A stretch of DNA of 64,000 nucleotides from Clostridia bacterium. Lineage in GTDB: Bacteria; Bacillota; Clostridia; Oscillospirales; CAG-272. The translations under genes and the position numbers were made by a program. Shown here piece by piece: positions 1 to 64,000 of the stretch. Under the pieces are notes generated by a model. It was given only the letters and a program-made list of their open reading frames with translations. It ran no database searches and had not been told where the DNA came from. Location of the stretch: assembly GCA_017513325.1 (NCBI GenBank), contig JAFXGC010000182.1, positions 17,106-81,105 of the forward strand. Direction: 5' to 3'. Position 1 is the first letter of the stretch, and the number at the start of each line of letters is the position of its first letter.

Positions 1-670
1 TCACAAGCTCAATATCGCGTGCGATCTGCGCCCATTCGCTCTCAGAGCAGATTCCTCTGTGTCCGTGAGCCTTTGCATATTCTCCGTCGTGAATATATCC
101 GCCTCGAAGAAGGTCATTGACCTCGCAATGGGCAACTATCATTTTGCCAAGCTCTTTTGCCTTTATCATTGCAGCTTCCATCATTGCGTCTGTCTGCACG
201 CCGCGTCCGTCGTCGCTGAAGGCGATAGCCTCGGGCATATCTGCCATATCGGAAAGTTCTTCGCCCATCTGCCCCTTTGTGATGGTTGCGTAGGGATAAA
301 CTCTGATTTTTGCATCGCGACCGATGATATCAAGCTGTACTTTCAGATTTTCCGCAGAATCGGGAGCAGGCTTAAGGTTTGGCATTGAGCAGACGTCTGT
401 ATATCCGCCTCTTGCCGCCGCTGCCGTGCCGCTTGCAATGGTTTCTTTGTATGAAAAACCCGGCTCTCGCAAATGCACATGTACATCAGCAAAGCCGGGA
501 AATATAAAACTACCATTCAAATCGAAAATAATAGCATCATCGGGGACAAAACCGCCACTGAAAGTGTCGGAAACAATACCGTTCTCAATAACAAGAGTGC
601 CGTATTCAAAGCCGTTTTCTGTATATATATTCGCGTTTTTGAGTACTGCGTTCAGCATACTGTCCTCCAT
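1..670 (-). CDS. pyrC: dihydroorotase, N-terminal ~223 codons (3' end lies beyond the window start)
   Basis: Not in the ORF track because it runs off the window. Manual reverse-strand translation from ATG 670-668 gives [20 protein letters not shown]...[47 protein letters not shown]. The HxH metal site and following motifs are typical of dihydroorotase. Confidence 0.8.
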
Positions 671-800
671 TATATTCATTTTCATAAGTATACCATATTC
701 CTCGATTTGTGTCAATATATAAAATACAGCAAAAAGATTTGTTCAGTGTGACTAATATTTAGATATATTACAGTCATTCGCAGTGTCCCTATGTGGAAAG

Positions 801-841
801 CAAAGAAAACTGCCCAACGTTCCATAAGGAAAGTTGGGCAG
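801..841 (-). terminator. rho-independent terminator after the GH13 gene
   Basis: Stem ctgcccaac (810-818) pairs with gttgggcag (833-841). It is followed on the minus strand by a U-rich run (complement of caaagaaaa, 801-809). Confidence 0.6.
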
Positions 842-851
842 GACTTAGTTT

Positions 852-2741
852 TTATTTATCTTCGTTCATATCGAAGCTTTTGATAACGATTGCTGATTCG
901 GGAGCGAGAGTTCCGTTGAAATACTCTCCTGTGAGCACGTTTCTGCCCACGATTCCGCAATTTGCGTTTGTTTTATTCACGTTTGCCGCGATTATGAGCT
1001 TTTCATCACCCTCTCCGCGCTCAAACATTATAAATCCGCGATTATATCTTATTACTTTGAAAAGACCGTCCTCAAGCACTTTTTCACGCTTACGCATAGC
1101 GCCAAGGCGTCTGTAGTGCTCAACAAGCTCCGCTTCTTCATTTCCCCAGGGGAACGTTGCGCGGCAGAAGGGATCGTGATAGCCTTCAACGCCCGCTTCA
1201 TCTCCGTAATAAACAGATGGCACGCCGTACACTGTATACTGAATGAGGGACGCGATCTTAAGCAGTTTTATTGCTCTTGCTCTGTTTTCGGGACTCATTT
1301 TACGAACAGAAAGCTCGCTGTTTGAAAGTCCCAAAGATTTATGAGAACAGTCGCCCAGCTCGGTCAGTATTCTGTCTGTATCGTGTGTTCCCACGATATT
1401 CATAAGGCAATCGCTGACACATTTGGGATAAGAAGCGTAAAGAGTTGTGAGAGTGTTTGCAAGGTCGGCAGAATTTCCGTTCAGGACAAAGTTCATAACG
1501 GAGGTTCTGAAGGGATAGTTCATAACGCTGTCAAGCTGACCGCCCTGAACGTATTTTCTGCGGCTTCCGTATGCCACCTTATCTGCTGCATTTTCCCAGA
1601 CTTCGCCGATAATTATTGCATCGGGATTTGCTTTTTTAACTGCAACTCTCAGCTCATCAAGGAAAATATCGCAAAGCTCGTCGGCAACGTCAAGTCGCCA
1701 TCCGCCGATATTTTTATTTACGTATTTAGCGCAGATACCATCGTCGGCAGTGAAATACTTTCTGCACTCCTCATTATTATGATTAAGTCTCGGCAGGATA
1801 TCTATTCCCCACCAGCTGTCGTATTTACCGTCGGGCTTGAAGCAATACCAATCGCGATAGGGAGAATCCTCACTTTGCCATGCTCCAAGGCTATCGTATT
1901 TACCTTTTTTATTGAAATAGATACTGTCATCACCCGTATGGTTGAAAACTCCGTCAAGAACAAGCTTGATGCCGTATTTTTCAGCCTCTGTGATAAGGTT
2001 ATCAAGAGCTTCGTCGCCGCCAAGGCATTCGTCCACACGGTTATAATCGCCCGTATCGTATCTATGGTTGGAATAGGCTTTAAAAATAGGGTTCAGGTAT
2101 ATAATAGTTACGCCCATTTCACGAAGATAGGGCAATTTTTCCGCAACTCCCCACAGGTCGCCGCCATAGAAAAGGTTGTTTTCAAGGTGCGCGCCGGGAT
2201 AGATGCTATACTGGGAAATTGGGGCTGACCAATCGCTTTCATAAACTGCGTCAACTCTGTCCTGCTTCACTTTTCCGCTTTTGCAGAATCTGTCAGGGAA
2301 TATCTGATACATAGTGCCGCCGCAAAACCACTTGGGAGTGGCAAAATCTTTATCATACACTGTGAGCATAAAGAATTTTCCGGGGCGCTTATCAAGATTG
2401 AAATGAACGTTATCATATGCGCAGGTATAGAGAATATCAAATCCGCGATGGAGCAGGAAGGTATAGTAATAAAGACCCACGCCAACCTTGGACATATCAA
2501 GCTCAAGCTCGTATGTTCCCTCCTCGGTCCAGCTGAGATCCATATCTATATCCGGCTGCCCGTCCTGATGAAGTCGCATTGTTACAGCTGTAACGCCGCT
2601 GCTTCTGTCGCAACGAACTGTCCATCTGATCTTTTCCGCCTCAGAAAAGGCGCCAAAAAGGTTTACGTCCTTTTCGCCGCAATGCTTTTCTATGGTGATT
2701 TCCGATTTTGCCGAAAACTGATCGGCCATTTTAATAAGCAT
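852..2741 (-). CDS. GH13 alpha-amylase-family glycosidase (neopullulanase/maltodextrin-hydrolase-like)
   Basis: 629-aa ORF with the GH13 conserved regions DGVFNHTG, GWRLDVADE, GEVWE and GTHDTDR. It is the last gene of the glycogen operon. Confidence 0.85.
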   Translation of the reverse strand: MLIKMADQFSAKSEITIEKHCGEKDVNLFGAFSEAEKIRWTVRCDRSSGVTAVTMRLHQDGQPDIDMDLSWTEEGTYELELDMSKVGVGLYYYTFLLHRGFDILYTCAYDNVHFNLDKRPGKFFMLTVYDKDFATPKWFCGGTMYQIFPDRFCKSGKVKQDRVDAVYESDWSAPISQYSIYPGAHLENNLFYGGDLWGVAEKLPYLREMGVTIIYLNPIFKAYSNHRYDTGDYNRVDECLGGDEALDNLITEAEKYGIKLVLDGVFNHTGDDSIYFNKKGKYDSLGAWQSEDSPYRDWYCFKPDGKYDSWWGIDILPRLNHNNEECRKYFTADDGICAKYVNKNIGGWRLDVADELCDIFLDELRVAVKKANPDAIIIGEVWENAADKVAYGSRRKYVQGGQLDSVMNYPFRTSVMNFVLNGNSADLANTLTTLYASYPKCVSDCLMNIVGTHDTDRILTELGDCSHKSLGLSNSELSVRKMSPENRARAIKLLKIASLIQYTVYGVPSVYYGDEAGVEGYHDPFCRATFPWGNEEAELVEHYRRLGAMRKREKVLEDGLFKVIRYNRGFIMFERGEGDEKLIIAANVNKTNANCGIVGRNVLTGEYFNGTLAPESAIVIKSFDMNEDK

Positions 2742-2769
2742 AAAAATCTATATCCTTAATTTAAGTTAT

Positions 2770-2815
2770 AAAACCCAAAAGGCAGGTCATGGCGGCAAAG
2801 TTACCGCCTGACCTG
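2770..2815 (-). terminator. hairpin/terminator between glgP and the GH13 gene
   Basis: caggtcatggcgg (2783-2795) pairs with ccgcctgacctg (2804-2815) with one bulge. A U-rich tract follows on the minus strand. Confidence 0.5.
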
Positions 2816-2842
2816 TCGTTATTACAGATTAATTATTTTTAA

Positions 2843-5266
2843 TTAACCCTTGATAAGTCTCTCGATATTCCAGATGCGGTCAGCATATTCCTTAATGCTT
2901 CTGTCAGCGGCAAACTTGCCTGCACCTGCACTATTATAAAGAGATCTCTTGTTCCATTCCTTCTGGTCTGCATATACGCGGGCAACTTCCTGCTGAGCCT
3001 TTCTGTAGGACTCAAAGTCTGCCATGCACATGAAGGGATCGGAGTGGAGCAGATATTCAGCGATGTGTGAGAAGGACTCGCCGTTATATCCTGCGCTGAG
3101 GCTGTTAACAACCTGCTGGAGCACCTGGTTCTCGTGATAGTACTTGGAGCTCTTATAGTCCATTGCATAAACGTACTGAGCTTCTTCTGCTGTGAGACCG
3201 AATGTGAACATATTTGCATCTCCTGCCTGTTCCTTCATCTCAATATTAGCACCGTCAAGAGTACCGATTGTGAGGGCACCGTTGATCATAAGCTTCATAC
3301 AGCCTGTACCGCTTGCTTCCTTACCTGCAAGAGAGATCTGCTCGGAAAGTTCTGCTGCGGGAACGAGAGCTTCTGCCATTGTTACGCAATAGTTCTCAAT
3401 GAATACAACGCGGAGTTTTTCGCTGATTTTCTTATCTTTCGCGATCTCCTGGCTCAGGCACCAAATAAGCTTGATGATCTCCTTAGCCATATGATATCCG
3501 GGAGCAGCCTTTGCACCGAAAATGAATGTTCTGGGCTGGATATCGAGATCGGGGTTTTCCTTGAGCATCTGATACATATGAATGATATTCATAGCATTCA
3601 TAAGCTGACGCTTATATTCGTGAAGACGCTTGATCTGAACGTCGAAGAGAGAATCTGTGTTGAGAACAACACCTGTCTTTTCCTTCATAAGCTTAGCAAA
3701 CTTCACCTTATTCTGAGCCTTGATCTTGCCCAGCTTCTCAAGAACTGCATCGTCATTGGCAAAATTGCGAAGGCCTGCAAGCACTGTGGGATCCTTCTTG
3801 AATCCGTCGCCAACACAATCTGTGATGAGCTTGGAAAGAGCGGGGTTGGAATAGCACAGCCATCTGCGGTGAGCGATACCGTTTGTTACGTTATCGAACT
3901 TTTCGGGCCAGAGGCGATAGAAATTCTTGAATGTGATATCGCGGAGAATACCGGAGTGGATCTCAGAAACGCCGTTTACGTGGTGAGAACCGATGATTGC
4001 AAGGTTAGCCATATGAACCTGGCCGTTTGAAACAACTGCCATTTCAGCAATTCTGTCCCAGTTGCCGGGGAACTTTTCCCAGATCTCGTGGCAGAAACGC
4101 TCGTTGATCTCTTTGATGATCATATAAAGTCTGGGCAGACGGAGACGGAAGATCTCTTCGCCCCACTTTTCAAGTGCTTCGGGAAGAACTGTATGGTTTG
4201 TATAGGAGCATGTGCGGCAAACGATATCCCATGCTGTATCCCAATCCATGCAATATTCATCAAGAAGGATACGCATAAGTTCGGGAACGCACATTGCAGG
4301 GTGTGTATCATTGATATGGATAGCAACCTTATCGGGAAGTGTTTCGATGTTGCCGTATACTGCCATATGGTCACGGATGATGCTCTGGCAGGATGCTGAT
4401 ACCATAAAGTACTGCTGTGTGAGACGGAGAACCTTACCGTCATAGTTATTATCAGCAGGATAAAGAAGCTTACAGATAATATCAGCAGCAAGAGACTTCT
4501 GCGCAACGTTATCGTTGTATCCGCCTGTATAGTCGCCGATAGCGAGGCGCTCGGGAGCTGCTGCTCTTGCCTTCCAAAGACGAAGCTGGGAAACTGCCTC
4601 AGAATCAGCGCCGCTCATCATCATATCATAAGGAACTGCTTCGATTGTTTCGCAGTTATCGTATGCAATAACGTGTCTGCCTTCGTCCCAGAGTTCTCTT
4701 ACCTGGCCGCCAAAGCGTACCTTATAAACTCTGTCCTCACGGGGTGTGAGCCAGATGCCGCCGCCGGGGAGCCAGTTATCGGGAAGCTCAACCTGGTGGC
4801 CATCTATGATTCTCTGCTTAAAGAGACCGTATTCATAGCAAAGGGAGAAACCTGTTGCGGGATAATCGAGAGAAGAAAGGGAGTCGATAAAGCAAGCTGC
4901 AAGGCGGCCGAGACCACCGTTACCAAGACCTGCATCGGGTTCGCAATCATAAAGATCGTCCAGCTTGTGGCCCATAGAAGAGATAGCCTTCTTATAAGTG
5001 TCATCAAGACCAAGGTTACAAAGGTTATTCTTGAGGCTGCGGCCTACAAGATATTCCATACACATATAATATACGCGCTTTGCGCCTTCTTCATTAACCT
5101 TTTTCTTAAATTCCTGACGCTTCGCTGAGAGAATATCGCGAACTGTGAGAGCTGCTGCTTTATACATCTGCTCCTTGGATGCTTCTTCAGGTGTGCATCC
5201 AAAATATCTGGAAAGTTTAGATTCAATGTTAGCCTTTACTTCGGCTGTATTAGGGGTATAATTCAT
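2843..5266 (-). CDS. glgP: glycogen/maltodextrin phosphorylase (GT35)
   Basis: 807-aa ORF. It has the PLP-site motif EASGTGCMKLMINGALTIGTLDGANIEM and the length typical of alpha-glucan phosphorylases. Confidence 0.95.
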   Translation of the reverse strand: MNYTPNTAEVKANIESKLSRYFGCTPEEASKEQMYKAAALTVRDILSAKRQEFKKKVNEEGAKRVYYMCMEYLVGRSLKNNLCNLGLDDTYKKAISSMGHKLDDLYDCEPDAGLGNGGLGRLAACFIDSLSSLDYPATGFSLCYEYGLFKQRIIDGHQVELPDNWLPGGGIWLTPREDRVYKVRFGGQVRELWDEGRHVIAYDNCETIEAVPYDMMMSGADSEAVSQLRLWKARAAAPERLAIGDYTGGYNDNVAQKSLAADIICKLLYPADNNYDGKVLRLTQQYFMVSASCQSIIRDHMAVYGNIETLPDKVAIHINDTHPAMCVPELMRILLDEYCMDWDTAWDIVCRTCSYTNHTVLPEALEKWGEEIFRLRLPRLYMIIKEINERFCHEIWEKFPGNWDRIAEMAVVSNGQVHMANLAIIGSHHVNGVSEIHSGILRDITFKNFYRLWPEKFDNVTNGIAHRRWLCYSNPALSKLITDCVGDGFKKDPTVLAGLRNFANDDAVLEKLGKIKAQNKVKFAKLMKEKTGVVLNTDSLFDVQIKRLHEYKRQLMNAMNIIHMYQMLKENPDLDIQPRTFIFGAKAAPGYHMAKEIIKLIWCLSQEIAKDKKISEKLRVVFIENYCVTMAEALVPAAELSEQISLAGKEASGTGCMKLMINGALTIGTLDGANIEMKEQAGDANMFTFGLTAEEAQYVYAMDYKSSKYYHENQVLQQVVNSLSAGYNGESFSHIAEYLLHSDPFMCMADFESYRKAQQEVARVYADQKEWNKRSLYNSAGAGKFAADRSIKEYADRIWNIERLIKG

Positions 5267-5355
5267 GGGTTTGTTTTTTCCTTCCGGGATTTAATATATA
5301 ATTCTATTTAAAATTTTAAATTCAAAATTTAAAAATTTTATTTTCAACGGTTTTT

Positions 5356-6789
5356 TCACATTTCCTCATACAGATCTGCATAAGCTTCTGCCGATCTTTT
5401 CCAGGAAAAGTCGATTTTCATAACGCGCTGCTGAAGTTTTCTCAATTCCGCCTGATCATCATAAAGCGATATTGCAAGCAGGAGTTTTTCATAAAACGCC
5501 TTTGATGAATACTGACTGAACGTGAGTCCGTTTCCGCTGATGATACCGTTATCGTTGCGATAATCCTTGATTGTATCATAAAGTCCGCCTGTCTGACGGG
5601 TTACGGGAACAGCTCCATAGCGTGATGCTATCATCTGCGCAAGGCCGCAGGGTTCGCTCTTTGAGGGCATAATGAAGAAATCGGATGCAGCATAAACTCT
5701 GCGTGAGAGGCTTCTGTCATAAGTGATAAGAGCTCTCATTTTATCGGGATATGCTTCTTCAAGCCATCTGAAAAAGCTTTCGTATTCATATTCACCTGTT
5801 CCAAGCACTACAAGCTGAACATCGTTTGAAAGCAGCATATGAGAAACTGCGTGAACAAGGTCGATACCCTTATGGGCTGCAAGGCGTGTTATCATTGAAA
5901 ACACAGGAACGTTCTTCTCAGGAAGAGAAAGTTCCTTCTGCAAGGCAGTTTTGTCAAATTTCTTATTGCTTATACTGCGCCACATATAATTTTTTGCAAT
6001 ATTTTCATCGGTATGAGGATCATAAAGCTCCTCATCTATACCGTTGACTATACCGCAAAGCTTATCTGCATTTTTTTGGAACATGGAATGAAGTCCGCAG
6101 CCATATTCCTCGGTTTTGATCTCTTCAGCATAGCGGGGGCTCACCGTCGTTACTTTATCCGCACATTCAATTGCAGCTTTCATAACGTTGAGCGCGCCGT
6201 CAAGCTCAACAAGCTCTGCATATTTCCAGGGGAGGGAGAAAAGGTCGTTAAGATTCTGCATACCGAATTTCCCCTGATATTCAACATTGTGAATAGTGAA
6301 CACGGTAGACACGTTCTTATATTTCTCATTTTCTTCGCTCATCTGCTGAACATACAGAACGCTGAGAGCGCTCTGCCAATCGTTTGCGTGAAGAACGTCG
6401 GGATAGTAGTCCATTTCAGACATCATCTGCGCCACTGCGCGAGAAAAGAACGCGAAGCGCTCTCCGTCGTCATAATGTCCGTAAAGCCCGTCACGCTTGA
6501 AATAAAACTCGTTATCAATAAAATAGAAAATCACACCGTTCAAGCTCAAACTGAGGATACCGCAATACTGATTGCGCCAACCAAGCTGCACGGTGAATAT
6601 TTTTTCAGTTTTCATCTGCTTTCGCCAATTTTCGCCAACACAGCCGTAAAGAGGCAGCGCAACTCTGATATCAGCGCCTGCGCCCATATATTCCTTAACA
6701 GCTTTGGGAAGGCTGCCCATAACGTCACCAAGACCTCCGCTTGAAGCAAAGGGGGTACATTCAGAGCCAACATAAAGAATTTTCTTCAT
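5356..6789 (-). CDS. glgA: glycogen synthase (ADP-glucose type, GT5)
   Basis: 477 aa. The N-terminus MKKILYVGSECTPFASSGGLGDV is the classic GlgA KxGGL-type motif. Confidence 0.95.
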   Translation of the reverse strand: MKKILYVGSECTPFASSGGLGDVMGSLPKAVKEYMGAGADIRVALPLYGCVGENWRKQMKTEKIFTVQLGWRNQYCGILSLSLNGVIFYFIDNEFYFKRDGLYGHYDDGERFAFFSRAVAQMMSEMDYYPDVLHANDWQSALSVLYVQQMSEENEKYKNVSTVFTIHNVEYQGKFGMQNLNDLFSLPWKYAELVELDGALNVMKAAIECADKVTTVSPRYAEEIKTEEYGCGLHSMFQKNADKLCGIVNGIDEELYDPHTDENIAKNYMWRSISNKKFDKTALQKELSLPEKNVPVFSMITRLAAHKGIDLVHAVSHMLLSNDVQLVVLGTGEYEYESFFRWLEEAYPDKMRALITYDRSLSRRVYAASDFFIMPSKSEPCGLAQMIASRYGAVPVTRQTGGLYDTIKDYRNDNGIISGNGLTFSQYSSKAFYEKLLLAISLYDDQAELRKLQQRVMKIDFSWKRSAEAYADLYEEM

Positions 6790-6927
6790 CGTTACCTACC
6801 ATTTATTTTAAACAAAGACGAGTTTTATAACTGAAACCGAGCAAAAAATCGGTAAAAATAAAATCACAAAGGGGCGCACAAGGAGCACGCCCCTTTGTTA
6901 GAATTTATGACTGATCTATATATTATA

Positions 6928-8067
6928 TCAGATCATTTTGCCTTTTGCAACATAAAAAGGCTGAGTTTCGTGACCGGAAAGGTTCACGTCATCTCTGATT
7001 GTTACGTTCTTATCTGTGATAACACAGTTAAGCTGAACGTTTTCTCCTGTGCAGGAGTCCTGCATCATAACGGAGTTCTTAACAACTGTGCCCTTGCGAA
7101 CTCTTACGCCGCGGAAGAGAACGGAGTTGATAACTGTTCCTTCGATAACACAGCCGTCAGCGATAACGGAATTCTTAACAACAGCGCCTTCAGCATACTT
7201 TGTGGGAGCTGTGTTACGAACCTTTGTATATACGGGGCGATCCTTTGTGTTGAAGAGCTCGTTACGAACGTCAGCACGGAGGATCTCCATATTAGCTGTG
7301 AAATACTTGGGAAGGCTGCCGATTTCTGCGTAGTAACCGTCGAAATCGAATGTCACATACTTGGAGGAAGCCATTGCAGCTGCGAGAGCCTGTGTATAGA
7401 AGTCCTTATAACCATAGGAAACTGATGTGTGAAGAGTGCTTACGAGGAAGCCTGTGTTGATAACAACGATGTTTGTGCAAACGTTGAATTCGCCCTTTGT
7501 CATGGGAGAGCAGTCAACGATCTCTGTTACGTTGCCTTCAGCATCAGCATTGATGATTGTATGGGAGCCTGCTTTACCGCCGTCAAGGTTCATCTTCTTT
7601 GTTACGAATGTAACGTCAGCGCCCTTTGCTTCGTGATAATCAAGAACTGCGCTAAGGTCGATGTTGCAGATATCGTCACAGTCAGAAAGAACTACAACTT
7701 CTTCATCGCAGTGGTTGATAAAGTCGATAGCGCCCAGCATTGCTTCAAGTCTGTTTGTATAGAGCTTGCCGCCGATGGGGCTGTCAGAGGAACTTACGTA
7801 GGGAGGGAGGATTCTGATACCGCCGCTTCTTCTTGCAAGGTCCCAGTCCTTACCGTTTCCGATATGGTCCATAAGAGAACGATAATTATTATGAGTGATA
7901 ATTCCAACTTTGTCAATACCCGAATTAACCATATTTGACAAAGTAAAGTCCACTAATCTGTATCTTCCGCCGAAAGGAATGGACGCCATTGTGCGTTCAG
8001 CTGTCATTTCGGGGATGCTTATATCATGAATATTAGAGAAAATAAGTCCTGCAGCAGTCATAATCAC
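6928..8067 (-). CDS. glgD: glucose-1-phosphate adenylyltransferase subunit GlgD
   Basis: 379-aa paralog of the upstream GlgC that lacks the GGxGxRL motif. It overlaps the glgC stop by 4 nt, the usual Firmicute glgC-glgD arrangement. Confidence 0.85.
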
Positions 8068-9263
8068 TTCTTATCCTTTCTGAGCTCGGGAATCATTACA
8101 CCGGCATCAATTTTTTCACCGTCGGCAATCACTGTGCCTTCGCCAAGAACTGTGATATCTTCAGCATTGCCAACTTCACCGCCAACGCGGCACTTTGCGC
8201 CGATTGTTACATCGGTGTCGATGAGAGCGTAGCTAAGCTCTGTGCCCTCGCCGATAACTGTTCCACTCATAACAACGCTGTCGCGAACAACCGCGCCGGG
8301 CATAACCTTTACGCCGGGGAACAGAACGGAATTCTTAACTGTGCCGTATACTTCGCAGCCTTCGGAAATGATTGAGTTTTCAATCTTACCGTCGCAGCCA
8401 ACGTACTGAGGAGGAAGTACCTGGTGACGTGTGTAGATTCTCCACTTTTCGTCAGCAAGGGAGAAAATGGGATTCTCGCCAAGGAGGTCCATATTTGCTT
8501 CCCAAAGACTGGAGATTGTTCCAACATCTTTCCAGTAGCCTTCGAATTCGTAAGCATACATTCTCTCGCCTGCCTTGAGCATATTGGGGATAATGTTCTT
8601 ACCGAAGTCGTTGGAGGATTCAGGATCAGCAGCATCAGCATTGAGATACTGTGCCAGCTTACTCTTTGTGAAAATGTAGATACCCATGGAAGCCTTTGTG
8701 GAATCGGGATTCTTGGGCTTTTCGGAGAATTTGAAGATCTTCTGCTCGTCATCTACGGAAAGGATACCGAAGCGGCTTGCTTCCTCGATCGGAACATCGA
8801 GAACTGCGATTGTACAGTCAGCGTTGTTCGCCTTGTGGAATTTAAGCATCTTAGCGTAGTCCATCTTATAGATGTGGTCGCCGGAGAGGATCAGAACGTA
8901 TTCAGCGTCATAACGATCGATGAACTGCATATTCTGATAGATAGCATTCGCTGTGCCCTTATACCAGTCTGCAGAATGTGTGCCCTGGTAGGGAGGCAGG
9001 ATCTTTACACCGCCGTATGTTCTGTCAAGGTCCCAAGGAAGACCGTTGCCGATATACTCGTTGAGGAGCATGGGCTGATACTGAGTGAGAACACCTACGG
9101 TGTCGATGCCGGAGTTAGTACAGTTAGAAAGGGGAAAGTCTATAATGCGGTATTTTCCACCGAAAGGAACCGCAGGCTTTGCAACTTTCTGTGTAAGTGC
9201 GTAAAGACGGCTTCCCTGCCCTCCTGCAAGCAGCATAGCCACGCACTCTTTCTTTTTGAACAC
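8064..9263 (-). CDS. glgC: glucose-1-phosphate adenylyltransferase
   Basis: 399 aa with [37 protein letters not shown] and a left-handed beta-helix C-terminus. Confidence 0.95.
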
Positions 9264-9350
9264 TTTGAAAATCCTCCTTATAGATTACATTAATATAAAT
9301 AATATTATATTTATAACTTTTTTAGCACTCCCGCTTTTATGTATCGCAAA

Positions 9351-11240
9351 TTATTTTGCAGACGTTTTCTTCACGCGCTTGAAAATACAGGCGCTGTATG
9401 CGGGGAGATTTATTTTCAGCGACTGATCAAAACCGCTTTGGCGGCAATTTGCGCTGCGCACTCTGCCGTTTAGCTTATTTGTTCCGCCATAGTGCCAATC
9501 GTCGCTTGCGAAAATTTCTTCATATATGCCTGCTGAGGGAACACCCAGCAAATAATCGTTTATATCATTGGGAGAAAAATTGAAAACAGCTATTATCTCT
9601 TTTCCTGCGGAATCGATTCTGCTATATGAAACAGTTTTTCTCTCGCTGTCATCTTTTTCTATCCATCTGAATCCTTCCCAGCTGCCGTCGTTTTCCCACA
9701 AAGCGGGGGTTTTCAGATACAGACTGTTGATCTCTGCGCAGAAAAGCTGATATCTGGCATGCTTTTCATAATCAAGCAAAAACCACTGAATGCTCCCTTT
9801 GGGGTCCCATTCATCAAACTGGGATATTTCATTTCCCATAAACGAGAGCTTTTTGCCGGGCTGAGTCATATAATAAGCCATAAACACGCGCATCTGAGCA
9901 AACTTTTCATCATAGCTTCCGTTCAGCTTTCGCACAAGGGAAAGATTTCCGAAGGAAACTCTCATATGTGAAAGAGGAAGGATATGACGCTGAGAATAGG
10001 ACGTATGCACGGGGGCGATTATTTTATTGTGAGAAGCTTCTCTTGCTTCGGGCTGAAGGCTTGCATAGCTTATAACGCTGTCCGTCCACGCTTTGTTCCA
10101 TTTAAGTGAAAATCCGAGACCGTTTGAACGGAAATCAGTTACGTCGCCACGGCTTCCCGAATCCTCTGCTATCATCAGCACGTCGGGATAATACTCAAGC
10201 ATCGTGCGATTGAGCTTGCGGAAGAAGTTCGCCGCTTCATAGGGAGCTCTGTCGATATATATATCGTAGCTGAATCTGCAGTCCTCTTCATTATAGTCAA
10301 GAGAAAGCATTGAGGAAATATCGTCAAATTTTATTCCGTCTATATGATAAATGTCTGCCCAATACACTGCATTAGAAATAAGGAAGCTTTGCACCTGGGG
10401 CTTGCATATATCAAAGCAAACTCCTTTTTTTCCGTTATCTTCTTCGCCCATATGGTATTCATAAACGTAGCCGCCGTCAAAGCGGGCAATTCCATGGCTT
10501 TCTTCGGGGAAGAAGGCGCAGTTCCATTCAAGGATAACTCCGATGCCTGCATTATGCATGGTATCAACGAATGCCATAAAATCCTTGGGATCGCCAAAAC
10601 GGGACGTGGGAGAGAAATATCCTGTAGTGTCGGAAACGATGGCTCCGCCCGAATAATACTCACAAACGGGCATCAGGGAAATATGTGTATATCCCATTTG
10701 AACCACATAGGGAGCCAGCTCCTCTGCAAGCTCTCCATAGGAAAGAAAAGAGCCGTTTTGGCGCTTTTTCCATGATTCGGGATGAACCTGATATATATTC
10801 ATAGGGTTGTTCATAACGTTTTCGCGGATGAATCTTCTCATTCTCGATTTAAGCCAACCCTCATCACGCCATTTATAACCTGAAAGATTGAAAAATCTTG
10901 ATCCGAATTTTGGATAAGATTCACTGTAAAACGCATAGGGGTCGCATTTATGTATCTCTTCGTTGCCCAGTTTGAATTTGTATTCATAAGCAAATCCGTT
11001 TCCAAACCGTTCAGATGAAATGCGCGCTTCCCATATACCTTTATCGTCAACTCTTTCCATAGGATCGTCCTCAGACCATCCGTTGAAAAGACCTGTTACA
11101 AAAGCTTCACTTGCATTGGGAGCCCAAACACGAAAAACATACTCCCTGCCTTCACGGTGAGCGCCGAAATACTCATACGCCTTGAAATTTGCGCCATCAT
11201 GAAAAAGTTGCGGAGCAATGTTCTTATTGTATCGCTTCAT
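9351..11240 (-). CDS. glgB: 1,4-alpha-glucan branching enzyme (GH13)
   Basis: 629 aa with an N-terminal CBM48-like region followed by a GH13 catalytic core. It is the first gene of the glg operon. Confidence 0.9.
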   Translation of the reverse strand: MKRYNKNIAPQLFHDGANFKAYEYFGAHREGREYVFRVWAPNASEAFVTGLFNGWSEDDPMERVDDKGIWEARISSERFGNGFAYEYKFKLGNEEIHKCDPYAFYSESYPKFGSRFFNLSGYKWRDEGWLKSRMRRFIRENVMNNPMNIYQVHPESWKKRQNGSFLSYGELAEELAPYVVQMGYTHISLMPVCEYYSGGAIVSDTTGYFSPTSRFGDPKDFMAFVDTMHNAGIGVILEWNCAFFPEESHGIARFDGGYVYEYHMGEEDNGKKGVCFDICKPQVQSFLISNAVYWADIYHIDGIKFDDISSMLSLDYNEEDCRFSYDIYIDRAPYEAANFFRKLNRTMLEYYPDVLMIAEDSGSRGDVTDFRSNGLGFSLKWNKAWTDSVISYASLQPEAREASHNKIIAPVHTSYSQRHILPLSHMRVSFGNLSLVRKLNGSYDEKFAQMRVFMAYYMTQPGKKLSFMGNEISQFDEWDPKGSIQWFLLDYEKHARYQLFCAEINSLYLKTPALWENDGSWEGFRWIEKDDSERKTVSYSRIDSAGKEIIAVFNFSPNDINDYLLGVPSAGIYEEIFASDDWHYGGTNKLNGRVRSANCRQSGFDQSLKINLPAYSACIFKRVKKTSAK

Positions 11241-11496
11241 ACACTTCTCCCATTTTGACTAATTAACATTTCTTCAATAATTATAACATCAGAAATTCCA
11301 CAATTCAATACATTTGTTTATATAAATTCTCCAATTAATTGAATTTTTTGTATTTTTTTCACTAAAAATCCGCTTTTTCAGCATTTTTCATCCGTTTTTC
11401 TACCTTTTTATTCCATAATTGATAGTTCTTATCATAAGAGTTTTGATTCTTTATTGCACTTTGCGCAAAAAAATGTTAAAAAAAACCGTTTTGCTA

Positions 11497-11525
11497 TTGA
11501 CAATAACCAACGTTTGTGTTATGGT
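11497..11525 (+). promoter_or_regulatory. sigma-A type promoter for the ABC importer operon
   Basis: TTGACA (11497-11502), a 17-nt spacer, then TATGGT (11520-11525) preceded by a TGn extended -10. Confidence 0.5.
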
Positions 11526-11643
11526 AGAAGCATCTTTTTTGTAATTTAGCGCAGAAAAGTGTTAAAGTAATTTTACGGACGAAAAGTCCGTTTCCCCATA
11601 GAGCAAAGGTTCAGCTCCCACGAGGGAAAGAAAGGAAACTCTT

Positions 11644-12612
11644 ATGAAAACTTTAAAGATTTTGGCATTGGTTCTCGCTTCTGTTATGATGCTCACAATG
11701 TTCGTTGGTTGTGACGTTGCAGATGACGGAAAATATCAGGTTGGTATCTGCCAGCTCACAGAGCACGTTGCGCTCGACGCTGCAACTCAGGGCTTCAAGG
11801 ATGCTCTCGTTGAGGCTCTCGGCGAAGAAAATGTTGAATTTAATTATCAGAGCGCTCAGGGCGACTCCAACACTTGCTCCACAATCTGCAACCAGTTCGT
11901 TTCTGACGGCGTAGACCTCATTCTTGCAAACGCAACTCCTGCTCTCCAGGCTGCGGCAGCTGCAACAAACGAGATCCCCGTTCTCGGCACATCCGTTACA
12001 GAATACGGTGTTGCTCTTGAGATTGAAAACTTCGACGGCACAGTTGGCGGAAACATCTCCGGCACAAGCGACCTCGCTCCTCTGGACAAGCAGGCTGATA
12101 TGATCACAGAGTGGTTCCCCAACGCAAAGAAGGTTGCTCTCCTTTACTGCTCCGCTGAAGCAAACTCCAAATATCAGGTTGACGAAGTTAAGAAGTATCT
12201 TGAAGCTAAGGATATCGAAGCTACTCTCTACTCCTTCTCCGACTCCAACGATATCTCCGCTGTTTGCACAAACGCTGCTAACGAAAACGACGTTATCTAC
12301 GTTCCCACAGATAATGCTGTTGCTGACAACACAGGTATCATCGACAACATCTGCCGTCCCATGAAGAAGCCCGTTATCGCAGGCGAAGAAGGCATCTGCA
12401 ACGGCTGCGGTGTTGCAACTCTCTCCATCAGCTATTACGACCTCGGTAAGACAACAGGCGAAATGGCAGCTAAGATCCTCCGCGGCGAAGCTGACATCGC
12501 TGATATGAAGATCGAATATACAGAAGTTACAAAGAAATATAACGCTGACATCTGCGAAGCTCTCGGCATCACTCCCGTTGAAGGCTATGTAGCAATCGAA
12601 GCAGCTGAATAA
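11644..12612 (+). CDS. ABC transporter substrate-binding lipoprotein (COG2984/BMP-like family), paralog 1
   Basis: 322 aa. It has a signal peptide with lipobox LTMFVGC and sits upstream of a matching permease and ATPase. Confidence 0.8.
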   Translation: MKTLKILALVLASVMMLTMFVGCDVADDGKYQVGICQLTEHVALDAATQGFKDALVEALGEENVEFNYQSAQGDSNTCSTICNQFVSDGVDLILANATPALQAAAAATNEIPVLGTSVTEYGVALEIENFDGTVGGNISGTSDLAPLDKQADMITEWFPNAKKVALLYCSAEANSKYQVDEVKKYLEAKDIEATLYSFSDSNDISAVCTNAANENDVIYVPTDNAVADNTGIIDNICRPMKKPVIAGEEGICNGCGVATLSISYYDLGKTTGEMAAKILRGEADIADMKIEYTEVTKKYNADICEALGITPVEGYVAIEAAE

Positions 12613-12650
12613 TCCCACTATATAAACAATTCTGTAAAAAACATAAACAA

Positions 12651-12687
12651 ATCGGGTGAGAGCTATTCCATTCTCACCCGATTTTTG
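12651..12687 (+). terminator. intra-operon hairpin/terminator between the two binding-protein genes
   Basis: atcgggtgaga (12651-12661) pairs with tctcacccgat (12672-12682), followed by TTTTT. Confidence 0.6.
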
Positions 12688-12738
12688 CTATAATATGCTA
12701 TATTTATAATTTCGCTTTCCAAATGAAAGGATTTTATT

Positions 12739-13689
12739 ATGAGAAAAGCTATAAAAATGTTTTCTCTCCTGCTGGCTTCGGTTTTGATCCTTCCTTTTGC
12801 AGGCTGCACAAACAGCCGCGCAGAATATGAGATAGGTATCTGCCAGTTGGTTGAGCATTCAGCTCACGATCAGGCAACGCAAGGCTTTATGGATGCCTTG
12901 AGCGAAGAACTGGGAGAAGAAAATATCCACTACGATATTCAGAGCGCCCAGAATGATATTTCAACCTGCACCTCTATTATCAACCAGTTCGTTTCCAACG
13001 ACGTGGACCTTATTCTTGCAAACGCAACTGCCGTTTTGCAGGCTGCCGCTTCTGCCACAAGCGATATCCCGATTCTTGGAACTTCCATCACAGAATACGG
13101 TGTTGCTCTTGATATTGAAGATTTCAACGGAACCGTTGGCGGCAATATTTCAGGCACAAGCGACCTCGCTCCCCTCAGTGAGCAGGCGAAAATGATCACA
13201 GAATGGGTGCCGGATGCCAAAAACGTTGCTCTCATCTATTGCTCCGCCGAAGCAAACTCCGACTATCAGGTCAAGGTTGTTGCCGAAGAGCTTGAAAAAA
13301 TGGATATCAAAGCAAATCTCTATCCCTTCGCTGACTCGAACGATCTTGCCGCAGTTTGCCAGAAAGCGGCTGAAGAAAACGATGCCGTATACGTTCCCAC
13401 AGACAACACCGTTGCAAGCAACGCAGGTATCATTGACAACATCTGCCGTCCCCTTAAAAAGGTTGTCATCGCAGGAGAGGAAGGAACCTCCTGCGGCGCG
13501 GCGGCTCTTTCCATCAGCTATTACGATATGGGTTATACTACAGGCAAAATGGCAGCTAAGATCCTCCGCGGTGAAGCTGATATTTCCGAAATGCCTGTTG
13601 AATATACAAACGCTGTTAAAAAATACAACAAAGAGCTTTGCGATGAACTGGGAATCACCGTTCCCGACGGGTATACACCCATAAACTAA
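12739..13689 (+). CDS. ABC transporter substrate-binding lipoprotein (COG2984/BMP-like family), paralog 2
   Basis: 316 aa with lipobox LPFAGC. It is collinear with paralog 1 over its full length and roughly two-thirds identical by eye. Confidence 0.8.
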   Translation: MRKAIKMFSLLLASVLILPFAGCTNSRAEYEIGICQLVEHSAHDQATQGFMDALSEELGEENIHYDIQSAQNDISTCTSIINQFVSNDVDLILANATAVLQAAASATSDIPILGTSITEYGVALDIEDFNGTVGGNISGTSDLAPLSEQAKMITEWVPDAKNVALIYCSAEANSDYQVKVVAEELEKMDIKANLYPFADSNDLAAVCQKAAEENDAVYVPTDNTVASNAGIIDNICRPLKKVVIAGEEGTSCGAAALSISYYDMGYTTGKMAAKILRGEADISEMPVEYTNAVKKYNKELCDELGITVPDGYTPIN

Positions 13690-13723
13690 GCATCTCTCCC
13701 ACAAGAAAGGATTTTATTTTCCC

Positions 13724-14671
13724 ATGGAATTGATTTCAACTCTTGCCAAAATCCCCGGCGCTCTGCCCGGCGCCTGCGCCCAGGGCCTCATCTGGGGTAT
13801 TATGGCTATCGGTCTTTACTTTACATACCGCATTCTTGAAGTTTCCGACCTGACAGTTGACGGCTCCTTCGCCACAGGCGGCGCAGTTTGTATCGTTCTT
13901 ATGCTCAACGGCTGGAACGTTTGGCTGGCACTCCTTATGGCTTTTATCGCCGGTATGCTCTGCGGCCTTGTTACAGGTCTTCTTCACACAACCTTCGGCA
14001 TCCCCGCAATTCTTGCAGGTATCCTGACTCAGCTTGCCCTTTATTCAATCAATCTGAAAATAATAGGCAAATCAAACCAGTCCATCAACGTTGACAAATA
14101 CGACCTTCTGGTTTCTCTGCGCTGGGTTAAAAAGCTTGCTCTCAACAACCCCCTTCTCACAGTTGTCGTTATCACGATAGTGCTCGTTGCGCTCTTCTAT
14201 TGGTTCTTCGGCACAGAAATGGGATGCAGCATACGTGCAACAGGCTCTAACCTTGCAATGAGCCGCGCTCTCGGTATCAACACTGACAGAAACAAGGTGC
14301 TTGGTATTATGGTTGCTAACGCCCTCGTTGCAACAAGCGGCGCGCTCCTGGCTCAGTATCAGGGATTTGCTGACGTTAATATGGGCCGCGGCGCTATCGT
14401 TATAGGCCTGGCTTCAATCATTATCGGAGAAGCCGTTTTCGGAAAAATATTCAAAAACTTCGCGCTGAAGCTGATCGCAGTTTCTCTTGGCGCAGTTATA
14501 TACTACATAGTTGTTCAGGTGGTTATCACTATCGGTCTCGATGCAAACCTCCTCAAGCTGCTCTCAGCTGCAGTTGTTGCTGTGTTCCTTGCTATTCCTC
14601 ATCTGAAGAGCAAATATTTCGCAAAACCCGTTAAAGTTGTTGAAGAAGAGGGGGAAATTGAAAATGCTTGA
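13724..14671 (+). CDS. ABC transporter permease (COG4120 type)
   Basis: 315 aa, polytopic and hydrophobic, located between the binding proteins and the ATPase. Confidence 0.85.
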   Translation: MELISTLAKIPGALPGACAQGLIWGIMAIGLYFTYRILEVSDLTVDGSFATGGAVCIVLMLNGWNVWLALLMAFIAGMLCGLVTGLLHTTFGIPAILAGILTQLALYSINLKIIGKSNQSINVDKYDLLVSLRWVKKLALNNPLLTVVVITIVLVALFYWFFGTEMGCSIRATGSNLAMSRALGINTDRNKVLGIMVANALVATSGALLAQYQGFADVNMGRGAIVIGLASIIIGEAVFGKIFKNFALKLIAVSLGAVIYYIVVQVVITIGLDANLLKLLSAAVVAVFLAIPHLKSKYFAKPVKVVEEEGEIENA

Positions 14672-15461
14672 CATCAGCAAAGTTTATAAAACCTTTAACG
14701 TTGGAACCGTTAACGAAAAAAGAGTTCTCAAAAATCTTAACCTTCACCTTAACAAGGGCGACTTCGTGACCGTTATCGGCGGCAACGGCGCAGGTAAATC
14801 CACTATGCTTAATATGGTTGCAGGCGTTTATCCCGTTGACAGCGGCTCTATCACAATAGACGGTATCGACGTTACCAAGCTCCCCGAACATAAAAGAGCT
14901 CAGTATATCGGCAGAGTTTTCCAGGACCCTATGACAGGTACTGCCGCTACTATGCAAATAGAAGAAAACCTTGCTCTCGCCGCTCGCCGCGGTAAACCCA
15001 GAGGGTTAAAAACAGGTATCTCCAAGGCTGAACGCGAAAGCTACCGCGAGCTTCTTAAAACTCTTGATCTGGGTCTTGAAGACAGACTTACCTCTAAGGT
15101 AGGCCTTCTCTCAGGCGGTCAGCGCCAGGCGCTTACTCTGCTTATGGCTACTATGAATAACCCTAAGCTCCTTCTCCTTGACGAGCATACTGCTGCCCTT
15201 GACCCCAAAACCGCTCTTAAGGTGCTTACCCTCTCCGCTAAAATCGTTGAGGAAAATAACCTCACTACCCTTATGATCACTCATAATATGAATGACGCTA
15301 TCAAATACGGTAACCGCCTTATTATGATGAGCAACGGTCGTATCGTATTCGATGTAAGCGGCGAGGAAAAACAAAAACTTACTAAGGCTGACCTCCTTGA
15401 AAAATTCAAGATCTCCGCAGGCGAAGAACTTGCAAGTGACAGAGTGCTCCTCTCTGAATAA
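14664..15461 (+). CDS. ABC transporter ATP-binding protein (COG1101 type)
   Basis: Walker A GGNGAGKST, signature LSGGQRQ and Walker B LLLLDEH. I prefer ATG 14664 (RBS gaagaggggg upstream, overlaps the permease stop) over the track's TTG 14637. Confidence 0.9.
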   Translation: MLDISKVYKTFNVGTVNEKRVLKNLNLHLNKGDFVTVIGGNGAGKSTMLNMVAGVYPVDSGSITIDGIDVTKLPEHKRAQYIGRVFQDPMTGTAATMQIEENLALAARRGKPRGLKTGISKAERESYRELLKTLDLGLEDRLTSKVGLLSGGQRQALTLLMATMNNPKLLLLDEHTAALDPKTALKVLTLSAKIVEENNLTTLMITHNMNDAIKYGNRLIMMSNGRIVFDVSGEEKQKLTKADLLEKFKISAGEELASDRVLLSE

Positions 15462-15733
15462 TAAATAATCCCCCATCTGTTTGGTTAAAATTAGTTTATA
15501 AGGATATTCAGGAGGGACCTTTTAAGGAAAGGTCTCCTCCCGAACCCTCCCCCAAACCTCTTTGTAAAAGATCCCCTTCCACCCCCACACAAGTGGGGGT
15601 GGAAGGGGATTTTCTGCGAAAAGGTTTTGAAGGGGGTCCAGGGGGAGAACTTTTCCTCAAAAAGTTTCCCCTTGGATATTCTTACAGATTAACTTAACCA
15701 AACAGATGGGGGATTACTTATTATTCAGAGAAG
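15450..15733. repeat. nested-palindrome intergenic element, family 1, long copy
   Basis: The outer inverted repeat is tctctgaataataaATAATCCCCCATCTGTTTGGTTAA (15450-15488) against its complement at 15694-15733, with 1 mismatch. The inner core has three hairpins, including a perfect 18-bp stem (15571-15588 / 15593-15610). The core recurs at 31.9 and 51.1 kb. Confidence 0.85.
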
Positions 15734-17249
15734 CGTACTCACAAATGAGTTTGTTATGAGCGGAGCGGAATTTGATGGGATCAAATTCCACATCAGTGAA
15801 GCTTCTGAAGCAGGATTCACAAATCTCATCAGCAAGGGGCTTGTTGTGAAGAGCGATAGCGCGCAGCATCTCGTAGTCCTCAGCGGACTCACGATGCATT
15901 TCGAAGCGAGCAGAGATATAGGGCTCATTGTCACCCGGATAAAGAAGCTTGTCATCACCTGCAGGGAGCACACTGCGGCTGCCTGCATTTATATGTCCGG
16001 GACAGCTTGCCCCGTAGGGATCAAGTCCGCCCTGATAATTGTTCACCGACCAATGGAGATAACCTGAGAGATCATACTTGTAGTTAGCCCAGTAAAGATA
16101 TCGTGTTGCAAGAAGGGGAATATCCATAAAACGATTGATATACCCATCGTCTCTCGGATAAAGACAAACATAGTGCCAGACCTCGTCGCCATCCTCCTTA
16201 AAGGTTTCAAAAGCCTCACGGTTTCTTTCAAATTCGTCAGCGCGGGGCACCCAGATGTCAATGGCACCGTAAACAGGGACGTAGGACACCGCATCGTAGA
16301 TCTTTATTTCAGGCAGATATCGCCTTACCATACAAGCAAGAGCTCTGTAGGTCAGCGCGTTGAAACGGTTTGGCTCGTCTGCAATGCCGATGCAGAACAT
16401 ATCATTCTCAAGCCAGCCGTTTTCACGAAGATTTTCCCTGAGCGCAGGGAGATATTTTCTCAAAAAATCATAAGCCTCGTAGGAAAGACCGTCCATTCCG
16501 TGAACGATTATCTCAGGTCCGTCCCAAGAGCGTCTGAAGCCAATGCCGTTTATGTGGAACCCGTTAAAGCCCAGCTCAAGGAGCTTGCGGACGCGGCGGT
16601 TGAAATGGCTGAAATCAAAATGCCACTGACCGTCCTTTTTCCAGATGTGCTCAGGCTCAAGGAAATATCTGTTCTGATGCATTTTGCGAAGCATACTGAG
16701 ATATTTCCCATCCACTTCAAAAAATTCTTCACGACGATCCCGTGGGTCAAGACCGTGCTTTTCTATAACCTGATGAATGCAATAACCCATAGCTATCTTA
16801 AGGGTTTCCTTGGGGAGCTTTCCCTTTACTGTGACTTCAACGGGAATACGCACTTCACTTACACCGTCACTTAATAATATTTCCGTGGAAATATTTTCGC
16901 TTTCTGCCCTAACGGCAAAATAAATCGATGTTACATCATTTTTCTTTTCTATTTTCTCACAGTACGGCTTCATACAGTCGTACACGGAAAAAGGCGCGAT
17001 CCTCTCGGGAAAATGAGGCAAAAAACCGTTTTCAAAATTGGGGTTTGCCTCAACGGGAATGGCAATTTCCTCATATATGTCAGCCCCATCAAGACTTACA
17101 GAGAGAGCATTGTCAAAACCTCTCACTATCACCCTGAATGTTGCATAGCTGCCCGAAAGGGCATAACCTTTATATCCGTCTGTTTCGGAAGCATAATCCC
17201 AAACGTCGGGATAAGTCCACTCACAGCTGTCTATAACTTTGTATTCCAT
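15714..17249 (-). CDS. DUF4091-type (GH123-like) glycoside-hydrolase-like protein
   Basis: 511-aa ORF. Its overall layout and the IGIADEP region resemble DUF4091 proteins. The assignment is from memory only. Confidence 0.5.
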   Translation of the reverse strand: MEYKVIDSCEWTYPDVWDYASETDGYKGYALSGSYATFRVIVRGFDNALSVSLDGADIYEEIAIPVEANPNFENGFLPHFPERIAPFSVYDCMKPYCEKIEKKNDVTSIYFAVRAESENISTEILLSDGVSEVRIPVEVTVKGKLPKETLKIAMGYCIHQVIEKHGLDPRDRREEFFEVDGKYLSMLRKMHQNRYFLEPEHIWKKDGQWHFDFSHFNRRVRKLLELGFNGFHINGIGFRRSWDGPEIIVHGMDGLSYEAYDFLRKYLPALRENLRENGWLENDMFCIGIADEPNRFNALTYRALACMVRRYLPEIKIYDAVSYVPVYGAIDIWVPRADEFERNREAFETFKEDGDEVWHYVCLYPRDDGYINRFMDIPLLATRYLYWANYKYDLSGYLHWSVNNYQGGLDPYGASCPGHINAGSRSVLPAGDDKLLYPGDNEPYISARFEMHRESAEDYEMLRAIALHNKPLADEICESCFRSFTDVEFDPIKFRSAHNKLICEYASLNNK

Positions 17250-17324
17250 AATATCTCCTGTTAACCGCGAACTAAAACAGTTGACATTATTTTACCATAT
17301 CACAAATTTTTTTACAACCCCGTT

Positions 17325-18386
17325 TTACGCCCTCACCAGCTGCCCTTCTCCCTCAAGAAGCTGACCGATTGCTTCAATATCACGAATTGCCAGCTGCTTC
17401 ATATCATCGCATCGGGCATCATACCCGGCCATATTCTCCATATACGCCCAAAGCTCATCGCTGTCAAAATCAAAAGCATCAAAAGCCTTCACATCTGACG
17501 CATAGCTGAGAACATTGTCCACCTTGGGATCATAGGAAAGTGCCGCAACGGGAATGCCTGCGCCTATAGCCGCAAGAAGAAAATGAAGTCTCATGCCGAT
17601 TGCAAAATCAGCATTCTTCTGAAGACCAAGAAGGATCGATGCATCAGTGGGAGTGACCACATACCCCCCCGTTATATCTGCCATTGCCGCAGATAATGCG
17701 AAATCGCAACTATCCTGCATTGAAACAAAAACGGGAACGTGCCCCTTGATAACGAAAGGAAGAAGCGCGTGCAATAAAGCATCCTCGTTTATCTGCCTGC
17801 TGCCCTTGCAGCGCCTGAGAGAAACCGTGAAATAATTTTCCTCGTAGATTCCGCGCTCAACAAGAAAGCGACGGACCTGGTTTTTGGGCGCAGGTTCAAT
17901 AAGAAAAAATGGGTCGGAAGAAAGAACAGCCTCAACAGAAAGCTCTTCCAGCGTCTGCTTTGAAATATTGTCCCTGACGCTTATCATATCACATACACTG
18001 AGTGCGGACAATGCAACGTTGCTTCGCTTCAAAGGGCCGATGCCGTTGGCATAGGCATAAACCTTTGCGCCCATATGCTTTGCCATTTTCATAAGATGAC
18101 AATAATACCTGAGACTGCGCGCGCTCGTTGCATCCTGAATAAGACTTCCGCCGCCACTAATATATAAATCAGCGCCGTAAAAACACCGCATGATAGCCGC
18201 CGCATCATATCTGTGAACGCACTTGACCCCATATTGCCTTTTCATTTTTCCGGGGGATGCCGAAAGCACCGTTATTTCACAATCGGAATATCTGTTTTTT
18301 ATTTCATTTATAAGTACGGAAAGCACCGCTTCGTCGCCAAGACTGCCATAACCGTAATATCCGCCTATAACTATTTTCTTTTTCAT
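17325..18386 (-). CDS. csaB: polysaccharide pyruvyl transferase CsaB
   Basis: 353 aa. The N-terminus KIVIGGYYGYGSLGDEAVL is typical of the CsaB/pyruvyl-transferase family. Confidence 0.8.
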   Translation of the reverse strand: MKKKIVIGGYYGYGSLGDEAVLSVLINEIKNRYSDCEITVLSASPGKMKRQYGVKCVHRYDAAAIMRCFYGADLYISGGGSLIQDATSARSLRYYCHLMKMAKHMGAKVYAYANGIGPLKRSNVALSALSVCDMISVRDNISKQTLEELSVEAVLSSDPFFLIEPAPKNQVRRFLVERGIYEENYFTVSLRRCKGSRQINEDALLHALLPFVIKGHVPVFVSMQDSCDFALSAAMADITGGYVVTPTDASILLGLQKNADFAIGMRLHFLLAAIGAGIPVAALSYDPKVDNVLSYASDVKAFDAFDFDSDELWAYMENMAGYDARCDDMKQLAIRDIEAIGQLLEGEGQLVRA

Positions 18387-18540
18387 TTTTCCCTTTTGCC
18401 TCCTGCAAGATATACCAAGTGTTGTCTAAAGTACAAATCCTTATTCACACTATTAATATTTACACCCAACTGCTTGAAAAAAATGAAATATTATGTTATA
18501 ATACCCCCAAATAATTATGCCAAAAAAGGAGATGTTCCCT

Positions 18541-19269
18541 ATGAAGCATTATACTGAAACTTTTGAATTCGCTACATACGATAAATGCGGCAAAACAGTG
18601 CCCTACAGAATCCACTATCCCGAACACCGCGATGAAAACGGAAAATGCCCCGCAGTGCTTTTCCTTCACGGCGCAGGCGAAAGAGGAACTGACAATCAGC
18701 TTCAGCTTAGAATCGGACTTGACGTTGCAATGAAAGACGAAGACAGCCCCCTTCACGACGCTCTTATAATCGCTCCTCAGGTTGAAATGGACGAGCACCA
18801 GAAAGAGCGCTGGGTTTATTCCGATTGGGGACTTGGCAACTATAATATGGACGAGCTTGAGGAAAGCGTTTGGGTCAAGAGTGCAGTTGCTATCCTTAAG
18901 GAAAAAATCGAAGAATGTAACGTTGACCCCGAAAGAGTTTATATTATGGGTATTTCCATGGGCGGCTTCGGCAGCTGGTATATTATGGCTAAATATCCCG
19001 AGCTTTTCGCTGCAGGCTTCCCCTGCTGCGGCGCAGGCGACCCCTCCAAAGCTGATATTCTCAAAAATATCCCTATTTTCACTTTCCACGGTGAAATTGA
19101 TGACGTTGTTCCCGTTTCAGGCACAAGAGAAATGGTTGCCGCAATAAAGGCAGCAGGCGGCGATAAAATATTCTATAAGGAATATCCCGGCGTTAACCAT
19201 TGGAGCTGGGACCTTGCTTACGGCGAAAAAGAAATCATCAAGGAAATGTTTGAAATCAAAAAGAACTGA
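18541..19269 (+). CDS. alpha/beta-hydrolase esterase (phospholipase/carboxylesterase-like)
   Basis: Nucleophile elbow GISMGGFGS and an LHGAGERG oxyanion-type motif. ATG 18541 follows RBS AAGGAG (18526-18531), so I prefer it over 18517. Confidence 0.7.
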   Translation: MKHYTETFEFATYDKCGKTVPYRIHYPEHRDENGKCPAVLFLHGAGERGTDNQLQLRIGLDVAMKDEDSPLHDALIIAPQVEMDEHQKERWVYSDWGLGNYNMDELEESVWVKSAVAILKEKIEECNVDPERVYIMGISMGGFGSWYIMAKYPELFAAGFPCCGAGDPSKADILKNIPIFTFHGEIDDVVPVSGTREMVAAIKAAGGDKIFYKEYPGVNHWSWDLAYGEKEIIKEMFEIKKN

Positions 19270-19319
19270 AAACTTTGCTAATAAAGGGAAAGCCCTGCTT
19301 TGCCTTTGAATTTAAAAAA

Positions 19320-20114
19320 ATGAAAAAATTTGTTTTAATTCTTATTCTCTGTATCCTCCTCTCAGGATGCCGCCCCATCGAGCTTCCCGAGACTGTGACC
19401 GAGCCTGAACCCGATATCAATATTGAATACGAAACCCAGGCTCCCGAAACGTTGTATAATAATAACGACGGCAGAAAGATAATCTGCGTTGACGCAGGTC
19501 ACGGTTTTGACGACGTTGGATGCGGACCTTATCTTATGGGCTGCTATGAAAAAGAAGTTACCATAAAAGCTGCAAAATATCTGAAAGTTGCCCTGGAAGA
19601 ACTGGGAGCTGAGGTTATCCTCACTCACGACGGCGAAACTTATCCCGATGAAAAAGATATTATTGCAGCAGCTGAAAGGCACGGAATAACCCTCAAAGAA
19701 GAAGGAATCAAAGAGAATAACATTTTCTCCGCCTACGAAAGAGGAATTTATGAAGAGATACTGGCAAGAGACGAAGCAATAGATTTCTTCATCTCCCTGC
19801 ACGTGAACAGCGTTGAAAATGCCAGCTACGTTGACGGATATGAGCTTTACTATTGCAAAGATAATCCCAACGGGATCCTGCTTTCGCAATTCGGACAGAA
19901 TCTTTCGGAAGTTCTTGATAACGACATTTCCGTGGAAGCAACAGCATACGAAGATTCTTATATAGTTACAAAGTATTCCAAAATACCGTCAGTGCTTCTT
20001 GAGATGGGCTACGCTACCAATCCTCAGGACGCAAAGAATATGACAAGTGACGCCTGGCTGCAAAACCTTGCCCGAACACTTGCGGCAGAAATTGTTAATA
20101 TAGTTGAAAATTGA
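19320..20114 (+). CDS. N-acetylmuramoyl-L-alanine amidase (Amidase_3) lipoprotein
   Basis: Motifs VDAGHG, ISLHVNS and LLEMGYATNPQD. The start at ATG 19320 gives MKKFVLILILCILLSGC, which carries a lipobox. Confidence 0.8.
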   Translation: MKKFVLILILCILLSGCRPIELPETVTEPEPDINIEYETQAPETLYNNNDGRKIICVDAGHGFDDVGCGPYLMGCYEKEVTIKAAKYLKVALEELGAEVILTHDGETYPDEKDIIAAAERHGITLKEEGIKENNIFSAYERGIYEEILARDEAIDFFISLHVNSVENASYVDGYELYYCKDNPNGILLSQFGQNLSEVLDNDISVEATAYEDSYIVTKYSKIPSVLLEMGYATNPQDAKNMTSDAWLQNLARTLAAEIVNIVEN

Positions 20115-20126
20115 TGGGAGTGTATT

Positions 20127-21872
20127 ATGATACCAAGACCTGAATATCCCCGCCCCCAGCTTGTGCGCGGAGAAGAAAGCTGGATAAACCTGAACGGCAA
20201 ATGGTTTTTCGAAATAGATAACGCTGAAAGCGGCGGACAGAGAGGCCTTTACAAAATGGATCGCTACGACAAAGAGATCCTGGTGCCCTTTGTTCCCGAA
20301 AGCGAAGCTTCAGGTATTGAAAATATAGACTTTATGACCCGCGTTTGGTATTGCCGCACCTTCACCCTGCCCGAAAGCTTTGACGGCACAAAGGGCAAAA
20401 TACTGCTCCACTTCGGCGCAATGAACTATGAAGGACAGGTGTGGATAAACGATTCCTTTATGGGCGAGCATAAGGGTGGCTACGTTCCTGCAACCTTTGA
20501 TATCACAACCGCAGTGCAGACAGGCGAAAATAGAATCAATGTCACCTGCAAAAATGAGGTGAGAAATCCTCTGCAGCCCTCGGGCAAACAGTGCTCCTCA
20601 TATGCAAACCACGGCTGCTTCTACACTCGCTGCACCGGCATATGGCAGACTGTCTGGATAGAATACGTTCCAAATACCTATATAGACAGCATCAAAATGC
20701 TCCCCGACGTTAAGGGCGAAAAGCTTGACGTTACGGTGTACCTTGCAGGCGGAAACGCTGATATTACGGCAAAGGTGTTCTACAAGGGCGAGTTTGTAAG
20801 CGAAGCAAAAGCCACGAGTAGCTGCAACACCGCAACGTTTTCCGTGAACGTGCCCAACCCTCACCTGTGGAACGTTGGCGCACCTGAACTTTACGATATT
20901 GAGATCACAGCAGGAGAAGATAAGATAACCTCCTATTTTGGCATGCGCAGCGTTGACATCGTTGGCAATAAATTTTTGCTCAATGGCAAAAGCGTTTTTA
21001 TGCGCCTCGTGCTTGATCAGGGATATTACGAAAAAGGTATCTACACCGCCCTCAGCGACGACGAATTCGTTCGCGATATAAAGCTTTCTATGGCGGCAGG
21101 CTTTAACGGCGCAAGAATGCATATGAAGGTGTTTGAGCCCCGATTTATCTATCACGCAGACAGAATGGGCTATCTCCTCTGGGATGAATTTCCCAACTGG
21201 GGACTTGATATTGCCCGTCCCGAAGCGATGAACTCCATGATCCCCGAATGGCTTCAGATCCTCCGCCGCGATGTGAACAGCCCCGCTGTAATCGGCTGGT
21301 GCGCTTTTAACGAGTCCTGGCCCGGCGGCTCCCCCACCCTTTATAACACAACGTATGATATAACAAAAATGTTTGATCCCACACGTCCCGTGATCGACAC
21401 TTCCGGCTGGATCCATCTGGGTAAAACAGATATATTTGACGTTCACGACTACGTTCAGCCCAAAGACGAGTTTGAAGGCCACTATAAAGGCCTTGTTGAC
21501 GGCAGCGACGTTTTCTATAACGGAGAAGGCGGCGGCCCCTCTGCACCTTACGACAGAAAAATGCCCTTTTTCGTTTCCGAATTCGGCGGAGCTTTTTGGG
21601 ATATAGATACAAAAGAAGAAAGTCACGGACAGGAATCGGGCAATCCCTGGGGATACGGCGACGCACCTAAAACAAAAGAAGAATTGCAGCAAAGAATGAT
21701 CGACCTTTGCACAGTGCTTCTTGATAACCCCGGAGTTTGCGGCTTCTGCTACACTCAGTTCACTGACGTTATGCAGGAAATGAACGGAGTTTTCTCCTTC
21801 GACCGACGCTCCAAAGTTGATCTTGAAAAACTTCACGCGGCTCTTTCACGCAAGGCTGCTATAGAAGATTAA
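20127..21872 (+). CDS. glycoside hydrolase family 2 protein
   Basis: 581 aa. The N-terminus RPEYPRPQLVRGEESWINLNGKWFFE, a sugar-binding jelly-roll and a TIM barrel with a WCAFNES acid/base region fit GH2. Confidence 0.8.
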   Translation: MIPRPEYPRPQLVRGEESWINLNGKWFFEIDNAESGGQRGLYKMDRYDKEILVPFVPESEASGIENIDFMTRVWYCRTFTLPESFDGTKGKILLHFGAMNYEGQVWINDSFMGEHKGGYVPATFDITTAVQTGENRINVTCKNEVRNPLQPSGKQCSSYANHGCFYTRCTGIWQTVWIEYVPNTYIDSIKMLPDVKGEKLDVTVYLAGGNADITAKVFYKGEFVSEAKATSSCNTATFSVNVPNPHLWNVGAPELYDIEITAGEDKITSYFGMRSVDIVGNKFLLNGKSVFMRLVLDQGYYEKGIYTALSDDEFVRDIKLSMAAGFNGARMHMKVFEPRFIYHADRMGYLLWDEFPNWGLDIARPEAMNSMIPEWLQILRRDVNSPAVIGWCAFNESWPGGSPTLYNTTYDITKMFDPTRPVIDTSGWIHLGKTDIFDVHDYVQPKDEFEGHYKGLVDGSDVFYNGEGGGPSAPYDRKMPFFVSEFGGAFWDIDTKEESHGQESGNPWGYGDAPKTKEELQQRMIDLCTVLLDNPGVCGFCYTQFTDVMQEMNGVFSFDRRSKVDLEKLHAALSRKAAIED

Positions 21873-21895
21873 AATATAAGGAAATTCAGCACTTA

Positions 21896-22837
21896 ATGAA
21901 TATAATGTTTTTTCTCGAAACGTGCCTGCATAACGGCTTGCACATCCTCGAACACACCCTGAAGGACACGGTCCTTATTATCCCGTTTATGTTTCTGGCA
22001 TATCTGCTCATCGGCGCTCTTGAGCGCGGCGGCGGACGCTTTATGATCCGTGCCATTGTGGGCGCAGGCAAGATCGGTCCCCTTATAGGAGGCGTTCTTG
22101 GCATGGCACCGTCCTGCGGTTTTTCTGCCGCTGCATCAAACCTATACGGAGCAGGTATACTTACAGCAGGAACGCTTATTTCGGTTTATCTTTCCACCTC
22201 TGATGAAATGCTGGCCGTTATGATCTCAAATCAGGCTCCCATAGCAACGATTTTGAAGATCCTGCTCTCAAAAGCACTCAGCGCTGTTATAGCAGGCTTT
22301 GCACTCGACTTTACCATCAGGTTGTTTTATAAGCTAAAATATCCCGAAGAATATGCAGAAAACGATTACGAAAACGACGGCGAGATCTCTGAAGAAGATC
22401 TTGAAGCCTGCAATTGCGGCTGCGGCGACAGCTTTTGCGCAGCAGAAGGAAACCTTTTTGTGTCTGCATTGGTCAGAACACTCAGAGTGTTCGCATTCAT
22501 TTTCGCCCTGTCTTTTTTGATCAACGTCGTTCTTGAGTTTTTCGATATTGCCGACGCCCTCAGAAGCCTTTCAGATATTCCCGTGGTTGGAAGCCTTGTG
22601 GCAGGACTAATCGGTCTTATTCCAAACTGCGCGGTTTCCGTTGCAGTGACGGAACTTTTCCTTGAAGGCATTATCGGCGCGCCCTTTATGCTCACCGCGC
22701 TTCTGGCAGGAGCAGGCAGCGGACTTCTGATTTTGTTCCGCGCAAACGACAATTTCAAAGAAAATCTGCTGGTTTGTGCTGAGGTTTACGGATTTTCCGT
22801 TGTTTTCGGCACCATTTTCGGACATATTTTATTTTGA
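21896..22837 (+). CDS. polytopic membrane protein, ArsP_2-like putative metal exporter
   Basis: 313 aa with about 10 predicted TM segments and an acidic, Cys-containing central loop (EEDLEACNCGCGDSFC). The family call is from memory. Confidence 0.45.
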   Translation: MNIMFFLETCLHNGLHILEHTLKDTVLIIPFMFLAYLLIGALERGGGRFMIRAIVGAGKIGPLIGGVLGMAPSCGFSAAASNLYGAGILTAGTLISVYLSTSDEMLAVMISNQAPIATILKILLSKALSAVIAGFALDFTIRLFYKLKYPEEYAENDYENDGEISEEDLEACNCGCGDSFCAAEGNLFVSALVRTLRVFAFIFALSFLINVVLEFFDIADALRSLSDIPVVGSLVAGLIGLIPNCAVSVAVTELFLEGIIGAPFMLTALLAGAGSGLLILFRANDNFKENLLVCAEVYGFSVVFGTIFGHILF

Positions 22838-22942
22838 TTTGGGAGATATTGGCTGAAACTATTGATTTTTTAAAAAAACAGTAGTACAATATTTGTAATT
22901 GACATAATAAAAATAATGATATCAAACAGGAGATAGATCACT

Positions 22943-24007
22943 ATGGCACAGCTTAAAAGAATAGGAGTTCTCACTTCCGGCGGTGACGCCCCCGGTATGA
23001 ACAGCGCGATTCGCGCCGTTACTCGTACAGCCCTTTCATACGGAGTAGAGGTATTCGGTATTCTGGGCGGCTACAGCGGCCTCGTAAACGATAAGGTAAG
23101 ACCTCTCACAGCAAGAGACGTTTCCGGTATCGAAAGCATCGGCGGCACAATTCTTTACACCGACAGATGTGATGAATTCAAAACAGAAGAAGGTATGGCA
23201 AAGGCAATTGAAACCTGCAAGAAATACCAGCTTGACGGTATCGTTGCCTGCGGCGGCGACGGAACATTCCGCGGCGCAACAGACCTTTCCAACAGAGGAA
23301 TCCCCACAATCGGTGTTCCCTGCACAATTGATAACGATATCGCATCCTCTGAATATTCAATTGGATATGATACAGCAATGAACACAGCAATCGAAGCAAT
23401 CGATAAACTTCGCGACACTTGCGAATCCCACGGCCGTTGCAACGTAGTTGAGGTTATGGGTAACAAAGCAGGCGGTATCGCTATTCAGTCTGCAATCGCG
23501 TGCGGCGCAGTTGGTTGCGTTATCGTTGAGCGCCCCTTCGATGAAGAAGCTCTCTACGAGAAGATGAAGCACCTGAGAGCTGACGGCAAGAGAGGCTTTA
23601 TCGTTGTTGTAAGTGAAATGATCCCCTTCTATGCATCCGAAGAATTTGCAAAGAAAGTTGAAGAAAGCACAGGCATCGAAACAAGATTTGCGCGCCTTGC
23701 TCACGTTGTTCGCGGCGGTAATCCCTCCCTCAGAGACAGAGTTACAGCAGCAAAGATGGGCTCCGAAGCAGTTAAAGAGCTTCTCTGCGGAAAAACAAAC
23801 CTTGTTATCTGCGAAAGAGACAATAAGATTCTTTCTCTTGATATCAACCTGGCTCAGACAGCAGACCGCATCTATAAGGGTAAGGACGATTTCAAGGCTA
23901 TGAATAAATATCCCGAAGAAGATAAGGCTCGCATCAGAAAGATCGTTGATGCAAAGAAGAAGTTCTTCAAGGATATGACAGTTCTTCTCGCTGACCTTAC
24001 TTGCTAA
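22943..24007 (+). CDS. pfkA: ATP-dependent 6-phosphofructokinase
   Basis: Motifs RIGVLTSGGDAPGMN, GGDGT and PCTIDND. Confidence 0.95.
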   Translation: MAQLKRIGVLTSGGDAPGMNSAIRAVTRTALSYGVEVFGILGGYSGLVNDKVRPLTARDVSGIESIGGTILYTDRCDEFKTEEGMAKAIETCKKYQLDGIVACGGDGTFRGATDLSNRGIPTIGVPCTIDNDIASSEYSIGYDTAMNTAIEAIDKLRDTCESHGRCNVVEVMGNKAGGIAIQSAIACGAVGCVIVERPFDEEALYEKMKHLRADGKRGFIVVVSEMIPFYASEEFAKKVEESTGIETRFARLAHVVRGGNPSLRDRVTAAKMGSEAVKELLCGKTNLVICERDNKILSLDINLAQTADRIYKGKDDFKAMNKYPEEDKARIRKIVDAKKKFFKDMTVLLADLTC

Positions 24008-24019
24008 AAACATAACTTT

Positions 24020-24047
24020 AAAAGCGGCGTTTTCGCCGCTTTTAGTT
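24020..24047 (+). terminator. pfkA terminator
   Basis: agcggcg (24022-24028) pairs with cgccgct (24034-24040), followed by a T run. Confidence 0.65.
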
Positions 24048-24062
24048 TGTTAAGGAGATTTT

Positions 24063-24260
24063 ATGGCTGCAAATAAAAAACTGAAAATGACAGATTGCGA
24101 ATCCTGTATGTACTACGACTACGACGAATATATGGAAGCCTACGTGTGCACTCTGGACCTTGATGAAGACGAAATGATCCGTTTTCTCGGCCATCCCTAT
24201 TCCAGCTGCCCATATTATAAGTTCTACGACGAGTATAAAACTGTCCAAAAACAGAACTAA
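24063..24260 (+). CDS. small acidic Cys-containing protein of unknown function
   Basis: 65 aa. RBS aaggag sits 6 nt upstream of the ATG. The composition is acidic and Tyr/Cys-rich (CESCMYYDYDEY...CTLDLDEDE...SSCPYY). Confidence 0.5.
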   Translation: MAANKKLKMTDCESCMYYDYDEYMEAYVCTLDLDEDEMIRFLGHPYSSCPYYKFYDEYKTVQKQN

Positions 24261-24320
24261 AGAAACTTTTTCTTAATTTTTTCTTTTCAAATTGATAACT
24301 TTTCAGAAAAAGTATATACA

Positions 24321-24349
24321 TTGACAATATTGCCGCTTTGTGTTAAAAT
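24321..24349 (+). promoter_or_regulatory. sigma-A promoter of abrB
   Basis: TTGACA (24321-24326), 17 nt, then TGtTAAAAT (extended -10, 24341-24349). Confidence 0.6.
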
Positions 24350-24438
24350 TTGTAAAAAGATGATGCAAAGAGGTTTTCTCTCACCCTCATAGCATTTTAA
24401 AACGACATTACGTTATTCCAGAAAGGTCAGGTAAATAT

Positions 24439-24678
24439 ATGAAATCCCTCGGCATTGTTAGAAAAGTTGACGAGCTCGGCAGAATCGTTCTCCCTAAAGA
24501 GATCAGAACATCCTTTGATCTTGAACCCGGCGACGGCGTTGAGATCTTCGTTGAAAAAGATAAGATCATCCTTCAGAAATATGCTCCCTGCTGCATTTTC
24601 TGCGGCGAAGCTGATGATATCGTTATGTTCAAAAACAAGCGCGTTTGCCGCACTTGCCTTGAAGAACTCAGCAAATAA
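24439..24678 (+). CDS. abrB: AbrB/SpoVT-family transition-state regulator with a C-terminal Cys cluster
   Basis: MKSLGIVRKVDELGRIVLPKEIR is the swapped-hairpin AbrB N-domain. The C-terminus carries CCIFCG...CRTC. Confidence 0.85.
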   Translation: MKSLGIVRKVDELGRIVLPKEIRTSFDLEPGDGVEIFVEKDKIILQKYAPCCIFCGEADDIVMFKNKRVCRTCLEELSK

Positions 24679-24695
24679 TCAATCGCAAAAAAATA

Positions 24696-24755
24696 ATTCC
24701 CCGCTTATTGCCCGTGTTAAATCGGGTTAAAACAAGCGGGGAATTTTTCTTTTTC
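24696..24755 (+). terminator. abrB terminator
   Basis: aattccccgctt (24696-24707) pairs with aagcggggaatt (24734-24745), followed by a T-rich run. Confidence 0.65.
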
Positions 24756-24829
24756 CCCTTTCCCGATGACTCAAAACAAAAAACAATAAAAAAAGCTATC
24801 CCCTTTGCGACTTCATTTTCCTCTCCATA

Positions 24830-27196
24830 ATGGGAAAATACCCATACAAAAAAGAAAGGAAATTAAAAGAAATGGATGTTTCAAAAATCAAAAAAACTCA
24901 GGCAGAGGGGATAGCTTCTATTTTAAAAAATCTTGAAGTTGTTCTTGAAAACAAATTCGTGAGCACCATAATAAAACCGCTTCTTTGGCTGATCTCAGCT
25001 CTTGCCCTTTCATCAACGGAGGCTATAATCGGAGTGACACCCTTCGGCGTTTCTCTTGTTTGCGCAGCAAACGGATTCATTTGCACGTCAGCCGCTATGT
25101 GCGGCGCTGTGCTCGGCTCTGCAAGCCTTGGACAAAGCGGACTTTGGCAAATATTCGTGTGCACGGGGGCATACGTTGTCAGATTGGCAGTTTCATTTAT
25201 TGAAAAAAGAAAGAATTTCACCTTGGATAAAGCGTTTACTGAAAAAACGCCTATGAGAATACTGACGGCTGCCATAGCATCCATTGCCGCAGGCTCGGCA
25301 ACCGTGCTTTACGGCGGAAATATGTATCTGGATATTTTCTCAGCCGTTTCGGGATTCGCCCTTTATCCTGCCTTTACATATGCCCTGTGCCTGTTGCTTT
25401 CAAAAAAAGAAAAGCAGAACGCACGCGTTTCAGGACTTTGCGCCGCAATATACGCCATAGCCCTCACTCTGCAGTCGTGGCATCTGCCTTTTAACGCAGG
25501 CGCAGTTTTCACACTGGCAGCCACACTTGTTTTCACGTATACCAATGGGGCACTTCAGGGCGCAGCCGTGGGAATTTTCGGCGGAATGGCACTGGAGGCT
25601 GCATACGCGCCAATGTTTCCCCTTGCCGCTTTTACAGCAGGCCTTATAAATAAATATTCCGCCTCGGGCGCTGTTATATGCTCGGGTGCCGTTGCTATGT
25701 GCTGGGCTTTTCGGGTTTCGGGATTCGGAGCAATGGGAGACCTGCTGGCAGAGATATTGTTCACATCAGCCGCCCTTGCGCCCATTGCCAATATGGGAAT
25801 CTTCCCCAAAAGAGAATTTTTTCAGCCGCAAAAAGAATTTGTTTTGCCACAAAGCCCTCCAAACCGTATGCTTGAAGAAAAAATGGGAAAACTATCCCTT
25901 TCCCTTGATGAAATCTCTGATCTGCTTACGGAAGTTTCCCATAAGGTGCAAAGGCCCACCTCGCAGGAGGCTGAGCGTATCTGCGCATCAGCCAAAGCCA
26001 AATTCTGCCGTGGCTGTGTTCACTATAATATCTGTACGGGAGTTGAAAAAAATGAAACGAACCGTTTCTTTCATACCCTGCAAAGCACGCTTGAGGAAAG
26101 CGGAGGAGCAGGGGCAGGAATAGTTCCGCAAAGACTTGCCTCCAGATGCCATAATATTGACAAAATCCTTGACTATACAAGTACATCTGCAAAAATCACA
26201 GGCAGACTTGCGGCAGAAAGCTGCAAAACCCGACTTTTTGCCTCGGATTATAAAGCCATAGCTTCCCTTCTTCGCCAGAGCGCCAAGCCCGATGAAGACG
26301 TTTGGGAAAGAGATTCCGAAAAAGAAATTGCCCTGATCAACAGTTTTTCCAATATGGGGGTTGATATAACGGGAGTGTCGGTTTACGGAAAACGATGCCG
26401 CAAAATATATTTCAGAGGAATAGGTATGCCCAATGCCGCAGGCGAAGATGATATCAGGCGCGAAAGCGAAAAAATAGTTGGCGGAAGGCTTTCTTCGCCC
26501 GATTTCACCATCGACGGAAAATGCGTTTCCGCATATATGCACACAGTTCCCAGATTTTCCATCGAATCGGGAAAATATTCATCCGCAGGCAAAAAAGATA
26601 ATTTCAGCGGCGACACGGTTTGTTCCTTCAATAACGACGAAGGTTATTATTATTCCCTTGTTTCCGACGGAATGGGAAGCGGAAAGGAAGCGGCGCTCAC
26701 AAGCGGTATTTCTGCCGTTTTCCTTGAAAAGCTGCTTCTTGCAGGAGCTCCCATGAAAAGCACTCTTGAACTACTTAACGCTTTCATTTGCGGCGGCGAG
26801 GGAGAATGCTTTACAACGGTTGACCTTATGGAAAGCGACCTCTATACCGGCAGAACAAGCTTTATAAAAAGCGGCGCCGCGCCATCATTCGTTCTCAGAA
26901 ACGGAAAGGTTTTCCGTCTTCATTCAAAAACCGTACCCATAGGAATCATCAGAGCCCTTGATGCAGAAAAAATCACTTTCGATATTATGCCGGGAGATAT
27001 GATAGTTATGCTTAGCGACGGAGTTACGGGAAGCTACGAAGCCTGCCCCTGGCTTTATGAATTGCTTGAAGGTAAAAATCTCCCTTCTCTCACTCCCAAA
27101 GAAGCGGCCAAAGTGATCGGACAAGCAGCAGAAAAAGCTACGGATAAGGAGGATGATATAACTGTTGCCGTTATGAAAGTTAAAGAATGTGCTTAG
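24830..27196 (+). CDS. spoIIE: stage II sporulation protein E (membrane PP2C phosphatase)
   Basis: 788 aa with an N-terminal ~10-TM region and a C-terminal PP2C domain (SGDTVCSF, VSDGMGSG, MLSDGV). The start could instead be ATG 24872. Confidence 0.85.
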   Translation: MGKYPYKKERKLKEMDVSKIKKTQAEGIASILKNLEVVLENKFVSTIIKPLLWLISALALSSTEAIIGVTPFGVSLVCAANGFICTSAAMCGAVLGSASLGQSGLWQIFVCTGAYVVRLAVSFIEKRKNFTLDKAFTEKTPMRILTAAIASIAAGSATVLYGGNMYLDIFSAVSGFALYPAFTYALCLLLSKKEKQNARVSGLCAAIYAIALTLQSWHLPFNAGAVFTLAATLVFTYTNGALQGAAVGIFGGMALEAAYAPMFPLAAFTAGLINKYSASGAVICSGAVAMCWAFRVSGFGAMGDLLAEILFTSAALAPIANMGIFPKREFFQPQKEFVLPQSPPNRMLEEKMGKLSLSLDEISDLLTEVSHKVQRPTSQEAERICASAKAKFCRGCVHYNICTGVEKNETNRFFHTLQSTLEESGGAGAGIVPQRLASRCHNIDKILDYTSTSAKITGRLAAESCKTRLFASDYKAIASLLRQSAKPDEDVWERDSEKEIALINSFSNMGVDITGVSVYGKRCRKIYFRGIGMPNAAGEDDIRRESEKIVGGRLSSPDFTIDGKCVSAYMHTVPRFSIESGKYSSAGKKDNFSGDTVCSFNNDEGYYYSLVSDGMGSGKEAALTSGISAVFLEKLLLAGAPMKSTLELLNAFICGGEGECFTTVDLMESDLYTGRTSFIKSGAAPSFVLRNGKVFRLHSKTVPIGIIRALDAEKITFDIMPGDMIVMLSDGVTGSYEACPWLYELLEGKNLPSLTPKEAAKVIGQAAEKATDKEDDITVAVMKVKECA

Positions 27197-27295
27197 TGTT
27201 GATATGAATAAAAAAATGTGGTAGAATAATATAAACAGCGTGAAAGTCATTCACATTTAATTCAGCACCGCGCAGTCGGATTTACGGAGATTCTT

Positions 27296-28069
27296 ATGAA
27301 AACTGTTGTTATTCTTGTTGACGGAATGCGTCCCGACGGACTTATGGACATTCCTTACGCTAAAACCATGAGCGAAATGGCATCATTCACAATGAATGCA
27401 AGTACTGTTTATCCATCAGTTACACTCCCTTGCCATATGTCACTCTTCCATAGCGTTGACCCCTCACGCCACGGAGTTACTACCAATACATACACCCCTC
27501 AGGTGCGCCCTGTCAAAGGCCTTTGCGAAGTGCTTAACGACAACGGAAAGTCCTGCGCCTTCTTCTATAACTGGGAAGAACTGCGCGACCTTTCACGCCC
27601 CGGTTCGCTTATTAAAAGCTACTACGTTTCTGAAAGAAAGCTTGGCTTTGAAGAAGCTAACCGCCTTGTGACTGATGCGGCTATCACCAGCCTTACAGAA
27701 GACGATCCCGACTTTATTTTCCTCTACCTTGGCTGGCCCGACCACGCAGGTCATTGGCACGGCTGGATGGGAGAGGAATATTTCCACTCCGTTCGTCGCT
27801 CCTGGGACGAAATTGAACGCTTTATGGGTGAGCTTGCAAAGAAAAATGAGGAATACACTGTTTTCATCACAGCCGACCACGGCGGACACGACAGAGGCCA
27901 CGGTGCTGATATTCCCGAAGATATGATAATCCCACTTTATATACTCGGAAAAGATTTTGAAGCAGGCAAAAATATTGAGGATGCTAATATTATGGATATT
28001 GCTCCCACTGTAACTAAGCTTTTTGATATCACTCCCCCTGCAGAATGGGAAGGTAAATCACTGATATAA
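27296..28069 (+). CDS. alkaline-phosphatase-superfamily phosphodiesterase/nucleotide pyrophosphatase-like protein
   Basis: 257 aa with MKTVVILVDGMRPD, YPSVTLPCH and TADHGGHDRGHG metal-ligand motifs. Confidence 0.7.
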   Translation: MKTVVILVDGMRPDGLMDIPYAKTMSEMASFTMNASTVYPSVTLPCHMSLFHSVDPSRHGVTTNTYTPQVRPVKGLCEVLNDNGKSCAFFYNWEELRDLSRPGSLIKSYYVSERKLGFEEANRLVTDAAITSLTEDDPDFIFLYLGWPDHAGHWHGWMGEEYFHSVRRSWDEIERFMGELAKKNEEYTVFITADHGGHDRGHGADIPEDMIIPLYILGKDFEAGKNIEDANIMDIAPTVTKLFDITPPAEWEGKSLI

Positions 28070-28089
28070 ACAAACGGAGGTGATCGCTT

Positions 28090-30057
28090 GTGGATAAATT
28101 CAAGCTACATTCAAAATACAAGCCAACGGGCGATCAGCCCCAGGCAATTGATAAGCTGACATCAGGTATTGAAGCAGGAATGAGAGCTCAGACGCTTCTT
28201 GGCGTTACAGGCTCGGGCAAAACCTTCACAATGGCAAACGTTATAGCCAATGTGAACCGTCCTACACTTGTTCTCGCTCACAATAAAACCCTTGCAGCCC
28301 AGCTTTGTTGCGAATTTCGCGAATTTTTCCCCGAAAATGCCGTTGAATACTTCGTTTCCTACTACGACTATTATCAGCCCGAAGCTTACGTGCCGGGCAA
28401 GGATATGTATATCGAAAAGGATTCATCCATCAACGACGAGATCGATAAACTGCGCCACAGCGCAACGTCCGCGCTTTTTGAAAGACGGGACGTTATAATC
28501 GTTGCCAGCGTTTCCTGCATATATTCTCTCGGCCCGCCGGAAGAATATCAATCACAAATGGTTGCCGTGCGACCCGGAATGATCATGGAACGTGACGAGC
28601 TTGCGGCACGCCTTATTGCCATCAGCTACGACCGCAACGACTTCAGCTTCACAAGAGGCAATTTCAGAATGAGGGGCGACACCCTTGAAATATTCCCTGC
28701 AAACCAGAACGAAAAAGCAATCAGAGTTGAATTTTTCGGCGATGAAATTGACAGGATCGCCGAGTTCGATCCTCTGACTGGAAGCGTTCTTCAATACGTG
28801 AACTACGCCGCAGTTTTCCCCGCCAACCACTATGTTGTTGCCCCAGAGGGCAGAGAAAATGCACTTAAAGAAATTGAACGTGAGATGGTTGAGCGAGTTG
28901 CGTATTTTCAGGAAAACGGCAAGCTGCTTGAAGCGCAGAGAATTGAAGAGCGCACGCGATACGATCTTGAAATGCTGCGCGAAATAGGTTTCTGTTCAGG
29001 AGTTGAAAACTATTCAAGAGTGCTCTCAGGCAGAGAGCCGGGCTCCACTCCCTATACCCTTCTTGACTACTTCCCAAAGGACTTCATAATGTTCGTGGAT
29101 GAATCCCACGTTACCTTGCCGCAGGTTCGCGGAATGTTCGGCGGAGACAGAGCAAGAAAGCAAAACCTTGTGGACTACGGCTTCCGCCTTCCCTCAGCTT
29201 ACGATAACAGACCCCTTAATTTCGGCGAATTTGAAGAAAAGATCAACCAGGTGATCATGGTTTCGGCTACCCCTGCGGAATACGAAAAAACACACTCTCT
29301 GCAGACCGTTGAGCAGATCATACGCCCCACGGGTCTGCTTGATCCTGAAATTGAAGTTCGCCCCGTTGAAACACAGATAGATGACCTGCTTACCGAAGTG
29401 AGAGCGAGAACAGCCAAGGGCGAAAGAGTTCTTGTGACAACGCTTACCAAAAAAATGGCTGAAGACCTGACGGAATATATGGATGAACAGGGTATCAGAG
29501 TTAAATATATACATCACAACGTTGAAACAATGGAGCGTAGCGAGCTTATCCGCGATCTTAGAATGGGACTGTTCGACGTGCTTGTGGGAATCAATTTGCT
29601 CAGAGAAGGAATCGATTTGCCCGAAGTTACCCTTGTTGCTATTCTTGATGCCGACAAAGAAGGTCTGCTGCGAAGTGAAACGTCACTTATTCAGACTATC
29701 GGACGAGCTGCCCGAAACGTTGGCGGTAAAGTTATTATGTATGCAGATAATATAACCCGTTCAATGGATGCGGCAATAAAAGAAACCAACCGACGCCGAG
29801 CAATTCAGCAGAAATATAACGAAGAAAACGGTATCACACCGCAGACCATCAAAAAAGAGATCGGCGAGCTTATTAAGATCGGCACCACAGGCGGAAAACG
29901 CGGTAAGGTCGATAAGAAAAAGCTTTCCGCAACGGAAAAGGCGGCTGAAATCGAGCGCCTGAGAGCAGAAATGAAGAAAGCCGCTTCCGAGCTCAGGTTT
30001 GAAGAAGCCGCTTATCTCAGAGATAAGATCAAAAGCCTTGAAATAGAAAAGAAATGA
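28090..30057 (+). CDS. uvrB: excinuclease ABC subunit B
   Basis: 655 aa with [12 protein letters not shown], helicase motifs and a C-terminal UVR domain. GTG start with RBS ggaggtg. Confidence 0.95.
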
Positions 30058-30104
30058 GGCTTTTCCTTTGTCTTGCATAAGTGGCCCCAATATATGTTTT
30101 CCCC

Positions 30105-30133
30105 TTGACAAAAATTGATTATATGTATAAAAT
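30105..30133 (+). promoter_or_regulatory. sigma-A promoter upstream of the DUF1292 gene
   Basis: TTGACA (30105-30110), 17 nt, then TAAAAT (30128-30133). Confidence 0.55.
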
Positions 30134-30176
30134 AGTAGTATGTAAGCATACTATTATTACAGAAGGAGATAAATCC

Positions 30177-30479
30177 ATGGCAGACGAAATTTTCGAAACT
30201 GAAATCTATACTCTCACAGACGACGAAGGCGTTGAAAGCGATTTCGAGCTTATCGGCACAGTTGAACTTGAGGGTGTAACATATTACGCACTCGTTCCTT
30301 ACACAGAAGACGAAAACGCTGAAATCGATGAATACATCGTGCTCCGCGGCGAAAAGGACGAAAACGGCGAAGATGTTCTCGTTTCCATCGAAGACGACGA
30401 AGAATTCGATCGCGTTGCTGATATTTTCGACGACGAATTCGCTGATGTTGACTTTGAAGAAGCAGCTGACGAAGAGTAA
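30177..30479 (+). CDS. DUF1292 family protein
   Basis: MADEIFETEIYTLTDDEGVESDFELIGTVELEGVTYYALVPY followed by an acidic tail. ATG 30177 follows RBS aaggag, so the track's upstream start at 30081 is unlikely. Confidence 0.75.
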   Translation: MADEIFETEIYTLTDDEGVESDFELIGTVELEGVTYYALVPYTEDENAEIDEYIVLRGEKDENGEDVLVSIEDDEEFDRVADIFDDEFADVDFEEAADEE

Positions 30480-30494
30480 TTTATAATAATTACG

Positions 30495-30712
30495 CTTTTT
30501 TCCTGCAGTGTTTCGTGATAGGGTTGCTAATTGAACCCACAGTTGATTAATGGAGTGAACACTCCGCGTAGGAATGCAGGCCTCCCGACCGCCTCTCTTT
30601 TGACAGACGAATCGGACGTTGGAAGCACAAAGCGCGGACGACGCACACCACCTTGCATGAGCAGGGTTTCACATTGTGACTTTACACGGCACTGCGGGAT
30701 CTTTTCTTTTTT
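30495..30712 (+). ncRNA. ssrS: probable 6S RNA (SsrS)
   Basis: An ORF-free ~215-nt stretch. A closing stem pairs CCUGCAGUG (30502-30510) with CACUGCGGG (30690-30698) and is followed by a U tract. Internal segments CUCCGCGUAGG and GGACGACGCACACCACCUUG...AGGGUU resemble, from memory, E. coli 6S segments CUCCGCGGUUGG and GACGACACAUUCACCUUG...AGGGUU. Confidence 0.6.
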
Positions 30713-30753
30713 CAGAAAACCCGGATACTCCGGGAAAACTGTGAATACAACAA

Positions 30754-30793
30754 AACCTGCAAACAAAAATGTTTGCAGGTTTTTTGTTTTTTT
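30754..30793 (+). terminator. rho-independent terminator
   Basis: aacctgcaaac (30754-30764) pairs with gtttgcaggtt (30771-30781), followed by a T run. Confidence 0.75.
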
Positions 30794-30796
30794 ATC

Positions 30797-30825
30797 TTGA
30801 CAAGAAGATTTGCCTGTGCTATACT
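30797..30825 (+). promoter_or_regulatory. sigma-A promoter of the sdpR/sdpI-like pair
   Basis: TTGACA (30797-30802), 17 nt, then TATACT (30820-30825). Confidence 0.6.
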
Positions 30826-30862
30826 TTATTTAACATTTAAGTTAAATGTTAAAGGAGGATAT

Positions 30863-31135
30863 ATGGGACTTCAAAACACTCTGAAAGCTCTATCCGATCC
30901 CATTCGCCGCGAAATACTTAATATGCTCAAAAACGGACGAATGGCGGCAGGAGAAATCACAGACAGATTTGATATCACGGGTGCGGCAATATCCCGCCAT
31001 CTGTCAGTGCTCAAAGAAGCGGATCTTATTCGCGACAAAAGAGAAGGCAAATTTATATTCTATGAGCTTAACGCCTCAGTTCTTGAGGAAATAATGCTCT
31101 GGATCCACGATCTGAAAGGAGATAACCATGATTAA
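30863..31135 (+). CDS. ArsR/SdpR-family transcriptional repressor
   Basis: MGLQNTLKALSDPIRREILNML is a winged-helix ArsR signature. ATG 30863 follows RBS aaaggagga. Confidence 0.85.
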   Translation: MGLQNTLKALSDPIRREILNMLKNGRMAAGEITDRFDITGAAISRHLSVLKEADLIRDKREGKFIFYELNASVLEEIMLWIHDLKGDNHD

Positions 31136-31766
31136 GAAAAACCTTCCTATGTTGATCATAACATCAATTATAATCCTTATTCCCATTATAGTGGGACTGA
31201 TTCTCTGGAATATGCTTCCTGATAAAATAGCAACCCATTGGAACGTGGAAGGTATCGCCGACGGATTTTCAAGCAAAACCTTTGCCGTTTTCGGCCTTCC
31301 TGCAATTCTTGTTGCCATTCACTGGCTGTGCACATTCATAACAAGTATGGATCCCAAAAGCAAAAATATCGACAGCAAGCCAATGACTCTTGTTTTGTGG
31401 ATATGCCCTGTTATGTCCCTGCTCATAGGCTCTTTGATCTATGCAACTGCTCTCGGATATAGCATTAGCGTTGAAATAATCATGCCTCTTGTAATGGGCG
31501 TTCTGTTTGTGATAGTGGGCAACTATATGCCTAAATGCAAGCAAAATTACTCTATTGGCATAAAAGTGCCGTGGGCTCTTGAAAATGAGGATAACTGGAA
31601 CAAAACTCACCGTTTTGCCGGAATTCTCTGGGTTATTGGCGGAATCATCGTTATGGCAACTGCATTTCTCGGATCATTTTATATCATGCTTCCCATCGTT
31701 TTCATTATGACTTTTGCACCTATGATCTATTCCTATTGCTATTATAAGAAAAACGGTAGTAAATGA
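31128..31766 (+). CDS. SdpI/YhfL-family membrane protein (DUF1648 + SdpI domains)
   Basis: 212 aa and polytopic, translationally coupled to the ArsR-type gene as in sdpR-sdpI. Confidence 0.7.
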   Translation: MIKKNLPMLIITSIIILIPIIVGLILWNMLPDKIATHWNVEGIADGFSSKTFAVFGLPAILVAIHWLCTFITSMDPKSKNIDSKPMTLVLWICPVMSLLIGSLIYATALGYSISVEIIMPLVMGVLFVIVGNYMPKCKQNYSIGIKVPWALENEDNWNKTHRFAGILWVIGGIIVMATAFLGSFYIMLPIVFIMTFAPMIYSYCYYKKNGSK

Positions 31767-31784
31767 AAAACTGCAGTTTGCAGG

Positions 31785-31955
31785 AATAATCGGGGGAACT
31801 TTTTGAGGAAAAGTTTCCCCCCGTACCCCCTCAAAACCTCTTTGCAAAAGATCCCCTTCCATTCCCACAAAAGTGGGGTTGGAAGGGGATTTTCTACGAA
31901 AAGGTTTAGGGAGGGTTTGGGAGGGACCTTTCCTTAAAAGGTCCTCCCAAGTATC
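31785..31955. repeat. nested-palindrome intergenic element, family 1, copy 2 (inverted relative to copies 1 and 3)
   Basis: Its reverse complement aligns with the cores at 15505-15680 and 51050-51215. Central hairpin: atccccttccattcccac / gtggggttggaaggggat (31851-31890). Confidence 0.8.
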
Positions 31956-31973
31956 CCCATAAATTACAATTTA

Positions 31974-33338
31974 TCACTTACCAACGCAGAATCTGGCAAA
32001 TACCTGACTGACGATATCCTCGCAAACGCCGCGTCCGTCAAGCTCACCCATTGAAGAGAGCGCGCTTTCAACCATAGTGCAAGCCGCATCTGCAGGAGCG
32101 CCAAGTCTGAGTGCATCTGCCGCCGCAGTGAGGAGGTCAAGAGAAGATTCAAGAGAAGCTTTCTGGCGGGCGTTCCAGATAACCGCATCGCTGGAAAGGG
32201 ATATTTTTTCGCTGCCCCAAAGCTCAGCAATTGCATCTGTCAGAGCTTCAGCGCCCTCGCCTGTCATTGCAGACATATAAACTGTTTTGTCAAAAACGTT
32301 TTCGGGAATAAGACTGTCGTAAAGCCCAAGGTCCTTTTTGTTGATAACGGCGATCTTTGCCGCTTCAAGCTCCTTGATTTCGGAAATAAGATCTTTTTCC
32401 TCATCTGTCAGAGCGCGGCTTCCGTCGCAAACGAAAATAATAAGCTCAGCCTCTGCCATCTTATCTCTCGCGCGGTCGATACCAACCTTTTCAACCTCGT
32501 CGTCCGCCTCGCGAAGTCCTGCCGTGTCAGCAAGACGAAGTGTTATGCCGCCTGCATCAACAGTTTCCTCAAGAGTATCTCTCGTGGTGCCCGCAATGCT
32601 GGTTACAATAGCCTTCTCCGCGCCGCAAAGACGGTTATACAGAGAGCTCTTGCCGCTGTTAGGGGCTCCGCAGATAACGGTTTTGACACCGTCAGCTACA
32701 GCGTGTCCCGTTTTATATGTGGAAAGAAGCGCTTTAACTTCAGCCGCTCCTTTTTCGATCGTGGGTAGCAGGGTTGTTTCGCCCTCGTCGCCAATATCCT
32801 CGTCGGGATAGTCGATTGCAGCATAAAGCGCAGCAAGCACACCCACAAGGGAATCTCTTATCTCCCCTGTTTTTCTTGCAAGGCTTCCGCCTGCAGCAGA
32901 TGCCGCCAGTTTTCTTCTGCTTTCTGTGTCCGCATCAATAAGTCTGCCAACGGCTTCAGCCTCCGTCAAAGTGAGCCTGCCGTTTACAAACGCGCGGCGT
33001 GTAAATTCACCTGCTTCAGCAAGTCTGGCGCCTGCCCACAGAGCAGCCTCAAGCACCGCCGCAGTTACTGCAATACCGCCGTGGCAGGTTATTTCTGCCG
33101 TTGGCTCGCCTGTATATGAATGACCTTCAGCAAAATAGGTTGCAAGACCTGTGTCCACAACTTCGCCACGCATCACTATTTTTCCGTATACAGCCTTTCT
33201 TTCAGGGAATCCCCCGTTATACATAGGCTGAAATATTTTCTCAAGGCAAGCAAGTGCTTCATCACCGCTGATTCTTATAAGCGCAACTCCGCCCTTTCCT
33301 CTGGGGGTGGAAACTGCCGCGATAGTTTCTCCAAACAT
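31974..33338 (-). CDS. mnmE: tRNA uridine-5-carboxymethylaminomethyl modification GTPase MnmE
   Basis: G1 motif GAPNSGKSS and C-terminal CVGK. I prefer the start at ATG 33338 (MFGETIAAVSTP...) over the track's 33392. Confidence 0.9.
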   Translation of the reverse strand: MFGETIAAVSTPRGKGGVALIRISGDEALACLEKIFQPMYNGGFPERKAVYGKIVMRGEVVDTGLATYFAEGHSYTGEPTAEITCHGGIAVTAAVLEAALWAGARLAEAGEFTRRAFVNGRLTLTEAEAVGRLIDADTESRRKLAASAAGGSLARKTGEIRDSLVGVLAALYAAIDYPDEDIGDEGETTLLPTIEKGAAEVKALLSTYKTGHAVADGVKTVICGAPNSGKSSLYNRLCGAEKAIVTSIAGTTRDTLEETVDAGGITLRLADTAGLREADDEVEKVGIDRARDKMAEAELIIFVCDGSRALTDEEKDLISEIKELEAAKIAVINKKDLGLYDSLIPENVFDKTVYMSAMTGEGAEALTDAIAELWGSEKISLSSDAVIWNARQKASLESSLDLLTAAADALRLGAPADAACTMVESALSSMGELDGRGVCEDIVSQVFARFCVGK

Positions 33339-33408
33339 AGTTATTATTCTATAGGGAGAGGTCTTTTTATACTTCTCCTCAAAACTCCTCAAAATCCTTT
33401 TAGTCGGT

Positions 33409-33452
33409 TGGTTTAGGGGGTGCGGGTGACCTTTTCTAAAAGGTCACCTGCG
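33409..33452. repeat. solo arm of the family 1 element
   Basis: GGTTTAGGGGGTGCGGGTGACCTTTTCTAAAAGGTCACCTGC resembles the arm GGTTTAGGGAGGGTTTGGGAGGGACCTTTCCTTAAAAGGTCCTCCC of copy 2. Confidence 0.55.
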
Positions 33453-33486
33453 AAAAAAACTAAGGCAGGCACGCCGTGCCTGCCTT
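33452..33486 (-). terminator. terminator after jag
   Basis: aaggcaggcac (33462-33472) pairs with gtgcctgcctt (33476-33486). A U run follows on the minus strand (complement of gaaaaaaac). Confidence 0.65.
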
Positions 33487-33493
33487 GAAAGTT

Positions 33494-34495
33494 TTAGTTG
33501 TTCTTGTTTCTGGGTCTGCTGCGACGGGGAGCCTTGTCAGCGCCTTCGTAGCAAACAACGATCTTTCTGTTTTCATCGCTGCCAACAGAATGAGTTGAAA
33601 CATTTTCCATGCCCTGAATTTCAGAGTGGATGATTCTTCTTTCGAAGGGATTCATAGGCTCAAGCACAACGTTTCTCTTATACTTCTGAGCCTTTGCCGC
33701 CATTCTTCTTGCAAGAGAACGAAGAGTTTCTTCTCTCTTGCGGCGATAGTCCTCAATATCAACAACTATCTTAACGAAGTCCTTGGAATTTCCATCGCCC
33801 TTTCTGTGAGCGCAGAGATTTACAAGATACTGAATAGCGTCAAGTGTTTCGCCGTGATGACCGATGAGAATGCCTGCGCCCTCGCCGGAGATCACGATCT
33901 TGGGATATGTGTTGCCGCCAACACCGGATGTTTCGCTGCCGCAGAATTCTGCCCTGGCATCAACACCCATATTGCAAAGCAGAGTGTTTGCGAAGTCAAG
34001 AGCGCACTGCTTTTCAAGCTCAGTTACCTCAATAACTCTGGGTTCCTTGACCTTTACTTCGGCTTTTTGAGGAGCCTTTACAGGCGCAGGAGCTTCTTCT
34101 TTTGCAGGAGCTTCTTCCTTTTTCTCAGGAGCCTTTTCGGGCTTCTGAGGAGCTTTTTCTGCTTTCTTTTCTTTCTTTTCCTTGGGAGGCTTTGCTTCTG
34201 CCTTGGGCTTTGCCTCAGCTTTAGGCTTTTCCTCAACCTTTTCGCCGTCGCCGCCCTTGTTTGTGGAAACCTTCAGGCCCTTGATGGAAGCAACGATGCT
34301 GGAAAGATCTGCATCGTCTTCTTCGGGCTCGTTGATGATAACCTTGATTTTAGCAGGGGAAGCGCCGATTCCGAAAATACCGCGACGGGGCATTTCCAGA
34401 ATTTCATACTGTACATTTTCTCCGGGATACTTGCTCTGAGCTTCTGCCATTGCAGCCTCAAAGGTTTTACCGGATATGATGATTTCTTCTGCCAT
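33494..34495 (-). CDS. jag: Jag/KhpB RNA-binding protein (Jag_N, KH, R3H)
   Basis: KH-like GILIGHHGETLDAIQYL and R3H FERRIIHSEIQ motifs, plus an internal K/E/A/P low-complexity insert. Confidence 0.85.
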   Translation of the reverse strand: MAEEIIISGKTFEAAMAEAQSKYPGENVQYEILEMPRRGIFGIGASPAKIKVIINEPEEDDADLSSIVASIKGLKVSTNKGGDGEKVEEKPKAEAKPKAEAKPPKEKKEKKAEKAPQKPEKAPEKKEEAPAKEEAPAPVKAPQKAEVKVKEPRVIEVTELEKQCALDFANTLLCNMGVDARAEFCGSETSGVGGNTYPKIVISGEGAGILIGHHGETLDAIQYLVNLCAHRKGDGNSKDFVKIVVDIEDYRRKREETLRSLARRMAAKAQKYKRNVVLEPMNPFERRIIHSEIQGMENVSTHSVGSDENRKIVVCYEGADKAPRRSRPRNKNN

Positions 34496-34519
34496 TACCG
34501 GATTTTCTCCTTATTCGGA

Positions 34520-35782
34520 TTACTTCTTCTTATAATGAGATCCCTTGTCATCCTTCATTACGGGAGCTTCCTTTACAAGAGAAGAGGGTTCCTTTTCTTC
34601 GGCTACAGCCTCTTCAAGCTCTTCTTCCGTTCTTGCCGCCTTAACAGGTGCAGGAGCAGGAGCTTCGTCCTCATCATCTATGTGATGGAGAGAACGCTTT
34701 TTGGGAGCGTTAGGATCTCTAGGAGTTGTGTTTTTCTTTTTCTTGTTTTTATCCTTGCCTGAAATCTCTCTTTCAGCTGCCTTATAGTCCTCTTCAGTAA
34801 ACTTCGGAGGGGGAATAAGTGCATAAAGGATGATCTGCTGAACAGTTGCCACTACAGAACGGTATACCCAGTATACGCCTACTGCTGCAGGAAGGGAGAA
34901 TGAAATGACTGCAGAAAGAAGGGGCATGGAGTATGTCATAAACTTCATTGTGCCGTTATTCTGCTGTTCCTTCATCATAGGATCCTGATATGTGAACTTT
35001 CTCATAATGTTCTGGCTGAGGATCATTGTTACAACGATGAGCACAGGAACTAAGATGAGAGGCCAGATCTGGCCGAAATCACTTGCATTGGGATAGGGAG
35101 GATTCAATGAAAAATCCAGACCAAAGGCGTTATAGTTGGGGAGAATAGTTTCAGCTGTGAGGTTTTCGGAAACGCCGTAAGCAATTTCTTCAAGCTTCTC
35201 TGTTGCTCCGCTTTCTCTCCACTTATTTACAATGTTGATAACCTCTGTCTGCGCAACTCGCGCATTGGTAATATTCTTTTCTGTGAACTCTGTAACCTTC
35301 TCTGTGATAATATTCTTTGTTGCAGCATCTGAAAGAAGACCTGCATCAAGGAATTTATTGAGAAGAGTTGCAACCTCTGCCTTTGTGAGCATAAGCATAT
35401 GCTGGAGAGGAGCAACAATAACGTTATAGAGCGCCATAATGATGGGAAGCTGGATGAGCATGGGGAGGCATCCGCCAAGCTGGTTATAACCGTGAGCCTG
35501 GTAGAGAGCCTGTGTCTCTTCCTGCATCTTCATCATTGTCTGCTGGTCGTTACGACCTGCATACTTTTTACGGATAGCCGCAACCTTGGGAGCAAGAGTT
35601 GCCTGCTTTACAGAGTTTTTCTGCTGTTTGATACCGAAAAGCAAGCAAAGAAGCAGCTGGATGATAATAGTGAAAAAGATCAGAGCAACAAGATAGTTAT
35701 TGTTAGGACTGATCTTAAGGCAAAACTCCATCAGATAACCAAAGGGTTTTGCGATCAAATCAAACAAAGCGTTCATTTTCAA
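34520..35782 (-). CDS. yidC: YidC/Oxa1-family membrane protein insertase
   Basis: 420 aa and polytopic, with a basic C-terminal tail. It sits in the canonical position between yidD and jag. Confidence 0.85.
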   Translation of the reverse strand: MKMNALFDLIAKPFGYLMEFCLKISPNNNYLVALIFFTIIIQLLLCLLFGIKQQKNSVKQATLAPKVAAIRKKYAGRNDQQTMMKMQEETQALYQAHGYNQLGGCLPMLIQLPIIMALYNVIVAPLQHMLMLTKAEVATLLNKFLDAGLLSDAATKNIITEKVTEFTEKNITNARVAQTEVINIVNKWRESGATEKLEEIAYGVSENLTAETILPNYNAFGLDFSLNPPYPNASDFGQIWPLILVPVLIVVTMILSQNIMRKFTYQDPMMKEQQNNGTMKFMTYSMPLLSAVISFSLPAAVGVYWVYRSVVATVQQIILYALIPPPKFTEEDYKAAEREISGKDKNKKKKNTTPRDPNAPKKRSLHHIDDEDEAPAPAPVKAARTEEELEEAVAEEKEPSSLVKEAPVMKDDKGSHYKKK

Positions 35783-35796
35783 TCTTTTTCTTTCGT

Positions 35797-36033
35797 TTAT
35801 TTTTTTCTCGGATTTTCGGGCGGATAATCAATGCCGCCGCGGCTCCATGGATTGCATCGGAGAATTCTCCATATTCCAAGGAAAACGCCGAGAATGCCCC
35901 ATTCTTCCACCGCCAATATAAAATACTCAGAGCAACTGGGTGTAAACCGGCAGCATGGGGGCTTGAGGGGTGAGATGAAACGGCGATAAAAATACACCGG
36001 GGCGCACAAAATGTGCTTCATCACGTTTTTCAT
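35797..36033 (-). CDS. yidD: membrane protein insertion efficiency factor YidD
   Basis: The motif [22 protein letters not shown] is diagnostic. Confidence 0.9.
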
Positions 36034-36419
36034 TCTTCTTTTCGTGTTTCGAGCAGGTCAAGTTTTGTCAGGCAATACTGCATGTCACGTTTAACGTCCT
36101 GCATTTTACAAACTGTGCTTTCTTCTCTTGCGCTGATGACCACAAGATATCCTTTTTTAACACCTATTTCCGCGTCTGTTAGTCTGTATGCCTCGCGTAT
36201 AACACGCTTGGCACGGTTTCTTTGCACAGCGCCTCCGATCTTCTTTGAGGCTGCGATACCTACACGATTGACCTTTTCTTTTTTAGGGTTTGCTTTTTGC
36301 AATTGGGCGCTTTTGCGGTCACGCAATACATAAACTGCCACCGTTTTCGTGACAGCGCGTTTTCCGCCCGCATACGCCTTGCGGTACAAATGATTTTCGC
36401 AGATAGCAAGCTGTTTCAA
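36030..36419 (-). CDS. rnpA: ribonuclease P protein component
   Basis: 129 aa and basic, with the RNR motif region [25 protein letters not shown] start with RBS gggagga. Confidence 0.85.
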
Positions 36420-36552
36420 GCCGAGTTCCTCCCGTTTTGATATGAGGATTCAAATTAAAAACCTCCGTATAGACCCGTTTGGAGCCACGCGGAGGTATAT
36501 GGTCTGATTTAAAAAGACCTAAACGGCTGTTTTAGTGCAAATAAGCACAAAC

Positions 36553-36687
36553 TTAGTGAGTCAGTCTTGCTCTGCCCTTTGCGCGACGTCTCTTGAGTAC
36601 TTTTCTGCCGTCAGCTGTTCTCATTCTCTTTCTGAAGCCGTGCTCCTTCTTTCTCTGGCGCTTTTTGGGCTGATATGTTCTAAGCAT
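36553..36687 (-). CDS. rpmH: 50S ribosomal protein L34
   Basis: Not in the ORF track (44 aa). Manual translation gives [47 protein letters not shown] aaggagg lies upstream. Confidence 0.95.
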
Positions 36688-36773
36688 ATTCGCACCTCCT
36701 TACAGTTTTATAGGTAATAATTATTATCAGTTTTCTGTTGCACAGACGCTTTTTCTATGCATAGGCACCGTTT

Positions 36774-36803
36774 ATTATACAGTACTCACACTGTTTTTGT
36801 CAA
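36774..36803 (-). promoter_or_regulatory. sigma-A promoter of rpmH
   Basis: On the minus strand: TTGACA (36803-36798), 18 nt, then TATAAT (36779-36774). Confidence 0.6.
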
Positions 36804-36924
36804 GTGTTTTTTTCAATATTTTCGCTTGCAAAAGGCTGTTTTCGCCCTGCCCCACGATATATTGTAAATTTCAGATTTCAACAACAAGCTATTGTATAAA
36901 AAGCCAATAATTTTTTGAAAAAAT

Positions 36925-36964
36925 TACAAAAAAAAGAATGGCCGATCATTAAAAATCAGCCATT
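36925..36964 (-). terminator. terminator downstream of the extended alaS frame
   Basis: aatggc (36937-36942) pairs with gccatt (36959-36964). On the minus strand it is followed by a long U run (complement of the A run at 36927-36935). Confidence 0.55.
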
Positions 36965-36979
36965 TCTTATTGTCTTTAA

Positions 36980-37123
36980 TTACTTAAGCATACCGCGAAG
37001 GATGTTTTCGGACTCAGCGAGAGCATCAGCGATCTTTGTGAGGTCCTTTGCGCCGCTCATCGCAGAATCGGGACGTCCGCCGCCCTTACCGCCGCAAACT
37101 GCAGCAACAGCGCCCATAAGCTT
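36980..37123 (-). other. alaS: in-frame continuation of alaS after an internal TGA (47 codons encoding the conserved AlaS C-terminus)
   Basis: Same frame as the 824-codon ORF. It translates to KLMGAVAAVCGGKGGGRPDSAMSGAKDLTKIADALAESENILRGMLK*. GGKGGGRPD is the hallmark C-terminal AlaS motif. Confidence 0.8.
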
Positions 37124-39598
37124 TCATGCGTGCGCGCCTGCCTTAACTGCTTCGGGAGCAGCCATACCAACGAAGTTCAGCTTTTCGCCATCGTGGATAG
37201 CAAGAACTGCAACTGCGTTTGCATACTTATCCTTGATCTTATCGCAAAGATCACGGGCTGCATCCACTGTTACAGCGCCCATATCTGCGCGAACGAGCAG
37301 AACACTGCCAACCTCAGTTGCGCCTGCAAGCATATCGTCAAGCTTGCCTGCCGCCATCTTGGAGTTGAGAGCGTCAAGCTCACGCTTGAGTCTTGCGATC
37401 TCAGCCTGAGAATGAACTGCCTTGTTTGCTATATCGTGAACGTTTGCGCTCTTGAGAGCAGCTGCTGTGTCGGAAATAAGCTTGTCCTTTTCAGCCATAA
37501 GAGAAAGAACACCCATACCGCAAACTGCTTCAATTCTGCGGACACCTGCCGCAACGGATGTTTCGGAAATGATCTTGAAAAGACCAAGGTTACCTGTGGA
37601 CTTAGCATGTGTACCGCCGCAAAGCTCTGTGGAATAATCGCCCATCTTAACAACGCGTACAGTTTTGCCGTACTTTTCGCCAAAGAGAGCCATAGCGCCC
37701 ATTTTTCTTGCGGACTCGATATCTGTTTCAACAGTTTCAATTTCAACTGCTGACATGATCTCCTCATTTACCATTGCTTCAACCTTTGCAAGCTCTTCGG
37801 GAGTTACAGCCGCAAAGTGAGAGAAGTCAAAGCGGAGACGGGATGCGTCAACGTAGGAACCTGCCTGCTCAACGTGAGTGCCAAGCACTGCGCGAAGAGC
37901 GCCCTGAAGAAGATGCACGCCTGAGTGGTTGCGCATAATGGCACGTCTGTTGCAGGAGTCAACCTTTGCCACAACCTTATCGCCAACAGAAACGGAACCG
38001 TCAGTCAGCTCGCAAACGTGGATATATACGCCATCAACCTTCTTTGTGTCAACAACAGTTACAGTTGTGTCGCCACAGCAGATAACACCAACGTCACCTA
38101 CCTGACCGCCGCCCTCTCCGTAGAAAGGAGTTCTGTCAAGAATAAGGCTGAAGGAGCCTTCTGTGATCGTGTTGGGCTTATCCTCATCAGCGATAATAGC
38201 AACAACAGTTGCCTGACTTTCAAGCTCGCTGTAGCCTGTAAATTCTGTTTTAGCGATACCTTCAAGAGCATCATTGCCGGCGCTTTCCCAGCTGGAAAGA
38301 TCAGCTCTTGCGTTTCTTGCTCTTTCCTTCTGAGCCTTCATAAGAGCTGTGAAGCCTTCTTCATCAATAGCAATGCCCTTTTCCTCAGCGATCTCACGAG
38401 TGAGGTCAATGGGGAAGCCGAATGTGTCGTAAAGCTTGAATACGTCTTCACCGGCAAGAACCTTATCAGCGTTTTCAAGCATACCGGAAAGAATGTTCAG
38501 ACCTGCGTCGATGGTTGCCTCAAAGCGGTCCTCTTCCATAGAGATAACCTTTTTGATATAGTCGTGCTTTTCGGAAAGCTCAGGATATGCTCCGCAGCTT
38601 TCGCCCACAACAACGTCGCAAAGATTGCCAAGGAATGCGCCTTCAATACCGAGAAGCTTGCCGTGACGAGCCGCGCGGCGAAGGAGGCGGCGAAGAACGT
38701 AGCCTCTGCCTTCGTTTGAGGGGATAACGCCATCGCTTATCATAAATGTGGAGCTTCTGATGTGGTCTGTGATAACGCGGATAGAAACGTCATTGTTTGC
38801 ATCAGCACCGTATGTCTTGCCTGAAAGAGCGCAAACTGTGTCAAGGATCTTTCTGATGGTGTCAACTTCGAAAAGGTTGCCAACGCCCTGCATTACGCAA
38901 GCAAGACGCTCAAGACCCATACCTGTGTCAATATTCTTTGTTTCAAGCTCTGTGTAGTTACCCTCGCCATCGTTGGAGAACTGGCTGAATACGTTGTTCC
39001 AGATTTCAATAAATCTGTCGCATTCGCATCCGGGATAGCAATCAGGGCTGCCGCAACCGTGCTCAATGCCGCGGTCAAAATAGATCTCAGAGCAAGGACC
39101 GCAGGGACCGCTGCCGTGCTCCCAGAAGTTGTCTGCCTTGCCCATACGAACAATACGCTCAGCGGGAACGCCGATCATTTTGTTCCAAAGTTCAAAAGCC
39201 TCGTCATCCTGCTCGTAAACGGAAGGATAAAGAAGATCTTCGGGAATTTCAAGAACCTTTGTGAGATATTCCCAGCTCCATGTGATAGCTTCTGTTTTAA
39301 AGTAGTCACCAAAGGAGAAGTTACCAAGCATTTCAAAGAAAGTACCGTGGCGCGCTGTTTTACCAACGTTGTCAATATCGCCTGTACGGATACACTTCTG
39401 GCAAGTGCAAACGCGATCACGGGGAGGCTCTTCCTCGCGGGTGAAATACTTCTTCATAGGCGCCATACCTGAGTTGATAAGAAGCAGGGATTTATCGTTT
39501 ATAGGAATAAGTGAAAAACTGGGGAGACGAAGATGCTCCTTGGACTCAAAGAAAGCGAGAAAAGATTCGCGCAGATCGTTGAGAGATGTCCATTTCAT
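37124..39598 (-). CDS. alaS: alanine--tRNA ligase (ORF ends at in-frame TGA 37126-37124; the full-length frame would be 36980..39598)
   Basis: 824 aa with a class II aaRS core, the editing-domain HxxxH/CxxxH region (HSGVHLL, LCGGTH) and the start of the DHHA1 domain. Confidence 0.9.
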   Translation of the reverse strand: MKWTSLNDLRESFLAFFESKEHLRLPSFSLIPINDKSLLLINSGMAPMKKYFTREEEPPRDRVCTCQKCIRTGDIDNVGKTARHGTFFEMLGNFSFGDYFKTEAITWSWEYLTKVLEIPEDLLYPSVYEQDDEAFELWNKMIGVPAERIVRMGKADNFWEHGSGPCGPCSEIYFDRGIEHGCGSPDCYPGCECDRFIEIWNNVFSQFSNDGEGNYTELETKNIDTGMGLERLACVMQGVGNLFEVDTIRKILDTVCALSGKTYGADANNDVSIRVITDHIRSSTFMISDGVIPSNEGRGYVLRRLLRRAARHGKLLGIEGAFLGNLCDVVVGESCGAYPELSEKHDYIKKVISMEEDRFEATIDAGLNILSGMLENADKVLAGEDVFKLYDTFGFPIDLTREIAEEKGIAIDEEGFTALMKAQKERARNARADLSSWESAGNDALEGIAKTEFTGYSELESQATVVAIIADEDKPNTITEGSFSLILDRTPFYGEGGGQVGDVGVICCGDTTVTVVDTKKVDGVYIHVCELTDGSVSVGDKVVAKVDSCNRRAIMRNHSGVHLLQGALRAVLGTHVEQAGSYVDASRLRFDFSHFAAVTPEELAKVEAMVNEEIMSAVEIETVETDIESARKMGAMALFGEKYGKTVRVVKMGDYSTELCGGTHAKSTGNLGLFKIISETSVAAGVRRIEAVCGMGVLSLMAEKDKLISDTAAALKSANVHDIANKAVHSQAEIARLKRELDALNSKMAAGKLDDMLAGATEVGSVLLVRADMGAVTVDAARDLCDKIKDKYANAVAVLAIHDGEKLNFVGMAAPEAVKAGAHA

Positions 39599-39637
39599 AG
39601 TAAACTACCTCATTATATAAAAATACCTAATAAAAGA

Positions 39638-39666
39638 ATTATATCACCGAAAAATCCTTTAGTCAA
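39638..39666 (-). promoter_or_regulatory. sigma-A promoter of alaS
   Basis: On the minus strand: TTGACT (39666-39661), 17 nt, then TATAAT (39643-39638). No T-box leader is visible in the ~40-nt leader. Confidence 0.6.
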
Positions 39667-39692
39667 TAACTATTTATCCAAACATAATTAAT

Positions 39693-39716
39693 AAGCCTTC
39701 CCTAAGGGGAAGGCCT
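39693..39716 (-). terminator. terminator after the sortase gene
   Basis: gccttccc (39695-39702) pairs with gggaaggc (39707-39714). A U-rich flank follows on the minus strand. Confidence 0.55.
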
Positions 39717-39720
39717 GATA

Positions 39721-40485
39721 TTATTCAACTGTTTCCACAAGCTTTGCCATAACGAGATAGCGATAGGTTGAGCTTCCGCTGAAGCATGTGGACAAAACTA
39801 TCACTTTATCCTCGGGCGAAAGCGAACACTCCTTATCCGTTACAACGTAGTTTCCGCTTCGGGCAATGATGCCGCTGAAAAAGCGATTGTATGTATCGGC
39901 ATTGGTAAAATCGTTATAGTAAAGAAGATGATGATCACTATAAACAAGGGCTGCAAAAACCTTATATCTCAGCTCCTTTTCGGGAAGATATACAACGATT
40001 TCGTCGCACTCGGTGATGTTATCCTTATATATCTTCTGCAAATCGCCAAACATAAGTCCGTTTGACGTATGGTGCCCGTACAACACGGTTACGGGATCAT
40101 TGAAATCTGTGGAATTATAATCAACCTCTGTGAAAATACAGCCGTACACAGAATAGTTTTTATCAAGATCTCTTCTGTTATAAAAATCCTTATCCGTGGG
40201 ATGCTGCAAAACCGGCTGGCTCACAGAGCTGCCGGGAATATCTATCCATGCGTAAATATGATCGTTTTGCTCCCGGAATGAAGCAAAGTCTATGGGACTT
40301 TCATACACGGGGACCGTTGTTTCGGGGGCTTCTGTTTCCGTTTCGGGCTCCGTTGTCGTTTCTACGGTCGTTTCTTCAGGAATATTTTCTTTTACAACAA
40401 ATCTGGAAGCAAAAACTATATCCGCAACGATGCACAGCGCGATCACAAGAACTGTAAAAACTATTATAAGGTGCTCTTTTTTCAC
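39721..40485 (-). CDS. srtB: class B-like sortase
   Basis: TM anchor followed by IYAWIDIPGSSVSQPVLQ, VLYGHH and the catalytic VLSTCF...R motifs. I prefer GTG 40485 (RBS aggggg) because the track's first 20 codons simply translate a hairpin at 40514-40539. Confidence 0.75.
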   Translation of the reverse strand: MKKEHLIIVFTVLVIALCIVADIVFASRFVVKENIPEETTVETTTEPETETEAPETTVPVYESPIDFASFREQNDHIYAWIDIPGSSVSQPVLQHPTDKDFYNRRDLDKNYSVYGCIFTEVDYNSTDFNDPVTVLYGHHTSNGLMFGDLQKIYKDNITECDEIVVYLPEKELRYKVFAALVYSDHHLLYYNDFTNADTYNRFFSGIIARSGNYVVTDKECSLSPEDKVIVLSTCFSGSSTYRYLVMAKLVETVE

Positions 40486-40654
40486 AAAAATCCCCCTTTC
40501 TTTCAATATTAGTAACAGCCTTCCATGTGGAAGGCTGTTTTTCATTCTATATCATTTTTTCTCTTATTTCAAGATATTGTTATAAATTCTCTGATAATTT
40601 ACAAATTCAGCCAACCGTCAGCGGCTTTTGGTTACTGTATTGGTGAAAGGATCC

Positions 40655-41260
40655 TTAGCTTATAATATCACTGATTATATGAAGAATACTGTCGTATAAT
40701 GCGGCGTCAATATAATAAATTTCCTCTTCACAAATCAGAGCATTGCCGGCTATGCTGTAGTTTGCAACGGTGTTATTACCAAAATGGATAGAGATATTAT
40801 ACTGGCCTGCAGTTGTTTTCTGGCAAGGAATTGCCCCATCAACCACCTCATTTATAAGCTTATCGAGCTCACTTGCAAGAACTGCATCATTAATATGGCT
40901 GACTATTTCGTTTTCGGAACTCTCCACAGTTACGGCAACAGGGCCTTGGGATGTTGAGCCCGAATAACCGTTTTCTTTTATACCGCCAAGTTCTGGAGCT
41001 GCTTCAGGAGCTGCAGTATCACACTCTTCAAAAATGGAAAAATTATTGTTCACATCAAACATACCGTCGCTTGATCCGTCAAGCCTCTCGTTATTTGCCT
41101 TTATGCCCCCATTCATTGTAAGGGCCAAAATGCCAATGAAGGAGCACAGCAAAACAGGAACACAGCACATAACGACGCGGTTGATTCTTTTTCTTCTTTT
41201 AATTATTTTATCCGATCTTGCAAAGATCTCAGCCTTGAATTCTTCGTTTGTTCTTTTCAT
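40655..41260 (-). CDS. membrane-anchored putative anti-sigma factor
   Basis: 201 aa. It overlaps the stop of the ECF sigma gene by 4 nt. The layout is a short cytoplasmic N-terminus, one TM segment (VVMCCVPVLLCSFIGILALTM) and an extracytoplasmic domain. Confidence 0.55.
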   Translation of the reverse strand: MKRTNEEFKAEIFARSDKIIKRRKRINRVVMCCVPVLLCSFIGILALTMNGGIKANNERLDGSSDGMFDVNNNFSIFEECDTAAPEAAPELGGIKENGYSGSTSQGPVAVTVESSENEIVSHINDAVLASELDKLINEVVDGAIPCQKTTAGQYNISIHFGNNTVANYSIAGNALICEEEIYYIDAALYDSILHIISDIIS

Positions 41261-41802
41261 AACGCACTGCCCTCCTCTCCCAGTTTTTCGCGAAGCACTT
41301 TTTTTGCGCGATATAAAAGATTATCCACCTGCTTGCGCGTTTTCTTCATAACCTTTGCTATGTCCTCATAGGAAAGCTCTTCGAAATAGAAAAGAAGAAC
41401 TGCCTCCTGCATATCCTTGGGAAGCGAAGAAACTGCTTCCATCACAGCCTTTCTTCTCTCATCACGCATCAGCTCCTCTTCGGGACCTTCATCGGCTTCA
41501 ACCGACTCTGCTTCCGTGAGGGCTGTGAACACTATTCTTTTTTTGCGCCTGAGATAGTCCAGTGCGCGGCTTCTTCCAAGCATAAAAAGATAGGTCTTCA
41601 GCTGAACCTTAAAATTATAGTGATGCCTATTGACTGTGAGGAAAGTGAATACGTCGATCGCAATATCCTCGGCCGCCCACATATCGTGAACATAGCGGTT
41701 TATGAAAAGAGTCAGAATCTGGCGATATTCTGTAAGAATATCGTCAAAAGCGGACTGATCACCGTCAAGAAAACGGCGGTAGCTACTTGCACCGTTATCC
41801 AT
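41257..41802 (-). CDS. ECF-type RNA polymerase sigma-70 family factor
   Basis: 181 aa. Region 2 is FDDILTEYRQILTLFINRYV and the region 4 HTH is LSYEDIAKVMKKTRKQVDNLLYRAKKVL. Confidence 0.85.
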   Translation of the reverse strand: MDNGASSYRRFLDGDQSAFDDILTEYRQILTLFINRYVHDMWAAEDIAIDVFTFLTVNRHHYNFKVQLKTYLFMLGRSRALDYLRRKKRIVFTALTEAESVEADEGPEEELMRDERRKAVMEAVSSLPKDMQEAVLLFYFEELSYEDIAKVMKKTRKQVDNLLYRAKKVLREKLGEEGSAL

Positions 41803-42008
41803 TATGTATACGCCTTTCTGTTTCTTTCATCTGTTATACGAACGAAAGAAACACAATTCCTTATTATTTTCAGTATAACACAAGTTTTTTATAAAAGCAA
41901 TTAAACTGTTCGTTGAATCTAACTATCTGTTTATGCGCTGTTAATACGATCTTCCGGAAGATATCATATTATTAAGCAAATATTATAAACCAAAAAGGAG
42001 ATAACAAA

Positions 42009-42461
42009 ATGAAACTTGCAGGCATAGAACTAACTAAAAAAACAATTATAATTGCCCTTTTGACGATCGTTTTTCTGGGAATGCTCATATATTTTTTCTA
42101 TCCCAGAAATCTGGGGGACATTTGCCATTGCCCATCAAAAATTGAGAAAATAGATATCACCGACAACCATCTTGCTTCAGCCGAAGATACAGATGCTGTC
42201 AATCTCTACACTGATGATGCAGGAAAACTTATAAATGCTATAAACAACACCAGAGTTTATAAAAATCCCCTATACAAAAAGCTTGATGACGTAGGAAATG
42301 AATCTGTCAACCTCTACATACATTTCAAAACCAAAGGTCACGTTATGAAAGTACCCTTGAAAATCCATGTGCTCACAGATAACATCCTTGTCGTTGACGG
42401 CGTTCAATACAGAATATACGGCAGCAATTTTATAGAAGTTTTCAATTCACTGATTTCATAA
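42009..42461 (+). CDS. membrane-anchored hypothetical protein
   Basis: 150 aa with an N-terminal TM segment, RBS aaaggag, and its own terminator. Its C-terminal domain resembles that of the anti-sigma candidate (see findings). Confidence 0.55.
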   Translation: MKLAGIELTKKTIIIALLTIVFLGMLIYFFYPRNLGDICHCPSKIEKIDITDNHLASAEDTDAVNLYTDDAGKLINAINNTRVYKNPLYKKLDDVGNESVNLYIHFKTKGHVMKVPLKIHVLTDNILVVDGVQYRIYGSNFIEVFNSLIS

Positions 42462-42474
42462 CCTCCATATAAAA

Positions 42475-42512
42475 AACGGATATATCCGCAATTTTCGGGA
42501 TATCCGTTTTTT
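42475..42512 (+). terminator. terminator of the 42009 gene
   Basis: aacggatat (42475-42483) pairs with atatccgtt (42500-42508), followed by TTTT. Confidence 0.6.
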
Positions 42513-42524
42513 GCTATGAAATAA

Positions 42525-42734
42525 ACATTTCCTTATTTCAAGCTGAATTTCACCATTCCCGAAAATCTCATTTCTGCAATTATCCTTATTATTATAACTC
42601 TTATCACCAGCACCCTTACCACAAAAGTGAGAAACTGGGAAAACCTGCGTGTTGAAACAGAAAAGGAGAAAATGCGCGCAAATATATTGACGAAAGACTT
42701 CTTGCAGCTCCCCCCGTTGCTCTCGCTCAGGTAA
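42525..42734 (+). pseudogene. remnant of a DUF4118-type (KdpD-like) sensor histidine kinase
   Basis: An open frame with no start codon translates to TFPYFKLNFTIPENLISAIILIIITLITSTLTTKVRNWENLRVETEKEKMRANIL..., which resembles the last TM segment plus linker just before the H-box. The H-box and ATPase domains are absent. Confidence 0.4.
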
Positions 42735-42746
42735 AAAAGGAACCTC

Positions 42747-42790
42747 GCAGGGAGACACTTCGTAAAGAAATGTCTCCCTGCTTCTTTTTA
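42747..42790 (+). terminator. terminator-like hairpin after the kinase remnant
   Basis: gcagggagaca (42747-42757) pairs with tgtctccctgc (42771-42781), followed by a T-rich run. Confidence 0.55.
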
Positions 42791-42801
42791 TATAAAAATT
42801 A

Positions 42802-43052
42802 ACACTTTCAGAACGAAAGTGTCATAGTGAGTTACATTTTTGAAACACCATCTCAAAAACAAGAATAATAAGTGATATTGTGAGACAGGTCTCACAGTGA
42901 TATTTTACCTATCGGCAAAGTGGTATTGAAACTTGCAGTTTCAGTGATATTATATTCGCATCCAAAACTGTCCGAAGGACAATATCACTGCGTATCAATA
43001 TCACTCGCCGAAGGCGAATATAACTGAGGCACCTCCGTAAGGAAGGTGCCTC
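42802..43052 (+). repeat. phased 9-mer / variable-hairpin array, copy A
   Basis: GTGATAT-type cores start at 42827 (degenerate), 42872, 42897, 42920 (GTGGTAT) and 42944. Reverse-complement cores ATATCAC are at 42982 and 42998, and ATATAAC at 43018. Small perfect hairpins lie between cores, and a closing hairpin with a GUAA loop spans 43026-43052. Confidence 0.85.
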
Positions 43053-43075
43053 CGGGTTCCTTGTTTATTTAAAGA

Positions 43076-43106
43076 ATCAAAAAAGGGACTGCAAATTGCA
43101 GTCCCT
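43076..43106 (-). terminator. rny terminator
   Basis: gggactgca (43085-43093) pairs with tgcagtccc (43098-43106). A U run follows on the minus strand. Confidence 0.7.
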
Positions 43107-43178
43107 GATTGTTTCCGTTATAGCTCTATAATAAATATATATATAATGCTTTCGCACGGAATTGTAAGCTGCGCCAGC

Positions 43179-44738
43179 TTACTTTGCATAATCTACGGAG
43201 CGACTCTCTCTAATGATATTAACCTTGATCTGTCCGGGATATTCAAGCTCCTCTTCGATCTTCTTTACGATATCGCGTGCAACAAAAGGCATCTTATCAT
43301 CTGTGATGATCTCAGGCTTAACCATAATACGAACTTCGCGGCCTGCCTGGATAGCAAATGATTTTTCAACACCTTCAAAGCTCTTTGCGATTTCTTCAAG
43401 CTTTGTGAGTCGTTTAATATAATTTTCAAGATTTTCGCGTCTTGCGCCGGGTCTTGCTGCAGAAATTGCATCTGCTGCCTGAACGATCATTGCAATGATC
43501 GTCTGAGGCTCAACATCGCCGTGGTGCGCTTCAATAGCGTGAAGAACTTCTTTGCCTTCTTTATACTTTCTGGCTGTGTCAACACCAAGCTGAACGTGTG
43601 AACCTTCAAGCTCTGCTGTCAGTGCCTTACCGATATCGTGGAGAAGACCTGCGCGCTTAGCAAGTGTGCTGTCTACGCCAAGCTCGTCCGCAATGATACC
43701 GGAGAGAAGGGATACTTCGATAGAGTGACGGAGAACGTTCTGACCGTAACTTGTTCTGTACTTCAGGCGGCCAAGCAGCTTAACAAGCTCGTTGTTGAGA
43801 CCGTGGATGCCTGTTTCGAATGTTGCGGCGTCTCCTGCCTTTTTGATTGAAACCTCAACCTCGTGGCGAGCCTTTTCAACCATTTCTTCGATACGTGTGG
43901 GATGGATTCTACCGTCAGAGATAAGCTTTTCAAGAGCGAGCCTTGCAACTTCTCTTCTGATAGGATCAAAGCTGGAAATTGTGATTGCTTCAGGTGTGTC
44001 GTCGATAATAAGATCAACGCCTGTAAGTGTTTCGATCGTGCGGATATTTCTACCTTCACGGCCGATAATTCGTCCCTTCATATCTTCGCTGGGGAGAGAT
44101 ACTGTGGAAACTGTGATTTCGGCAACGTGGTCTGCTGCGCAACGCTGGATCGCAAGGGAAATTATATTTCTCGCTTTATCGTCTGCTGCGTCCTTGAATT
44201 CTTCTTCAAGTTCAACCATTCTCTTTGCCTGTTCGTGACGAACCTCATCAACCATATCGTCAATAAGCTTCTGTCTTGCCTGCTCTGCTGTCATTCCGGA
44301 TATACGCTGAAGCGCCATTCTTGCTTCAGTTTTGAGATTCTGCAGCTCTTCTTTTGTTTCGTCGTTTTCCTGAATCTTCTTCTGGAGAACTTCGTCTTTC
44401 TTTTCAAGAGCTTCTGTCTTCTTATCCAGATTTTCTTCCTTCTGCTGAACCCTACGTTCCTGTCTGGAGAGCTCGCTGCGGCGTTCTTTGATTTCCTGTT
44501 CGAATTCGTTCTTACTTCTGAGCATTTCTTCTTTTGCTTCAATAAGAACTTCCTTCTTTGCCGCTGCCGCATCAGCTTTCGCCTGGTTCAGACCGTCTGC
44601 AATAATCTTTTTAGCCTGGAGCTCCGCGCTTCCGATAGCCGCCTCGGCAACCTTCTTGCGATATACGATTCCGCAAGGAAGACCGATAATAACGCCTACG
44701 ATAAGAGCAATTGCCCCTGTTATTACATATGGTAGCAT
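43179..44738 (-). CDS. rny: ribonuclease Y
   Basis: 519 aa with an N-terminal TM segment, a K/E-rich coiled coil, a KH domain ([12 protein letters not shown]) and an HD domain (LLHDIGK). Confidence 0.95.
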
Positions 44739-45350
44739 GCAATACCTCCTTATCTTTATGAAATAAAATGATTAAAAGCATATTTAACCATATCTCCGGA
44801 GATACTGACCGACTTATATTATTAAATTTTCAAAAGTGCAATTCAATCTATATAAATCCGACAGTTAAGCCGGAGTATGAGCATACACATACGGTTATTT
44901 TATAACAATTATTAATTTATGTCAATAGTATTTCAAAAAACGCCCCGTTTTTAGGGGATTTTTTTTGCACTTTTACTATATTTACAAGATGACTCTTTTG
45001 TTACAAAATATGCGTATATTGTCGAATTTTGAAGATTAAGAAAACTCCGGCTTCCCCTTTATACAAAACGCTTCCTGCTGTCAAAAAGTGTTTTGTTTGT
45101 TCATTTTTTGCAAAATTCACAATGCGGTATTTTCGGCATTTATAAAAAATAAGTCGAACTAATTGTGATTATGGTATATAGTGTTGTCGTTACGTGTAAA
45201 AAAATCAACATCTTGCATTCATAATGATGAAAAATAACGGGTGATTTTTTTGATTGCAAAAGACGACAAAATATTCTTAATATTCAAATCATATATGTTC
45301 GTATAATCAATCCACCGTGAGCGCAGCGCATAAAAACTGACAAAGAAAGT

Positions 45351-45671
45351 GTGACAGCTATGGCCCATCTCATAAAACAAAAAAGAGAGCCTTATGTAAC
45401 AAAGCTCTCTATTAAGCATCTCACAGGGGATATCATCCTGTTATACCGTCTGACAGAGGAAAGGTTATTCTACTACAACGGCATTTACGGAACTGTTTAC
45501 TCCATATCTGTAACCAAAATCGACAATGGCGGCAGAAGGAGAGAGGTGAGTCGTGTTTACGACGTTTCACGATGCGAATCGGAAGCCCTCAGAATATTCC
45601 GCCTTATAAGCCGCGGCAGAGTCACTCCCTGCTGTCTGCACGAAATGGTTGAGGAGCTTATATCATATTAG
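45351..45671 (+). CDS. small conserved hypothetical protein (DUF6514-like)
   Basis: 106-aa ORF. The ...YGTVYSISVTK...VTPCCLHEMVEELI pattern recalls a Clostridial DUF family. The start is uncertain (GTG 45351 or ATG 45360). Confidence 0.4.
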   Translation: MTAMAHLIKQKREPYVTKLSIKHLTGDIILLYRLTEERLFYYNGIYGTVYSISVTKIDNGGRRREVSRVYDVSRCESEALRIFRLISRGRVTPCCLHEMVEELISY

Positions 45672-46522
45672 CCCTCGATATATCTTTCATAATAAAACAG
45701 ATATTGCTGCGCTATTCCCGCTTCGTTTCCGAAAACCGACTTATCAAGCCCGTTGGGAAAACGCTTTTCTATAACCTTTTTTATCCATACGTCGATAGGG
45801 AAAGCATCCGTTCTTCCAAACCCGAAAAGAAGGGTGCAGGCGGCAACCTTTGGGCCAACGCCCGAAACACTCATCAGCATTTCAGCCGCTTCTTCATAAG
45901 TTGCGGCAGAAGCCACTTTATTCAGATCCAGCTCACCTGTGTGAACTTTTTTTGCAGCATCAAATATGTATTTTGCTCTGAAACCCGTTCTGAGAGCGAA
46001 AATTTCAGCTTCTCCCGCTTCAAAAAGCGATTTTGCCGTTGGAAAAGTGTAAACACTGCCAATGTTTTCCCCGTATTTTTCACTCATAGCGGAAATGATC
46101 TTTTTTATTCTTGGGATATTATTATTCTGTGAAACTATAAACGAGCACAGCGCTTCCCAAGGGTCCTGACGGAGAATTCTGATGCCGCTGCCTGTTTCAA
46201 CTGCAAGCCTCATATGGCTTTGATCGGACAAAGGAAGAGACTCAACGATTTTTTTATCTATAGCCTTATAGTCAACTTCAAGCTGAAGATAGTTTTTCCA
46301 GATGTTGTTGAAATCTTCTTCATCCGAGCGAACAAAAAGGTCTCCTTCTTTTTCAGCAAAGCTGACGCTGCGGCCAAATGCAACGCCGTCAACTCTGTGG
46401 TCAAAATTCGCATCTTCTACGGGATCAAAACGAAAGCACTGACCGCAATCGAAGGTTTTGAAAACGGAAAAACCATCTGTTTTAATACGGAGCCAGCCGT
46501 TTTCATTTGATAATATTTCCAT
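45668..46522 (-). CDS. ogg: 8-oxoguanine DNA glycosylase/AP lyase (Ogg, HhH-GPD)
   Basis: 284 aa. The N-terminal FDCGQCFRF motif and the HhH-GPD motif VSGVGPKVAACTLLFGFGRTDAFPIDVW are present. Confidence 0.85.
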   Translation of the reverse strand: MEILSNENGWLRIKTDGFSVFKTFDCGQCFRFDPVEDANFDHRVDGVAFGRSVSFAEKEGDLFVRSDEEDFNNIWKNYLQLEVDYKAIDKKIVESLPLSDQSHMRLAVETGSGIRILRQDPWEALCSFIVSQNNNIPRIKKIISAMSEKYGENIGSVYTFPTAKSLFEAGEAEIFALRTGFRAKYIFDAAKKVHTGELDLNKVASAATYEEAAEMLMSVSGVGPKVAACTLLFGFGRTDAFPIDVWIKKVIEKRFPNGLDKSVFGNEAGIAQQYLFYYERYIEG

Positions 46523-46584
46523 ACTTGCGCCTCCGCAGTTATTGTTGTATAATGTTTATATAATGAATTGTTCGCGAGGTTATT

Positions 46585-47283
46585 ATGGAGCAGATTTACA
46601 CCATACCCGTCAACGAAGCCTTTGAAAAATGCGCCATAGAGGGCGGTTGTCCCTTTTGCACTCTTGAAAAGCAGCTTGAGGACAACGAAATTGAGCTCAT
46701 CCTGGGCGCCTCTATGATGGAGCCCGACGTACGCCGGAAGACCAACGAAATGGGCTTTTGCAGAAATCATTTTAAAATAATGTTTTCTGCAGGCAAAAAG
46801 CTGCCTCTTGCTCTCATTCTTGAAAGCCATCTGAAAGAGGTTGGCGACAGCCTTTCAAAACCGGGACTTATGCCCGCCATTTCAGGCGCGTCCACAGCCA
46901 AAAAGCTTTCAAACGTCAGCGACTCTTGCTATGTTTGCTCAAGAATCGAATATAATTTCACCCGTATGGTTGACACCGCTGCTTATCTGTGGGAAACTGA
47001 CGAAGATTTTCGCCGCAAATGCAAAAAGCAGGAAGGATTTTGTATTCCCCACGCAGCTGAATATCTCACAGCGGCAAAAGCGAGAATGAAAGGAAAGGTT
47101 TTTGCTGAATTTTACGGCAAGATCTATGACGTTCAGTCAAAGCATATGGAAGGGATTTCCGAAAAGCTCTCCCGCTTTGTCAAAAGCTTCGACTATCGCT
47201 ATGCCAACGTTCCGATCGACGATGCGCGCGATGCCGTTGAAAAAACTATTGAGCTTATTTGCGGAGAATACCCGAAACGATAA
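46585..47283 (+). CDS. DUF6062 family Cys-rich protein
   Basis: 232 aa. MEQIYTIPVNEAFEK...CPFC...ILGASMMEPDVRRKTNEMGFCRNH...CYVC matches my memory of DUF6062. Confidence 0.65.
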   Translation: MEQIYTIPVNEAFEKCAIEGGCPFCTLEKQLEDNEIELILGASMMEPDVRRKTNEMGFCRNHFKIMFSAGKKLPLALILESHLKEVGDSLSKPGLMPAISGASTAKKLSNVSDSCYVCSRIEYNFTRMVDTAAYLWETDEDFRRKCKKQEGFCIPHAAEYLTAAKARMKGKVFAEFYGKIYDVQSKHMEGISEKLSRFVKSFDYRYANVPIDDARDAVEKTIELICGEYPKR

Positions 47284-47287
47284 TACC

Positions 47288-47322
47288 AAGGCTTCCCTTC
47301 CATAAGGGAAGCCTTATTTTTA
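47288..47322. terminator. bidirectional terminator (DUF6062 gene / ygiQ)
   Basis: aaggcttccctt (47288-47299) pairs with aagggaagcctt (47304-47315), flanked by A/T runs. Confidence 0.65.
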
Positions 47323-49335
47323 TCTCAATCTCTTTTTCTTCGGCTTGGGTTTTGCCCAGCCCTTAGGCCTGTTGCCTGCGGTTTGTGCAGGTTTGGACTG
47401 CTTTTTGGGGCTGTTATCGTTTTTTTGTGTGTTTTTAGGGTTCTTGCCTTCTGTTTTCTTTTTACTCTGCCCCTCAGGTTTCTTTTCTTTACTATCGGGG
47501 GCAAAATGTCTTGTGTCGGGACGAACAAGGCAGTCTTTATCAAAGCCGATAAGGTCTTCTCTACCGCACTTTTTAAGTGCCTCGCGAACCATATTTCTGT
47601 TTTCCGGGCGGCGATACTGAAGCAGTGCTCTCTGCATCTGCTTTTCTCTGTAATCGGTGGGGCAATATATTTCCTTATCCGTCATAGGATTGATGCCCGT
47701 ATAGAACATAACGGTAGACGCTGTTCCCGGGGTGGGATAATAATCCTGCACCTGTTCGGGATTGAGTCCTATTTCCTTTGTATAGAGGGCAAGCTCAACC
47801 GCATCTTCAAGTCGTGAACCCGGGTGGCTTGACATAAGATAAGGAACGAGGAACTGATTGAGTCCCGCTTCGTCGCAAAGCTTGAAATATTTTTCACGGA
47901 ATGCATCGTAAACACTTACGTCCGGCTTACCCATGCAGGAAAGTACGTGGGATGAGCAATGCTCGGGCGCAACCTTCAACTGACCGCTGACATGATCACG
48001 GACAAGCTTTCTGAAAAATGCATCACTTTTATCTGCCATAAGATAGTCAAAGCGGATGCCGGAACGGATAAACACTTTTTTAACTCCGGGCACGGCTTCA
48101 ACTGCCTTTAGAAGCTCAATATATTCCGTGTGGTCTGCAACAAGGTTTTTGCAGGGTGTGGGCACAAGGCACTGTCTGTTTCTGCAAACACCGCTTTTGA
48201 GCTGCTTTTCGCAGGCAGGCTTTCTGAAGTTTGCGGTGGGGCCGCCAACATCGTGGATATATCCTTTGAAATCTGGCATTTTTGCGATTATCTCCGCTTC
48301 GCGCACAACGCTTTCAATGCTGCGTGAGCGCACGCTTCTTCCCTGATGGAAGGCAAGGGCGCAGAAATTGCAGCCGCCAAAGCAACCTCTGTTATGAGTG
48401 ATAGAGAATTTAACCTCGGCAATGGCAGGAATACCGCCATCCTTATCATACATAGGGTGCCAGTTTCTCACATATGGCAGCGCGTAAACCTTATCAAGCT
48501 CCTCTCGCTCCAGAGGAGGCTGAGGAGGATTCTGCACAAGCATTCGATCTCCATAGTATTCAACAACGGCTTTTCCGCTGATAGCGTCGTTGTTCTTATA
48601 CTGTGTTGCAAAGGCTTTGGCGTATATTCTTTTATCTGTTTTTAGTTCGTCATAATCATATCCCACAGGCTCGCCGTCAACTTCTCCGTCAGATGTGGGG
48701 AAGTTGACCTTTTCTCCGCGCTTGCACAGATATGACGTGCCGCGCACGTCGCGAATCTTCTTGACAGGAATACCTTTATCAAGGAGCTGAGCCACGCGCA
48801 CGATGGACTTTTCGCCCATACCGTAGGAGAGAATATCGGCGCGGCTATCCACAAGGATACTGCGGCGCACCTTATTATCCCAATAATCGTAGTGAGCAAA
48901 GCGGCGAAGTGAGGCTTCAAGTCCGCCGATAATGATGGGCACGTCGCCGTATGCTTCTCTGATTCTGTTGCAATAAACTATAACGGCGCGGTCAGGTCTG
49001 TATCCTGCTTTTCCGCCCGGAGAATAATAATCGGAGCTTCTTTTCTTTTTTGCCGCCGTATAGTGGCAAACCATGGAGTCGATATTACCGCCCGAAACAA
49101 GGAAACCAAGACGTGGACGTCCGAATTTCTTCATTGCTTCGCAGCTTTTATAATCGGGCTGGGGCAGAATTGCAACAACGAAACCTGCCGCTTCAAGCAC
49201 TCTTGAAATGATGGCGCAGCCAAAAGAGGGATGGTCAACATAAGCATCCCCGCAAACGTATACAAAATCTGGCACGTCACGCCCAAGGGCTTTCACCTCT
49301 TCCGGCGTTACAGGCAAAAATTTATTTTCACTCAT
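47320..49335 (-). CDS. ygiQ: YgiQ-family (UPF0313) radical SAM protein
   Basis: 671 aa with the radical SAM cluster CFGGCNFC, YgiQ-type N- and C-domains, and a long Lys-rich C-terminal tail. Confidence 0.85.
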
Positions 49336-49350
49336 CGTTTTCTCCGTTTG

Positions 49351-49956
49351 TCACTTTTCCCACAGACTTTCCGCTGCAGAGAAAAAACCGTTTTTATCTG
49401 TTAAAAGATTAAGTGCGCCAAGCAGCGCATTGGGCGTCATATCAGAAGGAAGGCCGAAATATTCTGCCATTTCATTTCTTCGCTTCACGCTTCCGTCAGA
49501 GCCCGTCATTCCAACTTCAAAAAAGTCGGCTTTTGTGATGCCGCCAACGTTGCGGCTGTCACCACCAAATATATGTTTATCCGCAAAATCGCTGAAAAGG
49601 TTATAGAGAAGGTCTGTTTCCATTCCTTCAACGCCAAGTGTACCTTCCTTTGATGCGGTTTTCTTTCTTTTTTCTTTTCCCTCAATTTTGGGAATGTACA
49701 GGTTAAATACTTTATCTTTGGGCAGGGCGCTTTTAAGGTGTCCTCTTATAACGCCGCCTGCGCCGTCACTGTCGGTGAGCACAACGACACCGTTTTCGCT
49801 GAGCCTTTTTATAAGCGCCAGTTTTTCCTTGTGATTGAAAATGCTGAATCCGTTTGTTGCGATTATCTGGCAATCGAGAAATTCCGCAAGCTTGGATTTA
49901 TCGTATCTTCCCTCAACGATAACGGGGATGGGAAGCTTTATCTTTTCTCTTGTCAT
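49351..49956 (-). CDS. Toprim domain protein (RNase M5-like, DUF4093-type C-terminus)
   Basis: Toprim acidic motifs PVIVEGRYDK...VVVLTDSDGAGGVIRGHL. It overlaps the holA stop by 4 nt. Confidence 0.6.
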   Translation of the reverse strand: MTREKIKLPIPVIVEGRYDKSKLAEFLDCQIIATNGFSIFNHKEKLALIKRLSENGVVVLTDSDGAGGVIRGHLKSALPKDKVFNLYIPKIEGKEKRKKTASKEGTLGVEGMETDLLYNLFSDFADKHIFGGDSRNVGGITKADFFEVGMTGSDGSVKRRNEMAEYFGLPSDMTPNALLGALNLLTDKNGFFSAAESLWEK

Positions 49957-51005
49957 TTTCTCTTTGCTCCCGTTTTTGAAGGAATGGTGCAGATAAGGCG
50001 CTCAAGCGCGATATAATCAAGACGTGATGTTTTCATGAGCACGTCTGCCTCACGGCAACGGTCTGCTGCGGCACGAAGTCTTGCAGTTTCCGTGTTTCGC
50101 ACAGCGTCCATATAAAGCCCTGCGCGATATTCGTGTATCCTGAGTTTTTTGGCAATTTCTGATTTATCGCATCCGTTTGTCATAAGCAATGAAACGTTGA
50201 GCATATCACACATCGCTTTTGAAACGCTGCCAAGCACCATAGGCGCTTTCTCCTGTCTGCGCTTACAGGCTGCAAGCTCTGAAAGAGCTTTTCTTCTGTC
50301 TACGTTCATAATCGCGTTTGCAAGGGCAAAAGCATTGTCCTCATCGTTTGCAATGGTTATTTCCGAAACAAGATCGTACGTTACACTTCCTAGATTTCTT
50401 GAAAGTGCAGCGGATGCCAGCTTATCAAGCTCTCCCGAAAGGCTGAACATATCCTTTCCGCAGCGCTCGATTATATATTCGGAGGTGCTGTTGTCTATAG
50501 AAATATTGTCACGCGAAAATCTTCTGGTTATCCATTTTTTTAGCTCAGATGGAGTCTGGGCGCAAAAATCAACGGGACTAAATATATTGGAATATATCTT
50601 ATATCCTTCGGAGGCTTTGTTTCTTGCATAATTGCCGGCGTCAAAGCTGTCTCCCGTGGCAACAAGAAGAAATACTGTGCTTTCTGCATCAAAAGATGAA
50701 AAAAGATCGGCAAACTCTCTGTGATCCTTGATCTTTTTGAAATCACAGTAAAGCTCAACGAGTGTTTTATCTGCCATCATTGGAACTGACGCAAGGGCGC
50801 TCTCCAGTTCTTCTACACTGCATTCGCCCCATTTCAGCACGTAATGGTTGAATGCTGCCATCGTTTCATCTTCTCCAAGCACTGCCCGTCGCACTCGTCC
50901 AATATAGAATTTTATAAGATATTCTTCACTGCCAAAAAAGAAATAACTGCCGCTTATCCCTTTCTTTAACTCTGAAACAAATTCGTTGACCGTCATCACC
51001 TTCAC
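49953..51005 (-). CDS. holA: DNA polymerase III subunit delta
   Basis: 350 aa. The N-terminal YFFFGSEEYLI pattern and the length are typical of HolA. Confidence 0.75.
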   Translation of the reverse strand: MKVMTVNEFVSELKKGISGSYFFFGSEEYLIKFYIGRVRRAVLGEDETMAAFNHYVLKWGECSVEELESALASVPMMADKTLVELYCDFKKIKDHREFADLFSSFDAESTVFLLVATGDSFDAGNYARNKASEGYKIYSNIFSPVDFCAQTPSELKKWITRRFSRDNISIDNSTSEYIIERCGKDMFSLSGELDKLASAALSRNLGSVTYDLVSEITIANDEDNAFALANAIMNVDRRKALSELAACKRRQEKAPMVLGSVSKAMCDMLNVSLLMTNGCDKSEIAKKLRIHEYRAGLYMDAVRNTETARLRAAADRCREADVLMKTSRLDYIALERLICTIPSKTGAKRK

Positions 51006-51031
51006 CTCCTGATTTCAAGAATAGATATAAG

Positions 51032-51233
51032 TGATAATCTATCAAGAGATACTCGGGAGGACCTTTTGAGGAAAGGTCCCTCCCGAACCCTCCCCAAACC
51101 TTTTCGCAGAAAATCATTTTCCACCCCTTTTTATAGGGGTGGGAAAATGATCCTGTGCAAAGAGGTTTTGAGGGGGTCCAGGGGGAACTTTTCCTTAAAA
51201 AGTTCCCCTTGGGGATCCCTTGATAAATTATCA
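51032..51233. repeat. nested-palindrome intergenic element, family 1, copy 3
   Basis: Outer inverted repeat TGATAATCTATCAAGAGAT (51032-51050) against ATCCCTTGATAAATTATCA (51215-51233). The arm hairpins and central hairpin (51114-51150) are homologous to copies 1 and 2. Confidence 0.8.
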
Positions 51234-51234
51234 T

Positions 51235-51786
51235 TTATCTTTTTTTGACATTGAATGTCATTTTAGTTCTTTGGGCGGTCATACCTTTAAGTTCGACTGC
51301 GTAATCGAGGGCAATAGAGCCGCCGTTTTCTGTCATATTATTAACAACTTTAATACCGCGCACGCACATTTCCAGGGGGCCATAAGGAGTTCTGTAAACA
51401 CTATAGTGGCGCACGCCTTCTTCGATAACGAAGGAATGGCTCATCTGGCCGTATCTGATAATGGACACGATACCTTTCTGATCATTATCAAAGGAAACGG
51501 AAGTGAGCCAGGGAGGTAGCCCTTCAGCGCCCTCCATATATCTGACGTCGGTTCTTCCGTTTGAAACGGATATTTCACCCTCGCATATCATTTCAAAGCT
51601 TTCATCATTTGACTGCGGCTGAGGCTCCATATCATTTTCAACTGCAAGTGTTTCGAAGAAAGCATCAAAGAGGCTGTCATCGCCCTCAGTTGCATCAAAC
51701 TGAGCGGAGCTTATTTTAATGATAGCGTTAGGGGATATATTATTATCCATTCTGGGTTCATATTCATAGTTAGGCATAAAAATCAA
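51235..51786 (-). CDS. DUF1934 (YwiB-like beta-barrel) protein
   Basis: 183 aa with a C-terminal pattern YRTPYGPLEMCVRGIKV...GGSIALDYAVEL typical of DUF1934. Confidence 0.65.
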   Translation of the reverse strand: MIFMPNYEYEPRMDNNISPNAIIKISSAQFDATEGDDSLFDAFFETLAVENDMEPQPQSNDESFEMICEGEISVSNGRTDVRYMEGAEGLPPWLTSVSFDNDQKGIVSIIRYGQMSHSFVIEEGVRHYSVYRTPYGPLEMCVRGIKVVNNMTENGGSIALDYAVELKGMTAQRTKMTFNVKKR

Positions 51787-51850
51787 CTTATCCTTTTATT
51801 TAAAGAAGCAGCCGGAGGTGAAACCGCCGGCTGCCGCAGCTTTTTAGAGA

Positions 51851-52609
51851 TTATTTCTCAAAGAAATCAAGCTCGTCATCAGAAACGAACTGATCGCCAA
51901 CGCAGGGAGCATAGTTGATCTTCTGATAACCTGTTTCCTTGGGAGCAGCCCAACGGATAGCATTTGCAAGAATCTTCTGAACGTACTTGTTATAGAATGT
52001 AGGAACTGTTTCGTGACCGGGCTGGAAGTAGAATACCTTACCGAAGCCGCGTGTCCAGCAGCAGCCGCTGCGGAATACGAAACCTGTTTCGTACCAGCCC
52101 TGGAATACCTGTTCTTCAGGCTGAGGGATCTGGAAGGGCTCAGAGTAGATTTCTTCAGCATCAAGCTTGAAGTGAGAAGGGATACCTTCTGCGATGGGGT
52201 GAGTGGGGTTGATGTTCCAGATGATCTCCTTAACATTTGCACCCCAGAGGAGGTTACCTGTTGTGCCAACAACTCTCTGGAAAACCTTGGAGTAGTGGCC
52301 GGAGTGCATAACGATAAGACCCATACCCATATAAACTCTTTCGCGAACCTTTTCAACGATATCATCGTTTACTTCGTGATGAGCCATATGTCCCCACCAC
52401 ATAAGAACGTCTGTGTTGTTAAGAACATCGTCTGTGAGGCCGTGCTCAGGGCCATCGTCAAGAGCTGCAAGAGTGATCTTCACTTCGTCGCATTCAAGAA
52501 CGCTCTTAAGATATGCGTGAAGTCCGTCAGGATAAAGTGCTTTAACTTCGTCAACTGTTTTTTCGTGTCTGAATTCGTTCCAGATAGTTACATTAATAAC
52601 CTTGCTCAT
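51851..52609 (-). CDS. ThuA-domain (trehalose utilisation-like) protein
   Basis: 252 aa with VTIWNEFRHEK...VLMWWGHMAHHEV...GWYETGFVFRSG, as in ThuA family proteins. Confidence 0.75.
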   Translation of the reverse strand: MSKVINVTIWNEFRHEKTVDEVKALYPDGLHAYLKSVLECDEVKITLAALDDGPEHGLTDDVLNNTDVLMWWGHMAHHEVNDDIVEKVRERVYMGMGLIVMHSGHYSKVFQRVVGTTGNLLWGANVKEIIWNINPTHPIAEGIPSHFKLDAEEIYSEPFQIPQPEEQVFQGWYETGFVFRSGCCWTRGFGKVFYFQPGHETVPTFYNKYVQKILANAIRWAAPKETGYQKINYAPCVGDQFVSDDELDFFEK

Positions 52610-52742
52610 TGGTGAATCCTCCGTTTATGTAGCCATATCGGCATTATTTTCTACGTTAATGATATCACAAGCCCGTTGCTTTTTCAATAGGTAAATTAAT
52701 CAGATAAGGCATTTTTCTTATGAGAATACACAGAATATTAAT

Positions 52743-52771
52743 TTGACAAAAGCATATAGCGGTGTTATACT
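52743..52771 (+). promoter_or_regulatory. sigma-A promoter of glf
   Basis: TTGACA (52743-52748), 17 nt, then TATACT (52766-52771). Confidence 0.6.
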
Positions 52772-52798
52772 TTTATTAATGAAAGGAAGGGCTTTTTT

Positions 52799-53896
52799 AT
52801 GTACGACTATCTGATTGTTGGCGCGGGACTTTTCGGCGCCGTTTTTGCAAGAGAAGCAACTGACCACGGCAAAAAATGTCTTGTTATAGACAAAAGAGAC
52901 CATATCGGCGGAAATATCTACACAAAGGAGATCGAGGGCATAAACGTTCATATGTACGGCGCCCATATTTTCCACACTTCAAACAAAAAGGTTTGGGACT
53001 ATGTGAACCGTTTTGCAACCTTTAACCGTTATACAAACAGTCCCGTTGCATATTATAAGGGCGAGGTATACAATATGCCCTTCAACATGAACACCTTCAG
53101 CCGTCTTTGGGGTGTTTTCACTCCCGCCGAGGCAAAAGCTAAAATCGAAGAACAGGTGAGAGAAGCTGGCATAACCGAACCTCAGAATCTTGAAGAACAG
53201 GCTATATCCCTCGTTGGCCGCGACATTTATGAAAAGCTTGTTTGCGGATATACTGAAAAGCAGTGGGGCAGAAGAGCGAAGGAGCTTCCATCCTTTATCA
53301 TCAAGCGTCTTCCCGTGCGTTTCACTTATGACAATAACTATTTCAACGATAAATATCAGGGCATTCCCGAAGGCGGATATACAAAAATGGTTGAGGCACT
53401 GCTTGAAGGCATAGACGTTCAGCTTTCCTGCGACTATTTCAGCGACCGTGAAAAGTTTAATTCTATGGCAAAAAAAGTGCTTTTCACAGGTATGATCGAC
53501 GAATATTATAACTATGTGTACGGTGAGCTTGAATACAGAAGTCTCCGCTTTGAAAGCGAAGTGCTTGACTGCGATAACTATCAGGGCAACGCCGTTGTGA
53601 ACTACACAGAATATGAAGTGCCTTACACAAGAATCATCGAGCATAAGCATTTTGAATTCGGCACTCAGGAGAAAACCGTTATCACACGCGAATATCCCGC
53701 AACGTGGAAAAAGGGCGACGAGCCTTATTACCCCATGAACGATGATAAGAACAACGAACTCTACAAAAAATACAAAGCTTTGGGTGATAGCGAAGAAAAC
53801 GTTATTTTCGGCGGTAGACTTGGTATGTATAAATATTTTGATATGCACCATATCGTCGATGAAGCGCTGAAGCTGGCAGAAAATGAATTGGAATAA
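52799..53896 (+). CDS. glf: UDP-galactopyranose mutase
   Basis: 365 aa with the FAD fold YDYLIVGAGLFGAVFA and a length typical of Glf. Confidence 0.9.
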   Translation: MYDYLIVGAGLFGAVFAREATDHGKKCLVIDKRDHIGGNIYTKEIEGINVHMYGAHIFHTSNKKVWDYVNRFATFNRYTNSPVAYYKGEVYNMPFNMNTFSRLWGVFTPAEAKAKIEEQVREAGITEPQNLEEQAISLVGRDIYEKLVCGYTEKQWGRRAKELPSFIIKRLPVRFTYDNNYFNDKYQGIPEGGYTKMVEALLEGIDVQLSCDYFSDREKFNSMAKKVLFTGMIDEYYNYVYGELEYRSLRFESEVLDCDNYQGNAVVNYTEYEVPYTRIIEHKHFEFGTQEKTVITREYPATWKKGDEPYYPMNDDKNNELYKKYKALGDSEENVIFGGRLGMYKYFDMHHIVDEALKLAENELE

Positions 53897-53898
53897 AT

Positions 53899-54597
53899 AT
53901 GGAAAACAGATGTGAGGAATTTTTAAACCTGTATCGTGACCTTGAGGAGCATCTTGCCGCCCAGGCAGGAGGCAGCCGTTCAGGTCTTGTGCAGGATTTT
54001 GCCGCAAAAGAAGGCAGCAGATATCGTGAGGAGCTGGACGTTTTCAGAGAGACACGAAATCTGCTTTCTCACCATGGAAAAATCGGCGGAGAATATATAG
54101 TTGAGCCTTCCGAGGCGGCAATTGCAAAGCTTGCCGAAATTCTGGAATTTGCAAAAAATCCTCCCGCAGCAATGGAGGCGGCTGTTCCCACCAGAGAGCT
54201 TTTCTGCGCAGATTATAACGACAGCGTTGCAAAAATTGCGGAAATTATGGAAAAACGCGGATTTTCCCACGTTCCCGTGCTGGACGGAAGAGGAATACTT
54301 GTGGGCGTTTTCAGCGTAGGCACCCTTTTCACGTTTCTCAGAAGTGGAGAGTCAAAGGATGCAAGGCAGCTGAAAATAGGCGATCTGAAAGAATTTATCC
54401 GCCCGGAGCGCCATTCAACCGAACAGTTTGCCTTTGTGGACAGAAATGCAACCTGCCATAAGATAAAAGAATTATTTAATCACGAAGGCCCCGAGGTACG
54501 TCGAGTTGCAGCTGTTTTCGTTACTCAAAACGGCAAAAAAAACACTGCTCTGCTTGGCATGATAACCCCTTGGGATATAATGAAAATATCAAAATGA
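53899..54597 (+). CDS. CBS-pair protein with an N-terminal HEPN-like (RNxxxH) helical domain
   Basis: 232 aa. The C-terminal half has two CBS repeats (VAKIAEIMEKRGFSHVPVLD..., ...LLGMITPWDIMK). The N-terminal ~95 aa are helical and carry FRETRNLLSHH. Confidence 0.6.
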   Translation: MENRCEEFLNLYRDLEEHLAAQAGGSRSGLVQDFAAKEGSRYREELDVFRETRNLLSHHGKIGGEYIVEPSEAAIAKLAEILEFAKNPPAAMEAAVPTRELFCADYNDSVAKIAEIMEKRGFSHVPVLDGRGILVGVFSVGTLFTFLRSGESKDARQLKIGDLKEFIRPERHSTEQFAFVDRNATCHKIKELFNHEGPEVRRVAAVFVTQNGKKNTALLGMITPWDIMKISK

Positions 54598-55127
54598 ACA
54601 AATCTAAAACTTTAAAACAAACAGTAAGAGCTGCGCTTTGCGCAGCTCTTATAGCAGTTTCTTCTTTTATAATCATTCCCCTGTCAGCCGTACCTGTGAC
54701 GTTGCAGACTTTCACCGTTTGCGTCACTGCCGCGCTTCTGGGACTAAAATGGGGAGTTGTTTCCGTTTCGGTCTATATACTTCTCGGTGCGGCAGGACTT
54801 CCCGTTTTTTCGGGATTCGGCGGAGGAATCGGCGTGCTTATGGGTGCCGGCGGCGGATTTATATGGGGATTTTTAATTATGGCAGTTATAGTGGGATTTG
54901 TTTCCGACAAATTTGGCTCTGACATAATTAAAATGATAATAGCAATGGCTGTGGGAACAGTTGGTTGCTATATCGCAGGAATTTTGTGGTATATTTTGGT
55001 GTATTCAGGAGGAGAGGGCATAATGGCGGTACTTTCTGTCTGCGTTTTTCCCTTCATCCTGCCCGATGCTGTAAAAATAATCGCCGCCGCAACTATTGTT
55101 TCAAGATTGAAGAAAAGATTGAATTGA
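54594..55127 (+). CDS. bioY: biotin transporter BioY (ECF S-component)
   Basis: Typical BioY pattern IPLSAVPVTLQTF...GLPVFSGFGGGIGVLMGAGGGFIWGF. ATG 54594 overlaps the previous stop. Confidence 0.85.
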   Translation: MNKSKTLKQTVRAALCAALIAVSSFIIIPLSAVPVTLQTFTVCVTAALLGLKWGVVSVSVYILLGAAGLPVFSGFGGGIGVLMGAGGGFIWGFLIMAVIVGFVSDKFGSDIIKMIIAMAVGTVGCYIAGILWYILVYSGGEGIMAVLSVCVFPFILPDAVKIIAAATIVSRLKKRLN

Positions 55128-55138
55128 TTAGGAATAAA

Positions 55139-55326
55139 AACCTTCCCCAGCGGGGAAGGGGGACCGCTTGCGGTGGATGAGGAGAGCATTTATCGATATA
55201 TTCCATCTTGTTGTATCGAATGATGACAATAATATATGTAACAAACAAGCTATCAACCTTCGCATAAACTTATAAGTGTCCTCCTCATCCACCGCAAGCG
55301 GTCCCCCTTCTCCGCTGGAGAAGGTT
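55139..55326. repeat. 188-bp element with 46-bp terminal inverted repeats (MITE-like)
   Basis: AACCTTCCCCAGCGGGGAAGGGGGACCGCTTGCGGTGGATGAGGAG (55139-55184) matches the complement of 55281-55326 with two mismatches. The 96-bp core is AT-rich. ATAAA lies directly outside both ends. Confidence 0.8.
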
Positions 55327-55362
55327 ATAAAAAAGAGCTATCGCGCGATAGCTCTTTTTTTT
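55327..55362 (-). terminator. bidirectional terminator (aroF side)
   Basis: agagctatcgc (55334-55344) pairs with gcgatagctct (55345-55355), with an A run upstream and a T run downstream. Confidence 0.7.
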
Positions 55363-55369
55363 ACAATAA

Positions 55370-56401
55370 TTAAATAAGGTCTGCAATATCGAGAACGAGA
55401 CGTTCTGTCTTTTCCCAGCCGATGCAGGGGTCGGTGATGGATTTTCCGTAAACACCTTCGCCGATCTTCTGATTTCCGTCTTCAATATAGGATTCGATCA
55501 TAAAGCCCTTAACGTAGCTCTTGATATCAGCGCTGTGGCGGCAAGCATGGAGAACTTCTTTACAGATTCTCTCCTGCTCATTATATTTCTTGCCGGAGTT
55601 TGCATGGTTGGAGTCCACGATAAGTGCCATATTTGCAAGACCCTTTGCCTTATATGCCGTGTAGAGATTTGCAAGGTCTTCATAGTGGTAATTAGGCAGA
55701 GAATGACCGTAGTTATCAACATATCCTCTGAGGATGGCGTGGGCAAGCTCGTTACCCTCTGTTTCAACTTCCCAACCTCTGTAGATAAATGAATGTTTAT
55801 GCTGAGCAGCCATAATGGAGTTGAGCATAACGGAAACATCTCCGCAAGGGGGATTTGTCATACCAACGGGGATGTCGATACCGCTGGACGTGAGTCTGTG
55901 CTCCTGATTTTCAACACTGCGCGCGCCGATTGCAACGTAGGAGAGCAAATCGGAAAGATATCTGTAGTTATCGGGATAGAGCATTTCATCAGCTGTTGAA
56001 AGTCCTGTTTCCTTGAGCACTGTTGTGTGTAGGCGTCTTATTGCGATGATTCCTTCAAGAATATCAGGCTCTGCCTCGGGATCGGGCTGATGAACCATTC
56101 CCTTATATCCGTCGCCTGTGGTTCGGGGCTTGTTTGTATAAACTCGGGGAATGATCACAATTTTATCTGCAACCTTTTCCTGCAGTTTTGCAAGACGGGA
56201 TGAATAATCAAGAACTGCATCTTCTCTGTCAGCAGAGCAGGGGCCGATAACAAGCACCATTTTATCAATTTCGCTTTTAAACACCTTAGCGATCTCTTCA
56301 TCGCGTGCTGCTTTTATCTTAGCAAGCTCTTCCGTTACGGGATACTGTTCCTTGATCTCCTTTGGAACAGGAAGTTTTCTCTTGAAGTTCATATTTTTCA
56401 T
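55370..56401 (-). CDS. aroF: 3-deoxy-7-phosphoheptulose (DAHP) synthase
   Basis: 343 aa. Motifs LVIGPCS, KPRT and the DxxHxN-type region VDSNHANSGK are typical of class I DAHP synthases. Confidence 0.85.
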   Translation of the reverse strand: MKNMNFKRKLPVPKEIKEQYPVTEELAKIKAARDEEIAKVFKSEIDKMVLVIGPCSADREDAVLDYSSRLAKLQEKVADKIVIIPRVYTNKPRTTGDGYKGMVHQPDPEAEPDILEGIIAIRRLHTTVLKETGLSTADEMLYPDNYRYLSDLLSYVAIGARSVENQEHRLTSSGIDIPVGMTNPPCGDVSVMLNSIMAAQHKHSFIYRGWEVETEGNELAHAILRGYVDNYGHSLPNYHYEDLANLYTAYKAKGLANMALIVDSNHANSGKKYNEQERICKEVLHACRHSADIKSYVKGFMIESYIEDGNQKIGEGVYGKSITDPCIGWEKTERLVLDIADLI

Positions 56402-56600
56402 TGTTTGTGACCAAGCCTTTCTTATAGGGGATGTGCTATATATACGCGTATAGAATATTCATCCGATTTTAGAATGAATTTGGATTTATTATACTCGCTT
56501 TTTGCCTTTAAAACAATAAAGCGACCGCAAAAAAACTATTTTTGTAACATCCGTCAAAATATGAACATCTCACTTGGCACAAATAACAAATAAAAAATCC

Positions 56601-56810
56601 GCCGAACGGCGACCTGCGGTAAAGCAGGTCAGCCGAACGATGTTTGCCCTTGCGGGCAAGTGATGTTGCCTGCGCAGTGATGTTTACTGCGTAAGTGATG
56701 TTACGCCTGACGGCGTAGTGGGCAAACATCACATCACCGGCGACCAACGGACGCAGCATCACTATGAGCAAAGCGAATAACATCACTTTTGCGTAAGCAA
56801 AAACATCACT
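56601..56810 (+). repeat. phased 9-mer / variable-hairpin array, copy B (GTGATGT variant)
   Basis: AGTGATGTT at 56659, 56676 and 56694. Its complement AACATCAC(T) is at 56725, 56779 and 56802, plus shorter ATCAC copies. Small hairpins lie between them. An 11-bp long-range complement pairs gatgtttgccc (56639-56649) with gggcaaacatc (56720-56730). Confidence 0.8.
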
Positions 56811-56872
56811 CATTTATTACCCGAACGTAAAATATGGTATACCACACTATACCGTGAATGCAAAATAACGTG

Positions 56873-56899
56873 TAAAAAAGGACGAGAAACTCTCGTCCT
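56873..56899 (-). terminator. lysA terminator
   Basis: aggacgaga (56879-56887) pairs with tctcgtcct (56891-56899). A U run follows on the minus strand. Confidence 0.7.
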
Positions 56900-56952
56900 T
56901 TTGACTTTTTTATAATACTGCTTTATGAAAGGTGTCTCAAACGGATTTTTTA

Positions 56953-58263
56953 TTACATATCGTTTCTGCAAAGATCTTCATACGTTTCGCGTCTGACAGC
57001 AACATAGCTTTCACCATCCTTGACCATAACAACGGCAGGTCGGGGAAGACGGTTATAATTTGACGCCATGGAATAGTTATACGCACCTGTTACAAGCACG
57101 GCCATTGTGTCTCCGCGCTGAGCCTTGGGAAGCTTAACGTCTTCCTGAATAAGATCTCCGCTTTCGCAGCAGCGGCCTGCAACTGTTGCTGTGATCTCTG
57201 CTTTATCTGCCGCCTTGTTTGCAAGGAGAACGGAATAGTCGGATTCATAGAGCGCATATCTGGGATTATCGGGCATTCCGCCGTCGATTGAAACGTAGCT
57301 CTTATATCCCGTGATGGTTTTAACAGAGCCAACAGTATAGAGTGTAAGTCCGCTGTCGGCAACGATGCTTCTACCCGGCTCCATAAGGATGCAGGGCTGA
57401 TTGATGCCAAGCTCTGCGCACATTTTCTTTATTTCACCTGCAAGGCCCTTGATGTTTGCCTCGTAGTCGATTTGAGGATCGCTTTCAACGTAGCGAACAC
57501 CGAATCCGCCGCCAAGATTGAGAACGGGAACCTCATATCCACATTCATCCTTAACAGCTTTGATAAAACGGAGCATAATTTCTGCCGCATCGGAGAAGGA
57601 TTCATATTCAAAGATCTGTGAGCCTATGTGGCAATGGAAGCCTTCAAGCTCTATATTGGCAAGAGACAAAGTGTACTTAACTATCTCCATCGCCTGACCT
57701 GTTTCAATAGCTGTTCCGAACTTGGAATCCACTTTGCCTGTGGAGATCTTTGCCTGAGTGTGAGGGTCAATTCCGGGAGTGAGACGGAGAATAACCTTCT
57801 GGCAAATCCCCTTTTCCCCTGCAATTCTCGAAATAGCATCAAGCTCCTCACGGTTATCTGCAATAAAATGGCCCACTCCGGAGTCTATAGCAAACTCTAT
57901 ATCCGCATCAGTTTTATTATTTCCGTGGAAATAAGAGTTTTCAAGGGGGAAGCCTGCCATTTTTGCTGTGTAAAGTTCTCCGGGAGAAACAAGGTCGGTC
58001 GCCATACCTTCTTCAGCGATTATGGAATAAAGGCGTTTGAAGCAGCAAGCCTTGCTGGCAAAGAGGGGACGTGAAATCTCTCCCATATATTTTTTCATTG
58101 CATTGATATACACTCTTGCATTATGGCGGATCCTCTCCTCGTCCATAACGTAAAGAGGAGTTCCGTATTTTTCTGCAAGAGAAACTGTGTCCACCCCTGC
58201 AATTTCAAGATGGTTTTTTTCGTTTATTGAAAGATTTTCGTGAAGCATATTATAAACTTCCAA
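56953..58263 (-). CDS. lysA: diaminopimelate decarboxylase
   Basis: 436 aa with the fold-III PLP decarboxylase motifs FASKAC, HCHIGSQ, GGGFGV and CESGD. Confidence 0.95.
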   Translation of the reverse strand: MEVYNMLHENLSINEKNHLEIAGVDTVSLAEKYGTPLYVMDEERIRHNARVYINAMKKYMGEISRPLFASKACCFKRLYSIIAEEGMATDLVSPGELYTAKMAGFPLENSYFHGNNKTDADIEFAIDSGVGHFIADNREELDAISRIAGEKGICQKVILRLTPGIDPHTQAKISTGKVDSKFGTAIETGQAMEIVKYTLSLANIELEGFHCHIGSQIFEYESFSDAAEIMLRFIKAVKDECGYEVPVLNLGGGFGVRYVESDPQIDYEANIKGLAGEIKKMCAELGINQPCILMEPGRSIVADSGLTLYTVGSVKTITGYKSYVSIDGGMPDNPRYALYESDYSVLLANKAADKAEITATVAGRCCESGDLIQEDVKLPKAQRGDTMAVLVTGAYNYSMASNYNRLPRPAVVMVKDGESYVAVRRETYEDLCRNDM

Positions 58264-58269
58264 TCAGTT

Positions 58270-59025
58270 TTATTTCAGAACGTCGGAAAGCATTGTTTCC
58301 ATATTATAGAGACCGGGCTCACGGCCAATAATGTATTTTGCAGCAACGATTGCGCCGTCAGCAAAAACAGAACGGGATTCTGCCTGATGCTGCAAAGTGA
58401 GAGTCTGTGAATCTGTTGCGATTATAACCTGATGCATACCGGGATTATTGCCAAGACGGAGAGCGTGTATACCGATCTCATTCTTTTCTCTCTTGTGCAT
58501 ACCGTTTCTGCCATATACAAGTTCAGCCTCGGGGCGAACTTCGCAAAGCGCTTCTGCAAGCATTTTTGCAGTTCCGCTGGGAGCATCAGCTTTTCTGTTA
58601 TGATGAGCCTCAACTATTTCAATATCCGCATCGGGAAAAAGAGCTGCCGCTTTTTTAGCAAGGTTTACAAGCACTGCAACACCAAGGGAAAGATTAGCTG
58701 TGAAGAAAACAGGAATACTCTTTGCAGCCTCGGCAATAAGAGCTTTTTCCTCGTCCGTATGCCCTGTGGGAGCAATAACAACGGGAAGTCTTCTTGCAAC
58801 TGCATAGGAGATTATTTCATTTGTTGCGCTGTGGTGAGAAAAATCAATAACAACGTCAGCTTCGCCTGTGTAATCAGCAAGCTTTTTGTAGGGAACGGAA
58901 GCAACGTTTTTATCAACTGCTGCAGCAAGTATAGCATCGCCCTCTCCGTCAAGCAGGATCTCTTCAACCTCGCGGCCCATTCTGCCGCCTGCGCCGTTAA
59001 GAATAACATTTATCATAAAACTCAA
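58270..59025 (-). CDS. dapB: 4-hydroxy-tetrahydrodipicolinate reductase
   Basis: 251 aa with the N-terminal NAD(P) motif VILNGAGGRMG and the EAHHNRKADAPSGTA motif. Confidence 0.9.
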   Translation of the reverse strand: MSFMINVILNGAGGRMGREVEEILLDGEGDAILAAAVDKNVASVPYKKLADYTGEADVVIDFSHHSATNEIISYAVARRLPVVIAPTGHTDEEKALIAEAAKSIPVFFTANLSLGVAVLVNLAKKAAALFPDADIEIVEAHHNRKADAPSGTAKMLAEALCEVRPEAELVYGRNGMHKREKNEIGIHALRLGNNPGMHQVIIATDSQTLTLQHQAESRSVFADGAIVAAKYIIGREPGLYNMETMLSDVLK

Positions 59026-59031
59026 AACCTC

Positions 59032-59919
59032 TTATTTGATAAGTCCGTGGCCTCTCATAATTTCAAACATCTTTTCTGCCTTAGCTTCATCCATTTCTGT
59101 AAGGGGAAGGCGGAGATTGTTCTGACAAAAGCCCATTTTTGCCATAGCAGCCTTAACGGGAATGGGGTTTACTTCTGAGAACAGAGCGTCGATGAGGGAG
59201 TGGTATTTATACTGAAGCTTAGCTGCGCCTTCAATATCACCTGCAAAGTATTTTCTTGTGATCTCGCAAGTTTCTTTGGGCATAATGTTTGAAAGCACGG
59301 AGATCGCTCCGATACCGCCAAGTGACATAAGAGGAACGATCTGGTCATCGTTGCCGGAATAGAGATCGAGCTTATCGTGAACGTAGCTCATTGTTTCAAC
59401 GATCTTGGAAAGATTGCCGTTTGCTTCCTTGATACCAACGATGTTTTCGTGGTCAGCAAGAACCTTATATGTGGAAGGCTCGATATTAACGCCCGTTCTG
59501 GATGGAACGTTATAAAGGATAACGGGAGCAGTGGACATATCAGCAATGTCTGTGAACATATTGATAAGGCCCTTCTGTGTTGCCTTGTTATAATAAGGTG
59601 TTACAACGAGAACTGCATCAGCACCTGCTTCGCAAGCGCATCTTGTAAGGTCCTTTGCATAGCCTGTATCGTTTGAACCTGTGCCTGCAATGATCGGAAC
59701 TCTCTTTGCCGCTCTCTTTGCCGCAAATGCAATAGCATCTCTATGCTCATCGTCTGTGAGAGTGGATGCTTCGCCTGTTGTTCCGCAGATAACAAGGGCA
59801 TCGATGCCTGAATCTATCTGCCAATCAATAATATTGCCGAACTGCTCGTAGTCGATTCCTTCCTCGTTGAAGGGTGTAATGAGGGCGGTTGCAATACCGC
59901 GGAAAATAGTCTTTTTCAT
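59032..59919 (-). CDS. dapA: 4-hydroxy-tetrahydrodipicolinate synthase
   Basis: MKKTIFRGIATALITPF..., GTTGE, and YNVPSRTG with the active-site Lys region. I prefer ATG 59919 because the track's longer ORF runs into the riboswitch terminator. Confidence 0.9.
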   Translation of the reverse strand: MKKTIFRGIATALITPFNEEGIDYEQFGNIIDWQIDSGIDALVICGTTGEASTLTDDEHRDAIAFAAKRAAKRVPIIAGTGSNDTGYAKDLTRCACEAGADAVLVVTPYYNKATQKGLINMFTDIADMSTAPVILYNVPSRTGVNIEPSTYKVLADHENIVGIKEANGNLSKIVETMSYVHDKLDLYSGNDDQIVPLMSLGGIGAISVLSNIMPKETCEITRKYFAGDIEGAAKLQYKYHSLIDALFSEVNPIPVKAAMAKMGFCQNNLRLPLTEMDEAKAEKMFEIMRGHGLIK

Positions 59920-59945
59920 AGATAAAATACTCCTACAAATATAAA

Positions 59946-59967
59946 AAGTCGACCACGGTCGACCTTG
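59946..59967 (-). terminator. expression-platform terminator of the lysine riboswitch
   Basis: On the minus strand, GTCGACC-GT-GGTCGAC is followed by TTTTTAT, immediately upstream of the dapA RBS. Confidence 0.65.
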
Positions 59968-60003
59968 CAAAAAAGCTTTTGTCAATAAACAAAAAGGGCA
60001 TTT

Positions 60004-60172
60004 CACCCGGATAGCTCTCCGCAAAAGCGACAGTCGGAGTGATATTATTCACTCAAACCGGTTCAGCCCCGCACCAAAGGCTGCCCTCGGCACCTGCACC
60101 TTTAACTCAGGCAACGGGCGGTCACCCCTTTAACATCTGAGCTACTCATTGCAAAATGCACCTCTACCGTGT
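60004..60172 (-). promoter_or_regulatory. lysine riboswitch (L-box) controlling dapA-dapB-lysA
   Basis: The minus strand reads GGTAGAGGTGC...GAGTAGC...AAAGGGGTGACCGCC...GGTGCCGAGGG...GGGGCTGAAC...ACTGTCGC...GGAGAGCTATCCGGGTG. The order and spelling match conserved L-box segments. Confidence 0.85.
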
Positions 60173-60323
60173 AGCACAAGTATAGCACACCTTCAAAATC
60201 GTGTCAATATATATTTTTTATATGTAGATAATTTAAACGTTTATTTACCAAAACTATTGTAAAAATTATTTTTATGCTTTAAAATAAAATAAATAATACT
60301 GACCGAAAGGAAAGGTAAATTAT

Positions 60324-61457
60324 ATGAAATATATTGTTCCCGAAGCCGAACACGGCAGAGTTAACAATCTCAAAGACACTTGCTTTAAGTATAACGGATG
60401 GCCAAGCGTTTGCCGCGATGATCGCGGCGTTCTCTATGCTGTTGCATCCTCCATGCGTATGGCACACGTGGACCCCACGGGAAAGAACTGTATGTATATC
60501 AGCTTCAACGAAGGCAAAACATGGACTCCTCCCATCGTTGTAAACGATTCCTATGCTGACGACCGCGATATGGGTATCGTTTATCTGGGAAACGGAAAAA
60601 TGGTTATCAGCTGGTTCACTGAAGCACCTGAAGACTATATGGAGCCCATCCAGGGTTACGATTGGTTCCCTGCTCCCGATAAGGCTATTGCCGGCGGATT
60701 TACAAATGCTTGGAAGGCTCTCCCCGAAGACGTTTACAAATCCTGCAACGCAGCTTTTGTAAAAGTTTCCGAAGACTATGGCGTTACATGGACAGATCCT
60801 ATCAGAGTTCCCGTAACAGCGCCCCACGGCCCCTCCCTTTGCGCTGACGGCACTCTCGTTTATATGGGCAAGGAAATAGATCCCGATTATCTTGCTCCCA
60901 ATCCCATTCTCGTTTATTCCAGCCACGACGGCGGATACAACTGGGAATATACAGGCACAGTTCAGCCCGGTGAAGGATGCACAAACGAAAATATGCACGA
61001 GCCCCACGTTATAGAACTTCCTAACGGTCGTCTTCTGGGCGCTATCAGAGTTCACGGATTGATCGGCGACAGCACGGAATGTGCCGAAACAGTTTATACA
61101 ACATTCTCCGACGACAAGGGTAAAACCTGGTCCGATCCCGTTCCCACAGGAGTTGAAGGTCTTCCTCCTCACCTTATGGTGCACTCTAGCGGCGCAGTTA
61201 TCCTTTCCTACGGTTGCCGCGTGAACGGAAAGAGAGCAGAGAGAGCACTGGTTAGCTACGACAACGGTGAAACATGGACAGAAGACTATATGCTCAATGA
61301 CAAGCTTGACTTCTTCTGCGATATGGGTTACCCCTGCACAGTTGAGCTTTCCGACGGCTCACTTATGACAGTTTACTATCAGAAATGGCCCGGCGAATGG
61401 TGGACAAGCGTGCTCTACACCAAGTGGCGCCTTGGCGACAATACAGAAAACAATTAA
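60324..61457 (+). CDS. BNR/Asp-box repeat sialidase-family (GH33-like) protein, no signal peptide
   Basis: 377 aa with five Asp-box-like repeats: SFNEGKTW, SEDYGVTW, SHDGGYNW, SDDKGKTW and SYDNGETW. Confidence 0.75.
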   Translation: MKYIVPEAEHGRVNNLKDTCFKYNGWPSVCRDDRGVLYAVASSMRMAHVDPTGKNCMYISFNEGKTWTPPIVVNDSYADDRDMGIVYLGNGKMVISWFTEAPEDYMEPIQGYDWFPAPDKAIAGGFTNAWKALPEDVYKSCNAAFVKVSEDYGVTWTDPIRVPVTAPHGPSLCADGTLVYMGKEIDPDYLAPNPILVYSSHDGGYNWEYTGTVQPGEGCTNENMHEPHVIELPNGRLLGAIRVHGLIGDSTECAETVYTTFSDDKGKTWSDPVPTGVEGLPPHLMVHSSGAVILSYGCRVNGKRAERALVSYDNGETWTEDYMLNDKLDFFCDMGYPCTVELSDGSLMTVYYQKWPGEWWTSVLYTKWRLGDNTENN

Positions 61458-61490
61458 ATCAATACTTAATAAAAAGGATGGTATAAACCA

Positions 61491-62588
61491 ATGGCTAATA
61501 TTCTTATCAGCCCTTCCAAGTATGTGCAGGGCGCAGGCGAGCTTAAGAAGCTCGGTTCTTATGCTGAAAAATACGGCAAAAAAGCTCTTATAGTTATCAC
61601 AGCTTCCGGCTACAAAAGAGTAGGCGCAATGATCGAAGACAGCTTCAAGGAAACAGGCTGTGAGATCGTTTTTGATTATTTCAACGGCGAATGTTCCAAA
61701 ACAGAGATCAACCGCCTTGTAGCGATCGTAGAAGCTAACGGATGCGATATGGTTATCGGCGTTGGCGGCGGTAAGATCCTTGATACATGTAAAGCGGTTG
61801 CTTATTACAAAGCGATTCCCGTTCTTATCTGCCCCACAATCGCTTCAACCGACGCTCCCTGCAGCGCCCTCTCCGTTATCTACACAGACGAAGGCGTTTT
61901 CGAAGAATACCTTTTCCTCCCTGCAAACCCCAATATGGTTCTTATGGACACAGAGGTTATAACAAAATCTCCCGTTCGCCTCACAGTTTCCGGCATGGGT
62001 GACGCTCTTGCTACATATTTTGAGGCCAGAGCAACAAAGAACAGCGACGGAACAACATGCGCAGGCGGCAAGGTTACAACAGCTGCTATGGCACTTGCTG
62101 AGCTTTGCTTCAACACACTTATGGAAGAAGGCGTTAAGGCTAAGCTTGCCCTTGAAGCAGGCGTTTGCACAACTGCAGTTGAAAAGGTTATTGAAGCAAA
62201 CACACTTCTCAGCGGTATCGGCTTTGAAAGCGGCGGACTTGCAGGCGCGCACGCTATCCATAACGGCTTCACAGTTCTTGAAGAATGCCACCATATGTAC
62301 CACGGCGAAAAAGTTGCTTTCGGTACTATCACACAGCTTGTTCTTGAAAACGTTCCCGAAGAAGAACTTGTTGACGTTATCTCATGGTGCATTGAGCTTG
62401 GTCTTCCCGTAACACTGGCTGAGCTTGGTGCCGGCAACGTTACAGATGAACAACTTATGGAAGTTGCAAAGGCTGCTTCTGTGGAAAGCGAAACGATCCA
62501 TAATATGCCCTTCGAGGTTACTGCTGAAAAGGTATTTGCGGCAATCAAGGCTGCAGACGCTTACGGACGCTATTATCTTTGCGATTAA
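61491..62588 (+). CDS. gldA: glycerol dehydrogenase (iron-containing ADH family)
   Basis: 365 aa with GVGGGKILDTCKAVA, PTIASTDAP and metal-ligand His residues (HAIHNG, HGEKVAFG). Confidence 0.9.
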   Translation: MANILISPSKYVQGAGELKKLGSYAEKYGKKALIVITASGYKRVGAMIEDSFKETGCEIVFDYFNGECSKTEINRLVAIVEANGCDMVIGVGGGKILDTCKAVAYYKAIPVLICPTIASTDAPCSALSVIYTDEGVFEEYLFLPANPNMVLMDTEVITKSPVRLTVSGMGDALATYFEARATKNSDGTTCAGGKVTTAAMALAELCFNTLMEEGVKAKLALEAGVCTTAVEKVIEANTLLSGIGFESGGLAGAHAIHNGFTVLEECHHMYHGEKVAFGTITQLVLENVPEEELVDVISWCIELGLPVTLAELGAGNVTDEQLMEVAKAASVESETIHNMPFEVTAEKVFAAIKAADAYGRYYLCD

Positions 62589-62699
62589 TTCGAATATAAA
62601 CACCCGCAGACCAAAGAACAGGGTTGCTAAGGACAGTTATCTTTGATGAAAACGGAATTTGGCACACGAATTCCCTGCTTGTGACAGTATAAGACAAAA

Positions 62700-62748
62700 C
62701 TACCCGAAGAAGAGAAAACAAACCTCTTTTTCGGGTAGTAATTTTTAT
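62700..62748 (+). terminator. gldA terminator
   Basis: ctacccgaa (62700-62708) pairs with ttcgggtag (62730-62738), followed by a T-rich run. Confidence 0.55.
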
Positions 62749-62960
62749 ATAGTGATATTCTTTGCTGCGCAAAGAGTGATATGATTGCCAACGGCAATCG
62801 TGATATTAAAACCTGCGGTTTTAGTGATATTTTATTCGCCTTTTAAAACTCGCAAAGCGAATAACACTCGGCGTTAGCCGAATATCACTGCGTAGCAATA
62901 TCACTCGCCGCAAGGCGAATAAAACTGCCCAAGTGTTCTTAAGGACACTTGGGCAAAATC
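62747..62960 (+). repeat. phased 9-mer / variable-hairpin array, copy C (best-formed copy)
   Basis: GTGATAT starts at 62752, 62776, 62800 and 62824, exactly 24 bp apart. Each 17-nt interval is a different perfect hairpin. Reverse-complement cores are at 62861, 62882, 62898 and 62919. The closing hairpin spans 62926-62955. Confidence 0.9.
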
Positions 62961-62983
62961 TGCGGGTTTTGTTATATTTGAAA

Positions 62984-63817
62984 TCAAATCAATCTGAACT
63001 TTTTTGCAATCAACTCTCCATCAACTTTGATAAAGCTGCGAGGAGTTTCGTCCATACCTGCTTCTACAAGATGACCGTCTATAACAGTCTGCAGTGTGTG
63101 AGGAGGTTCAACAAGCATTTCAACCTGGGCATACACCCATCCGTTTATAATAAGCTGATTCATTCTTTTAACCCTGCGATAGCAGATGTGATATCCAAGG
63201 GAATCAGCTTCAAGCAAAACTCTGTGCTTAACATCCTCTTCTGCGCGGCAGATGGGCTGAGAATTTCTGATAGTTACATTGTCAGTTTCAACTTCGCCTT
63301 CTGCTTCAAGCTCATCATATGTTATGTAGTCTTTAACCTCAATGGGTTCCTTTTCTTCTTCAGGCGCATCCTTCAGTTGCTTTCCGCTTTTTACACCGAT
63401 AATGAGATAATAAAGCACCCAAACGTGGATCACTACGTCAAGAACACCGGAAAACTCTCCCGCCGCAAGATACATAAGGACCATTGATACCGTGTCTATA
63501 GCAAACATAACAAGCGCGCCTATCATCCAGCCAAAATGCCTTTTGCTCATAAACCAGCAAAGAAAATATATGAGCAAAATCGCAACGGCAAAACAAACGG
63601 AAACGGCTATCATTACATCTATCTGAGTGGCCATACCCACAACAACCGCAAAATAGGGAACCGTTGCTGAGAAAAGAAGCATATATTCTGCATTGGTGAA
63701 AAGAAAAACTATGTTCACCGCCGTGAGAATTATCATCAGAAGAAGGTTCGCCCTTGCGCTCTGATACTTGGTTTTCATAATGCCATGCTGAGAGTTGTTC
63801 GCATCACTTGTCATCAT
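62984..63817 (-). CDS. hypothetical membrane protein (4-5 TM N-domain plus soluble C-domain)
   Basis: 277-aa ORF with a hydrophobic N-terminal half, an acidic linker and a ~100-aa C-terminal domain. I recognise no family. Confidence 0.5.
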   Translation of the reverse strand: MMTSDANNSQHGIMKTKYQSARANLLLMIILTAVNIVFLFTNAEYMLLFSATVPYFAVVVGMATQIDVMIAVSVCFAVAILLIYFLCWFMSKRHFGWMIGALVMFAIDTVSMVLMYLAAGEFSGVLDVVIHVWVLYYLIIGVKSGKQLKDAPEEEKEPIEVKDYITYDELEAEGEVETDNVTIRNSQPICRAEEDVKHRVLLEADSLGYHICYRRVKRMNQLIINGWVYAQVEMLVEPPHTLQTVIDGHLVEAGMDETPRSFIKVDGELIAKKFRLI

Positions 63818-64000
63818 TATATCCTCCGATTTTTCCTTAATCTATTTTGACATATTTTCACTGATTTGTCAACAAGGGTTTGCTTTTGGAAAAATATGAC
63901 GCATTGCCACAGCAAAAGTTTGCCGCTAACTGTTGTAAAGCAAAAGATTTGCTGATATAATTATATTGACTAAATATGTGCGAGGTTTATTATGGACGCA

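Follow-up and report, generated by a model that had tools for sequence, protein, structure and literature searches.

REPINs are known mainly from Proteobacteria. Correia/CREE of Neisseria, ERIC, Nezha and RPE belong to the bacterial MITEs, which are short and imperfect palindromes bounded by terminal inverted repeats. MITEs are present in many intergenic copies; they can change the ends of genes and can serve as RNA structures or terminators (PMC3184786, PMC10969869). BOX (composed of boxA-boxB-boxC), RUP and SPRITE are small interspersed repeats of pneumococci (PMC3049150; reviewed in PMC3184786 and PMC10969869). Template switching is known to homogenise the arms of inverted repeats, to invert spacers and to give clustered substitutions altering up to five neighbouring residues (PMC8604942), and perfect inverted repeats in bacteria were shown to be maintained by this process (PMC5941160, PMC7202029).

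Here we describe a locus in a window of 64,000 nucleotides from a Clostridia bacterium (the window is the whole stretch of DNA that was analysed). In the reading that we prefer and consider reasonably probable, three things are superposed at this locus: a resident repeat, the outward growth of a palindrome around it and a probable role in stopping transcription in both directions.

Structure of the palindrome and of its repeat core

A nested palindrome of 299 bp (15442-15740) separates a gene of an ABC ATPase from a convergent DUF4091/GH123 gene, and the stop codons of both genes are situated inside it. The coordinates of all features are given in Table 1. The preliminary description had reported 39-bp outer inverted repeats with one mismatch and a perfect central stem of 18 bp. 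Both were confirmed: the 39-nt arms (15450-15488 / 15694-15732) are complementary except for one A vs G mismatch, and the central stem (15571-15588 / 15593-15610) is perfect. A repeat finder lengthened the outer arms to 47 nt with 91% complementarity. The arms of the inner palindrome (15520-15588 / 15593-15661, 69 nt) are 77% complementary. Folding of positions 15440-15742 on either strand gave about -190 kcal/mol (z about -18.7), while an alternative fold of the palindrome with three local hairpins and a closing stem had -171 to -175 kcal/mol.

Table 1. Positions of the palindrome, the repeat copies and the flanking genes in the window
Feature	Position	Strand	Remarks
ABC transporter ATP-binding protein, PF00005, 265 aa	14664..15461	+	Last six codons and stop (R V L L S E *) within left arm
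Left outer arm	15442..15488	no strand	Locus-specific DNA, outside the repeat family
Copy c1 of the ~205-bp three-hairpin interspersed repeat	15489..15693	no strand	Non-coding; module A left, module B right; nhmmer E 6e-68
Module A hairpin, GGAGGGACCTTT-TAAGG-AAAGGTCTCCTCC	15511..15540	+	DNA fold -10.8 kcal/mol, z -3.8; family covariation
Linker after module A, CCCCCAAACC	15549-15558		
Central GC-rich hairpin, perfect 18-bp stem, 4-nt loop	15571..15610	no strand	-24.2 kcal/mol, z -8.5
Module B hairpin, sense module on minus strand, GGGGAAACTTTTTGAGGAAAAGTTCTCCCCC	15642..15671	-	
Right outer arm	15694..15740	no strand	Inverted copy of 15442-15488, four mismatches
DUF4091 / GH123_cat protein, PF13320, 511 aa	15714..17249	-	Last eight codons and stop (E Y A S L N N K *) within right arm
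Copy c2	31755..31986, core 31773-31967		Between convergent genes 31128-31766 (+) and 31974-33392 (-)
Copy c3	51023..51240, core 51034-51231		Between 3' end of gene 51235-51786 (-) and start of gene 49953-51005 (-)

The sequence of the palindrome was found identically in an ENA scaffold (ERZ28654013 scaffold_354) and in one Logan contig, and the same architecture was seen in five further independent assemblies. These observations rule out an assembly artefact as the source of the palindrome.

The interior of the palindrome, positions 15489-15693, is one copy of a non-coding interspersed repeat. The core of this copy (c. 205 bp) contains only ORFs of at most 50 aa, which are spurious and have TTG or GTG starts. 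The window has exactly three copies with two modules each; an earlier statement that the core recurs at 31.9 and 51.1 kb agrees with the positions of c2 and c3.

The core is made of two inverted hairpin modules, conserved in sequence, that flank a variable GC-rich hairpin. The module is ~55 nt long, with a conserved loop and linker, and its hairpin has the sequence GGACCTTTTAAGGAAAGGTCC. The loop is Shine-Dalgarno-like and the linker is anti-Shine-Dalgarno-like. Across genera the module keeps its sequence, loop and CTCCAAACC linker included. The lower stem of the module covaries, with 81-96% Watson-Crick pairing compared to 27-50% in shuffles, and G-U pairs are almost absent from it. The central hairpin is conserved as a structure only, its copies and orthologues differing in a compensatory manner. 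Copies of the c1 type and those of the c2/c3 type carry the central segment in opposite orientations; in c2, for example, it is inverted relative to the modules when compared with c1.

Full-length relatives of the repeat were found in Avispirillum and related MAGs, with more copies at other loci of the related MAGs (L041, L067, L073, L083), while the module is present at more than 100 loci in many MAGs of gut Clostridia. We rejected solo modules as the main type of match, as the matches were ~140-nt three-hairpin units with a degenerate second module. The family has members in two phyla of gut bacteria and so must have spread horizontally at some point. Several contigs end within the repeat.

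Searches of the databases and of the literature gave little. Rfam had no gathering-level match at c1-c3 or at five related loci, and at a permissive threshold it returned only generic hairpin (miRNA-precursor) noise far below the threshold. BLAST found no match of the repeat in plasmids or phages, and the viral scan produced one stray match. No recurrent transposase-like ORF was seen within 1.5 kb of the module sites at 112 loci. In the JGI metagenome collection, which evidently does not include this clade, a scan with a core word gave chance matches only and the outer arm had no match. A full-text search of the literature revealed no published account of the module sequence, nor was the family found described.

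The outer arms do not belong to the repeat family, as the family-wide similarity ends at about TAAATTA..TTTAT..GGATA. The 24-nt arm word has only two sites in the window, which are the two arms themselves (0 expected in shuffles). Besides c1, the copies c2, c3, L073 and L083 each have an outer inverted repeat of their own, 24-30 nt long, that reaches neighbouring stop codons. The arm sequences differ wholly among these five copies and also among the orthologues of c1. In c2, a weaker outer inverted repeat (31755-31779 / 31962-31986) encloses both stop codons. In c3, the left outer arm (51023-51046) mirrors positions 51219-51240, which contain the last codons and the stop of the gene 51235-51786; the orthologous locus of c3, L111, is without this left arm.

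Gene ends and orthologous loci

The ABC ATPase gene has the 3' end CTC TCT GAA TAA and the DUF4091/GH123 gene the 3' end TCT CTG AAT AAT AAG TAA; the two ends share a word that is therefore read in two frames. The preliminary description had stated as much and had added that the palindrome supplies the stop and the terminal codons of both genes. The second statement is also correct, as the stops are located in the arms.

As one option it had suggested that both native 3' ends were replaced, a reading that identical C-termini in orthologues lacking the element would have refuted; these C-termini do differ. The ABC proteins of the window's clade end with LLSE*, while relatives outside the clade (264 aa) end one residue earlier with LLS*, a type of end present in the overwhelming majority of them. 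The window's DUF4091 protein ends with EYASLNNK*, compared to EYAK[YW]C* in element-free orthologues, two of which were confirmed to be without the element. The replacement is small, with one additional codon in the ABC gene and 4 to 6 altered residues in the DUF4091 tail, which is variable family-wide. Among proteins at least 90% identical to each other, the DUF4091 tails were hypervariable and the ABC tail was invariant. The DUF4091 tails of this cluster include SALCNK (P0253), AALDDK (P0247), SALGDK (P0245), SALSDNL (P0242) and SALCDNL (P0248), while the orthologues P0006 and P0007, 74-76% identical, have the end EYAKWC*.

We found no clean syntenic empty site among the loci showing native protein ends, all of which have other synteny. 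The DUF4091 orthologues L004 and L005 (73% and 66% identity) have different neighbours and ordinary terminators. In the loci of the ABC orthologues L119-L121 (89-91%), nucleoside hydrolase genes come next; L119 bears a different, larger related element. A further locus, L172 (98% ABC identity), was left out since its right flank is different and the contig ends 40 nt further, possibly due to chimeric assembly.

All six orthologous loci in Ca. Avispirillum and closely related MAGs carry the element. L001, L002, L006, L175 and L176 have this gene pair too, and the element lies in their spacer of ~251 bp. The presence of the element in the gap between the ABC ATPase and DUF4091 genes predates the divergence of the sampled Ca. 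Avispirillum-like species. The orthologous cores are 88-97% identical, compared to about 80-82% for the whole loci. The core is better conserved than the flanking genes, which suggests a function for the host.

The arms behave differently. Within a locus the two arms agree at 27-33 of 34 positions, while the left arms of different species agree at only 12-17 of 26 positions and cannot be aligned. At 17 of the 34 arm columns different species have different bases, with both arms changed together. Some residual arm homology is left within subclades, which points to descent rather than replacement. The 12 arm mismatches are without exception transitions; on the minus strand, 10 of them would form G-U pairs, a weak hint of constraint at the RNA level. 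The complementarity of the arms may thus also be due to selection for base pairing. Over the same period the interior arms (A vs B) are only about 77% complementary. Either homogenisation was limited to the outer arms, or it was countered by selection in the interior.

The interior of the palindrome, moreover, is not oriented alike in all loci: the window agrees with L001 and L002, and L175, L176 and L006 have it the other way round. The assignment is unambiguous, with identity of about 93% compared to about 72% in the wrong orientation. The DUF4091 proteins of the L175/L176 group are about 96% identical to that of the window, yet the orientation of the interior differs; it also differs between L001/L002 and L006.

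A recent change was seen in a comparison of L175 with L176, two loci from MAGs that are 99% identical. Here, 47 of 4539 positions differ, and five of these differences fall within 13 nt at the end of the DUF4091 gene. Through four of the five substitutions, this end in L175 exactly mirrors, as its reverse complement, the ABC arm of the same locus. The tail of the protein is changed from SALCDNL in L176, which retains the outgroup state (SAL...), to ASLSNNL in L175. One arm position is polymorphic, and there each converted allele agrees in cis with the ABC arm of its own locus (A/A in the window, G/G in L175). The L175/L176 region is a mosaic with further small clusters of differences, so recombination between strains also acts and blurs the direction of change.

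Proposed outward growth, probable termination and competing explanations

The pattern of outward growth is evident from the orthologous loci, while its mechanism is what we infer; no event was observed directly. The best candidate is template switching or conversion between the inverted-repeat arms. The resident palindrome would predispose the locus to intramolecular templated copying from arm to arm, either by template switching in replication at the quasi-palindrome or by conversion of short tracts after cleavage of the hairpin. In each event, a stretch on one side would be replaced by the reverse complement of the other side. Such one-sided overwriting by a mirror copy would account for the near-perfect arms, their joint divergence, the outward creep and the occasional inversion of the interior. 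In the ancestor of the clade, the ABC gene would have gained one codon and a new stop (LLS* to LLSE*). Later, in the lineage of the window, the last codons and the stop of the DUF4091 gene would have been overwritten by the mirror of the ABC end (SAL... to ASLNNK*). In both genes the copying goes no further than a few codons; longer tracts would presumably harm the proteins.

With respect to function, the structure is probably a bidirectional transcription stop that also provides 3'-end structure for both genes. Copies c1 and c2 occupy the entire gap between the convergent stop codons. Each transcript would first run through a sense module, next through the central hairpin with A4/U4 on its sides and last through a closing stem of 25-47 bp, whose U-rich tail would be the complement of the AT-rich stop-codon cluster of the other gene. 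The central hairpin resembles a bidirectional terminator, being preceded by AAAAG and followed by TTTTC; past its 18-bp stem, the plus strand reads TTTTC and the minus strand TTTTA. A scan for the terminator consensus (GC stem and a U-tract of at least 5) had no site inside 15462-15713, because only four T follow the central stem.

We considered several other explanations. We regard as rather unlikely a native long bidirectional intrinsic terminator whose stem would be formed by the outer arms, with the repeat inserted in the loop and the pairing kept by compensatory selection instead of templated copying. It is true that the composition of the arms recalls a terminator, in that a run rich in A and a block rich in C have their counterparts in the G-rich complement and a T-rich run (for example, TTAAAA-CTCCACCC...GGGTGGAG-TTTTAA in L001), and that all full-length copies examined have such arms beside gene ends. 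The restriction of the arm mismatches to transitions, mostly G-U compatible on one strand, would fit a terminator stem, as would the degree of core conservation, which suggests function. However, stems of 25-47 bp with no remnant of a loop far exceed the Firmicute norm of about 10 bp (PMC3049150), and the repeat runs on into the coding sequence of both genes. The four mirror-making substitutions clustered in L175/L176 appeared simultaneously rather than by stepwise compensation. The left arm of c3, absent in L111, mirrors the neighbour's stop codon in a context that is not that of a terminator. In another subfamily (L048), the element is positioned beside an ordinary terminator and not inside it, which contradicts insertion into terminator loops as a general rule. 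The preliminary description had offered as one option a long bidirectional terminator that was copied; the core was indeed copied, but the arms, being specific to the locus, were not.

Its other option, a mobile or recombinogenic element, stands as far as the palindromic core is dispersed and the locus recombinogenic. It fails for the arms, which are not a part of a mobile element bringing ready-made ends: the arm is unique to the locus and different in every orthologue and copy. In L175/L176 the arm is seen to grow into the DUF4091 gene after the element was already resident. The same arm lengthening in situ, along with the complete differences of the arms among copies and orthologues, makes it hardly credible that the whole 299 bp is a mobile element whose long terminal inverted repeats, with stops in all frames, replaced both 3' ends. 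The arms do hold stop codons in all three frames (TGAATAATAAATAA), the outermost repeats of c2, c3 and L073 also hold neighbouring stop codons, and small repeats that extend or fuse with gene 3' ends are documented (PMC3184786). Still, the arm word was found nowhere else in the window, nor in the JGI collection, which lacks the clade.

Insertions could also have occurred independently in different species, in either orientation, at the same palindromic target (species-specific terminators). The different orientation in genomes about 96% identical at the protein level, the difference of arms between species and the horizontal spread implied by the two phyla would be in line with such events. 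We find them very improbable, since all six genomes with the gene pair are occupied, every member of the clade has the one-codon extension LLSE* in the ABC protein and residual arm homology exists within subclades. The three other loci testable across species are also occupied in both species. Orthologous cores are 88-97% alike, about as similar as c1 is to the closest copy found at another locus (L083, 94%), and more similar than the paralogues c2 and c3. Moreover, the element flips in its entirety, ends included, and the break points are in the arms, as predicted by recombination or template switching between arms.

There remain readings in which selection on the repeat itself plays the leading part. 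The three-hairpin unit, with the outer stem included, might primarily be a selected functional RNA or a protein-binding DNA cassette, e.g., a 3'-UTR element read via the module loop, and not a selfish repeat. We take this to be unlikely, even with the conservation of the module, loop and CTCCAAACC linker across genera, the covarying lower stem and a core more conserved than the neighbouring coding DNA. Other points in its favour are the lack of insertion polymorphism at four testable loci, the lack of a transposase nearby and the location of sense modules at a median of about 30 nt past co-oriented stop codons. Conversely, the near absence of G-U pairs in the lower stem favours symmetry at the DNA level, modules are split only 34 to 25 in their orientation with respect to the gene upstream, Rfam has no match and the mirror copying into coding sequence would be left unexplained by this reading alone. 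It is also unlikely that the repeat, with its self-made closing stem, is a domesticated cassette and not a decaying selfish repeat, recognised sequence-specifically by a putative protein and widespread in gut Clostridia, that works as a bidirectional 3'-end or insulator element. If this were true, the genes on both sides of the cassette would have their C-termini and stop codons remodelled systematically, owing to its palindromic nature.

We thus return to the resident repeat with an outward-growing palindrome, for which the locus provides a clean comparative case, with the stops and the last residues of two convergent genes rewritten. Growth of this kind would produce clustered amino acid changes and apparent parallel evolution without adaptation, such as the ASL... 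tails on two arm backgrounds. It should be kept in mind when variation at the C-terminus or a signal of positive selection is interpreted in proteins derived from MAGs. The repeat family of uncultured gut Clostridia merits annotation, also because it disrupts metagenome assemblies, and the conservation of its core above that of the surrounding genes hints at a host function.

Comparison with described repeat families and processes

The repeat resembles BOX, RUP and SPRITE, which are non-coding Firmicute repeats of less than about 200 bp with predicted tight folding. These families are strongly enriched between convergent genes, near 3' termini, and some of them extend the 3' ends of ORFs. Similarly to BOX, the repeat is composed of modules, those at its ends pairing with each other across a variable middle; similarly to SPRITE, which has an 18-bp stem with a U-rich tract and is terminator-like, neither target duplication nor an empty site could be demonstrated. 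The comparison is by architecture and position only; no sequence relation was apparent, and the host clade here is uncultured Clostridia. Both end modules of the Clostridia repeat are self-complementary hairpins with a conserved loop, unlike in those families. The locus-specific closing stem made from flanking DNA, gene ends included, does not appear in the cited accounts of them.

With MITEs the repeat shares small size (the 205-bp core is under the criterion of about 600 bp), absence of coding capacity and dispersed copies in one genome, three in 64 kb. It also has terminal inverted repeats, formed by modules A/B and the outer ends TTAGTTTATAAGGATA / TTAATCTGTAAGAATA, that are inverted in all copies. 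The element junctions are AT-rich and themselves palindromic, e.g., GGTTAA|...|TTAACC, which makes a direct repeat indistinguishable from an inverted one. No insertion polymorphism or empty site was seen in a small sample of loci, with c1 (six genomes), c3/L111, L073/L036 and L041/L067 all occupied. The orthologous copies differ from MITEs in being conserved over roughly 20% genome divergence rather than decaying, and no partner IS was seen within 1.5 kb of the module sites at the 112 loci.

REP doublets, or REPINs, are likewise made of two inverted hairpin units with a spacer that form a larger hairpin, and they are extragenic with many copies. The Clostridia modules are longer, about 55 nt, and have the conserved loop and linker. 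More than 100 module sites had neither a RAYT-like gene nor any recurrent transposase gene within 1.5 kb.

The likeness to a bidirectional Rho-independent terminator comes from the placement directly after both stop codons and from the symmetric A-tract and T-tract around a GC-rich stem, seen in the central hairpin as well as in the outer stem with the stop-codon clusters. The differences are a central stem of 18 bp with only four U, which the consensus scan did not call, and a structure of 300 nt compared to about 30-40 nt.

The signature of quasi-palindrome template switching (Ripley/Lovett model; PMC7202029, PMC5941160, PMC8604942, PMC8794818) matches exactly. The locus has clustered mirror-making changes (five differences in 13 nt vs 1% background), inversion of the spacer in close relatives, replacement of neighbouring residues and recurrence. 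While the known cases mostly have arms below 20 bp and spacers below about 70 bp, the spacer here is a structured palindrome of ~205 bp, the arms reach 47 bp and the recipient tracts belong to two convergent genes, whose 3' ends they comprise, stop codons included. The locus is a clear natural example of known processes rather than a new kind of system.

The palindrome at c1 and the ends of its two genes

The palindrome surrounds c1, one of the three copies (c1 to c3) of a ~205-bp three-hairpin repeat in the window, and lies between convergent genes. As in the preliminary description, its outer arms were complementary with one mismatch over 15450-15488 / 15694-15732, a perfect 18-bp stem occupied the center of the inner palindrome, and the stop codons of both genes were supplied by the palindrome. 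A repeat finder extended the arms to 47 nt with four mismatches; inside them we found a second, imperfect palindrome with 69-nt arms (77% complementary). Region 15440-15742 folded at about -190 kcal/mol on either strand (z about -18.7), and a cloverleaf-like fold, in which a closing stem encloses three local hairpins, was close to that best fold in stability (-171 to -175 kcal/mol). An ENA scaffold (ERZ28654013 scaffold_354) is identical in sequence to the window and the protein tails of the window are also present in independent NCBI MAGs; therefore, the c1 palindrome is not an assembly artefact.

Features of the window, in window coordinates
Feature	Position	Strand	Remarks
ABC substrate-binding protein genes (PF04392)	11872-13658		tandem paralogues, 74-79% identical at DNA level; upstream of permease and ATPase genes
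ABC ATPase gene	14664-15461	+	ends CTC TCT GAA TAA, within left arm
Outer arms of c1, extended	15442-15488 / 15694-15740
Repeat copy c1	15492-15692
Central stem of c1	15571-15588 / 15593-15610		perfect, 18 bp
DUF4091/GH123 gene	15714-17249	-	ends TCT CTG AAT AAT AAG TAA, within right arm
6S RNA gene	30497-30704	+	Rfam gathering score reached; ~1.1 kb upstream of c2
Repeat copy c2	31773-31967
Second Gut-1-like RNA	42959-43026	-	42.5 bits, below gathering score 50; E 4.5e-7
Repeat copy c3	51034-51231
Lysine riboswitch	60004-60174	-	Rfam gathering score reached
Gut-1 match	62856-62927	-	Rfam

Identical ends in orthologues free of the element would speak against a replacement of the native 3' ends, as proposed earlier. 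We observed that these ends differ. Outside the clade, ABC homologues (78-91% identical, 264 aa) have overwhelmingly LLS/ILS/MLS* ends, with GTC CTT TTG TCC TGA as an element-free example, and every ABC gene of the clade has one codon more (GAA or GAG) and a new stop within the arm. The DUF4091 orthologues at 66-76% identity have EYAK[YW]C* ends; in two of them, at loci L004 and L005 of other assemblies, ordinary terminators follow and the element is absent. Nevertheless, little has changed at the gene ends, and the DUF4091 tail varies across the whole family. At L005 (4065-4416) we also saw the arrangement of both Gut-1-type sites of the window, which sit among short AATATCACT-type repeats.

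The dispersed core and its relatives

The core does recur elsewhere in the window, as had been noted: a profile made from full-length copies found exactly three, each with a pair of hairpin modules that are inverted relative to each other. The sequence of module A is GGGAGGACCTTT-TAAGG-AAAGGTCCCTCCC, then (C)CCCAAACC, and module B is its variant, GGGGGAACTTTT-TGAGG-AAAAGTTCCCCC, then CTCAAAACC. Each module is self-complementary and the A/B differences are compensated locally, so it is the three-hairpin form that is maintained and not a long A-to-B pairing. The central hairpin showed compensatory differences among copies and orthologues (e.g., CCTTCC/GGAAGG vs CCGTCC/GGACGG), and its stem was wholly different in c3 and in L073, a copy from another assembly. 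The element had no credible ORF and no Rfam match.

In a scan of one genome per species, the module hairpin pattern was found in at least 112 stretches. Among the matches listed, most came from MAGs labelled Eubacteriales, Oscillospiraceae, Ruminococcus or Clostridia and a few from Desulfovibrionaceae, full-length 200-bp relatives occurred only in Ca. Avispirillum MAGs and one deer-caecum Clostridia MAG, and no transposase-like protein recurred within 1.5 kb of the modules. The lower stem of the module covaries: in 69 distinct modules there were two to four pair types per position with almost no G-T, and Watson-Crick pairing was 81-96% at positions 1-4 and 65% at position 5, compared to 27-50% in shuffles.

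Other module sites were ~140-nt three-hairpin units with this layout: a module, then a small hairpin, then a degenerate inverted module. The module can also make up the ends of larger non-coding elements. The ~140-nt unit is conserved and widespread in gut Clostridia MAGs (L007-L118; e.g., L011 3470-3640, L049, L065, L075) and matched no Rfam family; its parts are the module hairpin, the linker CACCTCCAAACCTTTTT, a hairpin that covaries (GTAGCCAYGGCTAC) and the degenerate inverted module GTTCTTTCTTCTTAAGAAAGAAC. Its module loop (AAGGAAAGG / GAGGAAAGG) is Shine-Dalgarno-like, and the linker CACCTCC is anti-Shine-Dalgarno-like. The same module, with GC-rich lower stems up to 17 bp, in Desulfovibrionaceae MAGs of another phylum (L010, L017, L034, L066) points to horizontal spread of the element or, alternatively, to mis-binned contigs.

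A larger, cargo-carrying relative is present at L022 2333-2817, with ~420 nt of hairpin-rich non-coding DNA between two inverted modules with ~80-nt terminal repeats and no match in Rfam. At L119 (3820-4210) a related ~400-bp element, whose end hairpins are variant and whose interior holds a long palindrome, directly follows the stop codon of an ABC ATPase orthologue (91% identical), which still ends LLS*. The element-free 62-bp spacer after the ABC orthologue at L120 (3796-3857) contains CTCTCCAAACCCTTTCG, which is like the module linker motif without the hairpin and may be a remnant of the element. Several metagenome contigs end in the element interior (L003, L036, L041, L067, L174); thus, the repeat breaks short-read assemblies of these genomes.

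Evolution of the outer arms

Five further assemblies carried the same convergent gene pair with the element in a ~251-bp spacer: three Ca. Avispirillum species (L001, L002, L006; DUF4091 79-83% identical) and two MAGs (L175, L176) whose DUF4091 proteins fall into a ≥90% cluster with that of the window. Identity of the core across these loci (88-97%) was higher than that of the flanking genes at their 3' ends (78-94%) and of the whole loci (~80-82%), and the four loci that allowed comparison across species showed no insertion polymorphism. Such conservation suggests that the modules are recognised sequence-specifically or otherwise selected. The window, L001 and L002 share one orientation of the interior, which is reversed in L006, L175 and L176; the call is unambiguous (~93% vs ~72% for the opposite orientation).

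The outer arm proved to be specific to its locus and no part of the repeat: the arm word occurs at a single locus in the window and differs between copies. Similarity across the family stops at about TAAATTA..TTTAT..GGATA, and outside this limit each copy (c1, c2, c3, and L073 and L083 from other assemblies) has its own inverted repeat of 24-47 nt, weaker in c2, unrelated to the others and usually reaching the neighboring stop codons. When arms were compared without gaps, in a register set by the coding sequence, those of one locus agreed at 27-33 of 34 positions, while left arms of different species agreed at only 12-17 of 26; in 17 of the 34 columns both arms had changed together, to different bases per species. 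Arm homology left within subclades (TAAATAAT(A)CCC common to the window, L006 and L175; TTAAAACTCCACCC common to L001 and L002) shows that the arms share one ancestor and evolve in concert. On another contig (L172 1226-1472; ABC ATPase 98% identical) the left arm had a 3-nt insertion and three substitutions, with unrelated DNA past module B and then the contig end; either the assembly is chimeric across repeat copies or the DNA was rearranged.

A recent change was seen between L175 and L176, whose non-coding arms are identical and which differ at 47 of 4539 positions. Of these differences, five are clustered in 13 nt at the DUF4091 end, which reads TCC GCT TTG TGT GAT AAT TTA TAA (SALCDNL*, outgroup-like) in L176 and GCC TCT CTG AGT AAT AAT TTA TAA (ASLSNNL*) in L175. 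Through four of the five, L175 exactly matches the reverse complement of its own ABC arm, which reads CTC CTC TCT GAG TAA TAA TTT ATA A. The window's tail, GCT TCT CTG AAT AAT AAG TAA, is an equivalent converted tail that matches the window's own ABC arm, and a polymorphic arm position is A on both arms of the window and G on both arms of L175. DUF4091 tails in the ≥90% cluster were ASLNNK, ASLSNNL, SALSDNL, SALGDK, AALDDK, SALCDNL and SALCNK; the ABC tails were all DRVLLSE.

The pattern has three parts, namely clustered substitutions by which one arm comes to mirror the other, concerted change of the arms, and a spacer inverted between close relatives. Template switching between inverted-repeat arms leaves such a documented signature (PMC8604942, PMC5941160, PMC7202029, PMC8794818), and the process at c1 matches quasi-palindrome template switching. 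A resident palindrome would drive repeated short templated copying across itself; under such copying the outer arms would stay near-perfect, the symmetry would advance into unique DNA until a protein suffers damage, and the interior would flip. The same phenomenon is shown by c3, whose left arm (51023-51046) mirrors 51219-51240, including the last codons and stop of the neighboring gene, and the orthologous locus L111 has no left arm.

As the main rival explanation, selection for pairing within a native terminator stem would keep the arms complementary. The composition of the arms is indeed terminator-like, and all 12 arm mismatches at six loci (a small sample, with some sites under coding constraint) are transitions, and 10 would pair as G-U on the minus strand, the DUF4091 sense strand. 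Such selection, however, leaves unexplained the simultaneous mirror-making substitutions, the extension of the arms into coding sequence, and stems of 25-47 bp.

Possible function and relation to known repeats

In two of the three copies the element fills the gap between convergent stop codons. At c1 the GC-rich central hairpin has A4 on one side and T4 on the other. On either strand, the sequence past the closing stem is complementary to the AT-rich stop-codon cluster of the opposite gene, and no other terminator-like site was found between the ABC and DUF4091 genes. A role as a putative bidirectional terminator or 3'-end structure is therefore plausible from sequence features; a consensus terminator scan does not call the structure.

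We found no published description of this gut Clostridia repeat family. Since neither target duplications nor empty sites nor a partner IS turned up, the family is not established as a MITE. The c1 locus offers a natural and well-resolved case in which a growing palindrome has rewritten the ends of two genes. Among known elements, the pneumococcal BOX, RUP and SPRITE repeats, and bacterial MITEs generally, come closest in architecture and position.

Follow-up and report, generated by a model that had tools for sequence, protein, structure and literature searches.

The hairpin array that we call copy A, at 42872-43052 of the window (the whole 64,000-nt stretch of the Clostridia bacterium contig that was analysed), is a true member of the Gut-1 family, of full length and slightly eroded. 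Gut-1 RNA (RF01706) was described from 43 human-gut metagenome sequences, had been seen among gut sequences but not in any sequenced organism, and was classed as an sRNA on covariation grounds (Weinberg et al. 2010, PMC2864571; Rfam). The published model represents under half of the element, on one fixed strand; it is the short-period arm of the element that aligns with it from end to end, as three hairpins with GUGAWAU between them. The flanks of the published alignment already show a second arm and an upstream hairpin, neither of which is in the model. Since the family has been catalogued since 2010, copy A is not a new kind of element. An earlier note on this DNA, made from the letters, had described it as a phased 9-mer/hairpin element; most of its anatomy stands, but the Gut-1 identity revealed by the RF01706 match was missed. 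In the literature searched, no work on Gut-1 later than the 2010 paper was found, and a search on the heptamer returned unrelated papers only. What goes beyond the 2010 model is the full layout of the element, its attachment to terminators and its enrichment after tRNA genes, together with an alternative between two helices (P1 and hp1), a unit polymorphism between strains and a loop-strand signal that questions the filed polarity. With a probability of roughly 40%, we favour the reading that the element would be a cis-acting, single-stranded module at gene 3' ends, with RNA as the favoured working molecule.

Copy A consists of four + strand heptamers spaced 25, 23 and 24 nt apart, followed by three reverse-complement cores spaced 16 and 20 nt apart and by the closing hairpin (Table 1). 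Nearly all of its inter-core intervals are self-complementary; hp6 is an imperfect hairpin with one A.C mismatch that is perfect in related copies. The clustering of words in copy A is far beyond chance. The 8-mer AGTGATAT occurs 13 times in the window compared to 1.44 expected, a number reached in 0 of 100 shuffles, and 10 of the 13 occurrences fall in copies A and C. A 28-nt pattern made from the right arms of A and C, with one position open, matches only these two copies within the window, each time free of mismatches. Copy C lies at 62750-62930 of the window, and copy B, whose core words are GTGATGT/ACATCAC, at ~56600-56815. Tandem Repeats Finder reports nothing at copy A, so an ordinary tandem repeat was rejected for this locus.

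Table 1. Parts of the copy-A locus (window coordinates)
Feature	Position	Strand	Remarks
Sensor-kinase membrane-domain remnant ORF	42525-42734	+	Neighbour, outside the element; DUF4118 match
T1, GC-rich hairpin	42747-42789		Outer boundary of the ~330-bp copy-A-type module
H2, terminator-like hairpin	42800-42824	-	11 pairs, then ATTTTTATAT
Conserved tail between array and H2	42825-42871	-	Includes GTGAGTT at 42827
Long-period arm	42872-42950	-	Period 23-25 nt; reads ATATCAC-hairpin repeated
Long-arm cores	42872, 42897, 42944 (GTGATAT); 42920 (GTGGTAT)	+
Long-arm hairpins	hp7 42879-42896; hp6 42904-42919; hp5 42927-42943	-	One mismatch in hp6
AT-rich centre	42950-42968		TTATATTCGC (42950-42959) is one P1 strand
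Short-period arm	42969-43024	-	Rfam-modelled Gut-1 part; RF01706 match 42959-43026
Short-arm hairpins	hp4 42969-42981; hp2 42989-42997; hp1 43005-43017		hp2 eroded
Short-arm cores	42982, 42998 (ATATCAC); 43018-43024 (ATATAAC)		ATATAAC is the terminal core
Second P1 strand	43014-43023		GCGAATATAA
Closing hairpin and T-rich tail	43026-43052; 43053-43070		11 pairs

The earlier note had described two inverted-heptamer arms with hairpin-forming intervals, and its cores and the hairpins now called hp7 and hp5 are as it gave them. It was right about a conserved right arm beside a more variable left arm, its closing hairpin does hold a fixed position (in 27 of 27 elements, see below), the site in a convergent gap was confirmed for copy A, and the TGC and TTGC loops do recur. 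The GTGAGTT that it took for a degenerate core does not belong to the array: it is part of the separate flank CATAGTGRGTTACAT, which in the alignment is conserved as one unit, 45 nt from the first true core.

The array is embedded in a module of ~330 bp (~42745-43070) comprising T1, H2, the tail, both arms and the closing hairpin. This module is conserved beside unrelated genes at three other loci (L020, L118 and L059); T1, a hairpin with a + strand T-tract and, ~9 nt on, a - strand T-run, is kept together with the array there despite the different flanking genes, and H2 is kept at these three loci and at L108 and L114. The interior of T1 (CTTCCTTACGGAG) is shared with the closing hairpin in L020, and the match in the window is weaker, with 3 mismatches in 13 positions. 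The closing hairpins of copies A and C both combine a GC-rich stem-loop with a T-rich tract. In copy A the hairpin read on the - strand (43052-43026) is followed by AGTTATATTC, and hairpin plus AGTTATATT on that strand reads as a predicted intrinsic terminator. The centre of copy A has -10-like hexamers on both strands. A consensus promoter scan found a promoter-like site, TTGAAA-16-TGaTATTAT, on the + strand at 42926-42953 of copy A and no good site in copy C; we keep the putative promoter at the copy-A centre as a lead, not as a result.

The right arm of copy A matches RF01706 on the - strand with 42.5 bits (E 5.3e-7 locally, 5.7e-5 over the whole window), the curated gathering threshold being 50 bits. 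The right arm of copy C scores 52.9 bits, also on the - strand, and the left arms of copies B and C score ~34 bits. Copy A shows the three hairpins separated by GUGAWAU, with stems supported by covariation, that are characteristic of Gut-1. The sister-strain allele of the copy-A locus (L001), whose arm has one more unit, scores 60.3 bits; the locus is thus a full Rfam member from which one unit, the 20-bp hp3 unit of the short arm, has been lost in the window strain. Four contigs, from ruminant gut metagenomes and one 'Clostridia bacterium' MAG, encode an identical RNase Y, and the nearest named relative is Candidatus Avispirillum (87% RNase Y identity). In all four of these strains copy A is at the same place beside the same kinase remnant, and in three of the four the right arm carries the extra 20-bp unit (AATATCAC + TATGCGCAGCAT). 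Since strains differ by this 20-bp unit, no reading frame is conserved across the right arm, and a small ORF through it was rejected. The remnant ORF (69 aa, 68 of them scanned) matches Pfam DUF4118 with 28.6 bits (E 1.3e-6; cut-off 28.4 bits) over profile positions 65-101 of 107. This domain is presumably typical of KdpD-type kinases, and the match upholds the kinase remnant that had been noted next door. The proposal to look in sister strains for the element beside an intact kinase gene could be followed in part: remnant and element occur together in 4 of 4, with the one-unit difference in copy number, and none of the four strains compared has an intact kinase gene.

One genome per species was scanned for three spaced GTGATAT words. 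This survey gave at least 120 loci, nearly all in gut or rumen Clostridia, with carriers among the listed loci in Oscillospiraceae, Acutalibacteraceae, Ruminococcus, Christensenellaceae, Lachnospiraceae, Roseburia and Agathobacter; a minority of the listed loci are unrelated simple repeats. The habitat is given in the 2010 paper as the human gut, whereas the element is found here in assembled Clostridia genomes, including ruminant ones. Over 100 genomes of gut and rumen Clostridia yielded 52 full-length elements, which are uniform in length (172-179 nt, ~175 nt). Read on the Rfam strand, each element follows the terminator-type hairpin of the gene upstream and runs CAGTTATATTCGCC, short arm, AT-rich centre, long arm. 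The 5' part consists of the strong hairpin, CAGTT(A/T/C)TATTCGCC and hp1 (TCGCC/GGCGA), after which come heptamer-hp2 (TGC-NNN-GCA), heptamer-hp3 and heptamer-hp4. The centre has the consensus GTTnnnn-GGCGAATA(T/A/G)A and the long arm reads ATATCAC-hp5, ATATCAC-hp6, ATATCAC-hp7, ATATCAC-T. The usual heptamer count is four plus four, and at loci with both orientations the + cores always precede the - cores. Both arms are present in this one architecture in 52 of 52 elements, as first seen in 40; at L030 the short arm has shrunk to a bare P1 hairpin. The arms are not equivalent and differ in their words: ATATCAC is nearly invariant in the long-period arm, whereas the short-period arm tolerates GTKNTAT. 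In the centre, TAnAAT is found on the Rfam strand of 49 of the 52 elements and TGnTATTnT on the opposite strand of 46, and a -35 match of at least 4 of 6 positions is present in 29.

The intervals between cores are conserved as structures. We drew 126 distinct inter-core intervals from 40 elements; 72% of them can close at their ends with a Watson-Crick stem of 4 bp or more, compared to 0.5% of shuffled intervals, so the pairing is not the chance coincidence among three copies against which its discoverer had cautioned. In an alignment of 38 elements, the seven local hairpins are 94.6% paired, and 0 of 500 shuffles reach the observed values; control structures slid by 1-3 columns are only 28-42% paired. 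Changes on both sides are seen in 28 of the 38 local hairpin pairs. In hp5-hp7 this is true of all 20 pairs; in hp1-hp4 the paired fraction is 96-99%, and hp1, hp3 and hp4 show compensatory changes. The left-arm hairpins are not 'swapped out', as had been proposed: they occupy homologous positions, hp5 (TGAAACC-type), hp6 (TTTCRC-type) and hp7, and diverge by compensation.

RNAalifold predicts in addition that the 5' end pairs at long range with the centre, forming a helix named P1. Over the 38 elements P1 is paired to 97.4%, with one position that is AU in 17, CG in 10 and UA in 10, and whole P1 segments change in step (GATGTTTGCCC/GGGCAAACATC in copy B, GATATGAACC/GGTTCATATC in L119 and TAAATAAATCC/GGATTTATTTA in L100). 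Because hp1 and P1 share the same 5' strand, they are mutually exclusive alternatives, and both are conserved. Pairing of heptamers between the arms, as in a four-way-junction ladder, was rejected: the 88.9% of paired positions is the same as the mean of the shuffles, variation at positions 3-4 of the short-arm cores is uncompensated, and L020, L118 and L059 carry GTTATAT against ATATCAC.

These structures also bear on the idea that the heptamers, which do stand in inverted arrays around a centre, might be helically phased double-stranded sites for a dimeric DNA-binding regulator, or words clustered by chance. We regard this as very improbable. The intervals are under selection for self-pairing, and the core words differ within one genome (GTGATGT in copy B; CGATAT, ATGATAT and AATCATG in related arrays of the same genomes). 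The claim that the phase is retained among copies did not hold, since the periods range over 16-25 nt and differ systematically between the arms, which leaves no constant helical phase. Chance clustering is excluded by the 8-mer shuffles and the 28-nt pattern.

The element is polar, with the hairpin side turned towards the 3' end of an upstream gene that is read in the same direction, in many cases a tRNA gene. Each of the 27 elements that have sufficient flank shows a hairpin, with a predicted folding energy of -16 to -33 kcal/mol, that stops 0-6 nt short of CAGTT. These hairpins have at least 10 pairs in the folds shown, and ~11 of the 27 have the A-run and T-run of a classic bidirectional terminator. 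ORF-based calls make the upstream gene co-directional in 22 of 26 cases. Of the four exceptions, three (L009, L019 and L024) have a co-oriented tRNA gene directly upstream, and the fourth (L075) has one within ~100 nt. As read off the coordinates, the element is found within 100 nt after a tRNA gene at no fewer than 15 of 59 loci; one locus follows a 23S-5S-tRNA cluster, and copy A follows rny. The far side of the element is occupied either by a convergent terminator or by the next gene's promoter, which in some cases abuts the last heptamer. The polarity of copy B is reversed relative to its neighbours.

The hairpin loops carry a strand signal. On the ATATCAC-sense strand of 173 distinct hairpins we counted 43 GNA triloops versus 0 TNC and 39 GNNA tetraloops versus 0 TNNC, a bias of 82 to 0 that is present in both arms. 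Such one-sided loops mean that each arm has a preferred strand and that the two preferred strands are opposite. The preferred strands of both arms run 5' to 3' outward from the centre, and that of the short arm opposes the polarity filed in Rfam. In most copies hp2 is GC-GNA-GC, and d(GCGNAGC) is an exceptionally stable DNA mini-hairpin. The stems are ~97% Watson-Crick, with 10 G.T and 10 A.C among ~680 pairs; as G.T is as rare as A.C, the wobble test is uninformative about the strand used.

The conventional reading is that the short arm only, transcribed from the GUGAUAU-sense strand, would be a trans-acting sRNA, to which the second arm is incidental and which might act as a protein sponge displaying GUGAWAU between hairpins. 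Known protein sponges such as CsrB and RsmZ are multi-hairpin RNAs with a repeated single-stranded motif. The sRNA reading accords with the classification by covariation in Rfam and in Weinberg et al. (2010), and with above-threshold RF01706 matches on the Rfam strand at 15 of 18 loci tested. We nevertheless consider it unlikely, since the loops of the Rfam strand are UNC and never GNA, and the heptamer is least conserved (GTKNTAT) in the very arm that would make the RNA. The RNA would begin directly after, or within, a terminator hairpin, and where a tRNA gene lies directly upstream there is no promoter room for an sRNA on the Rfam strand. The second arm is equally conserved, in a single architecture in 52 of 52 elements, and the many diverged copies, each kept at orthologous sites, favour a local role.

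Copies within one genome differ in most hairpins (copy A versus copy C; L041 versus L060), and near-identical copy pairs were seen only in L062 and L071. Orthologous copies (L023, L089 and L099; copy C, L007 and L082) keep their hairpins via compensatory changes, which points to long-term selection on each copy and not to recent copying. The element is absent downstream of rny at four loci with RNase Y identities of 94, 91, 87 and 85%, and in 80 metagenome loci with 59-72% identity. As gene order also differs in the rny relatives, no precise empty site can be defined, and no target-site duplication was found for the copy-A module. Many of the listed copies sit at the end of a contig. The 140 ORFs closest to the elements fall into 182 Pfam families, the commonest being ABC_tran with 5; the Pfam scan of these ORFs found no recurring protein family and no HUH, RAYT-type, transposase or integrase gene. 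A partner gene was rejected, as all-against-all clustering of 1362 flanking ORFs together with the Pfam scan gave housekeeping families only. Carriage by plasmids or phages was likewise rejected, the element being essentially absent from plasmids, phages and viral contigs: the plasmid search with the element gave no match, 3 of 120 viral pattern hits were real arrays, and the single phage match is an 'UNVERIFIED' record in which the matched stretch reads tRNA-Arg gene, terminator, element.

Such data weigh on the possibility that the element is a selfish miniature transposable element in decay that does nothing for the host, its hairpins being relics of transposase-binding ends. The terminal words are inverted (AGTTATAT ... 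ATATCACT), and the heptamer is repeated subterminally, as words are in the ends of Tn7 and Mu. The copy-A module is found in different gene contexts, and the kinase gene beside it is truncated. However, compensatory changes preserve every hairpin across species and between orthologous loci, which neutral decay would not do. The 82 to 0 loop bias, the strict position relative to terminators (27 of 27) and the lack of an autonomous partner near the elements also argue against this origin, which we judge quite improbable. In particular, a MITE has terminal inverted repeats with a target-site duplication and near-identical copies at unrelated sites, whereas the inverted terminal heptamers of the element come with no duplication and its copies within a genome differ in most hairpins.

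The main rival to the favoured reading is a DNA element like the REP/BIME repeats, in which the hairpins would form where DNA is transiently single-stranded (on the template of the lagging strand or on the non-template strand, for instance) and be maintained or spread by a protein acting on DNA. This protein would recognise each hairpin along with the heptamer beside it; candidates are a nuclease of the HUH/Y1 (RAYT) type, a topoisomerase and a nucleoid protein. The REP/BIME/REPIN systems of Proteobacteria combine GTAG with short hairpins in inverted extragenic arrays, in many copies and with variable unit numbers, and their genomes have a cognate RAYT (Y1 HUH) gene that the repeats typically flank. 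Gut-1 elements resemble BIMEs (GTAG plus REP) in having a conserved word and hairpins in inverted, multi-copy, extragenic arrays at gene 3' ends, including convergent gaps, with a unit number that varies between strains. Watson-Crick stems without a wobble bias between strands, the dominance of GNA triloops and the GCGNAGC of hp2 fit a DNA element. So do the copy-A module beside different genes in the window, L020 and L118, the absence of the element after rny in relatives down to 85% identity, the many copies at contig ends and, weakly, the orientation bias, which might follow from replication direction. HUH nick sites such as those of phiX174 and pC194 read CTTG|ATA, and the resemblance of TGATAT(T) to them is a lead only. 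Against a DNA element stand the 140 nearest ORFs, with no HUH, transposase or integrase gene among them, the copies within a genome, which are not near-identical as in REPIN populations or young MITEs, the target-site duplication and precise empty site, which were not found, and the search results for plasmids, phages and viral contigs. Moreover, stems of 5-7 bp are too short for extrusion from double-stranded DNA. We regard the REP/BIME-like reading as possible but doubtful.

Further differences separate Gut-1 from the systems it resembles. A REP master palindrome has 20-40 nt, GTAG and one sequence per genome, whereas Gut-1 has ATATCAC/GTKNTAT as its word and hairpins of 9-18 nt that differ between units and copies. 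Unlike REP/BIME, it has a fixed four-plus-four layout, a defined centre, a 5' end joined to a terminator and a Clostridial host, with no RAYT-type gene seen among the 140 nearest ORFs. BOX elements of Streptococcus pneumoniae are built as boxA-boxB(n)-boxC from modules of 45-60 bp and have no fixed orientation to terminators. Gut-1 is like them modular and intergenic in a Gram-positive host, with variable internal units and strong predicted structure, but there is no sequence similarity, and its unit is a 7-nt word plus a free hairpin. CsrB/RsmZ sponges and the boxA + boxB of lambda nut sites present a single-stranded word beside hairpins, the boxB loop being GNRA-like. Gut-1 may work like these, to the extent that a conserved word stands beside covarying stems, but its word differs and its two arms are opposite in polarity. 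As in CRISPR arrays, constant words alternate with variable intervals; here, however, the cores have 7 nt compared to 23-50 nt for CRISPR repeats, the intervals are palindromic and homologous between copies, the arms are inverted, and there are no cas genes or leader.

The favoured reading, a cis-acting module, would bring these observations together as follows. Where transcription units have their 3' boundary, the element would act in cis and in single-stranded form. Each arm would be read outward from the centre on the strand that carries the heptamer AUAUCAC and GNA/GNRA loops. Strings of stable hairpins, with short, perfect stems under GNA or GNRA loops, would hold three to four heptamers single-stranded and evenly displayed, as landing sites for a putative sequence-specific binding factor, and the hp1/P1 alternative may switch the short arm between an open string and a closed, branched form. 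The working molecule may be RNA, which we favour, possibly as two short divergent transcripts; with -10-like hexamers on both strands of the centre, two short outward transcripts are conceivable. A local role is argued by diverged copies that are kept at orthologous sites and by the fixed polarity after terminators, neither of which a redundant pool of trans-acting RNA would need. Several observations speak against RNA. Wobble pairs are few, which is unusual for an RNA selected on one strand, and the dominance of triloops and the GC-GNA-GC of hp2 point towards single-stranded DNA. The putative Rfam-strand promoter has neither a -35 box nor a TG extension, a U-tract for the outward transcript is present in only ~11 of 27 closing hairpins, and an outward transcript from the central -10 would miss the P1 strand. 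The opposite polarity of copy B relative to its neighbours counts against the cis-acting reading as well.

A wider proposal, which we offer only tentatively, is that Gut-1 would be one half of an undescribed class of two-armed, terminator-bound hairpin arrays, whose arms would act outward on opposite strands, either as a divergent RNA pair or as single-stranded DNA. This class may be the Clostridial counterpart of REP/BIME, with a putative heptamer-binding protein, and may mark where highly transcribed units end, for instance tRNA and rRNA operons. Gut-1, which had no organism in the 2010 paper, is now placed in assembled Clostridia genomes. If the DNA-level or the divergent-RNA reading is true, gut Firmicutes would possess an abundant system of intergenic repeats on a par with REP/BIME, and this would bear on genome annotation, on assembly breaks in MAGs and on the insulation of highly expressed operons.

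Copy B, the divergent member of the Gut-1 (RF01706) hairpin-array family in the window, carries the core words GTGATGT and ACATCAC, in both arms. Its first short-period hairpin, hp1 (TTGCCC/GGGCAA), and the AT-rich centre (GGGCAAACATC) are altered in concert. In the Rfam orientation copy B lies on the + strand, so that its polarity is the reverse of that of the adjoining genes and of the other two copies, A and C. Over the whole window, the GC skew of the + strand falls below zero in 13 of 15 overlapping 8-kb windows, which makes the - strand the probable leading strand. In that case, both A and C would point the same way as replication.

The closing hairpin of copy A has the same outer stem as its counterparts at loci L118 and L020, but the sequence inside that stem is turned around. 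This looks like an inversion inside the palindrome. When the conserved tail between the array and H2 was compared, a hairpin of ~31 nt, bordered by GTAAC, was present in L020 and L118 and absent from the window and from L059. In L076, the orthologue of copy C, hp3 is replaced by an extra hairpin of ~41 nt, and in L117 a five-unit ATATCAC array is duplicated in tandem.

The surroundings of the elements were also recorded, and are listed below with the other RNA features of the window. ORFs resembling four-helix-bundle or '23S rRNA intervening-sequence' proteins adjoin the long-period arm at several unrelated loci. One of these, L330, has the same element as that spanned by BAAZ01025322, a sequence in the 2010 Gut-1 alignment. 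At L050 the element directly follows a 23S-5S-tRNA-Asn cluster, the end of an rRNA operon. The weak plant microRNA precursor hit in the window, far below the threshold of its model, is probably just a long hairpin.

Coordinates of the arrays, their neighbours and other RNA features
Feature	Location	Strand	Model and score
Copy B	window 56600-56815	+	
Closing hairpin, copy A	window 43026-43052		
Conserved tail compared, copy A	window 42825-42871		
6S RNA gene	window 30497-30704	+	RF00013, 54.5 bits
Lysine riboswitch	window 60004-60174	-	RF00168, 70.5 bits
Weak plant microRNA precursor match	window 51068-51196	-	39.9 bits (threshold 140)
Four-helix-bundle / '23S rRNA intervening-sequence'-like ORF	L015 6079-6529		
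Same	L110 2576-2963		
Same	L330 from ~1707		
Element at rRNA operon end	L050 2046-2853		
Tandemly duplicated array	L117 1895-2187		
Two viral arrays	L247 3820-4350		
Three consecutive arrays	L093 7480-7800		

Among 120 viral pattern matches, real arrays, three in total, were found on only two viral contigs. One of these is the IMG/VR contig L247, where the hairpins of both ATATCAC arrays are very rich in GC.

Arrays built on other core words were observed too. L093 contains three consecutive hairpin arrays that between them use two different core words (GTGATAT, four copies; AAATCATG, four; CATGATT, three to four). The core word is CGATAT in L038 and ATGATAT in L072, and L027 has the variant ATGTAAT. 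The design of a short word plus a free hairpin thus forms a wider superfamily.

Follow-up and report, generated by a model that had tools for sequence, protein, structure and literature searches.

The element that we describe here, copy B, occupies positions 56639-56810 of the window (the whole stretch of 64,000 nucleotides analyzed), in the gap between lysA and a gene for a DAHP synthase of the aroFGH family (Table 1). It sits between the lysA stop and the aroF promoter region, where the original prediction had placed it, and the motif positions, the named hairpins, and the exact 11-bp complement listed there were all recovered. One arm carries three copies of AGTGATGTT on the plus strand. 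The other carries AACATCAC(T) at 56725, 56779, and 56802, together with an extra overlapping ACATCAC at 56730 and with AGCATCACT, which has one mismatch, at 56755. Seven of the 10 GTGATGT sites of the window fall within the 150-bp stretch of copy B, and the window as a whole holds 37 GTGATRT sites against 10.7 +/- 3.1 in shuffled sequences, none of which reached 37. The hairpins tgc-CTGC-gca, ttac-TGC-gtaa, tacgcc-TGAC-ggcgta, and ttttgc-GTAA-gcaaaa were confirmed, the last of them (56787-56802) being the sole intact hairpin of the long arm. Copy B is antisense to both of its neighbors, inside an operon-like lysA-aroF pair. No tRNA genes were found in the 64-kb window, though tRNA adjacency is common for other elements of the family, and the lysA-aroF region had no match in a plasmid collection. 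Rfam matches to MicX (27.6 bits), sraA, DapZ, Phe leader, and CRISPR-DR18 around copy B scored far below their cut-offs, fell on terminator-like hairpins, and were rejected. A CRISPR-like array, an iteron origin, and an integrase arm-site cluster were likewise dropped, given palindromic spacers, three copies within 20 kb, and no associated genes.

Table 1. Features of the lysA-aroF region and of the sister copies in the 64-kb window
Feature	Position	Strand	Description
Copy A, GTGATAT type	42871-43052	-	Gut-1 orientation; hp0 43026-43052; P1 43014-43023 / 42950-42959; Gut-1 score 42.5 bits
DAHP synthase (aroFGH family)	55370-56401	-	Flanking gene of copy B
101-codon ORF, ATG-to-stop	56508-56813	-	Spurious; reads through repeats
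Left half of original bidirectional lysA terminator	56589-56606		A-run, stem, and loop, AATAAAAAATCCGCCGAA; now split from its partner
Inserted block carrying copy B	56607-56941	+	335 bp; stands where the empty site has a single C; exact junctions from comparison with L358
hp0	56607-56635	+	11-bp stem, one bulged A, loop GGTAAA; first base-paired module of the block; read from sequence
P1 5' strand	56639-56649	+	Degenerate first heptamer (GATGTT) and 5' half of first hairpin (TGCCC); exact complement of 56720-56730
Short arm	56645-56717	+	Four small hairpins (tgccc/gggca, tgc/gca, ttac/gtaa, tacgcc/ggcgta) with AGTGATGTT between at 56659, 56676, 56694; period 17-18 bp
P1 3' strand, GGGCAAACATC	56720-56730	+	Overlaps first inverted heptamer
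Long arm	56725-56810	+	Inverted heptamers AACATCAC (56725), degenerate AGCATCACT (56755), AACATCACT (56779, 56802); period 23-24 bp
Segment 3' of long arm	56811-56875	+	Contains ATTACCCGAA and TATACCACACTATACC; conserved with L259 to about 56856
Bidirectional terminator-like hairpin brought by insertion	56876-56902		12-bp stem, A-run before, T-run after; now follows lysA stop
Block tail	56903-56941	+	From junction mapping
Right half of split lysA terminator	56942-56954		CGGA and T-run
lysA	56953-58263	-	Flanking gene of copy B
Copy C block	62598-62956	-	hp0 about 62925-62956; GTGATAT-type element 62745-62924; P1 62914-62924 / 62830-62840; terminator 62693-62738; tail about 100 nt

Copy B is a sub-threshold, diverged, and flipped member of the Gut-1 motif of Rfam (RF01706; curated gathering score 50 bits). 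Its match to the model (56635-56706, plus strand, 34.9 bits, E 4.4e-5) lies below the cut-off and yet covers the full length of the model, positions 1-77, and the profile of the family matches it at 56638-56737 on the plus strand with E 3e-17. Gut-1 is recognized by three consecutive hairpins with GUGAAAU-like linkers; copy B has four, with AGUGAUGUU three times between them. The nearest AG-type relative, L259, scores 55.3 bits and shares with copy B the leading hairpin hp0, the first hairpin, the centre, and 46 nt past the long arm. Through L259, copy B is linked by homology to members that pass the threshold. In general, copies A and B and the TG-type relatives score about 35-45 bits and AA- and AG-type relatives 55-77 bits; copy C reaches 52.9 bits. 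Rfam has listed Gut-1 since 2010, as an orphan 'sRNA' known from gut metagenomes only. From its covariation, Weinberg et al. 2010 (PMC2864571) classed the motif as certainly RNA; they assigned it no function and noted only its occurrence in human-gut sequence. In the full-text collection searched here, no other paper names it. The likeness of copy B to this motif of uncultivated gut Clostridia lies in the three or four small hairpins and the conserved linker; the linker is GUGAUGU instead of GUGAAAU-like, and copy B fails the cut-off.

What the Gut-1 model (77 nt) describes is one arm, the short one, of a larger element with two; helix P1, hp0, and the inverted long arm lie outside it, although the second arm is already visible in the flanks of the seed sequences of Weinberg et al. 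Read in the Gut-1 orientation, members of the family start with a strong hp0 and a degenerate heptamer. Three or four small hairpins come next, with GTGAWRT between them; the centre then pairs with the start (P1), and beyond it lie three or four larger hairpins that alternate with AYWTCAC, the inverted heptamer. Profile and Rfam matches lie on the plus strand in copy B and on the minus strand in copies A and C, so that copy B is inverted relative to both. Consequently, the original prediction compared non-homologous arms: the shorter spacing and smaller hairpins that it attributed to copy B are present, but they are not peculiar to this copy. The 'left arm' of copy B is the 'right arm' of copies A and C, and the 17-18 bp spacing is the normal period of the family short arm seen from the other strand.

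Comparison with relatives provides exact boundaries for the DNA that brought copy B. The 335-bp block is absent from L358, a strain with a 99% identical LysA protein, in which the two halves of the lysA terminator are contiguous and form the intact hairpin tccgc-TTCG-gcgga. Here the same halves persist as a perfect inverted repeat of 13 nt (56589-56601 / 56942-56954) whose arms stand 340 nt apart. L357, L360, L359, and L001 lack the block too, their lysA-aroF gaps being 204, 221, 276, and 33 bp, respectively, against 551 bp here. Its modules recur elsewhere: the hp0 hairpin (gacctNcGGTAAAgcaggtc) also precedes an AG-type element in L259, and BLAST aligns positions 1018-1252 of L259 with 56608-56856. 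Within the block, a G+C-rich hairpin followed by a T-run, as expected of an intrinsic terminator, is found only at 56876-56902 (plus strand) and in a composite hairpin at 56612-56599 (minus strand); the heptamer arrays themselves are not terminators. The block tail contains a promoter-like TTGAGA-17-TATTAT on the minus strand (56940-56912), a match to consensus only. No terminal inverted repeat was found on the block (CGGCGACC ... GTCTCAAA), and the core element ends in imperfect inverted copies of the heptamer (AGTTATATT ... AATATCACT). The insert begins with CGG, and a second CGG directly follows its end; one base of the empty site is lost, however, and a 3-bp agreement is not beyond chance. 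No conserved insertion target upstream of hp0 was seen by eye across loci.

These junctions also dispose of the ORF called across the repeats. Since the frame straddles an edge of the block, at 56607, we regard it as spurious, in agreement with the original prediction that it is not a gene. An ATG-to-stop frame of 101 codons is indeed present, but that it encodes a small protein is vanishingly improbable: it has no NCBIfam family match, is missing from L358, and has a sequence dictated by the repeats, and homologous elements differ from one another by indels and unrelated hairpins.

The original prediction held that copy B bears the same heptamer variant on both arms, and explained this by base pairing between arms or by homogenization around one recognition sequence. 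The arm-by-arm tabulation that it envisaged was run on 41 non-redundant elements, collected with a search pattern that let the arms differ freely. A single heptamer type (TA, AG, AA, or TG) was used on both arms in 40 of the 41 elements, against 22 expected, and none of 20000 shuffles reached 40. The concordance of copy B is therefore an instance of a family rule, and its TG type recurs in L288, L303, and L326, with ACATCAC also in the homologous long arms of the first two. Were each left heptamer paired with a right heptamer, in RNA or in single-stranded DNA, to make a ladder of short helices with hairpin branches, a change on one arm would have to be mirrored on the other. The heptamers of the two arms are all mutually complementary, minimum-energy folds use some arm-to-arm helices, and strict pairing with the centre is indeed seen for the degenerate first heptamer, as P1. 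However, 13 deviant units are tolerated without compensation in the 41-element set. The mixed elements L326, L327, L245, and L236 hold deviant units with no compensating partner in nested or parallel register, as does L247 a deviant unit with no matching partner; in L327, short arm TG, AG, AG faces long arm TG, TG, AG, and all three nested pairs mismatch. In L002, all four long-arm units have changed (ATTTCAT) and the short arm still reads GTGAAAT, though this C>T change would still permit G.U pairs. Furthermore, the numbers of units are often unequal between arms, and all units within an arm tend to be identical, which pairing does not require. We consequently hold the pairing model to be very unlikely; homogenization around one recognition sequence fits the heptamer data better.

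The tabulation also revises the history of the variant, which had been described as a single A>G change from GTGATAT. By BLAST, copy B matches only AG- and TG-type elements (L259, L288, L303, and L326) and no GTGATAT-type element, and its hp0, first hairpin, and centre are those of L259. Because its nearest relatives use GTGAAGT, the change proper to copy B is A>T at heptamer position 5. GTGATGT is not a local compensatory mutation; it is the signature of a separate AG/TG sublineage that coexists with the GTGATAT lineage in one genome.

The 11-bp complement that encloses the short arm of copy B proved to be a conserved helix. A homolog of this helix, P1, is present in 41 of 41 elements with its 10 core pairs 97-100% paired, and eight pairs have changed on both sides and none on one side only. 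Such covariation, which extends to the local hairpins, is as expected of a functional RNA, and covariation was also the ground on which Weinberg et al. judged the motif to be one (PMC2864571). The element would then be a structured non-coding RNA in the Gut-1 orientation, often the 3' trailer of an upstream gene or tRNA, with a multi-hairpin short arm closed by P1, single-stranded GUGAWRU linkers that attach to a protein or anneal to a target (as a sponge or scaffold), and a long arm that serves as anti-sequence. Predicted folds far more stable than shuffles (z -5.6 to -7.8) agree with such an RNA, although they are equally stable on both strands. The three-way complementarity, in which the 5' half of the first hairpin pairs either locally or with the centre, resembles an RNA switch, and terminators often lie 3' of the long arm in the same orientation. 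Polarity is also strong: in 35 of the 41 elements (from crude ORF calls and reading of context), the hp0/short-arm side lies directly against the 3' end of a gene or tRNA of the same orientation, and in every one of the tRNA-adjacent cases (about 16 loci, some the same locus in related genomes) tRNA and element are co-oriented. Read-through transcription into the element would explain this polarity as well, which counts against a reading of the element as mobile DNA. Nevertheless, hp0 with its T-run stands 0-2 nt before the array, too close for a promoter to fit between; both neighbors of copy B are read from the opposite strand; and the two copies in the phage late operon L169 are oppositely oriented within that one operon.

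The stems and loops themselves point away from RNA. In the first set of stems (n=107), 519 pairs were Watson-Crick, 7 were G.T, and 3 were A.C, so that stems are 98% Watson-Crick and almost free of wobble (P about 5e-6 if 5% wobble were expected). There was no strand bias, and the counts of G.U against A.C (7 versus 3) involve too few non-Watson-Crick pairs to give a direction; we count their scarcity as evidence in its own right. The lack of one-sided changes among the P1 pairs is likewise a DNA-like feature. Across 130 hairpins of the 41 elements, 110 loops are closed by C-G, and loops are purine-rich (GAA, AAA, GTAA) on whichever strand reads AYWTCAC, on both arms. C-G-closed triloops of this kind are poor in RNA. 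In contrast, C(GNA)G and C(GNNA)G form extraordinarily stable DNA mini-hairpins with a Tm of 76 C, where r(GCGAAAGC) melts at 39 C (PMC13037366). The dominant loops here (GAA, GCA, GTAA, and GAAA, C-G closed, e.g., CCGAAGG) fit that stable consensus. Such mini-hairpins are known at single-strand initiation sites and in the hairpin promoters of phage N4 (PMC13037366); there they are single and lie within phage or plasmid origins or promoters, not in arrays interleaved with a repeated heptamer as here. Watson-Crick-only stems and C(GNA)G loops favor DNA hairpins over RNA, and, together with the tolerance of both orientations, these indirect features would argue against an RNA action of Gut-1. 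We therefore consider the RNA explanation unlikely, though it is the strongest competitor of the one that we prefer, and copy B resembles mobile hairpin DNA more closely than it does a small RNA.

Evidence for dispersal comes from the distribution of copies. In addition to the empty lysA site in L358 and four other relatives, L001 lacks the copy C block and has a gap of 50 bp in its place, and this block recurs in L258 with different flanks. L330 contains two copies identical at 179 of 180 positions, exactly from CAGTTATATT to AATATCACT, with unrelated hp0 hairpins and diverged flanks, and the element shared by L351 and L266 has a different right flank in each. Between close relatives, the presence or absence of a copy can thus be mapped to definable junctions, and near-identical copies with sharp ends stand at different sites. 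The distribution among relatives is patchy, with an element at 1 of 80 lysA loci of related species. A scan of viral contigs with three free heptamers gave L091 and L169 as the only real elements among the matches listed, the rest being tandem-repeat junk; with a two-arm pattern and free NN, all 34 of 34 matches in the viral scan were coding-sequence coincidences. On the opposite side, no clear target-site duplication accompanies the block, the flanking CGG being ambiguous, and divergence between copies of the same genome far exceeds that of typical young MITEs. No convincing case of arms split around a gene, the mark of an autonomous element, was found among the loci collected, nor was a transposase or partner protein identified there.

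Several known systems share parts of this design. Modular bacterial MITEs, such as the pneumococcal BOX and RUP and the neisserial Correia elements, are similar in size and habit: the present elements are small (about 180 nt, or 335-360 bp with accessory modules), non-coding, and highly structured, with dispersed intergenic copies that are polymorphic in presence and that include near-identical pairs with sharp boundaries. They differ from MITEs in that the inserted block has no clear terminal inverted repeat or target duplication, in that copies are very diverged and mosaic, and in their insertion in or beside terminator hairpins. REP and BIME sequences are extragenic palindromes of proteobacteria that are mobilized by RAYT transposases. 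They resemble the elements described here in their short palindromic units with a conserved motif at the hairpin foot, clustered in inverted orientations, in their location 3' of genes near terminators, in tolerating both orientations, and in varying from strain to strain. However, the stems of REP units keep their sequence within a genome; in the present elements, stems differ between units and copies of one genome and only the heptamer is kept, and the fixed two-arm architecture with its closing helix has no REP counterpart. The ends of Tn7, Mu, and IS21 carry several transposase-binding repeats, with copies of one short site in direct order at each end, inverted between ends, and spaced asymmetrically, one arm loose and the other tight. 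Unlike the heptamers, those sites are about 20 bp long, flank kilobases of cargo, and have no variable perfect palindromes between them.

An alternative at the DNA level is that the element serves its host: set between a terminator and the promoter that follows, its array of binding sites and extrudable hairpins would insulate transcription or supercoiling, or act as a back-up terminator, when bound by a putative small heptamer-reading protein. The order terminator, element, promoter is found in L330, L315, and L002, with the -35 hexamer a few bases past the last heptamer; elements adjoin highly transcribed tRNA genes, and blocks carry their own bidirectional terminators. TATCACT also resembles WATCACW, the heptad to which the omega repressor of pSM19035 binds. 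Yet close relatives manage without the element at the same sites, copy B is antisense inside an operon-like pair, and no candidate protein was identified among the loci collected, where host benefit is not separable from tolerance. A host function of this kind seems quite unlikely to us.

Overall, copy B is probably a dispersed, non-coding, two-armed hairpin-array element of mobile or horizontally copied DNA in which the heptamer is a putative protein site. As mobile, or at least horizontally copied, DNA, the element would land in or beside terminator hairpins; in this genome, copy B arrived on the 335-bp block that splits the lysA terminator. The heptamer would most likely be the recognition site of a putative trans-acting protein, in opposite orientations on the two arms, and the perfect palindromes between heptamers most likely DNA hairpins, formed in single-stranded DNA or extruded from supercoiled DNA; we infer this single-stranded or cruciform state, as well as the way of moving, from the features described above. 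More tentatively, and with less confidence than in the reading of copy B itself, we suggest that Gut-1 'RNAs' may not be sRNAs at all but an unrecognized class of mobile DNA hairpin arrays of gut Oscillospirales and their phages. A putative heptamer-specific protein would read GTGAWRT on both arms, spacers would be kept strictly Watson-Crick at the DNA level by hairpin-templated repair or by selection for extrusion, modules (hp0, hairpins, and terminators) would be shuffled between copies, and coexisting heptamer lineages would target terminator hairpins.

For the family, these results add that the Rfam model stops at a single arm, the whole being a larger dyad-organized element closed by a covarying long-range helix, that the element is gained and lost between strains with 99% identical LysA, that it can split a terminator while supplying its own, and that heptamer lineages coexist. 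In this strain, the insertion has uncoupled lysA and aroF, and for annotation the lesson is that the 101-codon ORF should not be called. The present label of Gut-1 ('Gene; sRNA') does not anticipate the DNA-level behavior and mobility indicated here. The findings shift the experimental focus beyond the transcript alone, to a heptamer-binding protein and to the extrusion or excision of DNA hairpins. If the interpretation as mobile DNA is true, the element would be a Firmicute counterpart of REP and BIME sequences with an unusual 'constant linker, free palindrome' design, and would serve as a warning that covariation alone is no proof of RNA.

The element between lysA and the DAHP synthase gene aroF in this uncultivated Clostridia MAG, which is close to Candidatus Avispirillum, belongs, as a divergent member, to Gut-1 (Rfam RF01706), an orphan family already known. 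The Gut-1 model, a run of hairpins with GUGAAAU between them, matches all three hairpin-array elements of the window. Copy C passes the cut-off of 50 bits (52.9 bits), and copy A (42.5 bits) and the variant copy B (34.9 bits, E 4.4e-5) fall short of it; A and C match on the minus strand and B on the plus strand. The motif was reported from human-gut sequence and rated as RNA with no stated function (PMC2864571); a full-text literature search found no later paper naming it. The flanks of the Gut-1 seed already contain a second, inverted array. The present analysis adds the full two-armed architecture including the long-range helix P1, the heptamer lineages, the modular sharing of the leading hairpin, hp0, between lineages, the DNA-like character of the hairpins, and the exact insertion into a terminator hairpin.

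Our reading of copy B (56639-56810) agrees with the original prediction, whose observation is confirmed and whose interpretation holds in part. Seven of the ten GTGATGT sites in the window lie inside this stretch, and GTGATRT is enriched in the window as a whole (37 sites versus 10.7 +/- 3.1 in shuffles).

Features of copy B, its sister copies and other loci of the window
Feature	Position	Strand	Remark
AGTGATGTT heptamer	56659, 56676, 56694		copy B
Small hairpins tgc-CTGC-gca, ttac-TGC-gtaa, tacgcc-TGAC-ggcgta	interleaved with 56659, 56676, 56694		between AGTGATGTT units
AACATCAC(T) inverted heptamer	56725, 56779, 56802		copy B
ACATCAC	56730		copy B, overlapping
AGCATCACT	56755		copy B, one mismatch
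Hairpin ttttgc-GTAA-gcaaaa	56787-56802		copy B
Copy A	42871-43052	minus	GTGATAT sister copy
Copy C	62745-62956	minus	GTGATAT sister copy
lysA	56953-58263	minus	neighbour of copy B
aroFGH-type DAHP synthase	55370-56401	minus	neighbour of copy B
Lysine riboswitch	60004-60174	minus	ahead of dapA-dapB-lysA; 70.5 bits, above Rfam cut-off
6S RNA gene	30497-30704	plus	further upstream; 54.5 bits, above Rfam cut-off

Elements were collected from the window, two viral contigs and one metagenome scan in which the variable heptamer positions were left free on both arms, yielding 41 non-redundant elements (fewer than half of 11-mers in common). Read on the Gut-1 strand, where the short arm comes first, every element has a strong preceding hairpin (hp0), a first heptamer in degenerate form (AGTTATATT, CTAAGTT or CGATGTT), a short arm of 3-4 hairpins of 3-5 bp with GTGAWRT between them (period 16-20 bp), a centre, and a long arm of 3-4 hairpins of 5-7 bp with AYWTCAC between them (period 22-26 bp). 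Searching the window with a short-arm profile gave three copies and no more, A and C on the minus strand and B on the plus strand, so copy B is flipped relative to the others; what was called its left arm, spaced at 17-18 bp, is therefore the short arm, and the decayed arm on the right is the long one. Consequently, the comparison of left and right arms across copies in the original prediction had set non-homologous arms side by side. The same hp0 hairpin (gcgtgatactc..gagtatcacgc) precedes elements with heptamer bases TA at positions 5 and 6 (L242, L240, L278) and with TG (L288, L303), and further hp0 types also recur across loci, suggesting that hairpin modules are exchanged between elements. 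One contig (L303, 5275-6005) has two elements in a tail-to-tail arrangement, separated by three terminator hairpins; one is of TGAAAT/ATTTCAT type with an enlarged centre, the other of GTGATGT type, and an identical hp0 plus 14 nt (AGCACACGGCAGTA) lies inverted outside both, forming a composite palindromic cluster. Two other loci (L270, about 6667-6746; L276, 2212-2281) hold six direct GTGAAGT copies spaced at 10-12 bp, with no hairpins, and then a single inverted copy ahead of a T-run, the same heptamer in an iteron-like arrangement. Dense alternating ATTTCAC/GTGAAAT arrays at about 21 bp period (L248, L251, L263, L348) lack the Gut-1 architecture and are probably an unrelated repeat picked up by the search pattern.

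The closing helix predicted for copy B proved to be a family-wide feature. GATGTTTGCCC (56639-56649) and GGGCAAACATC (56720-56730) are exact complements, and the centre is perfectly complementary to the first heptamer and the 5' half of the first hairpin in 41/41 elements, over 9-14 nt (mean 11.3; non-cognate pairs give 6.8 nt and shuffled sequence 3.4 nt). In an alignment of 39 sequences, the ten core pairs of this helix, P1, are 97-100% paired, with two-sided changes in eight pairs (45 cells) and one-sided changes in none; variants, each with an exact partner, include TTATATTCGCC, TTTTATTCGCC, TTCTATTCGCC, TAAGTTTGCCC, GATGTTTGCCC and GAAATAAATCCC. The 5' half of P1 alternatively pairs locally as the first hairpin (97% paired), and the two pairings are mutually exclusive.

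The concerted heptamer variant on both arms of copy B was likewise borne out. The 41 elements comprise 29 of type TA, six AG, four TG, one AA and one mixed AG/TG, and the majority type agrees between arms in 40 of them, compared with 22 under shuffling (0/20000 shuffles reached 40), a figure inflated by shared descent, with only about three independent switches. TG-type relatives with ACATCAC in the long arm occur in L288, L303 and L326. BLAST with copy B matched only AG/TG-type elements (L259, L288, L303, L326) and no TA-type element. The GTGAAGT element of L259 matches copy B in hp0 (gacctNcGGTAAAgcaggtc), in the tgccc hairpin, in the AGTGGGCAAAC centre and over 46 nt past the long arm. The segment after the long arm (ATTACC(A)CCCGAA ... 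ACACACTATACC) is conserved between copy B (56815-56856 of the window) and the AG-type element of L259 (about 1215-1252); in copy C, ACCCGAA is part of a terminator stem. Copy B thus belongs to the AG/TG lineage, and its change relative to kin is A>T at position 5 and not the single A>G proposed. Base-pairing of left with right motifs, also proposed, is contradicted by the deviants: 13 of 234 units depart from their element's majority, none with a matching partner in nested or parallel register. In L327, TG, AG, AG faces TG, TG, AG, a mismatch at all three nested pairs, and in L002 (4226-4407, after tRNA-Met) the change is restricted to one arm, with GTGAAAT three times in the short arm and ATTTCAT four times in the long arm; the L002 element scores 67.7 bits against Gut-1. 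Arm-to-arm pairing is thus not what keeps the heptamers alike, and a common recognition sequence, or homogenisation within and between arms, fits better.

The location between lysA and aroF was correctly given, and contigs with close LysA homologues show the site without the element. In L358, whose LysA is 99% identical and whose region upstream of aroF is otherwise the same, the lysA stop is immediately followed by a bidirectional terminator that is intact (aaaaaa-tccgc-TTCG-gcgga-ttttttt); the window has an extra 335 bp (56607-56941) in place of one C on the loop side of this hairpin. The split halves are recognisable as a perfect inverted repeat of 13 nt whose arms lie 340 nt apart (56589-56601 / 56942-56954), from which insertion could have been suspected in the window alone. 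The block, missing from four more relatives, starts exactly at the first base of hp0 and contains the element, a 65-nt segment, a bidirectional terminator (56876-56902) and a 39-nt tail. No family match was obtained for the 101-codon frame (minus strand, 56508-56813), which crosses the insertion junction at 56607 and hence is absent from the empty-site strain; it is, as predicted, an artefact of the repeats. Copy C is missing from L001, where the same convergent genes have a 50-bp gap, and its block (about 360 bp) recurs whole between other genes in L258, with inner flanks about 95% identical and internal hairpins differing by fully compensated changes. Other contigs also point to copying. The two copies in L330, separated by 660 bp, match at 179/180 positions over the stretch from CAGTTATATT through AATATCACT, although their hp0 hairpins are unrelated and their flanks diverged; L351 and L266 share an element with different right flanks, and a viral contig (terminase, portal, Gp15) has two AG-type copies in opposite orientations.

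Whether the family acts as RNA or DNA can be weighed from polarity and hairpin composition. A reading in terms of DNA alone has the strong polarity against it: a tRNA gene immediately precedes about 16 elements (related genomes contribute some of these loci more than once), and all of them are co-oriented with it, short arm proximal; by crude ORF calls and sequence context, 35/41 elements have the 3' end of a co-oriented gene or tRNA immediately upstream. Copy B is the exception, lying antisense to lysA and aroF. The array follows immediately on hp0 and its T-run, so that any RNA would depend on read-through. A genuine structured RNA seems to us rather unlikely. Consensus matches to a sigma-70-like promoter (e.g., TTGCCC-17-TATAAT) facing the next gene start within a few bases after the last heptamer in L330 (390-650 and 1050-1310), L315 (about 1140-1400) and L002 (about 4190-4230), which would place these elements between terminator and promoter. 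A truncated T-box leader match (L288, 3106-3337, minus; 65.5 bits, cut-off 93) adjoins a TG-type element. Both strands are predicted to fold with high stability (z -5.6 to -7.8). A first set of 107 stems contained 519 Watson-Crick pairs, 7 G.T and 3 A.C, a scarcity of wobble with P about 5e-6 if 5% is expected, and C-G closes the loop in 110 of 130 hairpins of the 41-element set. On the Gut-1 strand, short-arm loops are 80% pyrimidine (TTC in 19/49) and long-arm loops 73% purine (GAA, AAA, GTAA, GAAA), so that either arm, read on its AYWTCAC strand, shows C(GAA)G-type loops; the property is dyad-symmetric. As DNA, C(GNA)G and C(GNNA)G form mini-hairpins of extraordinary stability, with a Tm of 76 C compared with 39 C for r(GCGAAAGC), and hairpins of this kind are a mark of single-strand initiation sites and of the phage N4 hairpin promoters (PMC13037366). 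We lean, with some reserve, towards a mobile DNA hairpin array that would be read by a heptamer-specific protein.
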